Source: a virus. Taken from it: a stretch of 64,000 nucleotides of DNA. Positions within the stretch are counted from its first letter, which is position 1. Every line of letters starts with the position of its first letter. This document shows positions 1 to 64,000 of this stretch, piece by piece. The stretch spans positions 74,672-138,671 of IMG/VR virus record IMGVR_UViG_3300044797_000318. One strand, 5' to 3'. A program made the translations under genes and the position numbers. The notes below the pieces were generated by a model. It made no database searches, had not been told where the DNA came from, and saw nothing but the letters and a program-made list of their open reading frames with translations.

Positions 1-1
1 C

Positions 2-466
2 CGACCCCAAGATTTTAGAAAAGAAAACATTAACATTGATGGTAAACACTGGCATACAGATTATAATGTAAGGTTATTAGATAAAAAAGTTTATGCTAAT
101 GATCACGATGATTTTCATTTAATGGTTATTTCGTGGGGCGCCGGTTGTTCTACGGAGTTTATTGAAACACCCATGGACCTTCCTAATAATTTAGAATTGA
201 AAGATTCTAAAGAGAAATGGGAATTGTGGGATAGTGCACTTTCTAAAAAATTAGGAGAACCACATAAAGTAATTAAAGCTCAGAAGAATCAAATGGCTGA
301 ATATACTGCTAGAGATTTACACAGAGCCGATGGTATCGTGCACTCTCACGGATTACGATTAATGATTGTGGCGTTTGATTGCGATAGTATTGATGGTAAT
401 GTTCGAATTTTGCCCAGTATTAGAGATATAGATAACGGAATCCCAACGCCAATTTATTCAAGGTAA
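2..466 (+). CDS. Probable 2OG-Fe(II) dioxygenase-like protein, 5' truncated by window edge
   Basis: Frame is open from base 2 (RPQDFRKENINIDGKHWHTDY...), so it extends the listed 122 ORF; HxD (WHTD), distal His (DLHRA) and a downstream Arg (GLRLMIV). Confidence 0.55.
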   Translation, partial: RPQDFRKENINIDGKHWHTDYNVRLLDKKVYANDHDDFHLMVISWGAGCSTEFIETPMDLPNNLELKDSKEKWELWDSALSKKLGEPHKVIKAQKNQMAEYTARDLHRADGIVHSHGLRLMIVAFDCDSIDGNVRILPSIRDIDNGIPTPIYSR

Positions 467-1099
467 TAGGATACCATTATTTTTCTTTAAAATTACATTT
501 AAAGATAATGGAATAGAATTTTTCCCCAACTCATTAGGTGGAAAAGCGTCGATGTTTTGAATAGAAAATAGATCACCAAACAGCGCCTTATAACCATACT
601 CAGAAAACCTCCAACAATCTGGAATAGGTCCATGAATTTTAAACATATAAGGCGTATTAACAAATAATAATGAGTTGTCATTGGTTATTTTATATAATTC
701 TTGTGGAACAAGAAAAACTTTTGGTACGTGCTCTATAATACCTATTAAAATAACTATATCAAATGTTTCAGTCATAAAAGATAAATCTTCTATACTGCCA
801 ATATAATCCGCCTTCGATGATTGATCAATATCTAAAGTTCGATAATATATGTTATTTCTTGCGCATGTTTCTTCTATGATAGAGGTGGAAAATTGAGGAA
901 ACTCTTCCTCAACATATAATTTTGAGGAAGGGCCAACCTCCAACACTTTGAGCGTGTTATTGTTTTTCAGAAAACAGCATATATTTTCCGCAAACTCAAA
1001 CATGTGTTTTCTATAAACGTAATAATCGTCATCTTGACTGAAAAATTTTTGCTTGCGACCAGGTGCAATTTCCCTGTCGAATTTGAAGTCTGTATTCAT
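458..1099 (-). CDS. Class I SAM-dependent methyltransferase
   Basis: VLEVGP motif I, LDID, FDIVILIGIIEHV, IHGPIPDCWRF. Confidence 0.8.
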   Translation of the reverse strand: MNTDFKFDREIAPGRKQKFFSQDDDYYVYRKHMFEFAENICCFLKNNNTLKVLEVGPSSKLYVEEEFPQFSTSIIEETCARNNIYYRTLDIDQSSKADYIGSIEDLSFMTETFDIVILIGIIEHVPKVFLVPQELYKITNDNSLLFVNTPYMFKIHGPIPDCWRFSEYGYKALFGDLFSIQNIDAFPPNELGKNSIPLSLNVILKKNNGILLP

Positions 1100-1142
1100 A
1101 TTTCACCGTTCTTATTGGATATATATCTTGCAAGGAAGTAAG

Positions 1143-1766
1143 ATGAAAAAAATTTGTATCTATGGGGCGGGTGGCTTTGCCCACGAGGTGTTCTGGCTTG
1201 CTCATCAATGTGGCTGTGAAGTTGATGCCTTCATTGACATTCATTCGGGCGAAGATTATCATGGAGCACCAGTCAAAAATGAAAGTTATTTCAATAAAGA
1301 AAAGCACTTAGCGGTGGTGGCCGTAGGCAATCCAAAAATTCGAGAAAAGATTGTTAAGCAGATTATTGATCGCCACGGTATGACGGCTTTCACAACACTA
1401 GTTTCGCCTACAGCCAATCTTATGGGCCCTAATATTGAAGTTGGTCACGGCTCAGTTGTGTGTGCCAACTGTATCTTGACTTGCGATATTCAACTAGGTT
1501 CTTTCTCGCAACTAAATTTATCTACCACTATTGGCCATGACACGACAACTGGTGATTTTTTTACCACGGCCCCTGGCGTGCATGTTAGCGGTAAAGTAAC
1601 AGTTGGCCAAAGGGTTTATTTGGGCACTAATGCCTCTACGGTAGAGGGCATTACCATTTGTGATGATGTGACGATTGGGGCGGCAGCCTGCGTATCAAAA
1701 GACATACTAGAGGGCGGAGTATACGTGGGTGTACCCGCTAAGAAATTGGAGAAGAAAAATGGCTGA
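1143..1766 (+). CDS. NeuD/PglD/PerB-family sugar acetyltransferase (hexapeptide repeat)
   Basis: IYGAGGFAHEV N-domain, TIGHD catalytic His, hexapeptide repeats, VGVPAK; ATG at 1143 preferred over 1053. Confidence 0.9.
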   Translation: MKKICIYGAGGFAHEVFWLAHQCGCEVDAFIDIHSGEDYHGAPVKNESYFNKEKHLAVVAVGNPKIREKIVKQIIDRHGMTAFTTLVSPTANLMGPNIEVGHGSVVCANCILTCDIQLGSFSQLNLSTTIGHDTTTGDFFTTAPGVHVSGKVTVGQRVYLGTNASTVEGITICDDVTIGAAACVSKDILEGGVYVGVPAKKLEKKNG

Positions 1767-2064
1767 CACAATTGGTTCACTCATAGATAAACTAGCAACA
1801 GTAAACCAGAAGATGTTTCTGGCACAAGAAGAGTTATACGTTATTCGCAAGATGACCTTTGAACAATTCAAAAAATCTTACGGCACTGAAGAAGGGCTTC
1901 ATAAACTTTATACTGCTTTTAAGAAATCAACTGACCTCAACGTTCAAAGGCAGGCTATGATTCTAGAAGTTGATAAAAAAATTGCAGAGGTAGTAGTAGC
2001 TACCATAAAAGGCGAAGACCTTAACAACGGAACTTTTATTCAAGACCAACACAAGACTTACTAA
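1759..2064 (+). CDS. DUF4254-like small helical protein
   Basis: MADTIGSLIDKL start and DLNVQR motif; paralogue of 4947..5216. Confidence 0.6.
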   Translation: MADTIGSLIDKLATVNQKMFLAQEELYVIRKMTFEQFKKSYGTEEGLHKLYTAFKKSTDLNVQRQAMILEVDKKIAEVVVATIKGEDLNNGTFIQDQHKTY

Positions 2065-2065
2065 A

Positions 2066-2884
2066 ATGATAATTTCAACAACTATACCTGTGGGCCTAGG
2101 AGACCTTATTTATGTTAAGGCTATGCTGGATCCTATTAAAAATAAATGTAGTGAAATTAAAATTGCCTATCATAGGGAACTGGTAAATGTGTTTCGAAAC
2201 AAAAGCACATCTTATAATAAACTATTAGATGACTTTGGGCAGCTATTTTTTTCTGAATCACCATATGTTTTGACAGAACAAGGAGGGGAATTTAGAGGGG
2301 TAATGCGATTATCGACTGATTATGGTATCCAGCTTCAAAAACCCGAATTATCACACCTACTGTGCAAGGGGGCTCCTCTTAATATAGCTGATGAATATAT
2401 AGTCTTAACTACAAAAGTCAGGTATGTACCAAGAACAATATTCAATGAAAAATCTACTGAATTTTGGAATATGATCAATCAACTATCTAATAAGTATAAA
2501 ATTATACTATTAGGTGAAAGAGTTGTGGAAATGAATGCAGAATATCTACATCATACCGCCGAACATATATATGGCATATATGACGATATCATGTGTCATG
2601 TTCCATCAGAAAAATTAATAGATCTCACTATTCCAGCTCTTGGAATTGTTAATTCTGATATAGAACAAATTCAACAAGACTGTTTGATTATGAAAAATGC
2701 TAAATTCGTTATCACTTTGGGAGTTGGTGGAAATTTTTGTATGGCAACTGCCGTAGCCAACACCATAGGTTTTAGGGCTGATAAACATGATATATTTGAA
2801 GTTATATTTAACAGAGATTACAATGGCGCCATAATCACTAAGGAATGGCCGCGATTCATTGCAATTTTAAAACAATATTTGTAA
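2066..2884 (+). CDS. Putative GT-B (GT9-like) glycosyltransferase, paralogue 1
   Basis: GLGD N-terminal motif, FVITLGVGGNFCMA C-terminal motif, sugar-cluster context. Confidence 0.55.
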   Translation: MIISTTIPVGLGDLIYVKAMLDPIKNKCSEIKIAYHRELVNVFRNKSTSYNKLLDDFGQLFFSESPYVLTEQGGEFRGVMRLSTDYGIQLQKPELSHLLCKGAPLNIADEYIVLTTKVRYVPRTIFNEKSTEFWNMINQLSNKYKIILLGERVVEMNAEYLHHTAEHIYGIYDDIMCHVPSEKLIDLTIPALGIVNSDIEQIQQDCLIMKNAKFVITLGVGGNFCMATAVANTIGFRADKHDIFEVIFNRDYNGAIITKEWPRFIAILKQYL

Positions 2885-2899
2885 TTTGCCAGGAGTAAG

Positions 2900-3730
2900 A
2901 TGAGAATTTATAAAGCAAATATTGCACAAGGGATTGGAGATAACATTATGGCAAAATGTTATGCCGATCAAGTCAAAGACCAGTATGATCAAATCTACTT
3001 CACTCATCACGCGCCCATCGTTCAGAGAGAAAAAAATAATTCACCACAATACTGGAATTTTTTACATGAAGTAGGGCAGTTATTTTTCACTGAACCTCCT
3101 TATGTATACAATCAGGGTGAACACCCGTTTCGTGATGCAGAGGGATTAATATCAGATTTTAATATCGTTCCACAAAAACCTCAGGTATCACAATACAAAC
3201 ATTTACTATGCAAGGGGACATCTCTAAATTTACCAGAAGAGTATATAGTATTAACTACTAAAATTAGATATGTTGAAAGATCATTTTTCAATCAAATAGA
3301 ACCTCAACTATGGCAAACAATTAAAGAACTTTCCAATAAATATAAAATAGTAATATTAGGCGAACGACAAGTAGAAATGTGCCAAGATTATTTATATCAT
3401 GGGATAAATCAGATATATGGTATTTATCCAGAAATAATCAAAAATGTTTCAGCCGATCGAGTGTTAGATTTAACTATACCTGCGCTTGGTATTACTAGTC
3501 CAACCTTATCTCAAATACAACAAGATTGTCTTATTATGAGTGAGGCAAAATTGGTTATTACATTGGGCCTTGGTGGTAATGTTTGTATGGCCATTGCAAC
3601 ATCTAATGTAGTTGGTTATAGAAGAGATAATATCAAATGTGCTAATGATATCTACGATCAAAAATATTCAGATGCTATGGTTAGTAAAGATTGGAACGAA
3701 TTTATTACAGCGATAAAGAGTTATCTATGA
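2900..3730 (+). CDS. Putative GT-B (GT9-like) glycosyltransferase, paralogue 2
   Basis: GIGD motif; long blocks shared with the previous ORF (EYIVLTTK, DLTIPALG, QIQQDCLIM). Confidence 0.55.
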   Translation: MRIYKANIAQGIGDNIMAKCYADQVKDQYDQIYFTHHAPIVQREKNNSPQYWNFLHEVGQLFFTEPPYVYNQGEHPFRDAEGLISDFNIVPQKPQVSQYKHLLCKGTSLNLPEEYIVLTTKIRYVERSFFNQIEPQLWQTIKELSNKYKIVILGERQVEMCQDYLYHGINQIYGIYPEIIKNVSADRVLDLTIPALGITSPTLSQIQQDCLIMSEAKLVITLGLGGNVCMAIATSNVVGYRRDNIKCANDIYDQKYSDAMVSKDWNEFITAIKSYL

Positions 3731-4947
3731 TAAAAAATCTTTTTAGTTTAGGCAGCTTATATGTATCTGATTTTGTCAGGAATGACGAGTCTCCCAGGGG
3801 AGATAAAACTGAATTAAAATTGATGATGACAAATGGCGGTAATGTTCGCCTAGAAAAAAGTGCGCCACTGGATACTATGTATGGTAAATATTGGTATCGA
3901 TCTGGCATCAATAACTCAATGAAACAGGAGTTAAAAAACATTGTTGATTCAATTTTAGCCGTCAAGCAACTCAAAGAAAATGATATTTGGCTAGACATTG
4001 CCTGTAATGATGGAACCCTCTTTACTTTTTTACCCAAAGAACTAATTAAAATAGGTATCGATCCTGTGGATGATTCTTTTAAAAAAGAATCTGAGAAACA
4101 CGCAGATATTATTGTGCAAGATTATTTCACTGCCAACGCTTTTAAATCTACTAAATTTGGACATTTGAAAGCAAAAGTGATTACTTCTATTGCTATGTTT
4201 TATGATTTGGAAGAACCAGAGCCTTTTATTAAAGATGTGTATGAGGTGTTGGACGACAATGGTTTGTGGGTTTTGCAATTAAGCTATACCCCCTTAATGT
4301 TAGAGCAACTTGCTTTTGATAATATCTGTCATGAACATATTTTTTATTATTCTCTTTTTAACTTGAAAAATCTATTGGAAATAAATGGCTTTCAAATCGT
4401 AGATTGTCAACTCAACGATACCAATGGGGGATCATTCAGAGTATATGCTATGAAAGATAGTGCTAATGTAAAAACTTTTGCCACACAACCTTATAGAGAT
4501 ATTGGGCGTTTCAGAGTTGCCTCTATTTTATCACATGAAAAAACATTACACTTATCCGATGTAGAAACCTGGCAGCACTTCTATGACAGAATTAATCGGT
4601 TAAAAGAACGAACAGTGTCATTCATTAAACAAGAAAAAGCTAACGGCAAAAAAATATGGGGTTATGGCGCTTCTACCAAAGGTAACACGCTACTACAATA
4701 TTTTGGACTTGATTATACTTTGATAGATGGAATTGCCGAAAGAAGTGTTCATAAATTTGGGCTCAAAACAGTAGGGACTAATATACCAATTTACTCGGAA
4801 GATGAAATGAGAAAAGCCAAACCAGATTATCTTTTGGTTTTGCCCTGGCATTTCATCAATGAGTTTTGCGAAAGAGAAAGAGAATTTCTTTCCAAGGGCG
4901 GAAAGTTTATTGTTCCTTGCCCCAAATTTGAAATAATAGGATTATAA
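3727..4947 (+). CDS. NDP-hexose C-methyltransferase
   Basis: YWYRSG, LDIACNDGT, FDNICHEH, GYGASTKGNTLL, LVLPWHF, GGKFIVPCP; ATG at 3727 overlaps the upstream stop. Confidence 0.9.
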   Translation: MIKNLFSLGSLYVSDFVRNDESPRGDKTELKLMMTNGGNVRLEKSAPLDTMYGKYWYRSGINNSMKQELKNIVDSILAVKQLKENDIWLDIACNDGTLFTFLPKELIKIGIDPVDDSFKKESEKHADIIVQDYFTANAFKSTKFGHLKAKVITSIAMFYDLEEPEPFIKDVYEVLDDNGLWVLQLSYTPLMLEQLAFDNICHEHIFYYSLFNLKNLLEINGFQIVDCQLNDTNGGSFRVYAMKDSANVKTFATQPYRDIGRFRVASILSHEKTLHLSDVETWQHFYDRINRLKERTVSFIKQEKANGKKIWGYGASTKGNTLLQYFGLDYTLIDGIAERSVHKFGLKTVGTNIPIYSEDEMRKAKPDYLLVLPWHFINEFCEREREFLSKGGKFIVPCPKFEIIGL

Positions 4948-5216
4948 TGGAAACCATAGGTAATTTAATTGATAAACTAACAATTGCTAACATACGAATT
5001 TGGATGGCAGAAAATATCAAGAGAGATAGCCGGGCCACCGATGAAGAGGTAGCTAAGGCCGCTCGAACAACAAACACAGTAAACCAACTACGCAATGATC
5101 TCATTCAAGAAATTGATGAAAAAATAAATCACATGGTTGAGACGGGTGAGTTACAAAAATTATACAAACAGGGCTCAACTAAAATGTATGGAAAAAGTAA
5201 TGAAAGTAAATCATGA
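4947..5216 (+). CDS. DUF4254-like small helical protein
   Basis: METIGNLIDKLTIANIRIW...NQLRNDLIQEID. Confidence 0.65.
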   Translation: METIGNLIDKLTIANIRIWMAENIKRDSRATDEEVAKAARTTNTVNQLRNDLIQEIDEKINHMVETGELQKLYKQGSTKMYGKSNESKS

Positions 5217-6325
5217 TTCCTATCTATAAGCCATACCTTCCATCAGGTTCTCTCAAATACGCACATGAAGCGCTAGATTCCACTTGGTTGTCTTCACAGG
5301 GTAAATATTTGCCCATGGTTCAGGAAAAATTACAGGAATTGTTAGCTACCAAATATGTGCTTCCACTCAATAATGGAACTAGTGCTTGCCATTTAGTTGC
5401 TAAATGTTTATCTAAATTACGTGAAAAAGCATATGTAATTGTTCCCGATAACGTTTATGTGGCAGCTTGGAATGCTTTTCTTTTTGATGGTACCTTCGAT
5501 CTAATTACTATCAAAACAGATTTACTTACTTGGAATTATGATATGAACGAGTTAGATCAAGCCATTACGGATCGCCCTGATGCTGCTGTTCTCATCGTTC
5601 ACAATGTTGGTAATATCATCAACGTCCCAGAACTACAAAGAAAATATCCGACCACGCTTTTTGTAGAAGATAATTGTGAAGGGTTTTTAGGAACCTATGA
5701 GGGCGCTTATTCTGGTGCAGCCAGCTATGCCTCCGCTATTTCTTTCTTTGGAAACAAACTTGTAACTTCGGGGGAAGGTGGTTGTTTTATTACTAATGAT
5801 GAAGAGGCGTATCTTTTTGCTAAATGCGTGCAAGGACAAGGGCAGTCCGCCAAACGTTTTGTTCACAATGAATTAGGCTACAATTATCGTATGACCAATA
5901 TCCAAGCCGCCATTTTATACGGTCAGCTAGAAATATTACCACAGATCATGGAGATGAAAGAAGAAATTTTCTACGATTATCGTTTGGCTTTGGAACACCG
6001 AGAAGATATATTGTTCCAAGCCGTAGATCCAAACACCAAACATTCTAACTGGATGTTTGGCATTAGGGTGCTTGGCAATCGTAATTACGAAGAAGCAGAG
6101 GCTTATTTCAAACAGGCGGGCATTGAAATACGCCCTATGTTTTATCCAATCGATACTCACCAACACTTAAATAACAATTACACCACTCACATAGGTGACA
6201 CCACCAACGCCCGACTACTCAACCAAGAATGTTTTATCTTGCCGAGCTACCCCGAACTAACCGTAGCAGAACAAGCCTATATCCTTGATACCCTCAATCA
6301 TTATGTCAAAAGCATCGCTATATAA
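5213..6325 (+). CDS. DegT/DnrJ/EryC1/StrS PLP aminotransferase (perosamine synthase-like)
   Basis: NNGTSACH, VEDNCE, SFFGNKLVTSGEGG (PLP Lys), GYNYRMTNIQAA, LPSYP. Confidence 0.92.
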   Translation: MIPIYKPYLPSGSLKYAHEALDSTWLSSQGKYLPMVQEKLQELLATKYVLPLNNGTSACHLVAKCLSKLREKAYVIVPDNVYVAAWNAFLFDGTFDLITIKTDLLTWNYDMNELDQAITDRPDAAVLIVHNVGNIINVPELQRKYPTTLFVEDNCEGFLGTYEGAYSGAASYASAISFFGNKLVTSGEGGCFITNDEEAYLFAKCVQGQGQSAKRFVHNELGYNYRMTNIQAAILYGQLEILPQIMEMKEEIFYDYRLALEHREDILFQAVDPNTKHSNWMFGIRVLGNRNYEEAEAYFKQAGIEIRPMFYPIDTHQHLNNNYTTHIGDTTNARLLNQECFILPSYPELTVAEQAYILDTLNHYVKSIAI

Positions 6326-6331
6326 ACAGTT

Positions 6332-7330
6332 ATGAACACCGCTTGCATCACCGGAATTACAGGACAAACCGGCTCCTATTTATGCGATTTATTACTCAGC
6401 AAGGGATACAAAGTCTACGGCTTGAAACGTCGTAGTAGCTCGCTTAATACAGAACGCGTAGATCATGTGTATACCGATCTGCACCATGAGCACAACTTCG
6501 AGATGATGTATGGCGATCTAGCCGATTACTCTTCATTGTCTAGTTGGATTGGCGATCTCAAACCAGATTTGTTTTTCAATATGGGGGCGCAAAGCCATGT
6601 TCGTGTCAGCTTCGACATTCCCGAGTACACCATGGATGTAACTGGCACAGGAGTGGTTAGAGTGTTAGAGGCGCTACGCAAAAACAGTCCCAAGACCAAA
6701 TTCCTGACCGCTTCCAGCTCAGAGATGTTTGGCTCCAGTCCTCCTCCGCAAAACGAACAAACGCCCTTTCATCCTCGTAGCCCATATGGCGTAGCCAAGG
6801 TGGCTGGCTATTTCACTACACTCAACTATCGTGAAGCTTATGATATGCATGCTTGCAATGCTATTTCTTTCAACCACGAAAGTCCAAGACGTGGTGAAAC
6901 TTTCGTCACTCGAAAAATTACTCGTGCCGCTACCCGTATCAAACTCGGTTTGCAGGACAAGCTGTATCTTGGAAATTTGAGCGCACAGCGCGACTGGTCT
7001 CACGCTGCTGACGTGGCCCAAGCAATGTATAAAATTATCACAGCGCCTACACCAGATGATTATGTGATAGCTAGCGGGCAAATGCATTCAGTGGAAGAGT
7101 TTGCCCAATTAGTTTTTAGTAAACTGGATTTAGATTACTCTCAATATGTAGAGTTTGATCCACGTTATCTGCGCCCTTCCGAAGTTGATGCACTATGTGG
7201 CGATCCATCCAAGATCAAAAACCAATTAGGATGGGAGCCAATTTATAGTTTTGAGAATTTAATTGATGAAATGATTGCGTCCGATATGGAATTAGCTAAA
7301 CGAGAAAAAATATTGAAGGAACACCAATGA
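6332..7330 (+). CDS. gmd: GDP-mannose 4,6-dehydratase
   Basis: ITGITGQTGSYL, AQSHVRVSF, PRSPYGVAK, FNHESPRRGETFVTRKI. Confidence 0.97.
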   Translation: MNTACITGITGQTGSYLCDLLLSKGYKVYGLKRRSSSLNTERVDHVYTDLHHEHNFEMMYGDLADYSSLSSWIGDLKPDLFFNMGAQSHVRVSFDIPEYTMDVTGTGVVRVLEALRKNSPKTKFLTASSSEMFGSSPPPQNEQTPFHPRSPYGVAKVAGYFTTLNYREAYDMHACNAISFNHESPRRGETFVTRKITRAATRIKLGLQDKLYLGNLSAQRDWSHAADVAQAMYKIITAPTPDDYVIASGQMHSVEEFAQLVFSKLDLDYSQYVEFDPRYLRPSEVDALCGDPSKIKNQLGWEPIYSFENLIDEMIASDMELAKREKILKEHQ

Positions 7331-8247
7331 AGTTATTGATAACAGGAGGTGGTGGTTTTTTAGGCAAACATGTCTTAAAAGAATTTAATAATCAAAACAT
7401 TGATTACCTAGCTCCTAAATCATCTGAACTAAACTTATTAGATTTCAATACTTTATGTGATTACTTACAATTACATCATCCCACCACTATTTTACATATG
7501 GCCGCTATCTGTGGTGGTATAGTTAAAAACTTACATATTCCCGCTGATTTTCTTCGAGAAAATACTCAATTAGCCCTCAACATTTACGAAGGGGCTCGTC
7601 AGTGCAATATTACCAATATCTATTCACTTGGTAGTGTGTGCATGTATCCGCTACACTGTCCAACACCATTTAAGGAGGACGATATTTGGAATGGGGCAGC
7701 GGAGCCCACTAACTTCCCGTATGGTCAAGCTAAAAGAACCTTAATGATGTTGGGGCAAACATATCGCACGCAATATGGTTTCACTGGGGCTCATTTAATT
7801 CCCGTTAATATGTATGGACCTCACGACTCGTTTGACGATCAAAAAAGTCATGTCATTCCTGCCCTAATCAAAAAATTTCTTCACGCCAAAGAAAACGAAC
7901 TGCCGCAAGTTGAATGCCTGGGCACTGGAAAAGCCACTCGTGAATTTCTTTATGCGGGTGATGCTGCCCAAGCTATTGTTAAGGCAGTAAATACTAATCT
8001 CAATTATGATTTACCTATTAATTTGGGGGTGGGTAAAGATATCACTATTAAAAACTTGGCACACCTAATTAGCGATTTAATTGGTTATCAAGGCAACATT
8101 ATTTTCAATGATGATGGTTTAGATGGGCAACCAAAAAGATTGTTGGATGTGTCGCGAGCCAAAGAAGTATTAGGTTGGACAGCACATACCTCTTTAACAG
8201 ACGGTCTTCATAAAACTATTAAGTGGTATCACCAAAACAAATCTTAA
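7327..8247 (+). CDS. fcl: GDP-L-fucose synthase-like epimerase/reductase
   Basis: TGGGGFLG, GSVCMYP, YGQAK, PVNMYGPHD, SHVIPALI, GTGKATREFLY. Confidence 0.92.
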   Translation: MKLLITGGGGFLGKHVLKEFNNQNIDYLAPKSSELNLLDFNTLCDYLQLHHPTTILHMAAICGGIVKNLHIPADFLRENTQLALNIYEGARQCNITNIYSLGSVCMYPLHCPTPFKEDDIWNGAAEPTNFPYGQAKRTLMMLGQTYRTQYGFTGAHLIPVNMYGPHDSFDDQKSHVIPALIKKFLHAKENELPQVECLGTGKATREFLYAGDAAQAIVKAVNTNLNYDLPINLGVGKDITIKNLAHLISDLIGYQGNIIFNDDGLDGQPKRLLDVSRAKEVLGWTAHTSLTDGLHKTIKWYHQNKS

Positions 8248-8426
8248 TCAAGTGCCACTAATGGTCGTCTTCTAATGACCACTACTTCTGGCTCAGCTTT
8301 GGCTTCCACTTCTATGCCAGCGGAAGTATGTCCGCATTTTTGGCATTTGGTTTTCTTGTTGATGGCATGATCGTTTCCGATAACATCCACCTCTCCCTGA
8401 CAGAGGGAACATTTTAACAACTTCAT
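8244..8426 (-). CDS. Small Zn-ribbon protein
   Basis: CxxC...CxxC; coupled to the upstream gene. Confidence 0.55.
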   Translation of the reverse strand: MKLLKCSLCQGEVDVIGNDHAINKKTKCQKCGHTSAGIEVEAKAEPEVVVIRRRPLVALD

Positions 8427-8428
8427 AT

Positions 8429-8953
8429 TTACCTTAATTCATCATTTTCTTGACAACAAATAATGAACCTGTCGTCAAGTATTTTTTCCACTACGGGCTT
8501 AACATCGCGATACCAATCTAGCCCACCGATACCGCTACCAAAACGAACTCCGGCCACTCCCATCAACTGAAAACGGTCTGCGAAGATTTTCATTTCTTCG
8601 GCAGACCGTTGGATAAGTTCTATTTTGGCTCCGTCCATCAAATCATCAATGGTGGGGAAACTGAAAATTAGACATTTGAATTTTCTTTCTTTAATCTTTT
8701 TGAGATTGGGTTCTAAATATTCACCCCGTTCATTTAACATCCCAATAATAAATGGAACGTTTGTTTGAAAGTTTTTGAGGCATTTACCGAGCCTGAAGGC
8801 AGTTTCGGGCCACCTATCTGCACATTGACGGGCGGAACCGCCACCCATACATGCTCTACCATCTTCGGTATATTGGGAGTTGGTGGTTATGCAGATCGCA
8901 TTAACCATAGGATCAGATATGCAGTCAAATAAGTCTCTTTTAATTTCCTTCAT
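8429..8953 (-). CDS. Macrodomain protein (Poa1p/phage-type)
   Basis: DLF start, ICITTN, MGGGSARQ, FPT, GSGIGGLDW. Confidence 0.85.
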   Translation of the reverse strand: MKEIKRDLFDCISDPMVNAICITTNSQYTEDGRACMGGGSARQCADRWPETAFRLGKCLKNFQTNVPFIIGMLNERGEYLEPNLKKIKERKFKCLIFSFPTIDDLMDGAKIELIQRSAEEMKIFADRFQLMGVAGVRFGSGIGGLDWYRDVKPVVEKILDDRFIICCQENDELR

Positions 8954-8978
8954 TCATCGACCTCACTTATCGTATGTT

Positions 8979-9785
8979 TTATGTATATGTATATTTACAT
9001 ACATAATCGTTATGACATATACTATATGCTTGACCAATAGTAATATTATACTTTTTAATAATTTCTGAATATGTCATTCCATTATTTCTGTCACTTTTAA
9101 TTAGTGCCTGCCATTCTCGCTTACGAATTATTTCCATAATTTTTACTATTTTTTCGCTAAAAGCAATATGTTTACGATTTAAATATAAATCTGAATTATC
9201 ATATAAATAATGATAGAGCTTAATTAATCTTGGGCCATCACTTACGCAAATACTATATAATGTATTTTTACGATTATTTTCATTCTTCTTATGAGTATGC
9301 AATTCAATATTTATACCCACCTCTTCATTAAGAATTTGTTTTATCCTATTTAAAAAATCTCTTGATCCACTTACTATACCCCATTGATCTTTAATAAACC
9401 AACCATCTCCATCATAAACTCCCCTAATAAAATCTCTATTAAAATTGGCGTCAATATTTGGATATTTTAATATCAAACTTTTTCTAGACGGGCAACCTAA
9501 AAGACTTAATTGATCGCATAGTGATTTAGAACATATACGAAAAGTAGCATCTTCACCATATAAATATATATTATGATCTGCTGCCATTGATGTTTTAAAT
9601 TTATCTAAAATTTCTCTATCTTTTGCACGTATTTTAATTTTAAACTGATATTTATCATGCGTCCCATCGGCACAAATAAATCCAAAATAATACGCCTTTT
9701 CTTTCGAATCTATTTTAGAAAAATAGTTTTTATCAAATTTTAAATTATTCGTATAAGGCATGATCTTATGGCACAATATTACCAA
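8979..9785 (-). CDS. Double-motif LAGLIDADG homing endonuclease
   Basis: YYFGFICADG and FIRGVYDGDG motifs, YLNRK. Confidence 0.9.
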   Translation of the reverse strand: MVILCHKIMPYTNNLKFDKNYFSKIDSKEKAYYFGFICADGTHDKYQFKIKIRAKDREILDKFKTSMAADHNIYLYGEDATFRICSKSLCDQLSLLGCPSRKSLILKYPNIDANFNRDFIRGVYDGDGWFIKDQWGIVSGSRDFLNRIKQILNEEVGINIELHTHKKNENNRKNTLYSICVSDGPRLIKLYHYLYDNSDLYLNRKHIAFSEKIVKIMEIIRKREWQALIKSDRNNGMTYSEIIKKYNITIGQAYSICHNDYVCKYTYT

Positions 9786-10486
9786 TTAGCAAAATTAGAT
9801 TTAAAATAAACTTCTTTGGCTAGAACCTGCACTATTTCCTCGGTTTCCAATACAAATGCAGTTAATTTATTTCCAAATACGCAGCCCGTATCAATTCCTA
9901 TACACATACTACCATCATCAAATCGATCTATTCTGGGCTCATTCCATACTTGATGACCATATACGATACGGTCATATCCAAAAGGCCCAAACTCTGTCCA
10001 AAAGATAGCGCCCAAGGCTTCCTTGCCAAACTTGTTGAGCTGTCTCAAAGAAATGAATTTGCGGTTAGCATCCGTATAACGAAGATACAAGAGATCATCA
10101 TCTCGTTGTTTGGAAACGGGAATGCCTGGCTTCAACCCAGCGTGAACAATAATGGTTTTGTCCAACTCGATATAGCTGGGCATATTGGCAATGTAAGTGA
10201 CATCCGCGTCCGATAACTGACCGTAATAATCCTTACGATCATAGACGTCCACTCGGGTGCCTTGACTGCGATACCATTTGAGGATTTTTCGATCATGATT
10301 TCCGCAGGTAGATAACAGATTTAGTTCTCTTGCCCTTCTAATAACTCCAAGACTTTCGGGACCGCGATCTGACAAATCACCCACCAAAATAATCTTGACA
10401 AGAGGTGATTTGTAATCTACTAATGTCAGTAATTCATTGAATTCGTCCAAACAACCATGAATATCACCTATTATGACTGTTCTCAT
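9779..10486 (-). CDS. Calcineurin-like metallophosphoesterase (ApaH/PrpE-like)
   Basis: GDIHG, GDLSDRG, GNHD, VHAG, YGH, IDTGCVFG. Confidence 0.92.
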   Translation of the reverse strand: MRTVIIGDIHGCLDEFNELLTLVDYKSPLVKIILVGDLSDRGPESLGVIRRARELNLLSTCGNHDRKILKWYRSQGTRVDVYDRKDYYGQLSDADVTYIANMPSYIELDKTIIVHAGLKPGIPVSKQRDDDLLYLRYTDANRKFISLRQLNKFGKEALGAIFWTEFGPFGYDRIVYGHQVWNEPRIDRFDDGSMCIGIDTGCVFGNKLTAFVLETEEIVQVLAKEVYFKSNFANW

Positions 10487-11340
10487 ATAAAATACCTAAT
10501 ATCATATAACTTTTCTTGGGAATCAATACCTCTTTTTAGAAGATATTTTAGACGATTATAAACAGTTTGTTTACTTCTATTTGTAAGAGTAGGAATAACT
10601 GATATTTTAGGAGTTTTAAATGTTTTAAGTGCTTTTTTCTCTCTAAAAAACAATAATATTTGAGAATCTTCTTCTCTGGTAAATTGGAGGTGCTTTTGTT
10701 CAGCTAAAAAACTGGAACTGATTATTAGCGTAGCTTCTTTCATTTTTCTATCTAATGATAAGCATTCTGGATAATATAAAATATTTGCCATATGAACCGC
10801 ATAACATCCAGCAATCGTTATGTTGAATTGCTCATCTCTTTTATTTCTATTACTATGATTTTTCGAATAAGATTGAAGAAACAAAAAATTTTCAAACACT
10901 CTGGCAATATATTCGCTACTTGTCGCTATACTAATAAATGGTTCTGGCTTATGTTTACCCTCTCTAAAACCTATGCTACCGTCCCCATCTATAAAACCGC
11001 GCCAATAATCTATTTCTAAATATATAACATCTGAGGGTGGACGAACTGTTTCTGATTTTTTGCCGAATGGAATAAAATCAATTATATTAACAATGGAAGA
11101 TTTATGAATTGCTAACGAACAGGAAGCGTAATCATCCTTAAAGTTGGTATCCCTAGTTCTTGTACGGACATTATTTATAACTGAAAATTCTATTCTGATC
11201 TTATCAAGAATATCCCTATCTTTAATAGATAACTCTATTTGAATTCCATTTGGATGTGTTAGTGATCTATGCCCATCTGATTGTAAAAATCCCAACAAAT
11301 ACGATTGGTTTTTATCAATAAAAGCCGTTCTTTCAATCAT
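10483..11340 (-). CDS. Double-motif LAGLIDADG homing endonuclease
   Basis: YLLGFLQSDG and YWRGFIDGDG motifs, SLDRK. Confidence 0.9.
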   Translation of the reverse strand: MIERTAFIDKNQSYLLGFLQSDGHRSLTHPNGIQIELSIKDRDILDKIRIEFSVINNVRTRTRDTNFKDDYASCSLAIHKSSIVNIIDFIPFGKKSETVRPPSDVIYLEIDYWRGFIDGDGSIGFREGKHKPEPFISIATSSEYIARVFENFLFLQSYSKNHSNRNKRDEQFNITIAGCYAVHMANILYYPECLSLDRKMKEATLIISSSFLAEQKHLQFTREEDSQILLFFREKKALKTFKTPKISVIPTLTNRSKQTVYNRLKYLLKRGIDSQEKLYDIRYFI

Positions 11341-11359
11341 TAATTACACCATACCAATT

Positions 11360-11575
11360 TCATTTTGGATCGTCCCAAACAATCTTTGTTGCTCCTTCAT
11401 GTCCATGAATGAATAGCAAGTCATCGATTGATCGGTAGATATTAATACTGGGGTGATCGCTTTCCCAATGTAAGGCAATTTGTCCGTCATCAAACAAAAC
11501 CCCCGTTGCCACAACTCCACAACCACTTACGCCAGATACGTCCATATTTCTTTCGAAATGAAAACGCTTTAACAT
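11360..11575 (-). CDS. Conserved small phage protein
   Basis: DVSGVSGxGVVAxGVxFxDG...HGHEG pattern; AAGGA SD; sigma70-like promoter upstream. Confidence 0.7.
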   Translation of the reverse strand: MLKRFHFERNMDVSGVSGCGVVATGVLFDDGQIALHWESDHPSINIYRSIDDLLFIHGHEGATKIVWDDPK

Positions 11576-11634
11576 ACAATTCCTTTTGTTCAGTTTATCT
11601 TCCTAACTTCACGCTCATATGTCTTGTTATTACC

Positions 11635-11663
11635 ACTATAAGGCGTGTTGTGAAAATCGTCAA
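11635..11663 (-). promoter_or_regulatory. Sigma70-like promoter TTGACG-N17-TATAGT
   Basis: Read directly upstream of 11360..11575. Confidence 0.55.
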
Positions 11664-12316
11664 GCATCCGTTTTAAGTTTATTTTTAATAATTTTATTAT
11701 GTGTCCAATGTTGATTTGTGTTAACGTGATTTTTTCTCACATTTTTTAATACACAATATTGAAACTCATCATCATTAAAACCACTCGCTACGCGAGCCAC
11801 GACACCCTCTCTTATACCGCCGCATGCTGATTGTTGCCCCATAAATGATTGTATAAGTTGTTGTAACTCATTTTTGGACTTTACCACGCCCTCCCATAAA
11901 ACGGGCACCGTAGGGACGCCTATCTCCTCGGCCCACATTTTTACTTCTTCCCAACTCAACCACTGATTACCAGTTCGAACCCCAAATAACAAAAAATAAC
12001 CCGGTAATTCGGAATATTCAATAGAATGCTTTGCATAACAATTCTCACCAAACAACTGATAGTCCATAGGTATTTTATGCTTGATAGTGGCATGCAAAAC
12101 TTTGATAAGATCAAAAGACGCATGCGTAGGTATGGACACGTGTGTGCGCGCATATACTCCGTTAGTTTCTAGGCTACAATTTCCTCCATCGAGTTTCTCG
12201 CTGCAAATGATAGGTACGCCAATTAACTTCTCTACAGACGTAGCTATCTTATCATCCGAAGAGGCTCCGGGCGAAAACGGAAAATGGAAGGTGCGATTAT
12301 ATTTAGGGGTGTCCAT
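11660..12316 (-). CDS. ATP-dependent RNA ligase family protein
   Basis: KYNRTFHFPFSPG, EKLDG (motif I), FGEN, FLLFGV, EGVV; likely start MDTPKY at 12316. Confidence 0.88.
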   Translation of the reverse strand: MDTPKYNRTFHFPFSPGASSDDKIATSVEKLIGVPIICSEKLDGGNCSLETNGVYARTHVSIPTHASFDLIKVLHATIKHKIPMDYQLFGENCYAKHSIEYSELPGYFLLFGVRTGNQWLSWEEVKMWAEEIGVPTVPVLWEGVVKSKNELQQLIQSFMGQQSACGGIREGVVARVASGFNDDEFQYCVLKNVRKNHVNTNQHWTHNKIIKNKLKTDA

Positions 12317-12896
12317 GGAACTTGCTCGAATTGCAATGATATAACTTACAAAAATAAAGAAGATCAATATCGGTAATGTGGGCGGAACCTAACTCCACCG
12401 AAGGAGACATCAGAGTAAAGAAACCATCGTCTCCTGTCAGGTGCTCCAATCCCAAAGCGTGCCCTATTTCGTGCATCACCACTTCGGTAGTCTCATCATT
12501 GGATAAACGCGACTTGACCACACCGATATAAGGGATGCCCCGCTTACCTTGAAAGAAGGCTAAGGTGTTGTAATGATTAGTATTATCTAGCATAATAACT
12601 TCTGGATAATCAGGAGTGACATTGAGAATGATGACAGCATCCGAGGGCATAACATCGGGTTGCGGCATCATTTTGATATCAAGTACTACTTGCCCGTTGG
12701 TGACTTCATTCCATTCCAAAGCTGCCGCCATAATATGCGACATTTCTTCATTGTCTATGCCTCGACCCAGATACAAAGTTTTATGCACTGGTAGAGTATA
12801 ATACATTTCTGGTGGCCGTATAATTGGCATAACTATTCTAGCAAAACCAATCAAAAAGATAATGGTAAATGCAAGAGGCCACAGAAATAATCGCAT
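12303..12896 (-). CDS. Membrane-anchored matrixin-like zinc metalloprotease
   Basis: N-terminal TM segment, HEIGHALGLEH, Met-turn (LMSP). Confidence 0.85.
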   Translation of the reverse strand: MRLFLWPLAFTIIFLIGFARIVMPIIRPPEMYYTLPVHKTLYLGRGIDNEEMSHIMAAALEWNEVTNGQVVLDIKMMPQPDVMPSDAVIILNVTPDYPEVIMLDNTNHYNTLAFFQGKRGIPYIGVVKSRLSNDETTEVVMHEIGHALGLEHLTGDDGFFTLMSPSVELGSAHITDIDLLYFCKLYHCNSSKFHGHP

Positions 12897-12904
12897 CTTA
12901 TTCC

Positions 12905-13294
12905 TTAATTAACTAATCTATTAGCGAGGGCAATTTTGACAAGTTGGTCAAATTTATCAGGGTGAGCCAAAGCTTCTGCCGCATATTTCCTAACATCAGG
13001 ACAGTATTGCTTGAAAGAACCGCCATGACCCAGATGTAAATGACACTCTTTGGTATCCATACACAAAGTAATAAGATTATTAGGAGCTAATTCTAATTCA
13101 GGAGTGAGGTGGAAGGGCCGCACGTGATGAACATTAAGTCTGTTTTTACTACCACAAGCGGCACAGCTAGGATGAGCTTCCCGAAAATGTTTTTCTACTG
13201 TGGGCCATTTAGAAGAACGTTTGGCACCAATTCCAACATCTCGGAGGGCGTGCCTGGCTAAATTATATCCGTGTTGAATGGTCTTTATGATCAT
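12905..13294 (-). CDS. HNH nuclease-family protein
   Basis: CAACG...VHHVRP...NLITLC...CH. Confidence 0.8.
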   Translation of the reverse strand: MIIKTIQHGYNLARHALRDVGIGAKRSSKWPTVEKHFREAHPSCAACGSKNRLNVHHVRPFHLTPELELAPNNLITLCMDTKECHLHLGHGGSFKQYCPDVRKYAAEALAHPDKFDQLVKIALANRLVN

Positions 13295-13308
13295 TCAATA
13301 ATGCATAA

Positions 13309-14004
13309 TTATACCATTAGTAAGAACTTCTTCATAGTAGACTTACGCACATATTTGGCAAACTTTTTTATCTCTTCACTATTATCACTATCTAATACAG
13401 ATTGTTCAATCTTATCAACATTAGCAAGTTTAATTTTCTCAGCAAATAATCTCATATAAGTAAATGATTTAGATTGAATGATTAGATTTTCTATTTGTTC
13501 TATTTCAGATTTAGAAGTAAGATGTTTGGCTAACTCAAAAAGATAACGCGGCTTTCCCGAGGCAATAATAATATCCTTAAACTTACTAATGTTAGTTCCC
13601 TTAACGTGTTTGACATACATATGAATGTATTTAACATTTTTAGATTTACTAATGAAATCTTCTAATGGTTTTTGGTCAGCTTTGGAAACGAAACAGGCAA
13701 ACCGGGTAATGTATTTGATTTTTTTAGAACCTAATACAATACCCTGCAATGCTTTAATATCAGCACCAGCGATATTCTGTGCGAAGAGATAAGCATACTT
13801 GGCATCTTTCTTATCAAGAATAACCTTCTGCATCAAATATGTTTTATATTGGAAATCAATAGCAAAGAAATAAGCAAAGGCTGCATCCGCCTTTTTGATT
13901 ATTTCCTCTTGTAAACTTTCCATCTCTGAAACAAAAGATATTTCACTACGCCCTAGCCATCTGACTAAGTCAGCAGAAATATCACTATTGGAATACAATA
14001 CCAT
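13309..14004 (-). CDS. Helical tandem-repeat protein (~29-aa repeats)
   Basis: Repeats of the form Y-x-x-x-FA...AD/N-I-x-x-L-E-x-x-I-x-x-S. Confidence 0.65.
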   Translation of the reverse strand: MVLYSNSDISADLVRWLGRSEISFVSEMESLQEEIIKKADAAFAYFFAIDFQYKTYLMQKVILDKKDAKYAYLFAQNIAGADIKALQGIVLGSKKIKYITRFACFVSKADQKPLEDFISKSKNVKYIHMYVKHVKGTNISKFKDIIIASGKPRYLFELAKHLTSKSEIEQIENLIIQSKSFTYMRLFAEKIKLANVDKIEQSVLDSDNSEEIKKFAKYVRKSTMKKFLLMV

Positions 14005-14026
14005 ACCTAAGTATATATCGTATACA

Positions 14027-15280
14027 CTAGTAATAAAACTTGGCTATCTCCAATATTTTATCAAGAAAGGAATTGCCCCAAGTACCATCTTTACGGTTCT
14101 TTTGGATGAAATCCTTCATGTCGACAGATTTACCATCGAACATATTGAAAAATGGAGCTGTCCATAGCTTACCATTTCGCAATTTAGCGACACCTTGAAC
14201 CGCGATGGCAAAGATCTTCTTGTCGCCAGCCTTGATGATTTGACATTCATTATAAATTGTTCGGAAAGCTAGATCATGATCTTGAATAGCTTTCACTAGT
14301 CCCACCTTGATCTTTTGCAGGTTCTTGACGATTTCCTCTGGTAGCATCGGGATAACATCGTCATCCTTCTCTGCCAAAATAATTTCAACAATATTGCGTT
14401 CCGAAGAAGCCAAAGCATCACGCACCTTATTGTAAGCTACATAAGATGGGTTTTTGAGTTTGATACGATTGAACTTAGCATCTCGAACCACTACACCTTC
14501 GTGTTCCATTGGATTGAGCGAAGAAACCCATTCTACTAAGGCTGGAATGGTGGTGTAGCTATGTGCTTGCACTTTGGGTATTCTGCCGTCCAAAGGAAGT
14601 CCCTCGAGCTCTGACTCGCTGAGAGTAAGCAAATTACGAGCAGATAATAGGGTTATACCATTATTTGGATAATAGACCACAATACGGTTGTAAGGAGTAG
14701 TTAGCTCAAAGCAATAAGTAAAATACTTATCCAAACCAGCAGTTAGTTCATCGAAGGTCATCCCGGTCGTTTCTTGGGCGGCCTTCTCGAATAAAGTTCG
14801 GAAGGTAAATAGATTATTATCCATAATCAGATCAGCCTCTGGCACAGATCGGGTTGCCACGCACCACTGTTCAGTAAATGGATCAAAATAGACAATGCAT
14901 AGAGTGCCGTCCAACTTTTCTAACACTTTGAGCTGAGGATCGCTCCAATTGATTTCAGCAGCTGATCCCTGACCGTGATTGAAAAACCTCTTCATTGGGT
15001 AAGCTAAGATGCGGGTTTTGCCTGGGGACAAATGATCATAGGAAGCTTTCTTACCAGGAACAGTAATGGACTGCGATGCCAATGAAGTTCCGTTCTCGCA
15101 AGCCAAGACTAGACCACGGCATTCTTGTGCCAAAGGATCGTGTTCCTTAGCTTCAATCTGATCATAATTGAGAGAGAACTTATGACCTGACTTGGAGAAG
15201 GATACATAGACCCCGTGATCGCGGGCCAAATCACCAAAGGTGTGGTTGGTCAAATAGTCTTGCACTAATAGCATAATCAA
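14027..15280 (-). CDS. T4 Rnl1-like RNA ligase
   Basis: ECRGLVL, KRFFN, EKLDGTL, ATRS, FELTTPYNRIVV, EGVVV, KLKN. Confidence 0.9.
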   Translation of the reverse strand: MIMLLVQDYLTNHTFGDLARDHGVYVSFSKSGHKFSLNYDQIEAKEHDPLAQECRGLVLACENGTSLASQSITVPGKKASYDHLSPGKTRILAYPMKRFFNHGQGSAAEINWSDPQLKVLEKLDGTLCIVYFDPFTEQWCVATRSVPEADLIMDNNLFTFRTLFEKAAQETTGMTFDELTAGLDKYFTYCFELTTPYNRIVVYYPNNGITLLSARNLLTLSESELEGLPLDGRIPKVQAHSYTTIPALVEWVSSLNPMEHEGVVVRDAKFNRIKLKNPSYVAYNKVRDALASSERNIVEIILAEKDDDVIPMLPEEIVKNLQKIKVGLVKAIQDHDLAFRTIYNECQIIKAGDKKIFAIAVQGVAKLRNGKLWTAPFFNMFDGKSVDMKDFIQKNRKDGTWGNSFLDKILEIAKFYY

Positions 15281-15283
15281 ACC

Positions 15284-15748
15284 TTACTTCTTGTAATATA
15301 TTTTTGGAATACTAAAACTCACTTGCTGGCGGAGAAAGTCCTCCGCATTTTTACGTCCTTCCTCCATAGCTGCCTCCAATTCTTCTTTTGAGATAGGTTT
15401 GACCCTATCTAACTCTTCTGGCGTGCAGGCCTCAAACTCCCAATGCTCACCATATTTATTTTTCATATAGGCCTCGAACTCTTCATCCGTCAAAGACGAT
15501 AAATAGCTGGCCGATTGTTTTTTATCTAATGCTATTTCTGAGATCAAATCTCCCACCAGTTGGCTAAGATGACTTTTCAATATCAGCAACTGATTGTGTG
15601 TCAAGGCTCGCACTTCGGGAGATGCTATTTTTTCCGACAAAGTATAATGTAATTGCTCAAATACTTTTTTGCCATAAAGAGAGAGGGTGCCGTCTTCCTT
15701 GAAGATTTTATACATGCTAATCCTTTGTAATAAGTAGACATAGAGCAC
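15284..15748 (-). CDS. Hypothetical protein
   Basis: ORF in the minus-strand gene run; true start probably MYKIFK near 15716. Confidence 0.6.
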   Translation of the reverse strand: MLYVYLLQRISMYKIFKEDGTLSLYGKKVFEQLHYTLSEKIASPEVRALTHNQLLILKSHLSQLVGDLISEIALDKKQSASYLSSLTDEEFEAYMKNKYGEHWEFEACTPEELDRVKPISKEELEAAMEEGRKNAEDFLRQQVSFSIPKIYYKK

Positions 15749-15959
15749 ATATAACGAGTGGTATGATGGTCGCCCAACTGATGGTAGTGTTGGTTCCCAG
15801 CGTCATAGCAATATGTCTGGTGTCTGGGACATTTTCCCATAACCACCAATGTGATAAGAAGGCAAAACCACAGAAGATAACGGCTCGAATCATCCACCCA
15901 AAAAACATATGGACAAAGACAATAGCGCATAACAAAATGATAGCTAAGGTAATGGTCAT
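15717..15959 (-). CDS. Small membrane protein
   Basis: Two to three hydrophobic segments; GGAGG SD; ATGA coupling. Confidence 0.65.
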   Translation of the reverse strand: MTITLAIILLCAIVFVHMFFGWMIRAVIFCGFAFLSHWWLWENVPDTRHIAMTLGTNTTISWATIIPLVICALCLLITKD

Positions 15960-16138
15960 AATAATTCCTCCGCCTCATTTTGTTTGAGTTGTCCTGAGAT
16001 TTCATTCAACCCAGCTTCAAGGCATAGGTTGATTATTTCTGATAAGGAAACCATATCCCCATCTATTTTGATTAGAGGTTGCACTTCTTCCAATTGCGAA
16101 AGAAGTTGTTCATCTAATGATATTTGATATTGTTTCAT
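15956..16138 (-). CDS. Small protein, possibly ribbon-helix-helix-like
   Basis: QISLDEQLL...SLSEIINLCL; directly downstream of a near-perfect promoter. Confidence 0.55.
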   Translation of the reverse strand: MKQYQISLDEQLLSQLEEVQPLIKIDGDMVSLSEIINLCLEAGLNEISGQLKQNEAEELL

Positions 16139-16161
16139 AGGGTGCCTATCCAGATACCTCT

Positions 16162-16189
16162 ATTATAATTTTTACAAATAGCCTGTCAA
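16162..16189 (-). promoter_or_regulatory. Sigma70 promoter TTGACA-N16-TATAAT
   Basis: Both hexamers match consensus exactly. Confidence 0.75.
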
Positions 16190-16193
16190 GGGT

Positions 16194-16442
16194 TTATCCT
16201 GAAAAATTAGGTGGCAGGATAAAATCAATGATAGCCACGCTATCCAAGGCACGCAAGCTATCGTAGGCTTCTTGCTGACGGTCGTCAGGAAACTCTACAA
16301 TTATTTGGGCCTTGGGCTCGAGGGTAGCGAGGATGACGATGAACGGCAATTTCTTGATTTCTCCTTGGAAGGCCGCGATAGCCTTAGCTCGGGAGGCAGG
16401 AGAATAATCGTAGTTGAGTTGAAGAAAAATCGTTCTTCTCAT
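16194..16442 (-). CDS. Hypothetical protein
   Basis: Coupled ORF (ATGA overlap). Confidence 0.55.
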   Translation of the reverse strand: MRRTIFLQLNYDYSPASRAKAIAAFQGEIKKLPFIVILATLEPKAQIIVEFPDDRQQEAYDSLRALDSVAIIDFILPPNFSG

Positions 16443-16681
16443 TTAGTTTTCTTGATCTGCAAGTGGTGCCCCAACTGACGCAATGTCTTAGCTGTCGTAT
16501 CAGAGGCTTTGACCACCACTCGATCAATGAGATTGAGCTCTTCCACGATGACTAACTCTTGCCCAACCAGTTTTCTGATGGGTAGAAAAAGATATTCCTC
16601 TACTAATTGGGCATGCTGTTCTGCGGTCAGGGGTGGACAGAAGTCCGTCTCAAAACCTAATTGAATGACATAAGTTTTCAT
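16439..16681 (-). CDS. Hypothetical protein
   Basis: Likely start MKTYVIQ after an AGGA SD. Confidence 0.5.
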   Translation of the reverse strand: MKTYVIQLGFETDFCPPLTAEQHAQLVEEYLFLPIRKLVGQELVIVEELNLIDRVVVKASDTTAKTLRQLGHHLQIKKTK

Positions 16682-16692
16682 ATTAGTTCCTA

Positions 16693-17658
16693 TCAAAAGT
16701 TTCCAGGAGCAACTTGAAAACAAGTTAACCCTTTGGAACGCCAATACTCAACCACCTGATCGCGATCGTCCAAAACGCAGAGTACGTTGTACTTACCTTC
16801 GATATGCTCTTGATAAATCTCTTCCTTGATAATGGCATCCTTACGAAAGTCATCCGTCTTGCGCATATACAACTGATACTGAATAGGATAAATAGTACCA
16901 CTATTGGCGACCATACAATACTTCTCAATAAACCTAATGGTCTCTGGTCGATACTTATCTTCACGGCCAGAACAAAAAATGATCTGACGACCAGCATTAT
17001 AGTGAGCTTTGATGGTCTCAATAACTGGAGCATTCGGCAAATCTTTCAGATCGCAATCGGTAGCATCGTAAGGGCTACGATTGTGGATCAAAGCTAAGGT
17101 GCCGTCTAAATCGCACAAGACTGCTTCGGGAGCTCCCGGAATTTCTTCTGGGCCATCAATAGTATTATTGACGTTGCCCTTTTGCTCTTGAAAGATTTCC
17201 ACACGCGGCTTATAGAATTTGTGCTGGGTTTTGCCAGACTCTTTCCACCACTTCTTGATGACATCATCCGGCACTCGGGCCGCACCTTCTCGCTTAGAGT
17301 TGCGTTCCAAAGCTTCTTCCAATTCCACATAGAAAGACTTTTCCATTACTTGAATGTCAGCATTGATAGACTTAGCAATCTTGCAGACATCATCGAAGTG
17401 GCGTCGGTTCAAGTTCAAGTTGTCTATAACAATATTCTTGCCTCTTTTTAGGCTATCTCGGATCAAATAATTACGAACGTCCGTAATGATCTTCTCGTAG
17501 TCTTGCGACCAAACGGAACCATTCATCATAGCTCGCAAATCATCATTGTTGATGCGAACCCAACTGTTCGGATCTTTGGCGACTAATTGTTTGGCATAAG
17601 TTGATTTGCCGCTGGCCGGTAAGCCAACTAATATTTCTACTCTAATCATTTGTTTCAC
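16693..17658 (-). CDS. pseT: Polynucleotide 5'-kinase / 3'-phosphatase (T4 PseT-like)
   Basis: GLPASGKST P-loop, RINNDDLR, HAD DLDGT, SGR, LDDRDQVV. Confidence 0.93.
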   Translation of the reverse strand: MKQMIRVEILVGLPASGKSTYAKQLVAKDPNSWVRINNDDLRAMMNGSVWSQDYEKIITDVRNYLIRDSLKRGKNIVIDNLNLNRRHFDDVCKIAKSINADIQVMEKSFYVELEEALERNSKREGAARVPDDVIKKWWKESGKTQHKFYKPRVEIFQEQKGNVNNTIDGPEEIPGAPEAVLCDLDGTLALIHNRSPYDATDCDLKDLPNAPVIETIKAHYNAGRQIIFCSGREDKYRPETIRFIEKYCMVANSGTIYPIQYQLYMRKTDDFRKDAIIKEEIYQEHIEGKYNVLCVLDDRDQVVEYWRSKGLTCFQVAPGNF

Positions 17659-17664
17659 CTATTA

Positions 17665-17994
17665 CTAAAGGAACGCTTTATTGTTAATGGCCTTTTCCAC
17701 TTCATCCAAAGTCTCAAATCGATGTCCATCTAAAAGAAAACCATTCTCATCATAACTCAAAGTTTTTTGGAACTGGGTCAACAAAAACTCATACCTCTTA
17801 CGCAAAACAAGATAATCAAAATCTTGATCAATCGCCTCTCTAAAATATGAGATATCCATATAATACCAAATATCATTGCTGATATTTGTATACAATGCAT
17901 AGAACGCAGAACCAATTTTAGATAGACTTCTATTCTGTGCGTAATGGTCTAAAACTTTATATTCTTCTTTGGGAAGAAGGGCTATCTTTTTCAT
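17665..17994 (-). CDS. Hypothetical protein ending ...KAINNKAFL
   Basis: Coupled ORF. Confidence 0.6.
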   Translation of the reverse strand: MKKIALLPKEEYKVLDHYAQNRSLSKIGSAFYALYTNISNDIWYYMDISYFREAIDQDFDYLVLRKRYEFLLTQFQKTLSYDENGFLLDGHRFETLDEVEKAINNKAFL

Positions 17995-18267
17995 TTAGTG
18001 AGGCCTTTTACCTTGTAAAAACTCTTCATAAGTAATAGCGGTGCCTGTCGGCCCAATACCAGTGGCTATAAAACTACCATTAGACAATCTTACCGTGTCT
18101 ATTCCAAAACGCTTTTTGAGCCCGGTAAAAGGGACATACTCAATTTCACGATGACCATTGCCCTTACAATTGAGACAGACAACACCCACTCCCTTAGGTT
18201 CCGCAAAACCACAGTAGATACCGGTGCCACCACAAGAAGAACATTCTGCTTTGACTACACTTTTCAT
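17995..18267 (-). CDS. DnaJ-type CxxCxGxG zinc-finger protein
   Basis: CSSCGGTG and CLNCKGNG. Confidence 0.7.
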   Translation of the reverse strand: MKSVVKAECSSCGGTGIYCGFAEPKGVGVVCLNCKGNGHREIEYVPFTGLKKRFGIDTVRLSNGSFIATGIGPTGTAITYEEFLQGKRPH

Positions 18268-18491
18268 TGAAATTTGACCTTGTCTTTAACTGAGAAATCA
18301 AAAATACGAGCTATATGAGCTTTAAATTCGTCGTATGACATATTACCCTTCATCCTATTACAGAGCCAACAACACGGAACCACATTATTTTTGTTGTGCG
18401 GAAAATTGTTATTTACCCTATCAAGTCCATTATAAGTAAAATAACCATCTCTTATTCTCTCCTCTTTATAGAATTCAAAATTGACGACAAA
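18264..18491 (-). pseudogene. 5'-truncated HNH homing endonuclease remnant
   Basis: Manual translation NGLDRVNNNFPHNKNNVVPCCWLCNRMKGNMSYDEF; no start codon before the motif; TGA overlaps the next ATG. Confidence 0.7.
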
Positions 18492-18494
18492 TTA

Positions 18495-19601
18495 TTATTT
18501 ATTGAATGTGACGCCTACACTCAAAGTTGTGAATAAGTCAAAAAATAATTTACATTGATAAAGTTTATGAATTTTTATTTGCTCAAAATCAAAGCTATTA
18601 TGGAGCCCCATCACTTGCATCTCCGTCTCTACTTTGTATTGATTGAAAAAATTGCACAAGTGTTCTAAATAAATAAATCTATTCTTGGACTTATCCGCGA
18701 ACACTTTCAGCTTGGCATGATAGCAAGCCGCTATCACGAAGACAATTTTTTCAGTAGGCACTAAGTCATCGAAGTTGAGGGACATCTGCCCGCGTTCAAT
18801 TAGGGAATGAACAAACGGCTCAAACTTACGATAGAACTCGTACCATAACTTGAACCTCAAACCAGCTTCGCTACCTACATAACCAGAAATAATTTGAGTG
18901 ACTGATTCGATATCAGGTATTTTGAGCTCTTTGGATTTGACCAAAGCCTGCGAGGCCCAAGTCCAACTACGAGGTGAGGGGGAGGCATAAGCGGTATCTT
19001 CTATGGAAGCGCAAGCAAATTGTGGATCGCTACGCAAAAATCCGATGATAAGATCGTGGACATTATTAGCTTTCGCCCAGTCAACCCAGCGTTCAAAATT
19101 GAAAGACAAAATATACTTAGCGCCCCTATCCAGTAAGGCAGAACTAAGTTGATTAGAGAAGGCTCCCTCATTGGGAAGGTTACCAGTCAGAATACAAGAG
19201 ATAGCATTGATAGGAACGCCATTGATTTTCTTGAATAATAAAATCTCCAATAGAGGGGCGGTCACTTCTGGCTGCACCTTATCTACTTCATCGAAAAGAA
19301 TGATGCTATCAGGTTTAGCATCACCTATTAGTTTGGGTAGAAAATGAGGAGACTTGAAATTGATAACATCCCCAGGAGAACTCATATCTGGATAGCCAGC
19401 CAAGTCGGGGCGTTCGATGACACTTAGATTTATATAATTGATTTTGAGCCTGCACTCTTTAGCGGCCTGAATTGCAATCTCTGTTTTACCCACACCTCTT
19501 TGCCCAAAAAGAAAACAGTTGTGCCCAGAACGAATGAAAAACTTAGTTAGATTGAGGGCTTGTTCTTGGTCGATCTCAGTTAAATTGAGGGCGTTGGGCA
19601 T
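18495..19601 (-). CDS. MoxR-like AAA+ ATPase, paralogue A
   Basis: GQRGVGKT Walker A, ILFDEVDK Walker B, LTGN, ALLDR, SPRSW. Confidence 0.88.
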   Translation of the reverse strand: MPNALNLTEIDQEQALNLTKFFIRSGHNCFLFGQRGVGKTEIAIQAAKECRLKINYINLSVIERPDLAGYPDMSSPGDVINFKSPHFLPKLIGDAKPDSIILFDEVDKVQPEVTAPLLEILLFKKINGVPINAISCILTGNLPNEGAFSNQLSSALLDRGAKYILSFNFERWVDWAKANNVHDLIIGFLRSDPQFACASIEDTAYASPSPRSWTWASQALVKSKELKIPDIESVTQIISGYVGSEAGLRFKLWYEFYRKFEPFVHSLIERGQMSLNFDDLVPTEKIVFVIAACYHAKLKVFADKSKNRFIYLEHLCNFFNQYKVETEMQVMGLHNSFDFEQIKIHKLYQCKLFFDLFTTLSVGVTFNK

Positions 19602-19644
19602 ATTTCCTTTGATATATCAAAAGGATATATATCCCAACTAACCA

Positions 19645-19872
19645 TTAGTTGAATAACGGTTTTTGCTCTTTTATCTCATTGACATATTCAGGAATATAAA
19701 AAACTGTCTCAAAAATCTGAATGGCAAACTGCGCTTCTTCGTTTCCGTCCAGTAGGGCTTGCTTTTTACATTCGCCCACTTCGTGATTGGCAGCCTCGGG
19801 AGAAATAGCTAATGATATGAGATGCCATTTGTTTTTTGGTCTGCTCTTGGTATAAATTCCATGAATCGTCAT
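19645..19872 (-). CDS. Hypothetical protein
   Basis: AAGGA SD; lies in gene run. Confidence 0.55.
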   Translation of the reverse strand: MTIHGIYTKSRPKNKWHLISLAISPEAANHEVGECKKQALLDGNEEAQFAIQIFETVFYIPEYVNEIKEQKPLFN

Positions 19873-19884
19873 ATAGTTCCTTTG

Positions 19885-20235
19885 TCAGACCGCGAAAGAT
19901 TTACCGCAGCCACAGGATGATTTTTCATTGGGATTGAGAAACTTGAAACCTCTTTTCAGGAGAGTTTGCTCCCAATCTAATGTGCACCCACTGAGATACA
20001 ATAAACTTTTGGGGTCTACAACAACATTGATGTCGTGGTATGAAAAGACTTTATCTGTCTCTTTGGGAGGCGCATCCTCAAACTGAATAACATAAGTAAA
20101 GCCTGAACATCCCCCACCTTTGAGACCCAATCTCAGATAAGCATAAGGAGTACCACGTTTTTCCAATTGTAGCTTAGCCTGCCCGGCCGCTTTGGGAGAC
20201 ACAAACACTTGTAATGTCTTTTCAGTTTCCATCAT
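19885..20235 (-). CDS. iscA: A-type Fe-S carrier protein (IscA/HesB)
   Basis: GGGCSGF and NPN...CGCGKSF. Confidence 0.93.
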   Translation of the reverse strand: MMETEKTLQVFVSPKAAGQAKLQLEKRGTPYAYLRLGLKGGGCSGFTYVIQFEDAPPKETDKVFSYHDINVVVDPKSLLYLSGCTLDWEQTLLKRGFKFLNPNEKSSCGCGKSFAV

Positions 20236-20816
20236 CAGTATGCGTCTTTATTGGTATTCTCTCGTAGCATATTGATGAATAGCTGCCCTTGTTCTATAGC
20301 ATCATCAAGAGCAATATGTGTATGCGGTGTGGCAGGGAACCAACGCTTAGGCATATTCTTTTTAGTAGATTGTCGATACTCCGTTCCCATCATAGCCATG
20401 GCATAAGTTTTGATATCAAGAGCAGAAAAAGAAAATGGACTATCATATCCGAAGTGAATAATATAATTATATACAAACATAAAATCGAAAGTAGCAGGAT
20501 ACCCCACAAATACCGGTTTGCCCTCTATTTTATTCACCCATGAAACAAACTGACCAATTGCTTGTCCAGCTTCTACTATATTTTGGCGAGTGGCTTCGTA
20601 AGCTGCTTTATTTTTATCCCACCATTCCATCGTATCTTTATTAGGTTTAGTTCCCACCACCTCTTCCAGATTGATAGAAAAAGTATCAATCAATTCACCA
20701 TTAGATGAAAAAGCCGCAGCGCCTAAACTAAGCATAGAGTTATCGCGTGGAATTGGCCCATTTACTTCAACATCTACGCTACAATACCATTCATTATTTT
20801 TCATTTGATCTATCAC
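20235..20816 (-). CDS. DEDDh 3'-5' exonuclease (Rv2179c-like exoribonuclease)
   Basis: SVDVEVNG, FD, HIALDDA. Confidence 0.85.
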   Translation of the reverse strand: MIDQMKNNEWYCSVDVEVNGPIPRDNSMLSLGAAAFSSNGELIDTFSINLEEVVGTKPNKDTMEWWDKNKAAYEATRQNIVEAGQAIGQFVSWVNKIEGKPVFVGYPATFDFMFVYNYIIHFGYDSPFSFSALDIKTYAMAMMGTEYRQSTKKNMPKRWFPATPHTHIALDDAIEQGQLFINMLRENTNKDAY

Positions 20817-21462
20817 TATCTAATAAGTTTTGTTTTGCTGATAATGGTCGTAAATTAGATAACGACCAACATTTTTGGAAACTCTCTTCTGCCATCGAAG
20901 AATAAAGCAATTCAGATTGTGGAATGATGTGATCTATATTCCATGTCCAAGTAGTAGGATCATTATCTATCCAAGTTTTTCGATTATATTTTCCATGATT
21001 GGTCCAATTCATCCAAGGCTCAAACTGAGCTTGTAAATGAATTCGTAGTTCTTCCATAGTATATGGAAGAAACTTCAATATTGAACCATTTTTGGTAGCA
21101 CCAGCTCTTTTTACTGCTTTGGCAACTGATTGTGATATTGAGCCACGCAACTTACGTTCTGGCTTAGTATTTCTCTTTGTTTTGGCCCACGCATTTTGTT
21201 GCGCCCTTATTACATCTTTGTTGTCTTCCCTGTATTGAAGATAATAATCTTTATTATTTTCGCGCCACTTTTTAGTGTATGAATTACATTTTTCTTTATT
21301 ATTTTTGCGCCACTTCTTACGATATTCGCCTAACTCCTCTTTGTGTTCTGCTTCATACTTGGCATTTTTTTCGGCATACTCTTTTTTATTCTCTTGGTAA
21401 TGTTTTTTGCTATACTGCTTATGATATTCTTTTCTTTCTTCCGGACTTTTATACGGCATCAT
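20794..21462 (-). CDS. HNH-type putative homing endonuclease with basic repeat N-terminus
   Basis: K/E/Y-rich repeats; WNIDHIIP...CWSLSNLRPLSAKQN. Confidence 0.8.
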   Translation of the reverse strand: MMPYKSPEERKEYHKQYSKKHYQENKKEYAEKNAKYEAEHKEELGEYRKKWRKNNKEKCNSYTKKWRENNKDYYLQYREDNKDVIRAQQNAWAKTKRNTKPERKLRGSISQSVAKAVKRAGATKNGSILKFLPYTMEELRIHLQAQFEPWMNWTNHGKYNRKTWIDNDPTTWTWNIDHIIPQSELLYSSMAEESFQKCWSLSNLRPLSAKQNLLDSDRSNEK

Positions 21463-21688
21463 GACCTCCGCAATAAATATATCAAGAGACTAAAAAGATC
21501 AATAGAAAATCAAAGCCCAAATTTCGCTTATCATAGCCAACTTTTCTTATTAGCTCTAATTTTTTTAGCCAATTTACGATCGGCCTCTCGCCTTCTTCTA
21601 TTACGTGGATCAATTATATCATACCAATTATGAATAATGAGCGGTATTATTATCGCTAAACATATACTTATAAAGATAGGTATGTTCA

Positions 21689-22804
21689 TCATTTATTTGC
21701 TCCTAAGGATTGTTCTACCAATCGAATACATAATTCATCTAACTTTTCTTTATCGGGTATCTTGGGTAAAGCCGTACTGGTTAGATACAATTCATTGATT
21801 TCTTTTTCTTCACGCTCAGCAAACTCAATCAACTGTTCATAAGACCAAGCCCCATTACGAATGGTTAATAGCTCTTCTCGATCAGGTCGTTTGACCAAAA
21901 CCTTACCTGTCGTAAGAATTTCTCGGCACATACGGATTAGCCTTACTAAGTGATAGGCGTGTTTAGTATCGTATCCGTATTTTTCTTCCAAAGCAGAACG
22001 AGCTTTATTACGATTGCTCTTCCATTCTTGATATTGATCCCACTCTCTCTTAGCGCCCGCATACTGTCGCTCTAACTTCATTACTTCAATAAAATTATCA
22101 CTCAATCCAATTTTACGGGAGGCGGCTTGCCAGTGTTGGTCGGCCGTAATTTTCAATTCAGACAACATGTCTGACATAATACCGCGCATAGCAATCTTCT
22201 GAGACTCTTCCAACCCTTCCATGAAATCCAGCTGAAACCTATCTAACTCCTTCTGCACCTCAGCATTAGCGGCCATCAACTGATCAGCGGGGATCACGGT
22301 CTGTTCCGGTAATCCCAAAGAAGCTCTGGTAGGTGGAGCGGACGGTGGATTGAGCAACCATTTTTTATGAGATTTTATTCTGTGTAATTGCGAAACGCTA
22401 TATCCCATAAAAGTGAACTTGATTTTCTTGGATAGAAAGTCGTCTTTATGAGCTAAAATCTCTTCTCCAATCGGAGATACCACAAAATGATCGGAGGGAT
22501 CCGTGTGCAGCACTTCAATAATATTAGGGTTGCAATCGGCTGCTAAATTGAAGAACTTGCGGATGTCATAGATAACTGCATCGGGATTGGGGGCTTTTAG
22601 CTCGGCTTGTTTGAAGACATGCAGTCCACCCAAAAAATATCTCCTGGTAGGGATAGCAATCCCCTTGAAGTCTTCATCGGAGGTAGGCGTGTTAGTTCCA
22701 TAAGCATGAGAACCATGTCGTACTAACAGGACAGTATTATCCTGTATCCATTCGAGGTGGGGGCTGTTCTTAGCTATAATATCTAATACTGGATGCTTAC
22801 TCAT
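21689..22804 (-). CDS. Pol-beta superfamily nucleotidyltransferase (RlaP-like)
   Basis: GSHAYGTNTPTSDED, NPNIIEVL, YDTKHAYHLVRL. Confidence 0.88.
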   Translation of the reverse strand: MSKHPVLDIIAKNSPHLEWIQDNTVLLVRHGSHAYGTNTPTSDEDFKGIAIPTRRYFLGGLHVFKQAELKAPNPDAVIYDIRKFFNLAADCNPNIIEVLHTDPSDHFVVSPIGEEILAHKDDFLSKKIKFTFMGYSVSQLHRIKSHKKWLLNPPSAPPTRASLGLPEQTVIPADQLMAANAEVQKELDRFQLDFMEGLEESQKIAMRGIMSDMLSELKITADQHWQAASRKIGLSDNFIEVMKLERQYAGAKREWDQYQEWKSNRNKARSALEEKYGYDTKHAYHLVRLIRMCREILTTGKVLVKRPDREELLTIRNGAWSYEQLIEFAEREEKEINELYLTSTALPKIPDKEKLDELCIRLVEQSLGANK

Positions 22805-22812
22805 AACTTACC

Positions 22813-23034
22813 TTATAACCACACTAATAAATGTCCGAATTCTTTGACGATCAATTTCATATCTCGCAAATTGACAGTGATAGGAAACATCCCTTCACTT
22901 ATGCCTACCCACTGATTGCCAGTACTATCACAACGACGATAAATCTGGCCATCATCACCTAAGCCCCAATACCAGTTGGTGCGAAATTCTCTGATACAGT
23001 AGTCTTCATCGTAAAATTCTTTGACGATCTTCAT
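22813..23034 (-). CDS. Hypothetical protein ending ...EFGHLLVWL
   Basis: ORF in gene run. Confidence 0.55.
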   Translation of the reverse strand: MKIVKEFYDEDYCIREFRTNWYWGLGDDGQIYRRCDSTGNQWVGISEGMFPITVNLRDMKLIVKEFGHLLVWL

Positions 23035-23051
23035 TATTTTCTGATATATAA

Positions 23052-23546
23052 TTGGGGGAGGATACTTGCATGACTAATGACAAAGAAAAACTTTACGCTT
23101 ATTTAGCCGGGTTTATTGACGCGGATGGATCAATAACTATTGTTAATGCTAAATATAAAGATAAAAAAGGCATTACCAGAATACAGTATAGAATAAAATT
23201 GAGTGCCCATAATTGTAAAATACAACCTATTCAAGTTTTACAAAAAGAATTTGGTGGCGGTAAACTTCGTAATACAAGAAGGGGTAAAATAAAATTGCAC
23301 CCAAATTGGAGGAGTTGTTATGAGTGGATAATAACTAATCATATGGCGGCCAATGCTATCAAATCAATGTTGCCATACCTTATTGTAAAGAAAGAACAAG
23401 CTTTGTTGTGCCTTGAAATGGACAGACTCAAAACAGAAACTAATGCTGCAATTAGAAGGTGGAACCCAGAATTAGGAAAAAAGATTACGAATCAATTTAT
23501 CGAACTAAAAACCAAGATAAATGTATTGAATAAACGAGGTCAGTAA
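23052..23546 (+). CDS. Single-motif LAGLIDADG homing endonuclease
   Basis: YLAGFIDADG, LPYLIVKKEQA; opposite strand to its neighbours; probable start MTNDKE at 23070. Confidence 0.9.
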   Translation: MGEDTCMTNDKEKLYAYLAGFIDADGSITIVNAKYKDKKGITRIQYRIKLSAHNCKIQPIQVLQKEFGGGKLRNTRRGKIKLHPNWRSCYEWIITNHMAANAIKSMLPYLIVKKEQALLCLEMDRLKTETNAAIRRWNPELGKKITNQFIELKTKINVLNKRGQ

Positions 23547-23863
23547 GATACGGACTTACCACAGCCACAACTTCCTGTGATTTTCGGGTCTTTGATCTTG
23601 AAGCCGCCACCAAAATCAGTATCTACATAATCAATAACTGATTCATCTATATACTGAAAAGAAAACTCATCAACTATTACTTTGACACCATCTAACTCAA
23701 AAACCTGATCCATCTCACTAATTTGATCATCGAAAAAAAGATCGTGAGTGAAACCGCTACATCCACCGGCTAAAATCTTGACCCTGACAATGTAATGACC
23801 AACACCATCTCCGTTGGAGATTTGTTCAATCATTTTGGCGGCTTTTTCGGTAAGATGGATCAT
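23540..23863 (-). CDS. A-type Fe-S carrier protein (IscA/ErpA/HesB), second copy
   Basis: GGCSGF and SCGCGKS. Confidence 0.92.
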   Translation of the reverse strand: MIHLTEKAAKMIEQISNGDGVGHYIVRVKILAGGCSGFTHDLFFDDQISEMDQVFELDGVKVIVDEFSFQYIDESVIDYVDTDFGGGFKIKDPKITGSCGCGKSVSY

Positions 23864-23891
23864 GTTCCCTTAGATAATCTATATCAGGATA

Positions 23892-24914
23892 TTACTCTAA
23901 CTCATCCTCGTAAGGATAATCTTCATTTTGACAGTTGCAGAACGCACCGGAGTAAATTATCTCTCCACAATAACTGCATTCATGTCTATCTTCGTCTTGA
24001 CACTCGCCAAGACAGTCGAGTTCATCACAATACTCACAGCTAGCTTCTTCATCTTGGCACTCTTCACAAAGACGATCGTCACCATAAACTTCCGCACCAC
24101 AATTCTCACACTCCTCTACTTCATCCTCGTCATTCAGATCGGAGTCGAATTGAGCTTGATTGATCACACGTAAAGCAACAGTGGGTTCGTAAGGCTGAGT
24201 TACCACGCCCAGAACTGTGTATCGACATACTCTCATCTTGGAATTATTATAGTCGGTGGGAATAGCCACCACATCGGCCGGATTGACTTCTACCTCCAAC
24301 ATTACATCGGTGTTAGGATTGGAGCTAACAAAGTGTGTGTGAGCATAGTCCCAGTTAGCTACATGCAGACCCTTACTACAAGTGCGGTTGGAATCTTCAT
24401 CTACTTCATTGCGATTGATGGACACAACATTTCCTACCGAGTTGTCAAAGGTATTAGAATGGATATCCTTGAAATTGTCTCGAACTCGTTTGTAAGCGAT
24501 GAAATTGCCGCTCTCTGTGATAGGGTGATCATTCTTCTCTAAGAATGTATATAGTTCCTGCACGGCTCGGAAAGAGGGGTTGTTGTTCAGGTTCTCAGCA
24601 AATCGAAGCAGAGGCTGAAAAGGCAAACCATCATTGGAGAAACGAATAATCTTATCGCTCAAAACCTGGGCAGCAGGAGAACCATTGACCTGTACCCGTC
24701 CATCGACTACTGTAAAAGCGCCCTTAGAAAAGGTCTCAATACGCTTGGCAGTAGAAACCAAACTAGGAATTTCACTTAGTCTGTTTTCTTTGAGAGCCTT
24801 GATAAGACGATCCCCCAAAGCATCGCTACGCTTGACGATATGCGTCTCATTATCATAATTGACAGTGATATTCTGATCTGTAATCAACCAACTTATTCTT
24901 TTTGACATCTTCAT
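23892..24914 (-). CDS. rIIB: rIIB-like protein with acidic Cys-rich C-terminal tail
   Basis: NPSFRAVQELY.FL, FIAYK, CSKGLHV, VNPADVVAIP.DY, MRVCRY; adjacent to rIIA. Confidence 0.88.
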   Translation of the reverse strand: MKMSKRISWLITDQNITVNYDNETHIVKRSDALGDRLIKALKENRLSEIPSLVSTAKRIETFSKGAFTVVDGRVQVNGSPAAQVLSDKIIRFSNDGLPFQPLLRFAENLNNNPSFRAVQELYTFLEKNDHPITESGNFIAYKRVRDNFKDIHSNTFDNSVGNVVSINRNEVDEDSNRTCSKGLHVANWDYAHTHFVSSNPNTDVMLEVEVNPADVVAIPTDYNNSKMRVCRYTVLGVVTQPYEPTVALRVINQAQFDSDLNDEDEVEECENCGAEVYGDDRLCEECQDEEASCEYCDELDCLGECQDEDRHECSYCGEIIYSGAFCNCQNEDYPYEDELE

Positions 24915-24921
24915 TCTCCTA

Positions 24922-27009
24922 TTAGATTTTATCTACCATATTGACATAATGAGCTACATGCTCTATAACTTGCGAGAGATTATACGTATTGATAGCTCCC
25001 AGCAACGGATATTTTTTAGTATACTCGGTATTTATTTTTTCGACATCCCAGTCGGGATTGTTCTGCACAAAAGTTTTTAGATCTGCCTCGGTAATTTCGC
25101 CCTTGATCAATTCATAAACATCTAATAATCCTTTGTCTTTGTCACTAAACTCTCTGATTTTTAGATGAAGTTTTAGGCGAGTTAGAAACAGGCTCGTGTT
25201 ATTTGTGATAAGTAAGTTGAACGCATCCAAATGATTGATCATTCGTTCATCTAACCCATAATGATGTTCGTGTGAGAATTTTATCTCGACAAAATTTATT
25301 GCTTTGTTATTCAGAACATTCTCGTCTATAAACTCATCTAAGCTCTTGAAATCAGAGAACTCCTCTTCCACCCTATCTTTATCTGTATTCTTATCCACAC
25401 CATAAAGAGAAATTTTCGGATGTCGAGCTAAAAGAGAAGTGATCGCATAGTTTGTCAACGATTTATTGCCAGCCAGAATAGGCAAACGAGGAGTGGGATA
25501 ATTGTCCCGATTTAGCAGACAGATCACTTTTTCGTTAGCGTCTCCTTCCATAAAATCATAACTGACCTGACGGAAGGCACTAGTCACACCATCAAACTTG
25601 AAAACTAAAAGGCGAGAGGCGGCCGGAGTATAAGCTCGGGCGGATGCCTTGGTAATAGCGGATAGCTTCTTGGGCAGCATTAGATCAAGATGGTGTTTTT
25701 TATTGAGATCATCTTCCGATTGCTTATCGGAAGGACACACCACCTGGATGTGATTGAGGGCGGGATCATCTTCGAAAGCTTTTTTGACATGGCGTGGGGT
25801 TGGTTCTTTGATGGGCAAATCATTGAAATACAATTGAGATTTCTCGTGAAAGTCCAAATTACGACCAATAGAACGAGTTAGTTTCTTGTCATCGCGGTCA
25901 GTTTTACGAGAATATTTGCCGCGCTCAAAACTATAAACCTTACAATCTAGTTCTACATAACCATTATTGAGAATATTACCCTTCCAACTCAATGGCCCCA
26001 TAAAGCTCAGGCCATTGAAAACTTGATTGAGTTCTTTACGATAATAGACATTAGCCATCCATAGATCGGGAAAAGAATCAATTTTAGTTTCCACCGAAGT
26101 TTTGAGCTCATTGGTAATCTGAAAGAGGCGAAGCTTGATTTTATCTTGGGTTGGTTTATCCAAAAAAATCTGCTCACGATTGGCGGATAAGCTGAGTTCT
26201 CCCACCCCATAATACATAACAAAAATGCCACGAGCCGCATCAATTATTTTAGGGTCGGCATATTTTCTGAGGGCATCCAATTCTAACGGATACTCAATAC
26301 CATCAATAACAATCTTGGCTGTTTTATTCCAGCTATCTTCATTAGAGACAATAGCCCATCTATCACCTTCAATAATCTTATTGAGAGTTTGCCACTGAAT
26401 AGTACTACCCGTAATAATGGGCTTAGTAGTCCAGTGACGACAAGCTTGCTCTGTCCATTGGCGGAAAAAATTGAAGTCAATGGGCTTGACTGGAATGGCA
26501 ATTTCCGTGCTGTTAGGCTCTTCCACGGATCGTTTGTTTAGAACAACCAATTTACCAACTTTGGTATCATCAATGGAACAAGCATAACTATACTTGATAC
26601 CATCAACAACCGTCGTCACCATAAAAGTATCACTGTAAGAGAATGGGGTCTTGGCACCCAAACCAAAACCACCTGTTTGTATATTATCATTGCGCTTGGT
26701 AGAAGCCGTATACTTGATGAAGATATTGAGCATACGGTCGGGACTAATACCGGGACCAAAATCTTTGACTCGATATTCAGGTTCCAAACCTACCGGCAAA
26801 TGAATATGGATGGGTAGCTCTGGCGTACCAACTTCTCGATGAGCATCACGAGCATTGCTGGTAATCTCACGACAAATAGCTAGGATAGGATTTGAGTACA
26901 TCTTGCTACGCAAGATATCAAAGATCATTCCTTGATCTTGAATAGAAAAGAAATGTTCTTCCAAATCTCCTGACGACTCGAAATATGGCTTGGCCTCATT
27001 TAGTTTCAT
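24922..27009 (-). CDS. rIIA: rIIA-like protein (GHKL ATPase N-domain)
   Basis: YSNPILAICREITSNARDA, DFGPGIS, STKR, GGFGLGAK, SANRE. Confidence 0.9.
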   Translation of the reverse strand: MKLNEAKPYFESSGDLEEHFFSIQDQGMIFDILRSKMYSNPILAICREITSNARDAHREVGTPELPIHIHLPVGLEPEYRVKDFGPGISPDRMLNIFIKYTASTKRNDNIQTGGFGLGAKTPFSYSDTFMVTTVVDGIKYSYACSIDDTKVGKLVVLNKRSVEEPNSTEIAIPVKPIDFNFFRQWTEQACRHWTTKPIITGSTIQWQTLNKIIEGDRWAIVSNEDSWNKTAKIVIDGIEYPLELDALRKYADPKIIDAARGIFVMYYGVGELSLSANREQIFLDKPTQDKIKLRLFQITNELKTSVETKIDSFPDLWMANVYYRKELNQVFNGLSFMGPLSWKGNILNNGYVELDCKVYSFERGKYSRKTDRDDKKLTRSIGRNLDFHEKSQLYFNDLPIKEPTPRHVKKAFEDDPALNHIQVVCPSDKQSEDDLNKKHHLDLMLPKKLSAITKASARAYTPAASRLLVFKFDGVTSAFRQVSYDFMEGDANEKVICLLNRDNYPTPRLPILAGNKSLTNYAITSLLARHPKISLYGVDKNTDKDRVEEEFSDFKSLDEFIDENVLNNKAINFVEIKFSHEHHYGLDERMINHLDAFNLLITNNTSLFLTRLKLHLKIREFSDKDKGLLDVYELIKGEITEADLKTFVQNNPDWDVEKINTEYTKKYPLLGAINTYNLSQVIEHVAHYVNMVDKI

Positions 27010-27054
27010 TGCTTATTGTCCTCGTTGAGTGGGCGTAGCTCGACCACCCTCCGC

Positions 27055-27082
27055 AATATATTCCTGCAAATTACGGCGTCAA
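27055..27082 (-). promoter_or_regulatory. Sigma70-like promoter TTGACG-N16-TATATT for rIIA
   Basis: Read directly; a divergent TTGACA-N16-TATATT lies at about 27102-27129. Confidence 0.6.
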
Positions 27083-27179
27083 GGGGCGGCAATTTTTTAG
27101 ATTGACATTTCCTAAAAAACGGTTATATTACAGCTAAAGTTCAATCTAAACGACTGATTTTACTACCTAATTTGGCATA

Positions 27180-27974
27180 TTGAAAATAACTGAGGATGTA
27201 ATGAGCGCAACCAAAGACGAACCTACCTTCATGTATTGCATCGAAAATATACTTAGTGGAAAATTATATATCGGATATTCAACAAGCCCCGATACTCGAT
27301 GGAGAGACCATCTGCGAACAGCTGTTGGTGGTAAAGAAAAATATCCTTCATACTCCTATATACATAAAGCTATCACCAAACACGGAAAAGAAAATTTCAT
27401 CTTTACTGTATTTGCTTGTTATCATAATGTGCAAGAAGCAAAAGAAGCTGAAAAATACTGGATAGCAGAATTGAAAAAACAATCTGTGCCACTATATAAT
27501 TTGACTAACGGTGGTGATGGTGCGGTAGGATATATACCAACAGAAATTACACGAAAAAGAATGAGTGTAGCACATACTGGCATAATGCATACAGAAGTAA
27601 GTAAAAAGAAAATGAGCAAAACAAGAAGAACAAAAAATTATAGTGGCGAACGTTCCTCTTTTTTCGGGAAACATCATACAGATGAAGCAAAGAAAAAAGT
27701 AAGTGAAGCAAATAAAGGAAACACAGCTTTTCTTGGCAAACAACATACTCAAAATACTATTGAGCTTATGAAATCCAATAGTAGGGGTGAGGGCAACAAT
27801 GCTGCGATAATCAATGAAGCCACAGTTATGGAAATACGCAATAAATATGCTACCGGCAACTATTCATACAAAAAGTTGGCGATTGAATATGGGTTGAAAA
27901 AACATCATGTTGGCGATATTATCAGGGGCACCATTTGGACACATTTACCAATCTATTATCAAAAGAATAGATAA
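27180..27974 (+). CDS. GIY-YIG homing endonuclease with NUMOD3 repeats
   Basis: FMYCIEN...YIG...RW..H, YNLT.GGDG, GKHHT and GKQHT repeats, C-terminal HTH. Confidence 0.9.
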   Translation: MKITEDVMSATKDEPTFMYCIENILSGKLYIGYSTSPDTRWRDHLRTAVGGKEKYPSYSYIHKAITKHGKENFIFTVFACYHNVQEAKEAEKYWIAELKKQSVPLYNLTNGGDGAVGYIPTEITRKRMSVAHTGIMHTEVSKKKMSKTRRTKNYSGERSSFFGKHHTDEAKKKVSEANKGNTAFLGKQHTQNTIELMKSNSRGEGNNAAIINEATVMEIRNKYATGNYSYKKLAIEYGLKKHHVGDIIRGTIWTHLPIYYQKNR

Positions 27975-28067
27975 TCAATGCTTGGACAAATTATAATAAA
28001 GTCCAATGGTAAGAATAATATCTAACACGATCCATCCAATTATAGTCATCTGTATAATGTGTAAAAT

Positions 28068-28367
28068 TTAGCTGAAAACAATTAGAAGCCGTAATCTATC
28101 TCTGGTGATATTGAAAGGTGGATCGAAAGTTAGTTTCCTAAAAGTCGAGTCAATCCATCTCACTTCCGAAGGCCCCTCACTCGACCACCACACTTCACCT
28201 CCGTCAAAATAGCGTCTCAAAAAATAACGATTTCCATCGTCTAGAAAAGCTATTTGACATGTATCATAGTTGTCGCAACCAACTGCACCAAGCACCTTTT
28301 GTTTACTAAGATAACGGCCCCATCCACCTCCGCATAACGGGCAATACTGAGGCCTCTGTGTAAGCAT
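28068..28367 (-). CDS. Small Cys-containing protein ending ...RLRLLIVFS
   Basis: CPLC N-terminus; coupled to the VWA gene. Confidence 0.65.
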   Translation of the reverse strand: MLTQRPQYCPLCGGGWGRYLSKQKVLGAVGCDNYDTCQIAFLDDGNRYFLRRYFDGGEVWWSSEGPSEVRWIDSTFRKLTFDPPFNITRDRLRLLIVFS

Positions 28368-30103
28368 TACGCCCTCAGATCGAAAGCTCTACCAAATGGA
28401 GGGTTGAAAGCGCTGCCGCTGGTAATCAACCAAATGACGTCTATTCCGGGATGTTTCATTTCTGCTATGTCGGAATCCAAAAGAAATCCGTCCGAAACAA
28501 CAATCAGAAAATCGCATTTGCCAATGTGTTGTTCATAGTCAGTAAAGAACTCAGCATACTTAGTTCCACCGCGACCAACTACCTTGACTTTGGAAATTGA
28601 CTCGGCATCTGCTTTCTTGACCTTAGTAGCGTCTTCCCAATAAATATCAGCATCAGCTGGGACGATAGTGCCTTCCGAACGCTCATCCAAGGAAGTTAGT
28701 TGAGAGAGACCAAATGCCATATCGTCTTTGCTCATAGAACCCGAGGTATCCAGCAAACAACCGAAGTGAGCATAATAGTTTTTTCTCTTAGGCACCAAAA
28801 GACCGGAGAACATAGGTCGAGTCCTAAAACGAGTCCAATCATTGCGACCATTGCCAGCTCTTGCTCTGAGCAACCTAGTGCGGATAATATCCTGCCAAGT
28901 CACCTTGGGAGCAGTTAGTTTTCCAAGCTCATCTTCCAAAGCTGCTGGAACGTGGCCTGCTAATTTACGAGCCGCTTCCATTGCATCAGAAATTCTCTTG
29001 GCCAACTTCTCTTCCGATTCTTCAGAATCCATGTGATCATCCACTGTGCCACCCAGCCCAAAGATATCTACGCCACCTCCGCAGCTATCGCATGGCTGAT
29101 CGCCATTGCAGCTTTGACCTTGACCATTCCCAGGTTGTTGTCCATGTTGCCCTTGATCTCCACAATCACAAGGTTGATCACCGCCGTGATTATGTTGGTC
29201 TCCTGGCTTTTGCCCTTGACCATCTTGCTTGTCCTGACCATCTCCTGGCTGTGGTTTCTCGCCTTGTTGGCCTTGACCTTCTTGCTTATCTTGACTTTGT
29301 TTGTCCTGCTTGCCTTGTCCAGGTTGAGACTTAGATCCCTTCTTGTCGGGCTTCTTATATATTCCCAGGCGACCACACTTAGGGCACTTTGGTAGAAGCT
29401 TATAGAGAAGATCGTAAATCTTTTCTGGCCTCTTCATATCCTCTTCGAGAGCTGGATCTCCATAATAGAACTTGACACCCTTCTCTCGCTTTTCTAATAG
29501 CTTACGCTCAGCAGGAGTCAATTCACGATCCTCATTGGGAGCGGGTAATTCCACTTGCGGTGCGTTGGGGTCTTCAATAGTAGGATTGAGATCCTCAAAG
29601 CCCGGAATCTTAGCAAAGGGATCCTTGATTAGTTCACAGAAATTAGAAAGCGTCATATAGCGGCCCAAGTTCTTAGTGAACTCAACGGCCGGGTCTTTCT
29701 TACGAGTCTTGAAATCTTCCATCACTGTGCCATTGACAATATAGTCTACGGCAATATTCCACAGCTTTGGATTTCTAGATCCTCTTCTAGAAGGATGCAT
29801 ATAGAGGGCATGCCATGCTTCGTGTCCACAAACAATTCTTAGACCTTTGATAGAATGTTTGAGAACAAATTTGGGGTTCCAATAAAACCTCTTGCCATCG
29901 GTAGCGGCAGTGGGTATGTTCATGGTACAAACATGATCTACTGGATACATCAGTGAGAAGACCAATGGATCCCCTCCTAGGCCACTTCCCACATGCTCAT
30001 TGTCGTATCTAACTCCTAGCTCTAGGAAAACCTTCCCAAGTTTGGATTCAGCCTCAGCCACTAATTTCGCATCGATCTTACCGACTACTCTCGAGAACTT
30101 CAT
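28367..30103 (-). CDS. DUF2201-type metallopeptidase (HExxH) plus VWA domain protein
   Basis: TAATDG, HEAWH, WNIAVD, DTSGSM MIDAS, GRGGT, SDG; Q/G-rich linker. Confidence 0.9.
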   Translation of the reverse strand: MKFSRVVGKIDAKLVAEAESKLGKVFLELGVRYDNEHVGSGLGGDPLVFSLMYPVDHVCTMNIPTAATDGKRFYWNPKFVLKHSIKGLRIVCGHEAWHALYMHPSRRGSRNPKLWNIAVDYIVNGTVMEDFKTRKKDPAVEFTKNLGRYMTLSNFCELIKDPFAKIPGFEDLNPTIEDPNAPQVELPAPNEDRELTPAERKLLEKREKGVKFYYGDPALEEDMKRPEKIYDLLYKLLPKCPKCGRLGIYKKPDKKGSKSQPGQGKQDKQSQDKQEGQGQQGEKPQPGDGQDKQDGQGQKPGDQHNHGGDQPCDCGDQGQHGQQPGNGQGQSCNGDQPCDSCGGGVDIFGLGGTVDDHMDSEESEEKLAKRISDAMEAARKLAGHVPAALEDELGKLTAPKVTWQDIIRTRLLRARAGNGRNDWTRFRTRPMFSGLLVPKRKNYYAHFGCLLDTSGSMSKDDMAFGLSQLTSLDERSEGTIVPADADIYWEDATKVKKADAESISKVKVVGRGGTKYAEFFTDYEQHIGKCDFLIVVSDGFLLDSDIAEMKHPGIDVIWLITSGSAFNPPFGRAFDLRA

Positions 30104-31020
30104 ATGCGTGTCCTTATGGTTATGACATTATTATTGTATGGATCCGTGTCTTTGACAATGGAACCATCGTCAAGGTAAGGTTGAAGAAACTTGTTAAGCA
30201 TCTTGTAATCTGTCTTTCCGTTATACTCAAGACCTAGTTCTCGGGCTAATACTTTCATTGTAATTGGTAGGCGATCCCTGATAATTTTGTCAATAATAGC
30301 TTTTCTTTTGCTAGCTAACTGACCGATATTTGTTTGCCTCTTTGGCTGGTCCGTGTAAAATCTGCTCTCGGGCTTGTCCCAAATCCTTTTGCGACCCATC
30401 TTGAAGAAGACATCAATATCAGCAAACATGGCTCGACAACCACTATCATAAACCTTGATGATGTAGTAGGTTTTTCCTTTCCTATGTTTGGGTCTGACCA
30501 AAAAATTTTCTTGGTATCTTTCATTGAGAAGACTAGCTAAATACTGAACCTCCTCTTGGGAAAAACCGTGAGTAGAGATCTCGGTCCTCAGCCTATATGG
30601 CAATTTATTGTAGTCTATACTGCCATCATCAGCAAGCCAGTGTGCAATGATTTGAGCATTCAATTCAACAACTGACGGAACTACCTTTTTATATGTGCCT
30701 TCTATAGGTTTATACCAAAGCGTATGATACGCGGTAAGCGAAGGAGAAGCAACCGTAACAAAACTACAGCCAGCCCTAGCTGCACCAGTCCTTTTATCCA
30801 CCGATCTGTTGTAGTATATTTGCCCATTCTGGTGGGCTGGTGGAAGAAAATTGTCGAAAATACTCATTTCATAACGAAGATACTCTTCGTCTTTGACGGC
30901 ACGACCCACCATCAATTTGGCATTGATGTTATTTGCTGCTATCGACAAATGTCCGTCCCCCAGCATTAGGCCAGTAAGAGCGTTATGTTGTTCTTGTGTT
31001 AGCGGAACAAAATTGTGCAT
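30100..31020 (-). CDS. LAGLIDADG_2 homing endonuclease
   Basis: GLMLGDG and AHWLADDG motifs; inserted between the AAA and VWA genes. Confidence 0.88.
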   Translation of the reverse strand: MHNFVPLTQEQHNALTGLMLGDGHLSIAANNINAKLMVGRAVKDEEYLRYEMSIFDNFLPPAHQNGQIYYNRSVDKRTGAARAGCSFVTVASPSLTAYHTLWYKPIEGTYKKVVPSVVELNAQIIAHWLADDGSIDYNKLPYRLRTEISTHGFSQEEVQYLASLLNERYQENFLVRPKHRKGKTYYIIKVYDSGCRAMFADIDVFFKMGRKRIWDKPESRFYTDQPKRQTNIGQLASKRKAIIDKIIRDRLPITMKVLARELGLEYNGKTDYKMLNKFLQPYLDDGSIVKDTDPYNNNVITIRTRI

Positions 31021-31033
31021 ACTATTCCATATA

Positions 31034-32173
31034 TCATTGATCTACTTCTTTATTGATCCTGCCCAATACCTGAGACCAATCGGGGTGCTCGTCGAGATTG
31101 TGTTTGACTAAACGCTCAATCTGAATTTGACTTCTAACAGCCACTAGCACATTTTCATGGGCCACCTTATTCAAGAACTTACCCACATATTTGACAGATG
31201 GTGGGAGTTCCCCCTCCGTTTGATCTAATTGAGTGGCAAAGCGAGCACAAGCAATCATGCAAGCCACTAATCTCTTAGAGGGCTCCAAGGTAGCATATTG
31301 TGAGGAAATATCCTTGCCGGCATACATACTTTCCACCATAGGTAAGAGCTCCATGTAATGCTCGTAGTAATGCGAGTATTGCATACCAGCCTGTTTACCT
31401 ACGCAGCCACATACTTTCTTGTTGAGCAAGTAGTGGTTCCATCCAAATGCCTCTCCCTTGAAGAGAATTTGAGAAGCACGATCCCAACCACGAGGAGATG
31501 GGTCTGCATATCTATCATCAGGGTCTACATCTCCAAACAAATCCTTGGGATGATCATTGATGTAAGCAGAAACGGAAGGATGAATGCGGCCTGACTTACC
31601 AGCCCAATCCAACCAAGAGTGAACGTCAGCTTCCACCAAGAATTTTTCCGCTCTATCGAGAAGAGGTAAACTGGGACGAGAGCCACCCTCCGAAATCAAA
31701 TTACCCGTCATAATGATTGCTTGCAGTTTCGGTAATTGCTTAGAGTTGATGCTTCTAAACTGAGTGAATTCTAGCAAGGGAGCCCACAAGCTTGGGTCAG
31801 CCTTATCCACTTCATCCAAAAGGGCTACTACTGGCTTATTGCCATCAATCATTTGTTCGTAAAAATGAGGGAGTAAAAAGTCAACATATTTCTTTTGTTG
31901 AGCCGAGGCCATAATATTTGGATATCCACCCAAGTCTACTCTTTCCATAACGGATAAGTTGATGTAGACTTCTTGCATATCAGCTTTTCTAATTTCGTGC
32001 TTGGCAATTTCTGTCTTGCCAGTGCCTCTCCTTCCAAAGACAGCAATGTTACCACCCATTTTGATAGAGGCGGTAAAATGTTCTGATAAATCTTTGGTGT
32101 TGAGTTTTTCTAGATTGAAATCTGAGGAGGTTAGGGTCGGTGTTTTAGTTGGCATGTAAATCCTTCCTTGCAA
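31034..32173 (-). CDS. MoxR-like AAA+ ATPase, paralogue B
   Basis: GRRGTGKT, LLDEVDK, MTGN, PLLDR, SPRGW. Confidence 0.88.
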   Translation of the reverse strand: MQGRIYMPTKTPTLTSSDFNLEKLNTKDLSEHFTASIKMGGNIAVFGRRGTGKTEIAKHEIRKADMQEVYINLSVMERVDLGGYPNIMASAQQKKYVDFLLPHFYEQMIDGNKPVVALLDEVDKADPSLWAPLLEFTQFRSINSKQLPKLQAIIMTGNLISEGGSRPSLPLLDRAEKFLVEADVHSWLDWAGKSGRIHPSVSAYINDHPKDLFGDVDPDDRYADPSPRGWDRASQILFKGEAFGWNHYLLNKKVCGCVGKQAGMQYSHYYEHYMELLPMVESMYAGKDISSQYATLEPSKRLVACMIACARFATQLDQTEGELPPSVKYVGKFLNKVAHENVLVAVRSQIQIERLVKHNLDEHPDWSQVLGRINKEVDQ

Positions 32174-32272
32174 TTTAGCGAATACGTAATAAACATAGGC
32201 ACGCTGAGTTTATTGTCAACGGACCATAAAGAAAAAAAATGCAGCGACTTGAAGCAAATGTAAAAATAATTT

Positions 32273-32644
32273 TCAAGAAAATACGAGATAAATTTTGAGT
32301 TTATTATATAATTTATTTTTGTCGGAAAAATCTATTGTAAAATATGGAATAGTGGTAATAAACCATCTATGTTGATCAAAAATAGAAAAATTACATAAAT
32401 TATAATTATAAGATATAAAACAATCATTACAACTAAAAGCAAAACCAGTATGCTTGGTCTCTCCGATACTATTCTGAGAATAATAAATTAGAAACCTTTC
32501 TTCACAAAAACGACAAGTCAAAGCCTCTACATCCGATCTTGTTCCATTTGCAAGATCTGACGAGCTTGTATGAGAGAAATCAATATCTCCTTCACAATAA
32601 AGGCATCTAGGGTTATCCATATTAATCAGCTCATGCATCATCAA
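32273..32644 (-). CDS. Zn-finger-like protein ending ...KLKIYLVFS
   Basis: CLYC...CRFC. Confidence 0.65.
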   Translation of the reverse strand: MMMHELINMDNPRCLYCEGDIDFSHTSSSDLANGTRSDVEALTCRFCEERFLIYYSQNSIGETKHTGFAFSCNDCFISYNYNLCNFSIFDQHRWFITTIPYFTIDFSDKNKLYNKLKIYLVFS

Positions 32645-32946
32645 TTTTGATCTTTCTCGGGCTCAAACTCTAATGTTCCGTCCACAAAGCGATCATATAT
32701 TTCTTGATGAATACTCCACGGATCTTTCCGCCCAAATGATAAAGCACCACCAGTATACATCATCCTTCCGATAAGAACTTCATCACATCGCAACTCTGTT
32801 AGCTTATCGCATAAATATTGGCCTGCATAACATACCTCTCGAATAATAGGGTTTTGCGCCAAATTGACTGGCATTTTTGGATCATTATCAATTTTTTCTG
32901 ACCAACGAAGAATATCTTCGTTCGTCACTGAATTAGGTCTTGGCAT
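32641..32946 (-). CDS. Hypothetical protein
   Basis: AAGGA SD; coupled. Confidence 0.6.
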   Translation of the reverse strand: MPRPNSVTNEDILRWSEKIDNDPKMPVNLAQNPIIREVCYAGQYLCDKLTELRCDEVLIGRMMYTGGALSFGRKDPWSIHQEIYDRFVDGTLEFEPEKDQN

Positions 32947-32956
32947 TTATTCCTTA

Positions 32957-33184
32957 TCACTTGAAAACTTGTAGTCTGGCTTTTCTCATTTCATCAGCCA
33001 TTTTATAGGCCACCATCGCTATGCGCTCTTGGCGTGCCTTGGATCTCTTTTGATAATCCTCATCCCACATTTCATTATCAATAATGTTGGAACAAGTTCC
33101 TTCTTTGGTTATCAAGGCTTGCATGGCAGCGATAGCAAATTGATCCCGCAAACGCAATTCCTTCTCATCATCTTCCACTGACAT
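32957..33184 (-). CDS. Phage protein of the RDxFAxxAMQ...AYxxADxM type
   Basis: Motif visible; ATG at 33184 after a GAGGA SD; the listed longer ORF runs through the ncRNA. Confidence 0.7.
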   Translation of the reverse strand: MSVEDDEKELRLRDQFAIAAMQALITKEGTCSNIIDNEMWDEDYQKRSKARQERIAMVAYKMADEMRKARLQVFK

Positions 33185-33200
33185 TTTATTCCTCATCAAT

Positions 33201-33433
33201 TTTGGGTAATGCCGGCTTTCTCCCCGGCTTTGGTACACTTTTCCACAGGTGCAAAAGGGTTCTTGCGAACCGTCTGGGGCTGGGCGTGAGGAGTTCCTAC
33301 GGAACCGCTCTGGTGTCAATTCACCTCGTCAAAGGAGGTATTCTTCCTCCTACCACAGCTCTACTAACGAATCGGCTAGCTCACTTTTAGATTATTGCTA
33401 ACCTCAGCTAAATTAGTAGAGGGATTACCCAAA
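33201..33433 (-). ncRNA. Unidentified ~233-nt highly structured RNA
   Basis: 10-bp terminal helix (UUUGGGUAAU/AUUACCCAAA), 9-bp CUCUACUAA/UUAGUAGAG, two GCAA tetraloop hairpins, several more hairpins; G-U pairs favour the minus strand. Confidence 0.7.
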
Positions 33434-33579
33434 TCTTATTCTTCATTTGCTATAAAAACAAAAATAGCTTCTTATCAAAATAAGAAGCGTGCGATGGTGA
33501 TACATCCAACAATAATGGTGTCTAACCAAATAACAAGGCCTAAGGCGGCAAGAAAGTCTTTCATCTTTATCTTCCTGTA

Positions 33580-33654
33580 TGGTATCCCCAACTGGAATCG
33601 AACCAGTACTGTTTGTTTCGAAGACAAACGTGATATCCGTTTCACTATGGAGAC
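33580..33654 (-). tRNA. tRNA-Arg(UCG)
   Basis: Cloverleaf GTCTCCA/TGGGGAT, anticodon loop CTTCGAA, TTCGATT, encoded CCA. Confidence 0.93.
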
Positions 33655-33665
33655 ATATACTTACT

Positions 33666-33750
33666 TGGTGCGCCTGGTAGGAGTCGAACCTACTATGGGT
33701 TTCCCCGCTTGTTTCGTAGACAAGGGCCTTATCCGTTAGACTACAGGCGC
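33666..33750 (-). tRNA. tRNA-Arg(ACG) with long variable arm
   Basis: GCGCCTG/CAGGCGC, loop CTACGAA, variable arm GGG-GAAA-CCC, CCA. Confidence 0.9.
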
Positions 33751-33761
33751 ATTTTCTTACT

Positions 33762-33840
33762 TGGTATTCCCGGTCCGATTCGAACGGACATCGATCCAAT
33801 TACGGTGCTCAGAGGTAGAAGCTCTGTCCGATACGGGAAC
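33762..33840 (-). tRNA. Atypical tRNA-Arg(UCU) lacking a canonical D-arm
   Basis: GTTCCCG/CGGGAAT acceptor, CAGAG-CTTCTAC-CTCTG, perfect T-arm, CCA; only 7 nt at the D-arm position. Confidence 0.8.
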
Positions 33841-33849
33841 ATACTTACT

Positions 33850-33924
33850 TGGTGATCCTAATGAGGGTCGAACTCATTCCTGAACCTTGAGAGGGTTCCG
33901 ACCTAGCCGGTAGTCGATAGGACC
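33850..33924 (-). tRNA. tRNA-Glu(CUC)
   Basis: GGTCCTA/TAGGATC, loop CTCTCAA, CCA. Confidence 0.93.
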
Positions 33925-33969
33925 ATCGTGTATATTATATCACGATATTAGTTGATCTAAAATCAATTA

Positions 33970-34452
33970 TTAGGGTCTGCCGTCTTCACAACCTGCCTTG
34001 TCGGACGGACAATACATAGTTTGCAGAGTTTCGGGCTCTACCAACATAACACAATAGTTGAGGGAAGAACCGCATCTTTTCAGGGCCGATCTTTCTTTAC
34101 CAGTAAAAGCGGCATAATTGATGCTGGTACCACCCGCTTGCAGTGGGCCGGAACAAACTTGACGGCTTTGCGCAATAGGTAGTCCGCCTTCCTCAGCATA
34201 GAAGGTTATACGAACGCAAGAGTTAGCGGTGCTTTTCCCAGCAATAGCCGGCCATTGATTGATAAAACCACAACGAACCCACACTAACTTGTCATTGACT
34301 TCTTCATCTGTGCAAGACCAAGAGTTGACGCCATTAGTGCCTCGAGCTACAAACATAGTTCGATGTTGTGGATTTTCAATAGCAGTCGGTGCTTGCCGCG
34401 TTTGAGCGCCACAACCTGCCAACAATAGAAGTGTGAATAATAGATATTTCAT
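33970..34452 (-). CDS. Predicted lipoprotein
   Basis: Signal peptide with LAGC lipobox; several Cys. Confidence 0.75.
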   Translation of the reverse strand: MKYLLFTLLLLAGCGAQTRQAPTAIENPQHRTMFVARGTNGVNSWSCTDEEVNDKLVWVRCGFINQWPAIAGKSTANSCVRITFYAEEGGLPIAQSRQVCSGPLQAGGTSINYAAFTGKERSALKRCGSSLNYCVMLVEPETLQTMYCPSDKAGCEDGRP

Positions 34453-34526
34453 GATCTTACCTTATAAAAAAGAAAATTATTGAACCCAGTTCAGCGTGTG
34501 TTATATTGCACAGCAGAGGTTCAATT

Positions 34527-35213
34527 ATGAAAAACATAGAACAGTGTAAAGCCAAAGAATTACGAAGTCAAGGAATGTCCATCAAGACAATTGCCAAAGA
34601 ATTAGGTGTGTCAGCCGGCTCGGTTAGCGTATGGGTGAGAGATATCGAATTATCGCCGGAACAAATTGAAACCCTCAAATCACAGAACGCCATTTACGAT
34701 AATCAACATAAAGGAGCCAAGGCTCGTCAATTACAAGCTAGACAACAAAGATTACGATATCAGGAAGAGGGCAGAATAAAAGCGAGAGAAAAAGATCCGC
34801 TACATATGGCAGGATGTATGTTGTATTAGGCAGAAGGGTCCAAGAAAAGAGTAAGTTGTGAATTTTCTAATTCAGAACCGCATATGCTAAAAATGTTTTT
34901 ACAATTTCTATATCAGTGTTATGGTATAACCAAAGAACAAATAAAAATACATATAAATTGCTATACAACCAACGGTATTAGTGTAGAGGAGATAGAAAAA
35001 TATTGGGCAGACAATCTAGATATTCCTAAAAGTTGTTTTGGCAAAACCACTACCGATAACCTATCAAAATATTCTTTACAAAAGAAAGCTAAAAACAAAC
35101 TTCTATATGGAACTGTAAAAATCAAAGTTTTCAAAAGTGTATGGCTCGTCCAAAATATATTTGGAGCTATTCAAGAATATGCTAATTTCAATTCAGAATA
35201 TTGTGTTGATTGA
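34527..35213 (+). pseudogene. HTH + LAGLIDADG-like protein (LYWxEGxK type) interrupted by an in-frame TAG at 34827-34829
   Basis: Two listed ORFs are in one frame: ...GCMLY*AEGSKKR..FSNSEP..MLKMFL; TAG sits at the expected Trp (TGG) position. Confidence 0.75.
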
Positions 35214-35217
35214 TATT

Positions 35218-35291
35218 TGGTGACCCGTAACGGTTACGATCCGATGTTCAAGAGTTGAAAACACTTTGTCCTACCATTAGACGAACGGGCC
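35218..35291 (-). tRNA. tRNA-Glu(UUC), atypical T-loop
   Basis: GGCCCGT/ACGGGTC, loop TTTTCAA, T-loop ATCGTAA, CCA. Confidence 0.85.
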
Positions 35292-35295
35292 ATTA

Positions 35296-35372
35296 TGGGG
35301 TGTCGTACGAGTTTTGATCTCGTCAAAGAATGAGTCACAGTCATCCGGGTTCGCCAGCTCCCTCACGACACC
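35296..35372 (-). tRNA. tRNA-His(GUG) with encoded G-1, atypical T-loop
   Basis: G-GTGTCGT/ACGACAC-C-CCA, loop CTGTGAC, T-loop ATCAAAA. Confidence 0.88.
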
Positions 35373-35429
35373 ATATGGTAATATTATTGCTTACTTATTA
35401 GTATATATCATCCTAACCACAGAGGTTTC

Positions 35430-36644
35430 ATGCCTTACACCGCAGAACAATTGCTAAAAATTAGCCATAACTATGAAAAGATAGGAACAAATTCTTTGGT
35501 GTCAAGTGCTAAGGGAAAAGAAAAGAAAAAATTAGACCCCCACGCCAAAGTTCGCAATAGAGGATATGTGTGCGTTCCAGCTGAAAAAGCACTTGATCAT
35601 AAGGATCATTTTCCGGCAAATGATGAAGCTCAGGCTCGTAATGCCTTAGCCCGTGTGCACCAATATAGCAGTGCCCCCTCGTGGTATAAGGGAAGTCTCA
35701 AAGGTTTGCAAGATTTAATTAGTCGTAAAGTACATTCTAAATATCCAGGCATCAGCAAAGATAAGAAATCTAAAAAATCTTCTGTGGAAATAAGTGACGT
35801 CTTGTTGAACAAATATTCACAAACGGCTACCCCCACTGTCAATGTAGAAGATTTACCTAAGGCTTCTGCCCCGACCAAAGCACAATATCCTACTATCGAC
35901 AAAACATTCCAAGTTATATTGGGTGTGGATCCCGATGGATCTTTGGGGCCGATCACTCAAAAAGCCTTGGATGCTTATAAAGCAAAAGTAAATCCTAATA
36001 ACCCTACTATGAATAATCAATTGGCATTCGAGTTTCTCAAAAGAGAGCCACAATACCAAACTAAACAACTTTTACCAGCCAACCAATCTTCGATAACTAA
36101 TGCTGCAACTCAATCTATTCAATTATTAGAGTCTATCGCCCAAGTATTTGCACGAGTTGGAAGCAACGGATTAGGCGAACAAGACAAGCAAATCATCAAC
36201 ACCTTTATCGAACAATATAGCGGATTGCGAGAACAATTGGGTAGAGAGCAGTTGAGCATCAAAGATACTGATCAAAACGCCTTCAATCAAGCCGAAGGCA
36301 CTCTTTTTCAAGCATATAAAATGATCAAAGAATTAGCTCAAATGTCGGGAATAGCTTGGGGAGGAAACTCTATTTCTAGAACTAATCGTACTGCCACCAG
36401 TGTAGATAATTTGATCGCTAAATACGCGTCAGTAAGCGAAATAACAAGTTTATTGAATAGATATGAAGGTACCGGAGCTTTTTTGAGAGACTTGGCCAAA
36501 GCACAGTTTGAATTGGTGGGATTGGACCAAAACCAGGAACCCGAAGAAAATTGGAAGACCGAATACGAAAGTTCCAAGAAGCTTCACGATATGATTATGG
36601 CATTTGCCGATCAAGTGGAAGCTGAAGAATCTAAGTATTGGTGA
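35430..36644 (+). CDS. Modular protein with a putative peptidoglycan-binding motif (possible virion protein)
   Basis: LGVDPDGSLGPITQKAL (DGxxGPxT); HFP...ARNALAR module. Confidence 0.6.
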   Translation: MPYTAEQLLKISHNYEKIGTNSLVSSAKGKEKKKLDPHAKVRNRGYVCVPAEKALDHKDHFPANDEAQARNALARVHQYSSAPSWYKGSLKGLQDLISRKVHSKYPGISKDKKSKKSSVEISDVLLNKYSQTATPTVNVEDLPKASAPTKAQYPTIDKTFQVILGVDPDGSLGPITQKALDAYKAKVNPNNPTMNNQLAFEFLKREPQYQTKQLLPANQSSITNAATQSIQLLESIAQVFARVGSNGLGEQDKQIINTFIEQYSGLREQLGREQLSIKDTDQNAFNQAEGTLFQAYKMIKELAQMSGIAWGGNSISRTNRTATSVDNLIAKYASVSEITSLLNRYEGTGAFLRDLAKAQFELVGLDQNQEPEENWKTEYESSKKLHDMIMAFADQVEAEESKYW

Positions 36645-36668
36645 TTGGGTAGGAATTGCACTTTCATT

Positions 36669-36750
36669 TGGTAGTGGTAGAGGGACTTGAACCCCCACGG
36701 TTTCCCGCTCGACCCTAAATCGAGTGCGTCTGCCATTCCGCCATACCACC
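36669..36750 (-). tRNA. tRNA-Leu(UAG)
   Basis: GGTGGTA/TACCACT, loop TTTAGGG, variable arm, CCA. Confidence 0.93.
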
Positions 36751-36752
36751 AT

Positions 36753-36836
36753 TGGTCTCATCGGAGAGAGTCGAACTCTCACACCTTTCGGCATATGCAC
36801 CTCAAGCATACGTGTCTGCCATTCCACCACGATGAG
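36753..36836 (-). tRNA. tRNA-Leu(GAG)
   Basis: CTCATCG/CGATGAG, loop TTGAGGT, variable arm, CCA. Confidence 0.93.
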
Positions 36837-36839
36837 CTG

Positions 36840-36916
36840 TGGTGCGCGAGATGGGAGTCGAACCCACAAAACTTATTTTTTGAGAATAATACGTATGCCT
36901 ATTCCGTCACCCGCGC
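36840..36916 (-). tRNA. tRNA-Leu(CAA) with short variable loop
   Basis: GCGCGGG/CTCGCGC, loop CTCAAAA, 5-nt variable region, CCA. Confidence 0.9.
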
Positions 36917-36936
36917 GCTCTAATATATCCTGTTAT

Positions 36937-37404
36937 TCACAGATGTTTTTTCTTTACATCATAGAACTTACTATAAAAATGATAGCTAGCATTATCCCAA
37001 GGCCCTATACAAAAAGTATCCTCTTTGACTATTTTTTGAGCGGCCTGAAAAATTTCGGAGGCAATTCCCCGTCTTCGATGTCCAGGCTCAATGAACACTT
37101 GAAATAAGTAGCCGTCTTGTTTTCTAAAAACGGAATCAAGAGAACCCTCAGTAAACTCAAAATTGCTATCTTCTTTGGATAAAAGACCCCATCCTACCAA
37201 ACTTCGGAAGCGATAGGCCAAAAACACTTTACAATCGAGATGGCGAGTTATGGCTTCTTTCAACATCCAATCTAATTCGTAATTGAGGCCCGAAGTAGGG
37301 CCAAGAGTCAATAAGCGAAGTTTTCCTATAAGATCTGGTTGGTTGGCCACTAAATTGAAATCTACAACTCGAATTGTTAGCGTCAACCAATTTATTAGGT
37401 TCAT
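36937..37404 (-). CDS. GNAT-family acetyltransferase
   Basis: VFIEPGHRRRGIAS acetyl-CoA motif, FY.K. Confidence 0.82.
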   Translation of the reverse strand: MNLINWLTLTIRVVDFNLVANQPDLIGKLRLLTLGPTSGLNYELDWMLKEAITRHLDCKVFLAYRFRSLVGWGLLSKEDSNFEFTEGSLDSVFRKQDGYLFQVFIEPGHRRRGIASEIFQAAQKIVKEDTFCIGPWDNASYHFYSKFYDVKKKHL

Positions 37405-37431
37405 AGCTTATATAATATGAATAAGAAGATT

Positions 37432-37515
37432 TGGTAGGAACGATCGGACTTGAACCGATAAACCCGAAGGCGAGCACTTTTAAGGAGCTTGTGTTTGCCA
37501 TTTCACCACGTTCCC
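37432..37515 (-). tRNA. tRNA-Leu(UAA)
   Basis: GGGAACG/CGTTCCT, loop CTTAAAA, variable arm, CCA. Confidence 0.92.
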
Positions 37516-37552
37516 ATGCGATACATTATATATCGCACCTTATTAGTAGGTT

Positions 37553-38068
37553 TTACTTACCGCAACTGGCAGAACAAGCTGTATTGTCAGCCTGACACTT
37601 ATCGAAAGCCGTTTGACATTCGCAAAGACAAGCTGCACGATCCTTCTCTTCACATTGAGAAGTGTCATTGCAGAAAGCCTCACAAACACATTTTTGTGCA
37701 TTGCAATCTTGTGGCTGGCAAGCATCGGGCTCTGCATGAGAGTCGGAACCGGGGTTAGAATCGACAGGTGGATTAGAGTCCACAGGTGGTTTGGTGTCAG
37801 TGGGCGGGGCCGTATCTTTGACCGTTACCACATCATCGTTGATATTGCTATCGCTGTGATTATCACAATCCGCCTGATCATTACCATCGGTATTGTTACT
37901 GGAATCAACAGTCCCTGTTTCTGGGTTGCTGTTGGTATCTTCCAGACCTGAATCAGTAGTTCCGACATTAGCATCATCGTCGGTAGGAGGAATGATATCA
38001 GCTGAGGAGCCACATCCTGCCATCAGGCCAGTGACTAAGATCAATTTGATCAATGTTTGAGTTCGCAT
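37553..38068 (-). CDS. Lipoprotein with D/T/P-rich linker and Cys-rich C-domain
   Basis: MAGC lipobox, PPVDSN repeats, about 10 Cys in the C-terminus. Confidence 0.75.
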   Translation of the reverse strand: MRTQTLIKLILVTGLMAGCGSSADIIPPTDDDANVGTTDSGLEDTNSNPETGTVDSSNNTDGNDQADCDNHSDSNINDDVVTVKDTAPPTDTKPPVDSNPPVDSNPGSDSHAEPDACQPQDCNAQKCVCEAFCNDTSQCEEKDRAACLCECQTAFDKCQADNTACSASCGK

Positions 38069-38100
38069 GTTTTTATTTCCTTGTATAATAGTTGTTTGGT

Positions 38101-39165
38101 TTAGTTGGTTGCATCAACAGAAGAGAAGGTGACCACGAACTCTACTCGACGATTACGCTCACGACCTTCTTTAGTCGTATTAGGGGCGGACGGATGAGCA
38201 ATGCCCATTGGGGCGCCCACCAATCGAGCAGCATCGACACCATGATCCACCAGATATTGTTTGACCGCAACGGTGCGTTGGGCAGATAATACCTCATTGT
38301 GAGCTAGTTGACCCTCAGAAGATGCGTGACCCTCAACCTTCATAGCCAACTTAGGATGAGCTTGGAATTGTTTGACCACCACATCCAACTTATCACGAGA
38401 TTCCCAACGTAGAGTGGCCTTATCAAAATCGAAATAGACCTTCTCAATTAGATTGAGTTGATCTACTTCCTTGGTAGCCACCGGAGTAGGGCAAGGTTTG
38501 TCATCGTCATGCACGTCCACAAAAGAGACAGTATTGACATTGTGCGTCTTTACCCTTGGGGTAGTTGGAGCATCAAAGGAGAAGGAAAGACCAACCTGCA
38601 ACAAGTTGACATCGCTTCGATTGAGCTCAATATTACCGAATGCGTTCTCATTGGTGTTGTCAGCGGTTTGGAAAACGTGAGTATAACGCACGAAAGGACC
38701 TAACCAGAAAATATGATTCTGATCCAGAGGCATCTCACCACCAATTCCAACATCACCTGCTGGTAGCACTAGGCCACCAGTATCGGCTGCCATCAAATCC
38801 ACGTCAACCCAAGGAGAGAATTCCCCGAGAAATCGATTATGGTAAGAAGCTCGACGATCTGTTTGCAATCGTACGGAACCACCGAACTGCCACAGTACGC
38901 CCGCATTCTGCCCATTATCAGTGGCACGTGGTAGATACATAGTAGAAACAGAGGGACCAATAGCAAGGTTAGGAATCAAGGTAAACATCCCCTTAGCTCC
39001 TAAAGCCAAACCAGGATCATAAATACCGCTTTGTGGAGAAGATAGCGGAATGACTACACCGGGTTCCAAATGTAAACTGAAGGAGTTGTCCGCAGAAGCG
39101 GTACCAGTAATAGTTGTGAGAAGGGCAGCGGTTGTTGCTGCTAAAATAGAGAAATGTCTTATCAT
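38101..39165 (-). CDS. OmpA-family protein (beta-barrel plus C-terminal PG-binding domain)
   Basis: Signal peptide; VYFDFDK, VEGHA, N..LS..R..AV..YL, NRRVEF. Confidence 0.92.
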   Translation of the reverse strand: MIRHFSILAATTAALLTTITGTASADNSFSLHLEPGVVIPLSSPQSGIYDPGLALGAKGMFTLIPNLAIGPSVSTMYLPRATDNGQNAGVLWQFGGSVRLQTDRRASYHNRFLGEFSPWVDVDLMAADTGGLVLPAGDVGIGGEMPLDQNHIFWLGPFVRYTHVFQTADNTNENAFGNIELNRSDVNLLQVGLSFSFDAPTTPRVKTHNVNTVSFVDVHDDDKPCPTPVATKEVDQLNLIEKVYFDFDKATLRWESRDKLDVVVKQFQAHPKLAMKVEGHASSEGQLAHNEVLSAQRTVAVKQYLVDHGVDAARLVGAPMGIAHPSAPNTTKEGRERNRRVEFVVTFSSVDATN

Positions 39166-39207
39166 TGAAAATCCTTATAATGTGAGGTTGAAAAATTCCT
39201 GAAAAAT

Positions 39208-39697
39208 CTAAACACGAAACGAAGAACCGTCAAGGCGGGGGTCAACAAAAATAATTTCACGACCCACATTTTTGGCGTATTCCACGCAGTTAGCTGTGCC
39301 GCCTTTCGATCCATCCCATACGGCAATCAATTTATCGCAATGGTCAACCATCCACTCATTACGAATTTGCATTTTATAAGCAGCATAACCGCCATCACTA
39401 ACAATAACTTCTTCGGAGGCTAGCTTGCGTAAAAGCCGATATGTTTTTTGACTGACCTCGGGCCACGCCATCTCTTGCCCCTCAAAAGGAATGCAAGCTA
39501 CTAATGGAATACGAAGTTTGAGGCAAACACTGGCAAAATATTGATCGGTACCTAAGGCCATACCCGACAAACATTTTTCGGGTTTCATTTCCAATAATAG
39601 CCTCTCAATTTCTCGGCAAATTTTATTATAGGTTGGATTAGGTAATTTGTATCCACCGATTTTTTGTCGGCCTGGATCCCGTGATTGCTATTATCAT
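39208..39697 (-). pseudogene. YspA/DUF1273 SLOG-family protein with a +1 frameshift in an A6 run
   Basis: MIIAITGSRPTK then IGGYKLPN in another frame...SGMALGTDQ...RNEWMVD...AVWDGSKGGT. Confidence 0.75.
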
Positions 39698-39969
39698 TTT
39701 TGTATGGTTACTTGTTCGTGTGCTTGCATCTCTTCCGCCTCAATCAATTGCATAAACTCATCGTGAATTTCTTGCGACTCGTTGTTGCGCTGAATGTAAA
39801 ACAGACCTACCGATTGCTCGCCTAACAAACCCAAGAACTCATACTTGACTTTGACCTTGCCAACAATAATGGTGTTGATAGCGGAGGCGAAACTAGCCAT
39901 TTCATCTTCACTTTGGAAGAGGTGAGCGGCTGGTAGATTGACTAATATTTCCTTGGGTTTGATTTTCAT
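39694..39969 (-). CDS. Hypothetical protein
   Basis: Likely start MKIKPKE after a GGAGG SD. Confidence 0.6.
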   Translation of the reverse strand: MKIKPKEILVNLPAAHLFQSEDEMASFASAINTIIVGKVKVKYEFLGLLGEQSVGLFYIQRNNESQEIHDEFMQLIEAEEMQAHEQVTIQK

Positions 39970-39970
39970 C

Positions 39971-40615
39971 TTACACCTCCACAACAACAGGCAAATTTTC
40001 TGGTTTATAATAATCGGTGCAGACAGCAGCATTGATAAACTTGACGCCATCTCGCTCAACCATTTTACCACCATCACGATGTAAGTGTCCAAAGATATGA
40101 ACTTTGAGATTAGTTAGTTGCGGCAATCTCTTGGCCAACAATTCACAACCCTGACTACCAGCTTGAATGGTGTCATCCAAGATACCATAAGGGGGACAAT
40201 GAGTAATCAAGATATTAGTGTCCTCGGGGATCATATCCCATTTTTGAGATAGTTCATCACCATTTCGTGGTAAGTTCCACTCCCAATCATGAAATGCCGG
40301 TTGCCAAGGAGAACCATAGAAGTAAAAATTATTTATTCTTGCACTCTTATCTTCAAGATAAAAAGATCCAGTATCATCAAACATTTGAAGGGCAATGTTT
40401 CTCTTTTGTTCATTACGAATGCCAAGCTCATGATTACCACAAACAATTATTTTATTCTTGTGTGGTAATTCTTTCCACCAATTACAAAAATCGGCAATAA
40501 TTTCTAATTCACCTCTCCAAGTAATATCGCCCGCATGAACCAAAATATCACCGTCAGGAACAATAATATTACGATGATATGAGTGTGTATCGGAGATTGC
40601 TACTATTGTTGTCAT
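39971..40615 (-). CDS. Metallophosphoesterase (MPPED/239FB-like)
   Basis: ISDTH, HAGD, GNHE, ITHCPP, FGHLH. Confidence 0.9.
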   Translation of the reverse strand: MTTIVAISDTHSYHRNIIVPDGDILVHAGDITWRGELEIIADFCNWWKELPHKNKIIVCGNHELGIRNEQKRNIALQMFDDTGSFYLEDKSARINNFYFYGSPWQPAFHDWEWNLPRNGDELSQKWDMIPEDTNILITHCPPYGILDDTIQAGSQGCELLAKRLPQLTNLKVHIFGHLHRDGGKMVERDGVKFINAAVCTDYYKPENLPVVVEV

Positions 40616-40815
40616 TCTAATTCCGTTTTTATTGAGATTCCATCTACTACTGGCGAAACAAGTTTTCTAATTTTATTATCTATTTGATGGGCCATCATAA
40701 CGATACCAAAACCGTCATCCGTAGAAATAACCACACTGGAACTATACCAAGCATATTGGGAATACTTCATCTTCAATTTCAGGCGAACTTGATTGGCTTC
40801 CTTGAAAGTAGACAT
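40612..40815 (-). CDS. Hypothetical protein
   Basis: AGGAG SD; coupled. Confidence 0.6.
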   Translation of the reverse strand: MSTFKEANQVRLKLKMKYSQYAWYSSSVVISTDDGFGIVMMAHQIDNKIRKLVSPVVDGISIKTELE

Positions 40816-40825
40816 AGCAGCTCCT

Positions 40826-41431
40826 TCAACTAAAAAGTATATAGGTTTTTATTTTATCTATCAGACTATCTTGATCAGAATAATCCCAAGTGGTTAGTGG
40901 CAACTTCAATACTAATTTTCGAGGGGTATAATCATCAAGTTTGTATATCACAGTAACATCTTGGAAAAAATCTAAAGTAATTTGATATTCAGGAATATCT
41001 CGCCGAAACAACGAGATACATTCTTGTTCTAACCCAGTATTGAATATATTTCCATTAACTGACTCAAACTCTACATCTAGGGTCGATACCCAAGTATGAT
41101 GACAATTTTGACAACTAGCATTGATCCAAAAATAAAAATAACGACTTGTGTCCTCATTTGGATTTATTGTTACACAATGATCGGGATACGGCCGATCTTT
41201 TATCTCAACTTGATACGTGTTATTATCACAGTTGATCTGATATATTGGTAAGCAATTTTTCTTTTTGTTTCGACATTGAATTGTTAGTAAGTGGTTTTCT
41301 TTTAGGAAACCAAGGCACTCAAAATTTGGATCAGGTCCCACCGATAAGTCTATGGTTCTAGTATCTTTTTGACACAGAGGACAAAATAAACAATGATCCC
41401 AAAGTTCTTGAAGTGTATTGAATATTTTCAT
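40826..41431 (-). CDS. Cys-rich protein ending ...KIKTYILFS
   Basis: CPLC...CQNC. Confidence 0.65.
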   Translation of the reverse strand: MKIFNTLQELWDHCLFCPLCQKDTRTIDLSVGPDPNFECLGFLKENHLLTIQCRNKKKNCLPIYQINCDNNTYQVEIKDRPYPDHCVTINPNEDTSRYFYFWINASCQNCHHTWVSTLDVEFESVNGNIFNTGLEQECISLFRRDIPEYQITLDFFQDVTVIYKLDDYTPRKLVLKLPLTTWDYSDQDSLIDKIKTYILFS

Positions 41432-41966
41432 ATTACTCTGGATGCCAATGAAATATCAAAAAATCTTAGACATGGTCGAAAAATTCGTCGTTTTAGCTCA
41501 GGTCAAAACGGTGATCGTCAATAATCCTATATCCGGTCACGATACGGTGGATAAAGCATATGAGGAGCGACAACATAAGCTACAAGAGTTTTCTAATCTT
41601 TTCAAGCGTAATCTAACGGCCGTAATCAATGAAATGAGCGGAGATATGATCACCCTCAAAGAACGAGGCTTTGATCATAAAATGATGTCTTTATTAGCCA
41701 AAGTTCAACACGATCTTATTGAAATAAACAAGGAAATTGAAGACATCAATCCTTATATTGCTGCTCAAAAATTAGTCAATTTTGTTTCAGAAAGACCTAA
41801 CAAGCCTATAATTGACAACTTAGAGTTTTTAGCCACGCATCATCTCAAACAAACCAACGAGGGAATAAATCTCTCTAAGTATTTGGGGTATCCCAGATTT
41901 CATAGTATAGAAACACTTAGGGCATTAGCTACACAACTTCATCTTTACATAGAGAAAAATCTGTAA
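41418..41966 (+). CDS. Hypothetical helical protein
   Basis: Long ORF; probable start MPMKYQ at 41442. Confidence 0.6.
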   Translation: MNIFILLWMPMKYQKILDMVEKFVVLAQVKTVIVNNPISGHDTVDKAYEERQHKLQEFSNLFKRNLTAVINEMSGDMITLKERGFDHKMMSLLAKVQHDLIEINKEIEDINPYIAAQKLVNFVSERPNKPIIDNLEFLATHHLKQTNEGINLSKYLGYPRFHSIETLRALATQLHLYIEKNL

Positions 41967-42491
41967 TTACTTGGTTGGGAATAAAGAAGGTTGCTTCTGA
42001 AACAAATCATCCCACAGAGTTCTAGCCGTAGGTAAGGGAACGACAGGAGCAGGGGTTGACATTGAAGTATTGATGGCGGCTGCTAATGCCGTAGCTGATA
42101 CATTGACGATGGGTGGTGGTACTGGTGCAGAAGCGCGAGCAGCTTGCGCTGCCACTACCACAGTTTGCGCTCTTGCCATAGGACGTAGGGAAGATTGGGC
42201 TCGTTTTTGGATTGTATATTTACTATCCAAGTCCCAAGAAGCTGTGAGTGGATGGTAAAGTAAGGCCTCTGCTGTGGTTCCATTTCCTAAGGTGACGGTA
42301 ATAGGCGTGCGAGCCCAGCCCTCATTTTCGATATTAGTAGTAAATATACTACGGACTACATCGCGCACCTCTCTATGACGTGCGTGCGGCATAACCGTTT
42401 TGACTTCGTTGCTAACATCTAATGCTGTGAAAAGCACCTCTCTATTGATGAAATCTTCCACTACTGCGAGAACTGTGTCTTGTAAATTCAT
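41967..42491 (-). CDS. Hypothetical protein with A/P-rich tail
   Basis: AAGGA SD; FTALDVS motif. Confidence 0.65.
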   Translation of the reverse strand: MNLQDTVLAVVEDFINREVLFTALDVSNEVKTVMPHARHREVRDVVRSIFTTNIENEGWARTPITVTLGNGTTAEALLYHPLTASWDLDSKYTIQKRAQSSLRPMARAQTVVVAAQAARASAPVPPPIVNVSATALAAAINTSMSTPAPVVPLPTARTLWDDLFQKQPSLFPTK

Positions 42492-42496
42492 TGTTA

Positions 42497-43048
42497 TTAT
42501 CCTTTATGCATGAATGATTCTAAATCGATAAATTTGAGCGCGCCTTTTTTATTTTGCATGATATTCCATTCGTGGAAATCATAGTATGTGTATTTTATTT
42601 TGCGAGCGTGTGTGATAAAAGTTTTGACCTTAGAAGTCATATATCTTTCATATTGCTTGATGTATTCTTTATTCTCTGGAAAGTATAAGGCTGTTTCGAT
42701 AGCCGAAACCTTACTTTCTCGTAAGCCAATAGGTATCAGTTTGAGTTTATCCATTACATAATAGTAATATTTTTGCTCGACCGACTTTCCTTCAACTCGA
42801 CGAATGGCAGTGAATGATCCTATTTTATATAATTTGACTATGGCTGGATTTTTAGAATTCATAATATATTCTAAAATACCTAAACTATTGAACCTATTAC
42901 GATGATTTTCGGCAATCTTGACCACACGATTAGGGTATTTATCGAGACGATAAATGCATCCATCACCTCGGTAAATTCTTCTACCAAGTTTCAATCCTGA
43001 ATGATTTTGGAATTCCCGCTGTTCGGGCGTTAGTTTTTTGGAGGGCAT
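42497..43048 (-). CDS. Minimal protein-kinase-like (PKL fold) protein
   Basis: GDGCIY, VVK, YVMDKL, DFHEWNIM catalytic loop, FID. Confidence 0.75.
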   Translation of the reverse strand: MPSKKLTPEQREFQNHSGLKLGRRIYRGDGCIYRLDKYPNRVVKIAENHRNRFNSLGILEYIMNSKNPAIVKLYKIGSFTAIRRVEGKSVEQKYYYYVMDKLKLIPIGLRESKVSAIETALYFPENKEYIKQYERYMTSKVKTFITHARKIKYTYYDFHEWNIMQNKKGALKFIDLESFMHKG

Positions 43049-43102
43049 GCTAACAACCTAAAAATTATAAATAAAAAGTCAAGGGCGGGGATAATTTTTT
43101 CG

Positions 43103-43534
43103 CTATTCACCTTTCAACTCTTCCCTTATCTCCATCAATATTTGACCCAGTTCATTCCTACCGTTTCCATCTTTGCCACAACCCCACCAACTATCCACGG
43201 GCAAGTCTTCTATCAATTCTTCGGTGCCAGTTTCCATTAGTTGCTTACGCAAATCGGCGTGTTGCAAAAACTTAGCCAAACAACATTCTTTCATGACAGT
43301 GCGCTTGATCTGATCCCAATCGGGGATCATGGTTACTGTCTGACCTAAGTCTCTGGCTTGCATCGGTTTGGTAGCTTCCCAGATCAATTTCTTCTCAGCC
43401 AGATTGTAGGTCTTTTGAGATTGATAGGGGGCCTCGATCCAGTTCCACCACTGCCCATAGATATACATTCTGGCTTTCCAGAAGTTGCCTAAGAAGCCTC
43501 CTGGGTCTTTGATACGATAAAATTTGAGTGCCAT
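43103..43534 (-). CDS. NADAR (YbiA/DUF1768) family hydrolase
   Basis: FLGNF, E..YQSQK, AKFLQH..L...L..TG...LIE, D.WWG, G.N.LG.ILM.IR. Confidence 0.92.
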   Translation of the reverse strand: MALKFYRIKDPGGFLGNFWKARMYIYGQWWNWIEAPYQSQKTYNLAEKKLIWEATKPMQARDLGQTVTMIPDWDQIKRTVMKECCLAKFLQHADLRKQLMETGTEELIEDLPVDSWWGCGKDGNGRNELGQILMEIREELKGE

Positions 43535-44016
43535 TATTCGTCTCCCTCACGACGGTAAATTCGCACTTTGACATCCTGCTCGCCAACATAGTTGGCAAAA
43601 TTGTTGATAATTCCAAGGTAATGTTCCCAATCGCCCCCACCAAGTCCGCAGCCCACTCTCCACGGAAATCCTACACTTTCCAGATCAGGTAGTTGAGCGA
43701 CACGCAATAATCCTCTATAAAAATATTTCTCTCGAGCAGCCAGACCATCTAAACTTGAAAGTGGATACCTACATCGACCCGGATAAATTTGCCCGTGTAA
43801 ATTAATAATAAGCCGTTTATCTATGCCATTACCACGTATATCAATTGTTCCCGCAATACTTTGCTCGATTCGATCGGCATAGCAATTAGCATAAGGATAC
43901 TTATCGAAAATTGCACGAGCAATTCCTGCCGCCCCACCATTAGAGATAGTGTTGGTCTGATGAATAATGTATTTCTCTTTGGCTTCTAAAAGATTGCCCG
44001 TAATTATTTCAATCAT
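43534..44016 (-). CDS. Macrodomain protein
   Basis: ITGNLL, IIHQTN, GAAGIARAI, FPWRVGCGLGGGDW. Confidence 0.9.
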   Translation of the reverse strand: MIEIITGNLLEAKEKYIIHQTNTISNGGAAGIARAIFDKYPYANCYADRIEQSIAGTIDIRGNGIDKRLIINLHGQIYPGRCRYPLSSLDGLAAREKYFYRGLLRVAQLPDLESVGFPWRVGCGLGGGDWEHYLGIINNFANYVGEQDVKVRIYRREGDE

Positions 44017-44022
44017 ACTAAT

Positions 44023-44184
44023 TCACCCACTATTTTGTCTATCTATCCATGGCACAACCCGAACGTTCTTGACACCTTCGTAACCAGCGATGTCATCCAT
44101 CTGATAGTAAACTTCCGTTTCAGAGTAAGGGCCAGCCTTCTGGGTTCCTGGAAACCCTTCAACTTCGTATTCTACAAAATACAT
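44023..44184 (-). CDS. Small hypothetical protein
   Basis: Likely start MYFVEY immediately after the upstream stop. Confidence 0.55.
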   Translation of the reverse strand: MYFVEYEVEGFPGTQKAGPYSETEVYYQMDDIAGYEGVKNVRVVPWIDRQNSG

Positions 44185-44185
44185 T

Positions 44186-44659
44186 CTAAAACCACCAATC
44201 AGGCACATTTCGTTTTGTCCATTTCGCGATATAAGCTTTGTCGCCTTTGTAATAATTACGGTAAGATTGCACGGGGTCATCCACCTTGTATTGATCGGGC
44301 ATACACTTTACGAAAGGCGCAAGGCCGATATTAGGGATAGATAACTTAGAAGCGTCCGAGTAAAAATTACTTAGAATTGATTGACACTTATGTGTCTTAC
44401 TATATCTATATGTATACTCTTCACATAAGGCCAAGCCAAGATTTAGCAACCAACCGAAATTCTCTCTTGACTGACTTGCCCAGATAGAAGCCGGATGATT
44501 CTTATGTGTCTGGCGATACACAGGAACATAAGATTTGTCGTAAGTAATCAGTGCGTTGTTAAGAAGCTGCGTGGTTTCAAGGATCATTTTGATACAATGT
44601 TTATCAACATGATATTGAGCAGCCTTCTTTACATCTGCATCTAAAACAAAGATGTTCAT
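44186..44659 (-). CDS. Pyrimidine-dimer DNA glycosylase (DenV)-like family protein
   Basis: MNIFVLD...DKH..KMILE..QLL, THKNHP..IW, EY..RY.K.H, YR.YY...K, WTKR..P.W. Confidence 0.75.
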   Translation of the reverse strand: MNIFVLDADVKKAAQYHVDKHCIKMILETTQLLNNALITYDKSYVPVYRQTHKNHPASIWASQSRENFGWLLNLGLALCEEYTYRYSKTHKCQSILSNFYSDASKLSIPNIGLAPFVKCMPDQYKVDDPVQSYRNYYKGDKAYIAKWTKRNVPDWWF

Positions 44660-46155
44660 CTTACTTGCGTCTCAAATTCGATTATATATTTTATGGCGTG
44701 TTGCTGATTTGGTCCCGTGGCATGGTAAGTAATCATTTCATCATTTATAACTCCACCTTGACCGGCTTTTGCCCATACGCTGTGATATGGTTTGATATTG
44801 GTGGCATTATAGTAGTGTGAGCCGGTAGCCATTTTTTGGTTTCCAAAAGCCACATCACATAAAAATAAATAAGCTGTTTTGTTATTTCCCTGTGCCCAAT
44901 ATGACCCCCTAACATCACAGTAATTAATTGATTTTGACGAAGATGAAGCAAAATAACAGCCATCTCCAAACATACTGCCGGCGTGAATAACTCCAGAAGG
45001 ACGAATCAAAAGTCCCTTGGTCGTGATACCAATCATGTTAGCACGGCGAGTGCCGTGCCAACCTGGCAACACATTAGCCCTTTGGTAAATCTCTTGCAAA
45101 GCCTTGGGAACATCAGGGCGTCTCTTGACCAAATTAGCATACACTTCGGAAGGAACCCATTTACCGCATTCTTTGGCAATGCGCTGAGCATTCTCAATGA
45201 AATTTTTATCTTCACTATGACGATTGACACGGAAGATTTTATGAGTTTTGAGCTTGCCTAAACCGCTATGGTTGCTGGCTCGGGTCTCCAAAACCATAGT
45301 GTCAATCCATTTCCAAGTAGGATCACTGGGATCTATGAATTCTAACTCAGCATTGAGTGTGGTATACTGCGAATCCACCGCACTCTTCTTAGAGATAACG
45401 GCTTGCACATTTTTCGCATCACTAAACACATCCATAATATCAAAAGCCCGATCGAGCTTATCATCGGTATCCAAACGCAAAGCGTCTGCATCCAATCGAC
45501 GATAGCCAAAGTTGTGAGGAATATTGGAGTAATAGAGGTTAGTCAGTTTATTTAGCTCTTGTTGATCTGGCTTGCCGTGGATGAGTTTACGGGCCTCTTC
45601 CAAAATATCACGACCTTTGGTTAGCTGATCCAAGGAAAGCTGTCCAAGAGGGCATTTGGCTGTGTCTAAGTTCATTTCAATGAACTCTTGCGTGACACCG
45701 AACCAAGTTCTAACCAAGTCTTGCACTTCTGCATGCAACTTACTAACAGTAGCTGGCTCTTCCTTGACCGTCACACCAGCTTTTTTGAGGGCCTCTACAG
45801 AGACAGCGGTGTTATCCACCTTAGATTTACCTACCTCGGAACCCACATCAGCTCGCACCAGCTTGACTTCTTGATAACCCTTCTTGATTTTAGCTTTGAT
45901 AATCTTATCAGCTTCTGCCTCCGCATGAGAAGCCGAATCAGCCATACGATATTCTCGTGCTGCTGTGCCACCTACTCGACCATATTGAGTGAATATACGC
46001 GCTTCACCAGTCTTGGCAACTTGCACTTCAGCGTTGTAATACTTGTTATTGTTATTGATTACATCAGTGAAATTGAGAGTTACCCTCTTAGTCACATCAT
46101 AATTGTTCGGAAACGCAGGTTCTGAACCTGCGTCATAAGATTTTAGTGCTGCCAT
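44656..46155 (-). CDS. Poly(ADP-ribose) polymerase: WGR + helical regulatory + catalytic domains
   Basis: NNNKYY..QYGRVG (WGR); PLGQLS, YYSNIPH (regulatory); WHGT, GSMFGDGCYFA, KSINY, NDEMITY (H-Y-E triad). Confidence 0.93.
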   Translation of the reverse strand: MAALKSYDAGSEPAFPNNYDVTKRVTLNFTDVINNNNKYYNAEVQVAKTGEARIFTQYGRVGGTAAREYRMADSASHAEAEADKIIKAKIKKGYQEVKLVRADVGSEVGKSKVDNTAVSVEALKKAGVTVKEEPATVSKLHAEVQDLVRTWFGVTQEFIEMNLDTAKCPLGQLSLDQLTKGRDILEEARKLIHGKPDQQELNKLTNLYYSNIPHNFGYRRLDADALRLDTDDKLDRAFDIMDVFSDAKNVQAVISKKSAVDSQYTTLNAELEFIDPSDPTWKWIDTMVLETRASNHSGLGKLKTHKIFRVNRHSEDKNFIENAQRIAKECGKWVPSEVYANLVKRRPDVPKALQEIYQRANVLPGWHGTRRANMIGITTKGLLIRPSGVIHAGSMFGDGCYFASSSSKSINYCDVRGSYWAQGNNKTAYLFLCDVAFGNQKMATGSHYYNATNIKPYHSVWAKAGQGGVINDEMITYHATGPNQQHAIKYIIEFETQVR

Positions 46156-46267
46156 ATGTCCTCTTATCTTATTCGGATGACTATTATAAGTCAGTTTGAT
46201 TATTCGATAGACAATCCCGAAGGATTATAATTTCTAATACTAATAAACGATCTTTTTCTCGACAAAA

Positions 46268-46522
46268 TCAATTTTCAGGAACAAACTTTATGACGATACT
46301 GCCACTCTCATCACCTATGTCATTGAAGGCGGCAAAAGTGCAAATCATAAGCTTATCCTTATAGGGCCAACAACAGTTGGAACCATCACTATATTGGCCT
46401 GAATAACAACTAAGTTGTTGATCTCGACTTTTATAAAGAAAGCGATGACCAGCAGGTGTCAAAATAAGATTTCCACCACAACTTGTGAGTAATAACAATA
46501 TAATCAACCAGTAGTATTTCAT
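46268..46522 (-). CDS. Small predicted lipoprotein
   Basis: LLTSC lipobox-like sequence. Confidence 0.6.
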   Translation of the reverse strand: MKYYWLIILLLLTSCGGNLILTPAGHRFLYKSRDQQLSCYSGQYSDGSNCCWPYKDKLMICTFAAFNDIGDESGSIVIKFVPEN

Positions 46523-46535
46523 ACTGAGAAATATA

Positions 46536-46841
46536 TCACTTAGGCTCTCGATGTAAATAGAGGAGCAGTCCGTCTATTATAAGACAGACAGTACCGCCCG
46601 TCAAGGCCCAACAGATAGCCCAGCCCAATTTATAGGGTTCTTGCGTCAGAAAATAGACCACCAACCCCGCCCAACAGCCAGTGCAGAAATAGCAATCTAA
46701 TAACTTGAAGATTACCACGCCCACCCACGGAAGGCGGAATAGAAGATTTCGTAAATGCCCCATCATATTCCAAGGGCCATCCGTCTCTTTGATGGCAAAA
46801 GCTAAACCAAAAATAGCTAGCAGGGCAATTAGTGTATTCAT
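46536..46841 (-). CDS. DUF1360-like membrane protein
   Basis: Three TM segments, CYFCTGCW; start MNTLIA overlaps the upstream stop. Confidence 0.65.
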   Translation of the reverse strand: MNTLIALLAIFGLAFAIKETDGPWNMMGHLRNLLFRLPWVGVVIFKLLDCYFCTGCWAGLVVYFLTQEPYKLGWAICWALTGGTVCLIIDGLLLYLHREPK

Positions 46842-47071
46842 AATATCTCGCGCAAAAGTTTCAAGATATGTCCGGCATTCTTTCCGTGCCATACCAGACA
46901 AGAAGTGTCGATAGCACAAATAGGAATTTCTTTTTGCTGGACAAGTTTATTCAATTCATTACCGCTAAGTTCTATTCGTAATAGTTTGCCTTGAACATCT
47001 GGGAAAACCTGGCCAATAGTAAAAGAATAATTGATATCTTGTTTATTGTGATTGGTAAATATTTTCAACAT
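46838..47071 (-). CDS. Hypothetical protein
   Basis: ORF in gene run. Confidence 0.55.
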   Translation of the reverse strand: MLKIFTNHNKQDINYSFTIGQVFPDVQGKLLRIELSGNELNKLVQQKEIPICAIDTSCLVWHGKNAGHILKLLREIL

Positions 47072-47074
47072 TGT

Positions 47075-47674
47075 TCATTCTAAATAAAAATAAGGAGCTC
47101 CCGTATATCGTCTAATATAAGCTAACAATCTCAATGAAGCTTGCAAATTATATTGCGATATCAATGATAAGGCTTGTTGAGCTATTTCCATAGGAAACAG
47201 ATTGGGCTCAAAGACAATATCTAACTGATTGCTGGCAATGGTAGCAGCAAACCCAGCATCTACAATAGTTCCCGTATCCAAACGATAACCTACCGCATCC
47301 AAATTGAAGAAAACGGTTTGTGGCAGTATGTTGAGGCTAGCTTCCTGAGCAAAAGTATTACTTTGGATAATAGCCCAAGTAGCATCCAAGTTCCAAATAG
47401 TAAATTGTGTGCCACTGATGGAAAACTGATAACCCGTCACATTGTTTTGATTGAGCTGAACACCATCATATGTGCTAAACACATACAAAGAACTGGCTGG
47501 ACAATCTATTACAATATTGATATTGGCGGGACTTTCACCATAATACCACTCTCGAACGGCTGATCCAAGAATAAGGACAGTCCCTAAACTATTGACTATG
47601 GTAAATAGTTGAGCAATTTGAGGGTCTGCCTGTAAAGCAGTTAGACTATTTTGGACAACCGTAGATAAAGTCAT
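47075..47674 (-). CDS. Degenerate Pol-beta/CCA-adding-head nucleotidyltransferase-like protein
   Basis: LGSAVRE (cf. GGAVRD), PANINIV (cf. PKDIDIV), FNLDAVGY. Confidence 0.6.
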   Translation of the reverse strand: MTLSTVVQNSLTALQADPQIAQLFTIVNSLGTVLILGSAVREWYYGESPANINIVIDCPASSLYVFSTYDGVQLNQNNVTGYQFSISGTQFTIWNLDATWAIIQSNTFAQEASLNILPQTVFFNLDAVGYRLDTGTIVDAGFAATIASNQLDIVFEPNLFPMEIAQQALSLISQYNLQASLRLLAYIRRYTGAPYFYLE

Positions 47675-48135
47675 CTATGTCCGCCATGACCACCGTGGCC
47701 ACCACCTACACGACCACCGCCATGGAAACCACCGCCACCATGAAATCCACCACGACCACCATTCCAATGAGCGCCATAATGACCACCTCGATACCCTCGG
47801 TAAAAACCATGACCGTGATAGAAGCCGCCATAACGAGCTACATAACCAGGATAATAACCTCGAAACCAGGCATTATTGTAAAAATAGAAACCACCCCCAG
47901 CCCAAATATGGAAATATGAATCCCAATAGACAACGCCCGCACTGGTAACATAATACGAAGTATCGCAAACTTCTCTTTCACCATAAGCGTTTTCATCAAT
48001 GAAACAACCATAGCTAACCTGTGGTGCCACTGGATCGGCGTATGCTACGCTTTCTACACAGCCCATCAAGCCAAACAAACTAAGGCACGTCATCAAACTA
48101 AATAGTAACTTCTTCATAGGAAACCTCTTCATCAA
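47671..48135 (-). CDS. Predicted lipoprotein with Gly/His/Tyr-rich tail
   Basis: LMGC lipobox; GGFHGGG repeats. Confidence 0.7.
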   Translation of the reverse strand: MMKRFPMKKLLFSLMTCLSLFGLMGCVESVAYADPVAPQVSYGCFIDENAYGEREVCDTSYYVTSAGVVYWDSYFHIWAGGGFYFYNNAWFRGYYPGYVARYGGFYHGHGFYRGYRGGHYGAHWNGGRGGFHGGGGFHGGGRVGGGHGGHGGHR

Positions 48136-48932
48136 ATATAAATCAAATCTTTATCCGAAACATGTAGATAAGAACCTTTGCCTACCCTACATTCCGCATT
48201 ACGTGCAATTTGGACGGTCATCGACTCGTGAGTATGACCGCTTAGAACACACATGTGTCTTTTCTTATGCTTTTCCATTACCTTTTCCAGCTCCACACCT
48301 AAACTACAATTGATGTGGTAAGGAGCCCAAAAGGCTTCGCTAAATATTCCTTTGGCACGATTGGCTTCTGCGTGAGACGGAAAATGCGTCATTACATACA
48401 CCATCTTATATCCATCCAAAGCTTCTTCTAGTCTAAGGGCCAAAGTTTGAGCACTCTTCTTTGCCATCTCCCTCATCAGCTCCAAACGAGCCTTCATATT
48501 GGGAAGTTGTCGGAATTCTTTGACTAAAAACCAGTCAAAAGTATATTTTATGTATTCAGGGTTACCTATTCCAGCATCATACCAACCTTCCGTTCCAATG
48601 AGTGCCGTTCGTTCATTGAGAGGGACAATCCCTGCATCGGTCATCCAAATTAGATTTTTATATTGAACACATAACTGACGAATGCCGGCATGAACTTTCT
48701 CGAAAGAAGAGAACCATAATTCGTGATTGCCATGCACAAAATAGAGGGGGCGCCCAATGCGTTTGCCCAAAAACTCTAAATCGGAGAGGAAAGTAGGCCC
48801 TTCGGAAATATCACCCGTCAAAAATACTCCATGAGGGTGTTGATCCAGAATAGTATTGAGTAACTTATAACGCCCAAATATCTTGATATGCGGGTCGGTT
48901 ATCCATACATATCGTTTTCTTTTAGAGATCAT
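48132..48932 (-). CDS. Metallophosphoesterase (Icc-like)
   Basis: TDPH, TGDI, GNHE, THFP, GHTH. Confidence 0.9.
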   Translation of the reverse strand: MISKRKRYVWITDPHIKIFGRYKLLNTILDQHPHGVFLTGDISEGPTFLSDLEFLGKRIGRPLYFVHGNHELWFSSFEKVHAGIRQLCVQYKNLIWMTDAGIVPLNERTALIGTEGWYDAGIGNPEYIKYTFDWFLVKEFRQLPNMKARLELMREMAKKSAQTLALRLEEALDGYKMVYVMTHFPSHAEANRAKGIFSEAFWAPYHINCSLGVELEKVMEKHKKRHMCVLSGHTHESMTVQIARNAECRVGKGSYLHVSDKDLIYI

Positions 48933-48958
48933 ATATAATTACTCAATTATGAATAGCT

Positions 48959-50830
48959 TTATGCAATCAAATCTAAAAATTGCGTTTCATTGATAAGGGC
49001 CGTTCCCATTTTACGGGCGGCCTGTGCTTTACTACTGGTAGATTGTGGATCGGCAATTATCAGATAACTAAGATTTTTACCAACGCTGTTTTTTACCTCT
49101 CCACCATTCTCTGTAATCATTTTTTCAATTTCTGCACGCTTGATTGAAAGCGTTCCCGTTACTGCAAAACTTTTACCACTCAATTTACCATTGATAATTT
49201 CTTTGATCTTGACACCATTGACAAGTAAGTCGAGAATAAGTTGCTGATTATTTTTGAGGCCATCAGCTAAAAATTGCGCTTTCACCGGCCCCACCCCAGA
49301 TACTTGCTCGAATTGTGCGGCTCCTAACTGCCCAAACTTTTCTAATGTGTTGCAGCCATCTTTCATTATTGCTTTTATTGTTGATTGTCCTATGGTAGGT
49401 ATTGATAAACCGCCCAGAAGCACTTCCAGAGGAACTTCTTTGGCTGCCCACAGGTTGTCATAGCACTTCTGCGCTGACTTCTTACCCATACGATCGATAT
49501 CGGCCAGCTGATCTACTGTCAGAGTATAAAGATCAGCCACCGTCATGACCTTACCAGTTTGCACCAGCTTCTCTATCAGAGTGTCTCCCCATTCTAAGAT
49601 ATTGATTTCTTTGATCCAATTTTTGATGTGACCAATCACTTGGGAAATACACTTGTTAGTATTGAGGCAAACAAGGTTCTCACCCTGAAATACTACTTGA
49701 TCACCACAATCAGGGCAATCCGTAGGTGGCTCAGCAATGGTTCCAGTGCCTTTGACTAACTCCTCAATACGGGGGATGACGTCATTAGCACGGGCTACCA
49801 GCACCTTAGCACCGATATCCAATCCCAACTCTTCGATATAACCAATGTTATACAAGCTGGCACGAGTAACAGTAGCACCTACTAACACTACTGGATCCAC
49901 TACTGCCACAGGGGTCAATCGACCACTATTGCCCACTTGCCAAATGATATCTCGAATTACACTCTCACGAGTTTCATTATCAAACTTGAAAGCCATAGCT
50001 CCCAGAGGTCGGAGGTCTTTATCACCCAAAGCCATCTGCTTATCAAAGTCATTGATGCGAACTACCAAACCATCGATATCATAGTTGAGCAAATCGCGCT
50101 CAGTGTCTTGATAAGTGCGCCAGTGTGTATTGACATCATCGATATTCTTGAAAGTCCAATAAGAGGGAACGCTAATATTGTTGTCTTTCATCCACTCGAA
50201 CTGATCCTCTTCTGAGGAAAAATCCAGATCGCCCAATACTTGATAGAAAAGAATATTGAGTTTATCAACCCCCACTCCATCCAAACGCTTGGAAACACCC
50301 GAAGCAGCATTGCGCGGATTAGCCTTTTCAGGGAAATCCTGCTTCCAGACCGATTTCTGCATAATGATTTCACCACGAAGAGAACCATTGAAATCAGTAT
50401 TGAGGTCATTATTGACCCCACCCATACGAGTCACATTGACAGTAATATCCTCACCAGTGATACCATCACCTCGGGTAATAGCCTGCACTAGCTTACCATG
50501 CTCATACACTACTTCGATAGAGATACCATCCAACTTTTGAGTGACGAACCAGGACTGACAATTCTTATCCTTGGCCCAATCAGCCATCTCAGTAGGGGTA
50601 TTGACTTTGTTGAGAGAGCCCATTGGGATCTGGTGCTTAGCTTTCTGCCATTCAGAAGGCCCCACAGGGGCTCCCACAGCTGTCAAAGCAGGATGATTAG
50701 CATCCAAAGTGCGCAGCTCATCTGACCAAGCATCAAAGACGCTGTCTTTTATCTTTGTCTCACCATTATAGTAATCATTACGAGCCTGCGTAATCTTATC
50801 CGCTAACTCTTGAATACGAACTTTCGACAT
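48959..50830 (-). CDS. ligA: NAD-dependent DNA ligase
   Basis: PMGSL, KLDG, TRGDG..GEDIT, RGE, ANPRNAA, DGLVVR, OB fold, Zn finger, HhH, BRCT. Confidence 0.97.
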   Translation of the reverse strand: MSKVRIQELADKITQARNDYYNGETKIKDSVFDAWSDELRTLDANHPALTAVGAPVGPSEWQKAKHQIPMGSLNKVNTPTEMADWAKDKNCQSWFVTQKLDGISIEVVYEHGKLVQAITRGDGITGEDITVNVTRMGGVNNDLNTDFNGSLRGEIIMQKSVWKQDFPEKANPRNAASGVSKRLDGVGVDKLNILFYQVLGDLDFSSEEDQFEWMKDNNISVPSYWTFKNIDDVNTHWRTYQDTERDLLNYDIDGLVVRINDFDKQMALGDKDLRPLGAMAFKFDNETRESVIRDIIWQVGNSGRLTPVAVVDPVVLVGATVTRASLYNIGYIEELGLDIGAKVLVARANDVIPRIEELVKGTGTIAEPPTDCPDCGDQVVFQGENLVCLNTNKCISQVIGHIKNWIKEINILEWGDTLIEKLVQTGKVMTVADLYTLTVDQLADIDRMGKKSAQKCYDNLWAAKEVPLEVLLGGLSIPTIGQSTIKAIMKDGCNTLEKFGQLGAAQFEQVSGVGPVKAQFLADGLKNNQQLILDLLVNGVKIKEIINGKLSGKSFAVTGTLSIKRAEIEKMITENGGEVKNSVGKNLSYLIIADPQSTSSKAQAARKMGTALINETQFLDLIA

Positions 50831-50912
50831 TCTATCACCTTTTTTGACTTGGGTAAATGCGATCGAGGTAAAGATTTGAGGGAAGACGCACCACTCCCAC
50901 CAGCACCTCTAC

Positions 50913-50940
50913 ATCGTAAGGCTGCGGTGCAGCTTGTCAA
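50913..50940 (-). promoter_or_regulatory. Sigma70-like promoter TTGACA-N16-TACGAT for ligA
   Basis: Read directly. Confidence 0.55.
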
Positions 50941-51175
50941 GAATGCCGTAATTTATTAAATTGCTTAGTGTCGGCTTTTCGTCGTTTATCAAAAAAAGCG
51001 CGCACAGTACTAAAAATTGTCAATACTCCGGATCCAACACTAATTACTTCTATTATTTCTATAACCATTTTATCATCAATAAGTCCTACGCCCAATAGCA
51101 CACCCCCTCTTGCCGGAACCGCCCCATTGTAGATGTTGAAATTAGTAAGTCAAGCTGAACCGAAAATTTATTATT

Positions 51176-51739
51176 TTACCTTCTTTTGGCCGGCTTCTTC
51201 TTGATTTCACCAGCTAGTCTAAGGATAACGAAAGGTGGTGCAACCCCAGCTGAGAAAGTGGCAGCTGCGGAGAGAGCTATATTGAGCCTATCTTCTGGCT
51301 TCATTTTCTCCGTAGCAAACATAGCACCTAGGGCCAGATCAGCTCCACACCCCAGTGCGTCAAAAGTGGCGTGAAGCTTACCCACCTGATAATCCCGCTC
51401 TACATTATACAGATTTCCCTTGTATCCTACTAAAAAATTACCACCCAAGGTAGCATCTTTATCACCAAAACCATTGATAGAAAAACATTGTCGAACTGCA
51501 TCCACGAAGCTGGTAACCATATATTCCATATCGTTTTGATGCACGGTTTGTGCAGGAGGGGCAAATTTGTATCTAAGTAGTTGGCCCATACGAAATGATT
51601 GCGTGAAACCCATCAAAAATGGCCCGTTGCCAAACACTTTCTCATCAGCCCTAATAGAAAGGGATGATCCAGCTACCCCCGCACTATCTCCACCAATGTA
51701 TACATCGCCTTTGTCTACGAGCCCTATTACACATGTCAT
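51176..51739 (-). CDS. HslV/proteasome-type Ntn protease subunit
   Basis: N-terminal M-T-C (Thr1 nucleophile), GGDS, EKVF, LGCGADLALGA. Confidence 0.8.
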   Translation of the reverse strand: MTCVIGLVDKGDVYIGGDSAGVAGSSLSIRADEKVFGNGPFLMGFTQSFRMGQLLRYKFAPPAQTVHQNDMEYMVTSFVDAVRQCFSINGFGDKDATLGGNFLVGYKGNLYNVERDYQVGKLHATFDALGCGADLALGAMFATEKMKPEDRLNIALSAAATFSAGVAPPFVILRLAGEIKKKPAKRR

Positions 51740-51757
51740 ATGATCTCCTAAAATGGC

Positions 51758-52384
51758 TTATGGTTTTTCTTGCAGCTCTATGATTGTACTATATCGCTCC
51801 ACTAATCTTTTGATTTCGTCTTTCACCAAAGGTATTTTAGGAAAAAAGTTGATGGGGGCGAGTGTTACCATCTTATCGAAGATCGGAAAATACTTTTCTT
51901 TGGTTTCTTGTATTTGCTTTTTCTGAAATTCCAAAGTAGTGCCAGGGATCATCAGAGATCGTAAATTATCTAATCGATCACAGGCCTTGATGGCCAGGAT
52001 TTTCCAATCGTGGCAACTAGATAAACGCTCAATATAGCCTTCTTTGGGGACTTTGCTCAGTGTCTTGATCATATAAGGCACATCCTGGCCAAAACAATGT
52101 TCCAATAATTCAGGGGTTAGATCGTGGGTGTCTTCTATCGAGTCATGCAAAATGGCCGTAATAATCATATCACGATCGATAATTCCCATTTCGTCCATCA
52201 ATATAATAGCTACTCTGCGACAATGCTCGAAATAACGGGTGGGCTTCCCATCTTCCGTCAGTTCTTTTCTGGTTTGGGCTCGATGCCCAAACTTAGCCAA
52301 GCAATAAGCTAGCTTGACGTCCAGCTGTTGAGAAGGCGCAAAGAAAGGGGCAATGCGAGCTTGAAAGGTTTCTTTATTCTCCAT
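51758..52384 (-). CDS. Stand-alone RelA/SpoT-type HD hydrolase (small alarmone hydrolase/Mesh1-like)
   Basis: H..Q.RK, YFEH...VA, AILHDSIEDT, K.CDRLDNLR. Confidence 0.9.
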   Translation of the reverse strand: MENKETFQARIAPFFAPSQQLDVKLAYCLAKFGHRAQTRKELTEDGKPTRYFEHCRRVAIILMDEMGIIDRDMIITAILHDSIEDTHDLTPELLEHCFGQDVPYMIKTLSKVPKEGYIERLSSCHDWKILAIKACDRLDNLRSLMIPGTTLEFQKKQIQETKEKYFPIFDKMVTLAPINFFPKIPLVKDEIKRLVERYSTIIELQEKP

Positions 52385-52640
52385 AATGGATCCTATATAA
52401 TTCTATGGCTTGCTCTCGCATTATCTTGAAATGACCCAGAAGAAAATTCAATAAATCTTCATCTTTTATCACTTCAAGACGACATATGCAACAAGTTGCT
52501 CCATCGTTTCCACCTTCGTCTTCTTGATTAGCACAAATCGGAGAACAAAAACATCCCCCACAATCACACCAAGTGGCATCACGACTAACATCTGGAAAAT
52601 TACACCTACAATGACTACAAGTATAATAATCAACACTCAT
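52374..52640 (-). CDS. Cys-rich small protein
   Basis: Multiple CxxC motifs. Confidence 0.6.
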   Translation of the reverse strand: MSVDYYTCSHCRCNFPDVSRDATWCDCGGCFCSPICANQEDEGGNDGATCCICRLEVIKDEDLLNFLLGHFKIMREQAIELYRIHYGE

Positions 52641-53704
52641 CTTATTATTACTCCTAATTCTGAGACTAATCTCTCTATAATAGACTTCTGAATTTTATTG
52701 ACTTCCACATTACGCAGCGTTCCTTCCATAGAACGATACATTACCCTATAACACTGCGAGGTGTGTCCTTTCAGCTGAAACTCGTCGATCAGGGTGACGG
52801 ACTCGATCAAGTTTTTGGTATCCACATCACGAGCGATAGAACATAAATCATTGTATGAAAACTTCTCACTAACAAAGAAGGAAACATCCTTATAGCAAGC
52901 CTCATATTTAGAGTAAGGTTGGAACTTAGTAATCTGGCCCGGAGTAAATTGACTGAGAAAACGCCTATCGGTCGACCAAAACAGTCTAATATCGGGGATA
53001 TCGAACATGACCATAGCCAATCGTTCTAATCCTAAACCGAAGGCCCAGGCTTTTTTATGTCCTAAGCCCAAATCATTCATAATATCGGGGTGAACAGTGC
53101 CAGCTCCCAAGATTTCTAATTGACGATCTTTGCCGTTTTCATCGGTCAAAGTAATGCTAATTTCCAGAGAATCCACTGTGAAGGGGAAATATACCTCTTC
53201 GTGTTCTGAGCCTTCTAAAAATTGATATTGGATTTTGTCGCCAAATAGGTGTTTGACCAATCCACTCAGTTTTTCTCGAAGGTGTTGCTTGACATCCACT
53301 CCATCATCCACAATATGGAAAGCATCCATTTGGTGGAAGACTGGGTAATGTGTGGAATCGATAGCATCTTTGCGATAGACATCACCACAAGTAATGTATT
53401 TGAGGACACTGTTGCCAGTAGCAGATTTTCCCAATGGATACAGATAGCAAGTCATATGAGTGCGAAGGCAAATCTCTTCATTCTTGTAATAGGTATCGGA
53501 CGGGCTTCGGGAAGGATGATCCTTAGGAACACGTAGTCTATCGAAGTTGTATTCAATGGGAACATAAGGATTATCTATTTCAATTTTAGTCAAATCATCG
53601 AAATAACTAAATACCTTCTCCTTGACAATACACAGAGGATGCTCCTCCGTTTTGTAGAGAACACGATCGATTTTCATTTCGATACTGGGGGTAATGTTGT
53701 GCAT
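52637..53704 (-). CDS. Monomeric organellar-type phenylalanyl-tRNA synthetase (catalytic + FDX-ACB)
   Basis: NFD.L..P.DHPSR..SDTYY, LRTH, GDVYRKD.ID..HYPVFHQ, FPFT..SLE, WAFGLGLERLAM..F.IPDIRLFW, C-terminal FDX-ACB; probable start MHNITP. Confidence 0.93.
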   Translation of the reverse strand: MHNITPSIEMKIDRVLYKTEEHPLCIVKEKVFSYFDDLTKIEIDNPYVPIEYNFDRLRVPKDHPSRSPSDTYYKNEEICLRTHMTCYLYPLGKSATGNSVLKYITCGDVYRKDAIDSTHYPVFHQMDAFHIVDDGVDVKQHLREKLSGLVKHLFGDKIQYQFLEGSEHEEVYFPFTVDSLEISITLTDENGKDRQLEILGAGTVHPDIMNDLGLGHKKAWAFGLGLERLAMVMFDIPDIRLFWSTDRRFLSQFTPGQITKFQPYSKYEACYKDVSFFVSEKFSYNDLCSIARDVDTKNLIESVTLIDEFQLKGHTSQCYRVMYRSMEGTLRNVEVNKIQKSIIERLVSELGVIIR

Positions 53705-53981
53705 AATATTCTTTATTGAGTTTTCGTCTGTCAAACCAAGCATCCCTGCCACGAGAATGATTGCATGGACGACAAGCTAATGTGATATTACTAATGTCAT
53801 TGGTTCCACCTAGACATAGTGGAATTATGTGTTCTAGTGTCAAATCATCAACTAAAAAAGCTTTCTTGCAGTAATAGCAAGGTGCCAAATATAAATCTTT
53901 GATTAGTTTCTTTCTAAGTTTATAGCTTTTACTTCTTTGTTTTTGGCGTTTCTTTCTTCGCAGCCTTTTGTCAGCGCTCAT
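53607..53981 (-). CDS. HNH endonuclease
   Basis: CYYC, TLEHIIP...GG.N...N...AC.PCN..R; 3' end overlaps the PheRS start. Confidence 0.8.
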   Translation of the reverse strand: MSADKRLRRKKRQKQRSKSYKLRKKLIKDLYLAPCYYCKKAFLVDDLTLEHIIPLCLGGTNDISNITLACRPCNHSRGRDAWFDRRKLNKEYYAQHYPQYRNENRSCSLQNGGASSVYCQGEGI

Positions 53982-53984
53982 TGT

Positions 53985-54431
53985 TTATAAAACTTGAAGT
54001 CTTTTGATAGTTTTAGAAATTTTACTACGATATTGTGGCCACAAACAAATTACAGTTTCTGATCCTGATGGAATTTCCGTAAGCCCAGCATCAATTATCA
54101 GAACACAATCGGGAAATTCTGATTTTATTTTAGCCCACTCTTTATCATCAGCTTTCAAAACAATTTTTCTAATAGAAGAATTTAGCCATTCACCCATAAT
54201 AGATATTTTACGAGATAACTCAGTATATCTACTTTTATCAACTGACGTTGGACCTGGCGTAATGCGATAGTCTGCCATTAGTTTATGCAATTTTCTAGAT
54301 TCTTCTTTGAGATCAAAATATTGCATCATCAATGTCTGGCAGGCGTGTCCAACCTGAGCACAAGATTTACCAACACTCATGCCGAGAGTTTCCCTGACAA
54401 CAATATATACGACTATGGGATCTTCATTCAT
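53985..54431 (-). CDS. pth2: Peptidyl-tRNA hydrolase Pth2 (archaeal/eukaryotic type)
   Basis: IVVR..L.MS.GK..AQ.GHA, KIVLK, DAGLTEI..GS.TV. Confidence 0.92.
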   Translation of the reverse strand: MNEDPIVVYIVVRETLGMSVGKSCAQVGHACQTLMMQYFDLKEESRKLHKLMADYRITPGPTSVDKSRYTELSRKISIMGEWLNSSIRKIVLKADDKEWAKIKSEFPDCVLIIDAGLTEIPSGSETVICLWPQYRSKISKTIKRLQVL

Positions 54432-54501
54432 TATGACTGTCTCCGTGATTATACACTAATCATTGCCAGCTCAAAGTCAAGCCCCACAAATATTGTATAA
54501 A

Positions 54502-55770
54502 TTACATGCCAGGAGGCGGTGGAACTGGCGGTGGTGTAGGTGGTGGGCTCAAAGAAAAATCACTTTGCCAGTAGGGGAAGCAAAGTGCTTCATATGGATT
54601 GTTTATATTGTTATTGGCTGGAAGTAATACGCGCGTAATAGTGCCATAGGCCATCACCGTGGCATCGTAAAAATTATATTTCAGCTGTTGATTGCAAGCG
54701 AAAATAGCCGATTCGCCACTACCACCAAATAGCCATATGCGATCATAAATGATAGCTATCTGTGAGTGAGACAATACCCCACGCACCGTTTGCATAGTAT
54801 CTTGAAAAACACTGGGAGCAGCTAGATCGCACTGGATAATAGGAGTAAATCCGGTGGGGGCTGCACCCACCATCGGCCCAATAATGTATCCACTAGCACC
54901 AACCGTCACGAACTTGCCGAAAGAGGTAGGATATGGCAAATAGCCATCCAATGCCCATACAGTGGGGTCATTGATAGAAGCTGACCAAATAGCACTGGTA
55001 GACACTTCGGGAGATATTTGTCCGCCAAATATCATCCAGTGGCCATCGATCTGCGCAAAGACCGACCCATAAATAGGCACAGGTATTTGGAACCCAGAAT
55101 TACTCCACGCCAAGGGATTAGTAGTGGAGGCTTGGTAGATAACATTGGAGGCGTTATAGCCATCTTGACCACCAAAAAGATTTAGGTGGGTATTATACAT
55201 TCCCAAATTAGAATATTGCAGGGGGCCAGGTAAAGTGCTGCCAGTATTAGTCCAGTTCAATGGATTGCTAACAGGGGCAGAGAAAATGGTATTGACCGTT
55301 TCCGTCCCGCTATTACCACCAAATAGATAAATAGTGTTGTTGATAATAGCTAAGGAGGCACCATAAAGCGGGGTAGGGAGAGTAGCCCCAGTCTCTGTCC
55401 AGTCGGCTGGGTTATCGACACTGGCCATATAAATGGCATTCGTAATCTTGCCACCAAACATATACACATATCCGTCAATAACGGCTAGCTGTGCATCCTC
55501 AACATCGGCCGGCAGAACTTTATAAATTGGATAGTCCCGCACTATTTCTGATGGGAACGGCGACCAACTAGCTGGTAAAGGAAGATTGAAATCAGCAATA
55601 ACACTTGGATCGTTGATCGCATAAGCAGAGATATCTGTTAGGGTATTATTGCCCGACTTGCTACCATAATAGTATTGAGCACCAAAATCTGGGAAATTGG
55701 CGACTATCCAAGTGCGATATTGTGTGGGGTTGGAATTGACATCCCTGGCCAACATTTTGTAGAGAACCAT
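54502..55770 (-). CDS. Kelch-repeat beta-propeller protein with poly-Pro tail
   Basis: Repeated YxFGG...W...LP units. Confidence 0.85.
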   Translation of the reverse strand: MVLYKMLARDVNSNPTQYRTWIVANFPDFGAQYYYGSKSGNNTLTDISAYAINDPSVIADFNLPLPASWSPFPSEIVRDYPIYKVLPADVEDAQLAVIDGYVYMFGGKITNAIYMASVDNPADWTETGATLPTPLYGASLAIINNTIYLFGGNSGTETVNTIFSAPVSNPLNWTNTGSTLPGPLQYSNLGMYNTHLNLFGGQDGYNASNVIYQASTTNPLAWSNSGFQIPVPIYGSVFAQIDGHWMIFGGQISPEVSTSAIWSASINDPTVWALDGYLPYPTSFGKFVTVGASGYIIGPMVGAAPTGFTPIIQCDLAAPSVFQDTMQTVRGVLSHSQIAIIYDRIWLFGGSGESAIFACNQQLKYNFYDATVMAYGTITRVLLPANNNINNPYEALCFPYWQSDFSLSPPPTPPPVPPPPGM

Positions 55771-55800
55771 ACAAAGAATGCTGGATTATGACGATACTAT

Positions 55801-57282
55801 TTAGAATGTCTTGATTGCTTTTCTAGCCAAATATAGTTTCGATTTGGCACGAGTGAAAGCGACATATTTTATATTGAGCTCTTCTTCATTAGAGGCACGA
55901 AGAGTATCCGCTAACACAAAAACGATATCTGCTTCTTTCCCTTTGATTTTGTGGATACTTGAAAATAGGACAATGCTTTTTTCATCATTATCCTTGAATA
56001 AATTAGCAATATTCTCTTTTACCTCTTCCAAAGAGACGGCATCTTCGCACAACATATTGATGCACTCTGCTTTATCTGCAATAAAATCCGTATTAGCTTT
56101 GGGGTATTTGATCAAGAGATTTTCTTTCTCTTGTTTTTCCCATTCCACCACCCATTTTAGCAAATCGCTAACTTTCTTTTTCTCGGACTTCTTAATCAAA
56201 TATAAAAGACCATTACCAATATCTCTACCTAAAATATTGGCAGGAATACTATTTTTGAGAAAACGCATACAATGTTTGATCAGGGGTGCATTGGTGCGGC
56301 TCAACACATAGGAGCCTGGTTTGGCATACTTTTGCAAGTTTTCAATATCAATCTCGATGATTTCACCTTCGAGCGATTTTTCATACGGCATAATATCGGG
56401 CACGATAGTTTGTGCCAAGGCCACCACACTCTTAGGACATCGATAGCAAATAGGTAAGGCCAATTCTTTCGGACTAAACCTACTCTTGAAGTTCTCTAAC
56501 ACCTTAGTATCAGCTCCTCGCCAGGAGTAAATAGCTTGGCGAGGATCCAAAACAGCAATTATTCTACCATCAATTTTGGAAGCTGAAAGAGCCAATTCTA
56601 TTTGTGCCTTGGATAAATCCTGAGCCTCATCGATAAAGACATAGTCGTATTTACCAACATTGATACGATATACGAAGGGGAACCATATCATATCATTGAA
56701 GTCAATAATGTTGGTTTTTTCTTTGCAAAGTCTAAGCGCTTGGCAGACATGTTTGATAAAAGTCTCTGGTGGAGTTTCACACAAATCAATATCATATTGA
56801 CAGATCAACTCCTCTATTTGAGACGGGGTATCTACCAAATTGGATTTGCAAAAGTCGACCGTCTGGCAGATATTATCTATCAAATCGAAATTGTTGCCCA
56901 CTATTTCTTCAACAATATTCCAACATTTGTCGTTATCTAATTCCACATTACCAAATCTTTGTTTGATGCCTCGAAACCCCAGGGAATGTAAAGTCAGACA
57001 TTCTATGTAGCTACCCAAACGAAGTTTGAGTTCTTCTTGAATGTGCTTATTGAAGGCACAAAACAAAGACTTCTTGCCCTTGGGAATATATTTGGAGCCC
57101 TCTACCAAGGAAGAAGTTTTGGCGGAACCTGCCCTGGCAATGACCACCGTGTGCCCAGTTCCCTTAGAAATGTCTCTGAAAATTTCTTTTTGATAGTCAG
57201 ACCAATCCCTTTTGGGCTGAGCCTTGAAAGTAAGAACTTCTGGTTTCTTGGGCGGAAATTTCGTCCATTTTTTGTCAGGCAT
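55801..57282 (-). CDS. UvrD/Rep-like SF1 helicase
   Basis: ARAGSAKT, AFN, TLHS, IDEAQD, D.RQAIY.WRGA, YRC, SIHKIKGKE, YVAFTRA. Confidence 0.92.
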   Translation of the reverse strand: MPDKKWTKFPPKKPEVLTFKAQPKRDWSDYQKEIFRDISKGTGHTVVIARAGSAKTSSLVEGSKYIPKGKKSLFCAFNKHIQEELKLRLGSYIECLTLHSLGFRGIKQRFGNVELDNDKCWNIVEEIVGNNFDLIDNICQTVDFCKSNLVDTPSQIEELICQYDIDLCETPPETFIKHVCQALRLCKEKTNIIDFNDMIWFPFVYRINVGKYDYVFIDEAQDLSKAQIELALSASKIDGRIIAVLDPRQAIYSWRGADTKVLENFKSRFSPKELALPICYRCPKSVVALAQTIVPDIMPYEKSLEGEIIEIDIENLQKYAKPGSYVLSRTNAPLIKHCMRFLKNSIPANILGRDIGNGLLYLIKKSEKKKVSDLLKWVVEWEKQEKENLLIKYPKANTDFIADKAECINMLCEDAVSLEEVKENIANLFKDNDEKSIVLFSSIHKIKGKEADIVFVLADTLRASNEEELNIKYVAFTRAKSKLYLARKAIKTF

Positions 57283-57292
57283 TTTTTCCTTC

Positions 57293-57859
57293 TTAGATAG
57301 TCAATTCCCCAAAATTGACCAGAGAGACAACTTTGTATTGGTTGCCCAACCAAGGGTCTTTATTGGCACGACGATCTACTACTGCCAAAACGCCTTTGAC
57401 ATCAAACTGGGCTTTTCGTAAAGTTTCAGCTGCCTTGAAAGCAGATTGTCCAGTGGTTAGGACATCTTCTAATATAACCACGTGTTGCAGCCAGGTGTGC
57501 TGCGCTCCCTCAATCAAGCTTTTGGTCCCGTGTTCTTTGGCTTTGTCTCGAACATAAACCACATTGATACCAAGAGGATGCTCCATAGCTACGATAGAGA
57601 CTAAATGACATCCACCTAATACCACTCCCGCTACCGCTTCCACCATCCCAAACTCTTGCACCATCTTCTCACAGAGAAGTTTAGCTAAAAGCTTACAGGA
57701 CATTCTGCTCATAGCAGTCTTTTTGACATCCACATAGACATTGGATGTCTGCTCAGAAGAGAGAGTGAATTCTTCGCCCACTCTAACACTATAAAGATTG
57801 AGCCAATCAATTAGCTGTTCGCGTTCAGTCCTGTTGCTCATCGTCCTCTTCTTTATCAT
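57293..57859 (-). CDS. Orotate phosphoribosyltransferase-like type I PRTase
   Basis: FTLSS...S..YVD, KEHGT...IEG, VVILEDVLTTGQS, VVDR. Confidence 0.88.
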   Translation of the reverse strand: MIKKRTMSNRTEREQLIDWLNLYSVRVGEEFTLSSEQTSNVYVDVKKTAMSRMSCKLLAKLLCEKMVQEFGMVEAVAGVVLGGCHLVSIVAMEHPLGINVVYVRDKAKEHGTKSLIEGAQHTWLQHVVILEDVLTTGQSAFKAAETLRKAQFDVKGVLAVVDRRANKDPWLGNQYKVVSLVNFGELTI

Positions 57860-58133
57860 GATCTAATCGACCCAAAGTCGTTCTAATGGTATTGTCGCAC
57901 ATAAACTCACCATAGCGGGCAGGATCATCCTCTTCTTTGCTTTCATCTTCTGGCCCGTGATAGTGAAAACTAACGGCAGTAATATCGCCCTTTTCTTCCC
58001 TTTCACGATATTCCATCCATTGCCAATAATCCTGTTCGCCAGCTTCACATAACCACACGGCAAAATGATGAGCCGCCTCTTCATTTGCGAAAATAATCTT
58101 GATCGTTGTCTCTTTGTCTTTATTCTTTTTCAT
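57825..58133 (-). CDS. Hypothetical acidic protein
   Basis: Coupled to the ARH gene (ATGA). Confidence 0.6.
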   Translation of the reverse strand: MKKNKDKETTIKIIFANEEAAHHFAVWLCEAGEQDYWQWMEYREREEKGDITAVSFHYHGPEDESKEEDDPARYGEFMCDNTIRTTLGRLDHDKEEDDEQQD

Positions 58134-59080
58134 GATGACCTCATCAAAAAACTACCATTCGACCTATTGTAAAGTTGGCTATCCAAAGTCATTAGCTTAC
58201 TACTATCTTCCACTTGGCTAACCCAATATGGAAGTATGTTTTGCACACCGCTTTTAGCACCAAATAGAGCCCCAACAATGCTGGCGGTGGTATCAGTGTC
58301 ACCACCTGCTTTGATAGCGGCCAACACTGCTTCTCGGTAGTTATCAAATCGCAGGAAACAATATAAAGTCGCCGGAACAGTCTCTCTAACATCGGCTTTG
58401 GTGCCGAGAGCTCGTAAAGCCATTTCGGAGGAAATCTTGGGATTTCCCAACAAAGCATCCAGACTATGAAGTGTAGTCTTGACTTTACTATCGGGCAAAT
58501 GAGGCACTATTTTTTCTATCAGATTATCGGTATCACCGTTAGTAGCATAGGCTGCCGCTAAGGCGATAGCAATAGATCCCGCAATGGCCTCGTCAGAAGC
58601 GTGAGTGATTTGAGCATCCACACGACAAGCCTCTATCAGAGTTTTGAGATCATGACGGAGATAGATGCCGAAAGGAGCGGCCCTCATCGCAGTGCCGTTG
58701 CCCCATGATCCAGCCATTCCCGACTCGGAATAATGCTTACCTTGAATGAGGTTAGCAATGGCCAAGAAGGTAGTGGTGCCATAACCACGAATAGTATTGG
58801 AAGTAAATAATTCCACATAGCGTTTGGCCAAATCTACTGGGTCAAAGCCATTGTTGTCGATCAATGAACCCGCTACTGCCAAGCTCATCATCGTATCATC
58901 GCTATACTGCCCTGGCAATAATTTGTGATGCTCGCTGCCTAAAAAGCTTTCCTGATCCCAAGCTAATAGCAGTGGGTTGCTGGCAGGTTTGGACTCGAAA
59001 GGAACACCAAGGGCATCGCCTATCGCCCCACCTAAAAGTGTATTAGTCATTTCAGTATTTCTCCATTCCTGCGGGAACAT
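58130..59080 (-). CDS. ADP-ribosylglycohydrolase (DraG/ARH family)
   Basis: GAIGDALG, YSDDT, GNGTAMR, ITH, GGDTDT; probable start MTNTLL at 59050. Confidence 0.95.
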   Translation of the reverse strand: MFPQEWRNTEMTNTLLGGAIGDALGVPFESKPASNPLLLAWDQESFLGSEHHKLLPGQYSDDTMMSLAVAGSLIDNNGFDPVDLAKRYVELFTSNTIRGYGTTTFLAIANLIQGKHYSESGMAGSWGNGTAMRAAPFGIYLRHDLKTLIEACRVDAQITHASDEAIAGSIAIALAAAYATNGDTDNLIEKIVPHLPDSKVKTTLHSLDALLGNPKISSEMALRALGTKADVRETVPATLYCFLRFDNYREAVLAAIKAGGDTDTTASIVGALFGAKSGVQNILPYWVSQVEDSSKLMTLDSQLYNRSNGSFLMRSS

Positions 59081-59501
59081 ATGATAATTCTAGTTGAATT
59101 ACTTGTTTATATAAATCGGGATTTTTATTTTTCAGACTGCTATGAAGTTTCTGAATCCACGCCTCATAAGAGGGATATTTGCGAGGATTGGGCTTCCAAG
59201 TTTCTTCCACGCCCTCATCGCTAAGAATGGCATTCGTCATTTTACCTAATTCGTTTCGGAACACTACTCCCACATAATCCATCCACATTCCATGAGGATG
59301 TTTGACACCTAATTTTCTGGGAGAAACGTGATTGAAATCTAATCCATCCCAATTTCCTGGGTATTCTACTATCCACCAATTATTTTGGGTGGAAATAGAT
59401 AACTTTCCGCCAAATCTCTTCTGATTGATTTTCTGAAATAAAAGTGGCAAGTCATACGATTTGATCCATTTTTTGGTGGTCAAATAAGAAATATTACTCA
59501 T
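59052..59501 (-). CDS. Hypothetical protein
   Basis: Coupled ORF. Confidence 0.6.
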   Translation of the reverse strand: MSNISYLTTKKWIKSYDLPLLFQKINQKRFGGKLSISTQNNWWIVEYPGNWDGLDFNHVSPRKLGVKHPHGMWMDYVGVVFRNELGKMTNAILSDEGVEETWKPNPRKYPSYEAWIQKLHSSLKNKNPDLYKQVIQLELSYVPAGMEKY

Positions 59502-59820
59502 CAGTTATAATCTCCACTGCTATTGTTATTTCTCCGACATCCGTGAGGTAAATCTTCTCAAAATCCATTCCATTGCACATATAGCGTCTTTTCTCTACAA
59601 AAAACTGAGCCGCCTCCGACAAAGAAGAGAAACATCTTTCATACTCAAAAAGAACATTCTCATCCTCTTCTTCCCAATCCACCGCCCAGTTAGTGGGAGG
59701 GCTACCCTCATCCATTGGACGAATTTGCAGAGTGCCGCTTACCCCTACATCAAAACCAGCTGGGTGGGATAGGAAGGTAATGAGGTGAGCAATCTCATCT
59801 TCGATTGACATTAGGGTCAT
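59494..59820 (-). CDS. Hypothetical acidic protein
   Basis: Coupled ORF. Confidence 0.6.
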   Translation of the reverse strand: MTLMSIEDEIAHLITFLSHPAGFDVGVSGTLQIRPMDEGSPPTNWAVDWEEEDENVLFEYERCFSSLSEAAQFFVEKRRYMCNGMDFEKIYLTDVGEITIAVEIITDE

Positions 59821-60383
59821 GGCAAATATCCCTCCAACAACATAGCAATCACAAAAGCGTGGCCCATTTTTCTATCGGGAGCGTTGATGACTTCCTCATA
59901 AGATAAATTGCACATCTTATGATTATAGCCATCGAAATCCCATAAGTAAAGGTCTTGCTCCTCTTCGTGCATCTTTTTCAATTTCTCAAAGGCAGAAGTT
60001 TTTTTGACCGCCTCGGAATACAAAGGAATATAGATTTTCTTGCGTGCCTCTATATAAGATAATTGTTGACCATCCCAATAAGAAAACTTAGGAAAAACAC
60101 CTTTCCCCATCGGATAACGATGAGCTTTGATATCATTCCAGCCATCCTGCGCCCACTTGAAATATCGTTCTCCTACCGAGCCATCCTCCTCCAAATAGTA
60201 TTCATACACTTTGGAAAATTGCCAAGCGTTTTCTACATTCTTAGAACGATATGTGCCATATAAATCTACCGGGCCACAAAAGAAGGGGCTCAGCCCTCTG
60301 CCCCAAGTATTAGATCTAGAAGTAGTATTGATTTCCACTGCCCCTTCGGGAGTTTTATGACCAGGGCCAATAACGTGGATCAT
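59817..60383 (-). CDS. DUF6939-like protein (possibly NADAR-related)
   Basis: TSR...LSPF, VENAWQFSKV, L.YIEARKKIYIPLY, L.DFD, GH. Confidence 0.65.
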   Translation of the reverse strand: MIHVIGPGHKTPEGAVEINTTSRSNTWGRGLSPFFCGPVDLYGTYRSKNVENAWQFSKVYEYYLEEDGSVGERYFKWAQDGWNDIKAHRYPMGKGVFPKFSYWDGQQLSYIEARKKIYIPLYSEAVKKTSAFEKLKKMHEEEQDLYLWDFDGYNHKMCNLSYEEVINAPDRKMGHAFVIAMLLEGYLP

Positions 60384-60388
60384 TTGAT

Positions 60389-60712
60389 TTAGGACATTCC
60401 TTTGTCATCATCTTGCCAAGGTGCCCCTACTGTATTTTCCCATTGCACAGACGACCCAGGAGTTGTGCCTTTGGATGACTTATTCTTAGCTTGTAGTCTT
60501 ACTGCCTTGGGAATATTTTTCGCTGTCAGATTTTTTATCTTATGGCAGATGGGGCACTCTACATCATAGTTTTCATATGAGGGATCTCTGCAATCCCCCG
60601 GATAATATTTGTATCTGACATCAGCTGCCGCAGCTTCTAATTCGGAATCGCATTCATCACAGGTAAATCTACAAGACCAAAGAGAAGTATCTGCTTGTTT
60701 GATAATTTTCAT
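60389..60712 (-). CDS. Zn-ribbon protein
   Basis: CDEC...CPIC. Confidence 0.65.
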   Translation of the reverse strand: MKIIKQADTSLWSCRFTCDECDSELEAAAADVRYKYYPGDCRDPSYENYDVECPICHKIKNLTAKNIPKAVRLQAKNKSSKGTTPGSSVQWENTVGAPWQDDDKGMS

Positions 60713-60727
60713 TTGATACTAATCTCC

Positions 60728-62119
60728 CTATAAATTAGCTCTGGCGCGAATAGTGTCAAAAGTCTCATCCACCAAAACAAGACCATCTTCATAGAAGGTT
60801 CTCATTTCCGAATCAGATTGAGCGCTCTGCCCATCTGCCAATTTCACGGTAAGATAGCCGCTTCCATATTTGAGAAGAAGATCTAGTCTGCCAGACTTAC
60901 TCTTTTTACCATGATCAGTGATCGGATCTTTTGAGACATCTCGTGTTTCACCATCCACAATTACCTGCGAACACTTTATCGCCATCTTGAAAGTATCTCT
61001 ATCAACTTTTTGTAAACTTCCGCCCCCTTGACCAAAAGCTAAATTAGTCGTAGAAAATCCTTTTGAATTGATACGATCTAAAATCTGTTTGATAGAGTTG
61101 ATATTGATACCATCTCCCTGAATTAGACGAACATTGTTCAACACCTTATACTTTTTAGTATTAGGAAACGAGCCAAACTTTTCGTCGAGAATGTGTAGGC
61201 ATTTAGAAACCACTTCCACCGGGTCACCGCTATCTGGGCGAATAACCACAGTGGCTCCTGATTTGATTACCTCTTCTCGAAGGTTTTCTCCCCATAAATG
61301 TCCGCAAGCATTATAAATATCATTACTGTCTGAGACGCAAGCAAAGATAGCTCCCGGCTTACCAAACTCTTGTAGCATATGTCGAAAAGCATCCTCTTCA
61401 CGATCTTTACCATAAGAGATAATAGTGGAATGTTCTGAGGCGGGAATAGAAAATCCACATACATCAGAGTTGTAATACTCCATCGCACACAGAATACCAG
61501 CTACCGTATCCGTTCCCTTAGAAAACAGAAGTTCGGCAGCCCCACCTATACCGGCACTTTCACAGCTGCTAACACCGCGATAACCAAAAGAGTGATGCTT
61601 GAAATCTATTTCTAATTCTGGGGCATCGGCCGTCTTCTGTAAACTCTCCAAAATCAACTGTCGCACATAATAAGAGCGAGTAGCTACGGTAATTGGATAC
61701 CAGATTTGCATCAATAAAGTCTCAAAATGACCGGGTAGCCAAGCCACTTTGGGATCGGTACTTTCAATAGTCATCATCACATTATGTGTGGGCACAAGCG
61801 TGCCTTCTGGCACTGCCCTAATCCTGAGGGGCAACTTACCCTTCAAGGTAGTGGCAATATACATCCATTGGTCTTTGGCAAAAGGGACACCATGCAATTT
61901 ACAAAATTGTGCCGCCTCTTCCACATCGCTAACTGCGATGGGCTTACTGAAATGCTTTTTGAGGATATACTGCAATCCAAAAAATACCGTAGCTGGATAA
62001 TCTCCACCACGACTTTCCAGGTAATTGTGCATATACGTCAGCCCTTTCTCAAAGATAAAGGGGTGTGAAAACTTATAACTGTCAGTTTTTAGAACTAAAT
62101 TATCATTACTAAATTTCAT
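60728..62119 (-). CDS. nadV: Nicotinamide phosphoribosyltransferase (NAMPT/NadV)
   Basis: TDSYKFSH, FFGLQ, EG, FGYRG, PASEHS, IRPDSG, QGDG, KDPITD..K.SK.G. Confidence 0.95.
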   Translation of the reverse strand: MKFSNDNLVLKTDSYKFSHPFIFEKGLTYMHNYLESRGGDYPATVFFGLQYILKKHFSKPIAVSDVEEAAQFCKLHGVPFAKDQWMYIATTLKGKLPLRIRAVPEGTLVPTHNVMMTIESTDPKVAWLPGHFETLLMQIWYPITVATRSYYVRQLILESLQKTADAPELEIDFKHHSFGYRGVSSCESAGIGGAAELLFSKGTDTVAGILCAMEYYNSDVCGFSIPASEHSTIISYGKDREEDAFRHMLQEFGKPGAIFACVSDSNDIYNACGHLWGENLREEVIKSGATVVIRPDSGDPVEVVSKCLHILDEKFGSFPNTKKYKVLNNVRLIQGDGININSIKQILDRINSKGFSTTNLAFGQGGGSLQKVDRDTFKMAIKCSQVIVDGETRDVSKDPITDHGKKSKSGRLDLLLKYGSGYLTVKLADGQSAQSDSEMRTFYEDGLVLVDETFDTIRARANL

Positions 62120-62120
62120 T

Positions 62121-62160
62121 ATACTCTCCGTATGTTATTCATCTTCTCTCTCCGAGAAGA
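62121..62160 (-). promoter_or_regulatory. Twin hairpin leader element before NAMPT
   Basis: UCUUCUC-GGAGA-GAGAAGA and AUAC-GGAGA-GUAU, the second ending 1 nt before the AUG. Confidence 0.65.
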
Positions 62161-62162
62161 GT

Positions 62163-63179
62163 TTATTTTGTAAAAGGTGATCCAACAAAAAAATCTGCTA
62201 TATGGTAATGATCCTCAAAGAATTCCTCTTCCCTATTATAGAATTCATCTATTGGCATCCACCACGCCTTATCAGCATCATCCGAACCCTTGACTTTTGG
62301 CAAAGCACCCATTCCTAAGTCTAGAAGAAAAGCGGTAGTAATAGTTCTTCCACGTTCCGATCTTTCCACTAAATCAAAAGTATGTTCATCTTTGATATGT
62401 TTATCAAGTTCATCTTTACTTAGTGCAATAGCCGTCTCTTCTTTTAGTTCTCTGATCACCCCGGTGCGAATACGCTCCTTAGCTTCAAGAAAACCACCAG
62501 GAAGAGCAATCAGCCCACCACCATAAGCTTTACCTCTACGGACACAAAGTACATGTCCCGACTTTATAACGACTGCATCAACGGTGTGAAAAATAGGCTC
62601 GAAGGGAGCGCCCTCCCAAGCTCGCTTAGTTTCTCTAAGTGCATCAAAATAAGATTTGATCGCCTTGAATTTAGGGGTTTTCTTGAATTCCTCTAAATAT
62701 TCAACGGTCTTGGCAGGAACGAATGTCTTATAACGGATATCATGGGTGAAATACAAATAACGAATTTCAGCGGCCTCCGGCATAGTTTTGATGTTTGGAA
62801 GCACAAACTTTTCCCATTGTGGGAAGGCTTTCATATATTCCGAATGTTCGTGCCCCACTATAATAATGGACTCCGAATCGTCAGTAAGTTCGCTGACTTT
62901 GCTCGATACATCTGCTAACCACAAATGGTTCTTATAAAGATAATCTCGCACAAAAACAAACTTGATACAAGTATTTTCTTCGGGCGTCAATGCTGCACGG
63001 ATCATCGCCTCACGCTCTTCACCAGACCAAGGTTTCTTGGGGGAAGGGGATCTTTTATAACTACCCACTACGATAATAACTGTTTCGGCCTGATTGATAG
63101 CCTCTTGTACGAGCTGATATTGAGTTGAATAAAATGGTTGAAAATTACCTACAACAATAGCAAATTTATGATTTTTCAT
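62163..63179 (-). CDS. NadM-Nudix fusion (NMNAT-like domain with degenerate HxGH + ADP-ribose pyrophosphatase)
   Basis: GNFQPFYSTQ (cf. GRFQPFHxGH), VGS, PWS..ER; Nudix box GGF.E..E......RELKEET, DDA, FEDH; ATG at 63179. Confidence 0.9.
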   Translation of the reverse strand: MKNHKFAIVVGNFQPFYSTQYQLVQEAINQAETVIIVVGSYKRSPSPKKPWSGEEREAMIRAALTPEENTCIKFVFVRDYLYKNHLWLADVSSKVSELTDDSESIIIVGHEHSEYMKAFPQWEKFVLPNIKTMPEAAEIRYLYFTHDIRYKTFVPAKTVEYLEEFKKTPKFKAIKSYFDALRETKRAWEGAPFEPIFHTVDAVVIKSGHVLCVRRGKAYGGGLIALPGGFLEAKERIRTGVIRELKEETAIALSKDELDKHIKDEHTFDLVERSERGRTITTAFLLDLGMGALPKVKGSDDADKAWWMPIDEFYNREEEFFEDHYHIADFFVGSPFTK

Positions 63180-63180
63180 T

Positions 63181-63223
63181 TTCACTCTCCGTGAAGTTAG
63201 TAACTAGAACCCTCTCTGGGTTC
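63181..63223 (-). promoter_or_regulatory. Twin hairpin leader element before NadM-Nudix
   Basis: GAACCC-AGAGA-GGGUUC and UUCAC-GGAGA-GUGAA, the second ending 1 nt before the AUG. Confidence 0.65.
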
Positions 63224-63248
63224 ACAAGTAAATATATCAATATGCCCA

Positions 63249-63455
63249 CTATTCTTGCGTGGGAGGTCGGGCTGTCAAACGCTTAGAGATTGCCCACAGT
63301 CCGTATAGGGCGCAGCCAAGACTAATAACTCCGCTAATACTGGGCCATAGAGTTATCGCATAATAGCCGTTCGCAATCGTAATGAGAATCCAAAAGAAAA
63401 GCATGTGAATTTCCCTTTCTGGTTGACAAGGTAATTTATACGATAGGCTTGTCAA
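63249..63455 (-). CDS. Small membrane protein
   Basis: Two TM segments; probable start MLFFWI at 63404; promoter TTGACA-N16-TACCTT at 63428-63455. Confidence 0.55.
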   Translation of the reverse strand: MTSLSYKLPCQPEREIHMLFFWILITIANGYYAITLWPSISGVISLGCALYGLWAISKRLTARPPTQE

Positions 63456-63465
63456 GGGGCATCCT

Positions 63466-63502
63466 AAATAAAAAACGGAATGAAGTTGCCCTCATTCCGT
63501 TT
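63466..63502 (-). terminator. Rho-independent terminator
   Basis: AAACGGAAUGAG-GGCAAC-UUCAUUCCGUUU followed by a U-run. Confidence 0.8.
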
Positions 63503-63525
63503 CGCATTCTAGGGTTGATAAATAA

Positions 63526-63999
63526 TTAAACCCTATCAAATACCTGACGTACTGGTTCAGTAGTTCGATGGACAGAAGAACCAATTCTTGGAGTTCCCTT
63601 CAAGTCGATATTCTTTTTCTTGTCGCCTGGGAAACCAGAAGGTTGAGCTTGTGCTGCGGTAGCGGTACGAAGTTTAGCAACCAACTCATCCCACCAAAGA
63701 TAACGAACTCTAACTGTCTCAGTAAAGATGGGCTTGATCAAACCAGATACATAAGTAATCTTTTGATCCACATGCTGTCCTGCACCTACGGAAACTAATG
63801 TTTCTAATCCTGCGGATGCTGCTACTGGGCCACTATCTGAAATATCAGTAGAAAAATAGCAACTATCAAGACTAGCGGGGCCGAAGGACTGTACGCTGGT
63901 ATTTTGGACGCTATTACTGGTGCAGTTATTTAGGACAACATTGTTTCCGAGAAGATAATCTCCGCTATTACTGCTGTTTTGATAAATCCAAACTGGCTC
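63526..63999 (-). CDS. Hypothetical protein, 5' truncated by window edge
   Basis: Frame is open from the window end to the stop at 63526 (...SVGAGQHVDQKI...VRVRYLWW). Confidence 0.65.
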   Translation of the reverse strand, partial: EPVWIYQNSSNSGDYLLGNNVVLNNCTSNSVQNTSVQSFGPASLDSCYFSTDISDSGPVAASAGLETLVSVGAGQHVDQKITYVSGLIKPIFTETVRVRYLWWDELVAKLRTATAAQAQPSGFPGDKKKNIDLKGTPRIGSSVHRTTEPVRQVFDRV

Positions 64000-64000
64000 G

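Follow-up and report, generated by a model that had tools for sequence, protein, structure and literature searches.

A conserved twin-hairpin RNA leader at the start codons of phage NAD-salvage genes is probably an undescribed translational switch

Judged from its sequence and that of its relatives, the leader before each of the two NAD-salvage (NARP2-type) genes of this phage, nadM-Nudix and NAMPT, is a real and conserved functional RNA element, present as one copy per gene. Ahead of these two genes it is conserved, with compensating base changes, in many other phages and some bacteria, and is therefore probably an undescribed switch that sets the amount of the NAD-salvage enzymes; no Rfam family matched it and our literature searches found no description of such a leader. 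Our reading is of a translational operator dedicated to NAD salvage, and it is from the features set out below that we infer regulation, its direction and the nature of the effector.

Results

The window analysed here is the whole 64,000-nt stretch (positions 74,672 to 138,671 of the viral record IMGVR_UViG_3300044797_000318); its source is a large soil phage. The minus strand carries four hairpins, two before nadM-Nudix and two before NAMPT, all with a C-(A/G)GAGA-G apex (Table 1). Their stems differ and they share the loop type and the C-G closing pair, just as the original prediction had described them. The first hairpin (H1) and the second (H2) are joined by a linker of 11 nt in the nadM-Nudix leader and 8 nt in the NAMPT leader, and the loops stand 22 nt and 19 nt apart, respectively, in line with the 19-22 nt first given. 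As claimed, the loop of H2 contains the Shine-Dalgarno sequence (SD) and H2 stops 1 nt short of AUG in both leaders: GGAG lies inside the H2 loop, and H2 is followed by a single A and the start codon (A at 63180 and AUG at 63179-63177 for nadM-Nudix; A at 62120 and AUG at 62119-62117 for NAMPT). NAMPT H1 begins 2 nt past the nadM stop codon (TAA, 62165-62163). The folds of the phage leaders are plain hairpins. Among the contigs of four DNA runs, a diverged related contig that covers the NAMPT leader has the H1 loop AGAGA (a G-to-A change) and one C-G pair turned into U-G. An apparent joint of 1015 nt in the same comparison had one side of 23 letters, and was taken as cross-matching between the two leaders.

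Table 1. Positions of the leader elements, genes and flanking signals in the window.
Feature	Position	Strand	Details
H1, nadM-Nudix leader	63223-63207	-	GAACCC/AGAGA/GGGUUC; 6-bp stem, pentaloop AGAGA, C-G closing; -7.9 kcal/mol
H2, nadM-Nudix leader	63195-63181	-	UUCAC/GGAGA/GUGAA; 5-bp stem, pentaloop GGAGA; -3.8 kcal/mol
Shine-Dalgarno GGAG, nadM-Nudix	63190-63187	-	in H2 loop; 3' arm of H2 fills spacer to AUG
H1, NAMPT leader	62160-62142	-	UCUUCUC/GGAGA/GAGAAGA; 7-bp stem, pentaloop GGAGA; -8.4 kcal/mol
H2, NAMPT leader	62133-62121	-	AUAC/GGAGA/GUAU; 4-bp stem, pentaloop GGAGA (Shine-Dalgarno); -0.7 kcal/mol
Covariance-model match, whole nadM leader	63177..63239	-	R1, 49.9 bits, E 2.3e-11; includes start codon 63179-63177
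Covariance-model match, whole NAMPT leader	62116..62175	-	R1, 48.8 bits, E 4.3e-11; includes start codon 62119-62117
nadM-Nudix (NMN adenylyltransferase / ADP-ribose pyrophosphatase), 338 aa	62163..63179	-	Pfam NUDIX + CTP_transf_like
NAMPT (nadV), 463 aa	60728..62119	-	Pfam NAPRTase + NAMPT_N
Promoter-like GGGCATA-N2-GATATAT	63232..63247	-	8 nt upstream of nadM H1
Intrinsic-terminator-like hairpin and T run	63472..63503	-	closes upstream gene

Homologues of the nadM-Nudix product are annotated at source as bifunctional NMN adenylyltransferase/nudix hydrolase. The start at ATG 63179 yields the 338-aa product, which has a 100% identity entry in the protein database; the earliest possible nadM start in the list of open reading frames is GTG 63185. 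Since the terminator-like hairpin closes the upstream gene, a small ORF, nadM and NAMPT would form a new transcription unit. GATATAT, the second half of the promoter-like element, has 26 copies on the coding strand and 12 on the opposite one. Of the 26, 15 lie at most 80 nt from a called start, usually 14-21 nt ahead of the ATG; for nadM the distance is 53 nt. The closest relatives retain GGCATA-N2-4-GATATAT, and an alternative nadM promoter is offered by a sigma-70-like match at 63278-63251 on the minus strand. If the GATATAT element is of the -10 type, the 5' end of the nadM transcript would fall at or just before H1. On the mRNA strand no T run follows either leader hairpin. We considered NAMPT H1 as an intrinsic terminator and rejected this, the minus-strand sequence after the hairpin being UGAAUAAC, with no U run; a terminator scan flags this hairpin on the plus strand only, where no gene terminates.

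Taken alone, the heptamer CRGAGAG shows no enrichment in the window (12 observed versus 9.17 expected). On both strands of the 138,671-bp record there are eight Watson-Crick hairpins that enclose an RGAGA pentaloop in a stem of 4 bp or more, and the four closed by C-G are exactly those reported here; in 200 dinucleotide-shuffled versions of the genome such C-G-closed hairpins averaged 0.375, and no version reached four. With filters off, the two leaders were the sole covariance-model matches below E=1 in the window (the runner-up scored 8.4 bits), and over the whole 138.7-kb record the model again found two matches, both of them the NAD leaders. None of the roughly 200 other called genes of the phage has the two-hairpin module. 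As the model matches only these two places, the remark in the original prediction that such hairpins were not seen at other starts holds for the available genome, the record being 32% complete by CheckV.

A check on covariation in nadM and nadV leaders, proposed at the outset, was run on 56 close leaders selected on loop sequence alone, and their stems covary. Bases pair in 81.9% of cells versus 62.2% in shuffled sets, the covariation score is 0.523 versus 0.160 (reached in 0 of 500 shuffles; slid controls gave at most 0.165), and in 10 of the 13 pairs both partners have changed, with G-U pairs present. The H1 stem of nadM covaries among relatives, as do the outer pairs of H2 around a ACGGAGAGU that is invariant in 56/56 aligned leaders, and the AUAC/GUAU H2 recurs before NAMPT in many relatives. 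The C-G closing pair is likewise found in 56/56. H1 carries AGNGA in 46/56 close leaders and H2 carries GGAGA in 55/56. Among leaders with both hairpins (108), AGAGA is the H1 loop of 35, AGUGA of 20 and AUAGA of 18. The linker between H1 and H2 is A/C-rich, with a median of 9 nt. The loop types vary by lineage (AGNGA, AUAGA, GUUGA, GGAGU, GUAGUA) and the architecture is constant; only the GA ending the H1 loop (NNNGA) and the GGAG of H2 are fixed across lineages. Inspection by eye for pseudoknots and alternative pairings of the H1 loop with the linker, the H2 arm or the coding start revealed none conserved across lineages, nor was a pairing of an upstream GUGAA with UUCAC, again by eye, conserved across them. 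We rejected a reading of the element as a DNA palindrome or DNA operator, because the arms vary and covary around a fixed centre and G-U pairs are present.

The association of the leader with the starts of nadM and NAMPT is near-exclusive. In 80 viral loci model R1 gave 104 matches with E<=1, nearly all of them at these starts and 103 of the 104 on the gene strand. A generic descriptor, run on 116 loci (663 kb), found 109 units versus 4.0 in shuffled loci: 55 before NadM and 44 before NAMPT, with a further 3 at a different start codon of NAMPT. The loci were gathered through NadM, and the motif survey covers genomes carrying these proteins; a gene-blind pattern scan of IMG/VR returned 49 unique matches, of which the 39 with both stems formed lie before nadM (23) or NAMPT (16, including two truncated genes) and nowhere else, the 10 unfolded matches being chance-like. 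In these surveys the hairpins are neither common before unrelated genes nor lacking in conservation, either of which the original prediction had named as speaking against it; they are nearly confined to nadM and NAMPT, with covarying stems.

Both hairpins, in looser form, stand before both genes, as seen by eye, in Synechococcus phage B23, Roseobacter phage DSS3P8, Rhodobacter phage RcXuper, Pectobacterium phage CBB, Klebsiella phage K64-1 and Ralstonia phage RSL1, and before nadM in Aeromonas phage Aeh1; the adjacent genes of the cultured phages with hairpins are, also by eye, without them. Distant variants fell out of register in MAFFT, and a second model, R2, was therefore made from an ungapped 13-sequence alignment; it scores B23, DSS3P8 and RcXuper at 25-42 bits. 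Variant leaders occur in bacterial contigs labelled cyanobacteria, Comamonadaceae and alphaproteobacteria, and R1 and R2 give such bacterial examples only about 15 bits, which makes the models too weak for scans of whole bacterial genomes. A looser form of the leader precedes pnuC (PF04973) in one locus (L077), a family of 122-124 aa in two contigs, and genes of phrog_1843 and phrog_12218; a protein atlas and Pfam assigned no function to the uncharacterised ones among these putatively co-regulated proteins. The strict descriptor found nothing at 15/70 unique viral nadM leaders and 18/62 viral NAMPT leaders, Caulobacter phage CcrSC shows no motif, and four cultured phages have H2 at most. As for the phage itself, megablast against the phage collection returned no close DNA relatives, the sole blastn match was a 152-nt stretch of NAMPT in two Synechococcus phages, a single-protein scan of viral contigs gave no match, and a metagenome scan met only the same phage at 99.9% identity.

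Discussion

By analogy with PyrR, we tentatively favour, at a little less than an even chance, a conserved cis-regulatory module whose effector would be a nucleotide-loaded dimeric enzyme of the cassette itself, NAMPT or NadM-Nudix. Free H2 would melt readily and let the ribosome initiate; an effector gripping both loops would freeze H2 and keep the SD covered. Synthesis of NadM-Nudix and of NAMPT would then be turned down separately and in parallel, and in relatives pnuC and a few uncharacterised genes may come under the same control. H2 is weak (-3.8 and -0.7 kcal/mol) yet conserved, which fits stabilisation by a bound factor, and loop sequence changes from lineage to lineage under a constant architecture, which favours a protein over a metabolite. 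According to the available text of PMC7430163, PyrR is a phosphoribosyltransferase whose UMP-bound dimer binds hairpins containing ARUCCAGAGAGGYU; CCAGAGAGG, the core of that site, is contained in 21/56 close leaders. No other candidate regulator was co-conserved within 2.5 kb of the leaders. We know of no RNA binding by either NAMPT or NadM-Nudix, and no extra domain was found in the two proteins. The original prediction had a dimeric RNA-binding protein control translation of the NAD genes: the hairpins do stand as an operator-like RNA unit, by their covariation, G-U pairs, strand bias (103/104) and gene association; the host CsrA also proposed there is disfavoured.

The leader might instead bind a metabolite, its two pentaloops forming a pocket for a compound of the NAD pathway (NAD+, NMN, nicotinamide, ADP-ribose or PRPP) that would lock H2 and the SD protein-free, a reading we regard as unlikely but with an appreciable chance of being right. 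Phages of unrelated hosts and bacterial contigs from several phyla carry the same motif before nadM, NAMPT and pnuC, each cistron has a leader copy of its own, the flanks hold no co-conserved regulator gene, and H2 alone is too weak to stand; such recurrence at one gene class over many phyla is a riboswitch hallmark too, and counts against a protein operator. In the available part of PMC7749635, the nadA NAD+ riboswitch has 101 representatives, from Acidobacteria, and the pnuC one about 130, from Streptococcus; as the known NAD+ riboswitches are so few and narrow, further classes are to be expected. These two classes (NAD+-I and NAD+-II, respectively) also reside in mRNA leaders of NAD genes and share pnuC as a target with ours, and NAD+-I has, according to published abstracts, two similar tandem stem-loops of which the second bears the ribosome-binding site, but the NAD leader has neither the ACANCCCC bulge nor the P1/P1a/pseudoknot architecture given in PMC7749635 and occurs in different taxa. 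No Rfam family reached its gathering score in 20 loci, and nothing relevant appeared at E<=10 in the window. A ligand pocket is also hard to reconcile with the very low information content of the leader, in which only the GA of the H1 loop and the GGAG of H2 are constant, the latter being needed anyway as SD; no junction, internal loop or pseudoknot is universally conserved, and lineage-dependent loops are unexpected in the pocket of one universal ligand. If it were nonetheless true, RNA sensors of the NAD pathway would gain a third class, far more widespread than the other two, in which the pentaloops would clamp an NAD-derived ligand, for example with its adenine and nicotinamide rings each stacked in one loop, and so bury the SD. 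A constitutive module is improbable in our judgement: H1 would protect or insulate the mRNA, H2 would display the SD, and the whole would be inherited with a mobile nadM-nadV cassette and sense nothing. Covariation demonstrates structure, not regulation, the nadM H1 sits where the transcript is predicted to begin, and the gene pair and its leaders co-occur in very different phages and bacteria; that the leader may merely travel with a mobile gene cassette counts against an operator. A mere stabiliser, however, would not need a loop and closing pair that are fixed within lineages (C-G in 56/56, ACGGAGAGU in 56/56), nor a copy repeated inside the operon, away from any 5' end; and the module also precedes pnuC and three other gene families and is missing from the roughly 200 other called genes of the phage.

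Host proteins that bind such loops are less probable still. In mycobacteria, PyrR reportedly binds at a site that overlaps that of the ribosome. Host PyrR could bind the AGAGA-type hairpins of this phage group and so tie PRPP-consuming NAD salvage to the pyrimidine nucleotide pool, which we hold to be very unlikely. The PyrR-binding loop (RF00515) is, as far as PMC7430163 is available, a hairpin with a CC-AGAGA-GG apex that recurs within one operon, controls nucleotide-metabolism genes and is bound by a dimer of phosphoribosyltransferase fold solely in its nucleotide-loaded state. The H1 apex CC-AGAGA-GG, identical to the core of the published site, is found in those same 21/56 leaders, CCAGAGAGG lies in the phage nadM H1, and PyrR (NF003545) scores above cut-off in 2/5 motif-bearing bacterial genomes and near it in 1/5. 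Against this, the full UCCAGAGAGG is found in 1/56 close leaders, RF00515 has no match to the leaders even at E<=10 (its sole weak match in the phage record, 15.9 bits, lies away from them), and the PyrR-positive genomes have other H1 loops, GUUGA or GGAGA. The motif also occurs where PyrR is lacking, two motif-bearing alphaproteobacterial genomes showing only weak PRT-like matches. The NAD leader further differs in having no antiterminator or terminator, no purine-rich internal bulge, which PyrR requires according to the available text of PMC7430163, an obligatory second hairpin bearing the SD, and NAD salvage in place of pyr genes downstream. A phage-encoded PyrR-like protein was considered too and rejected, the type-I PRT gene at 57293-57859 being an orotate phosphoribosyltransferase (NCBIfam); PF00156 is present in 2/5 related viral records and 0/5 complete cultured phage genomes with the motif. 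A host CsrA/RsmA dimer bridging two GGA-containing loops is scarcely credible. GGA is present in three of the four phage loops, one site overlaps the SD, a loop spacing of 19-22 nt suits the dimer, and CsrA/RsmE sites are likewise short hairpins with GGA in the loop, two per leader and one of them over the SD. CsrA (PF02599), however, has no match in the phage record and is found in 0/5 motif-bearing bacterial genomes, the controls E. coli, B. subtilis and T. maritima being positive; most H1 loops are without GGA, the AGAGA of the phage nadM H1 included, even in phages of enterobacteria, hosts that have CsrA, and phages infecting Synechococcus, Ruegeria and Rhodobacter carry the motif too.

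Other RNA elements resemble the leader in part. The thrS, MS2 replicase and T4 gene 43/32 operators are hairpins at the SD and AUG bound by the gene's own product, and that of thrS offers two similar hairpins to a dimeric enzyme; these classical operators have no sequence relation to the NAD leader. Guanidine-II (mini-ykkC) riboswitches, which the metabolite reading would bring to mind, consist of two plain hairpins with variable stems and linker, whose conserved C-G-closed loops pair on ligand binding and of which the second holds the SD, whereas the NAD leader has purine pentaloops instead of ACGR tetraloops and Watson-Crick kissing is impossible. The double T-loop module interlocks two purine-rich five-nucleotide motifs, AGNNA ... 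UGNNA, in the available text of PMC3664808; by comparison of sequence the AGNGA of H1 suits the first form and the GGAGA of H2 the second save for G in place of U at position 1, but our loops are closed hairpin pentaloops where the module uses bulges or larger loops, and the distant variants AUAGA and GGAGU break the pattern. ANTAR motifs are also tandem small hairpins at variable distance, read by a protein dimer through A1 and G4 of the loop (PMC3369931, available part). In the NAD leader, however, A1 and G4 hold in H1 only, the loops are of 5 nt instead of 6, the stems are longer, and the second hairpin abuts the start codon where that of ANTAR competes with a terminator. The ANTAR domain PF03861 was found in neither the phage record nor the cyanobacterial genome, and is present in 4/5 motif-bearing bacterial genomes.

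To conclude, NARP2 would find its missing control element in a dedicated, conserved leader carried by each of its genes. In this pathway, as given in the available text of 10.1101/2024.02.11.579819, NAMPT and a NadM-type NMN adenylyltransferase let phages rebuild NAD+ and escape NAD+-depleting defence systems, at the price of overproducing NAD+ and draining PRPP; in that same text of the bioRxiv version no regulation is mentioned, and the words riboswitch, hairpin and UTR are absent. Should the leader prove to be a riboswitch, it would be carried mostly by phages and let a virus read the NAD+ level of its host: once an NAD+-depleting defence fires, the ligand would drop, the leaders would open and the NARP2 enzymes would be made, and the uncharacterised genes sharing the leader would be new members of a phage NAD toolkit. 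If the effector is a protein, twin hairpins read by a metabolic enzyme or regulator would be a new case. At least three uncharacterised families of phage genes are flagged by the motif as likely to be NAD-related. The riboswitch field has wondered why RNA sensors of NAD+ are so few and so narrow in comparison with those of other coenzymes (PMC7749635, available part), and the motif makes this testable with 60-nt RNAs and harmless cultured phage-host pairs. The leader would also give a handle on what a phage senses during the defence arms race.

Results

The original prediction described two hairpins before nadM-Nudix and two before NAMPT, and all four are present in the window exactly as written; a scan of the whole 138,671-bp record with a hairpin search and a covariance model of the two-hairpin leader (R1) returned these two leaders only, in line with its remark that none had been noticed at other starts. 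The first hairpin (H1) is stable, with folding energies of -7.9 (nadM) and -8.4 kcal/mol (NAMPT); 11 and 8 nt further on, respectively, comes a second, weak one (H2; -3.8 and -0.7 kcal/mol), whose GGAGA pentaloop holds the Shine-Dalgarno (SD) sequence GGAG and whose 3' arm is joined to the AUG by one A. Counting stems of 4 bp or more, the whole record has C-G-closed hairpins with an RGAGA pentaloop only at these four places; dinucleotide shuffles contained 0.375 on average and none of 200 reached four. The heptamer by itself is not over-represented (12 copies, 9.17 expected). The only other SD-in-pentaloop hairpin preceding a start codon in the record (G000:C1:61836-61824, outside the window) is UAAU/GGAGA/AUUA followed by AU and AUG; it is A-U closed and stands without H1 before a 51-aa ORF.

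Features around the two NAD-salvage genes (window coordinates)
Feature	Position	Strand	Remark
Terminator-like hairpin	63503-63472	minus	first in gene order toward nadM
51-aa hydrophobic ORF	63404-63249	minus	between terminator and promoter-like element
GATATAT, preceded by GGGCATA	63232-63247	minus	promoter-like, before nadM
nadM-Nudix	63179-62163	minus	
NAMPT	62119-60728	minus	
DUF6939 protein	59817-60383	minus	downstream of NAMPT
ADP-ribosylglycohydrolase	58130-59080	minus	downstream of NAMPT
Orotate-phosphoribosyltransferase-like protein, 188 aa	57293-57859	minus	TIGR00336, 110.2 bits (cut-off 106.8)

GATATAT is strand-biased in the record (26 versus 12 copies), is carried by about 15 other gene starts and, judging from sequence, is probably this phage's own promoter type. 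It usually lies 14-21 nt before start codons, a spacing that would yield near-leaderless mRNAs, and 53 nt upstream of nadM, where the extra distance would be the two-hairpin module, placing H1 at the extreme 5' end of the mRNA; GGCATA-N2-4-GATATAT is kept before nadM in the closest relatives. H1 of the NAMPT leader starts 2 nt past the nadM stop and was ruled out as a terminator on the mRNA strand. Its complement (62142-62160, plus) was flagged as terminator-like owing to the A-rich end of nadM, which we take for a coincidence because no plus-strand gene ends there. The 51-aa ORF matched no family in Pfam or PHROGs. Past NAMPT lies an apparent NAD/ADP-ribose/PRPP island (57293-60712, minus), whose DUF6939, ADP-ribosylglycohydrolase and orotate-phosphoribosyltransferase-like genes lack the two-hairpin leader; the relative with locus L015 has a comparable phosphoribosyltransferase (PRT) gene about 3 kb beyond NAMPT. 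The window makes up the final 64 kb of the record, which is linear and viral and has a CheckV completeness of 32%. Because relatives with similar genes are found on contigs as long as 481 kb, the record probably represents part of a very large phage. The DNA runs that contain this stretch carry the labels soil, peat and lake water.

NadM-Nudix homologues of 50-72% identity are numerous in metagenomes, and an alignment of 60 of them was used to fetch 80 loci from viruses and 80 from bacterial or archaeal genome contigs, the latter with full-length NadM in L082-L117 only. Twin hairpins recur in dozens of loci, ahead of nadM and again ahead of the NAD gene that follows it, with H1 stem sequences that differ wholly between loci. 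Covariation across the nadM and nadV leaders of other phages, the check proposed with the original prediction, was assessed in 56 leaders picked by loop sequence alone (three rows slightly out of register), and indeed 81.9% of cells are paired against 62.2% after shuffling, with a covariation score of 0.523 against 0.160, a value reached by none of 500 shuffles and by no slid control (at most 0.165). Both sides change in 10 of 13 pairs, and G-U pairs occur, which points to a structure of the mRNA strand. All 56 leaders share two invariant features, the C-G pair that closes H1 and ACGGAGAGU in H2. In nine nadM leaders of a G+C-richer clade (L019, L023, L024, L033, L038, L039, L042, L043, L051), H1 is enclosed by an outer helix of 5 bp that carries a 3-nt bulge on its 5' side (CAU, GAU, CGU), and an additional covarying hairpin such as AUGGC-loop-GCCAU lies upstream; by minimum-free-energy folding, the nadM leader of the window may form a 3-bp version of this helix.

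R1 gave 104 matches (E<=1) in the 80 viral loci, 103 of them in the orientation of the gene; almost all lie at the start of nadM or NAMPT. A looser descriptor (an NNNGA pentaloop on an H1 stem of 4 bp or more, a gap not exceeding 25 nt, a GGAGN pentaloop on an H2 stem of 3 bp or more, and a start codon no further than 9 nt away) was applied to both strands of 116 loci and found 109 units, against 4.0 in shuffled loci: 55 before NadM, 44 before NAMPT, three before NAMPT at another start, and the remainder before PnuC (one), a 213-aa protein (two copies), a 108-aa protein (one) and short or spurious ORFs (four). With a similar descriptor, 44 of the 70 unique viral leaders of nadM and 36 of the 62 viral ones of NAMPT have both hairpins (H2 alone in 11 and 8, neither in 15 and 18), as do 14 of 36 nadM and 14 of 22 NAMPT leaders on genome contigs (H2 alone in 9 and 1, neither in 13 and 7). 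The strongest test of specificity was a pair of gene-blind pattern scans of all IMG/VR contigs. With the pattern of this phage group there were 49 unique matches; both stems formed in 39, every one of which precedes nadM (23) or NAMPT (16, two truncated), and the other ten are unfolded and look like chance. The less specific pattern of a distant group gave at least 75 unique matches in 80 fetched loci, at least 40 of which fold; the folded matches listed include at least 17 before NadM, at least 15 before NAMPT and at least eight before other ORFs, and among the eight listed here two have the look of genuine leaders of unknown genes and the others resemble chance matches. We regard it as almost certain that this is a genuine, conserved and NAD-gene-specific RNA structure.

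Leaders of 12 cultured phages were inspected by eye. Both hairpins precede both genes in Synechococcus phage B23, Roseobacter phage DSS3P8, Rhodobacter phage RcXuper, Pectobacterium phage CBB, Klebsiella phage K64-1 and Ralstonia phage RSL1, and nadM in Aeromonas phage Aeh1; RB43, IME-SM1, phiM7 and phi-ST2 have an H2-like hairpin at most, Caulobacter phage CcrSC has no leader hairpins, and neighbouring genes in these phages lack the motif. A second covariance model (R2), built from 13 distant leaders, scored B23, DSS3P8 and RcXuper at 25-42 bits. Variants occur on contigs labelled cyanobacteria, Comamonadaceae, alphaproteobacteria and Acidobacteriota, some of which may be prophage or phage DNA within bacterial assemblies. 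The architecture is constant across lineages (medians of 7 bp for the H1 stem, 9 nt for the gap and 5 bp for the H2 stem; about 1 nt separates H2 from the start codon), while loops vary by lineage, H1 having AGNGA, GGAGA, AUAGA, GUUGA, GGAGU or, in enterobacterial phages, GUAGUA-like loops, and H2 GGAGA, GGAGU, GGAGC, GGAUU or, in RSL1, AGAGA. Just upstream of H1 in three cyanobacterial-labelled contigs (L082, L083, L092), a perfect inverted repeat, ATTATGGT-N7-ACCATAAT, lies beside a TTGACA box and may be a DNA operator of NrtR type; if so, these genes could be under both transcriptional and RNA-level control.

Other genes also stand behind the leader: pnuC (PF04973) in L077, a 122-124-aa family in two unrelated contigs (L079:846-1211 and L276:632-1003, minus; 40% mutual identity), a phrog_1843 protein in L059 (1759-2397) and L060, and a phrog_12218 protein in L078 (1921-2244). 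L308:1-204 (minus) is probably phrog_1843 too, from a match of 29 N-terminal residues (E 1e-6 for a single comparison). Neither Pfam nor the protein atlas gave a function for any of these proteins other than PnuC. Homing-endonuclease genes lie directly behind leader copies or half-copies beside nadM or NAMPT (L016:1681-2442, L022:1707-2432, L168 from 1244, L212), two being HNH (PHROGs) and two 261-aa ORFs LAGLIDADG-like by eye, an arrangement that suggests insertion between leader and gene.

Discussion

Its position alone indicates that the module acts on translation initiation, since the H2 loop is the SD and one H2 arm is the spacer; that it regulates translation we consider likely. H2 is too weak alone in this phage, yet its pairing is kept by compensating changes, and we therefore infer that some agent holds it closed; the similar, conserved H1 loop at a fixed short distance suggests one agent contacting both loops. 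When bound, the agent would hide the SD and repress; on its release, the ribosome would melt H2. A separate copy per cistron would set NadM-Nudix and NAMPT in parallel, and since ribosomes terminating on nadM must open H1 of the NAMPT leader, the two genes may also be coupled.

As to the agent, the main contenders are a protein and a riboswitch. We tentatively favour a protein, at somewhat less than even chances, because the architecture is kept and the loops change from lineage to lineage, as co-evolution with a protein predicts. Only NadM-Nudix and NAMPT are encoded next to the motif in every case. PyrR, a moonlighting phosphoribosyltransferase, binds RNA as a nucleotide-loaded dimer, with CC-AGAGA-GG as its binding-site core in the text of PMC7430163 available to us, and this core occurs in 21 of the 56 close leaders, which also speaks for a protein. 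Host PyrR itself is ruled out as the general agent, being missing from two alphaproteobacterial carriers, and is very improbable even for this phage group; a phage-borne type-I PRT is absent from all five complete motif-bearing phage genomes. Direct sensing of a metabolite by the leader would fit one gene class across hosts and phyla, a leader copy at each cistron and the lack of a dedicated regulator gene, but lineage-specific loops are not what a pocket for one universal metabolite predicts, and we consider a riboswitch rather unlikely. An expression module that senses nothing seems less probable again. Host CsrA, the alternative offered in the original prediction, is scarcely credible: neither the record nor any of the five motif-bearing bacterial genomes tested encodes CsrA, while the positive controls (E. 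coli, B. subtilis and T. maritima) were detected. A small remainder of the probability goes to none of these readings. The record and the cyanobacterial genome lack ANTAR domains.

Rfam gave nothing meaningful on the leaders at E<=10 and no family at gathering score in 20 loci. The literature yielded two known NAD+ riboswitch classes and papers on NARP, with no description of this leader, and the words riboswitch, hairpin and UTR do not occur in the portion of the NARP2 preprint (10.1101/2024.02.11.579819) available to us. By these checks the leader represents a family of RNA motifs not described before, although mRNA leaders that act on the ribosome-binding site are a familiar general type. 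The three function-unassigned protein families found behind it are candidates for new NAD-related phage functions. The pathway that the leader would control serves phage counter-defence and has no reported regulation; the leader also bears on the question of why NAD+ RNA sensors seem so rare.
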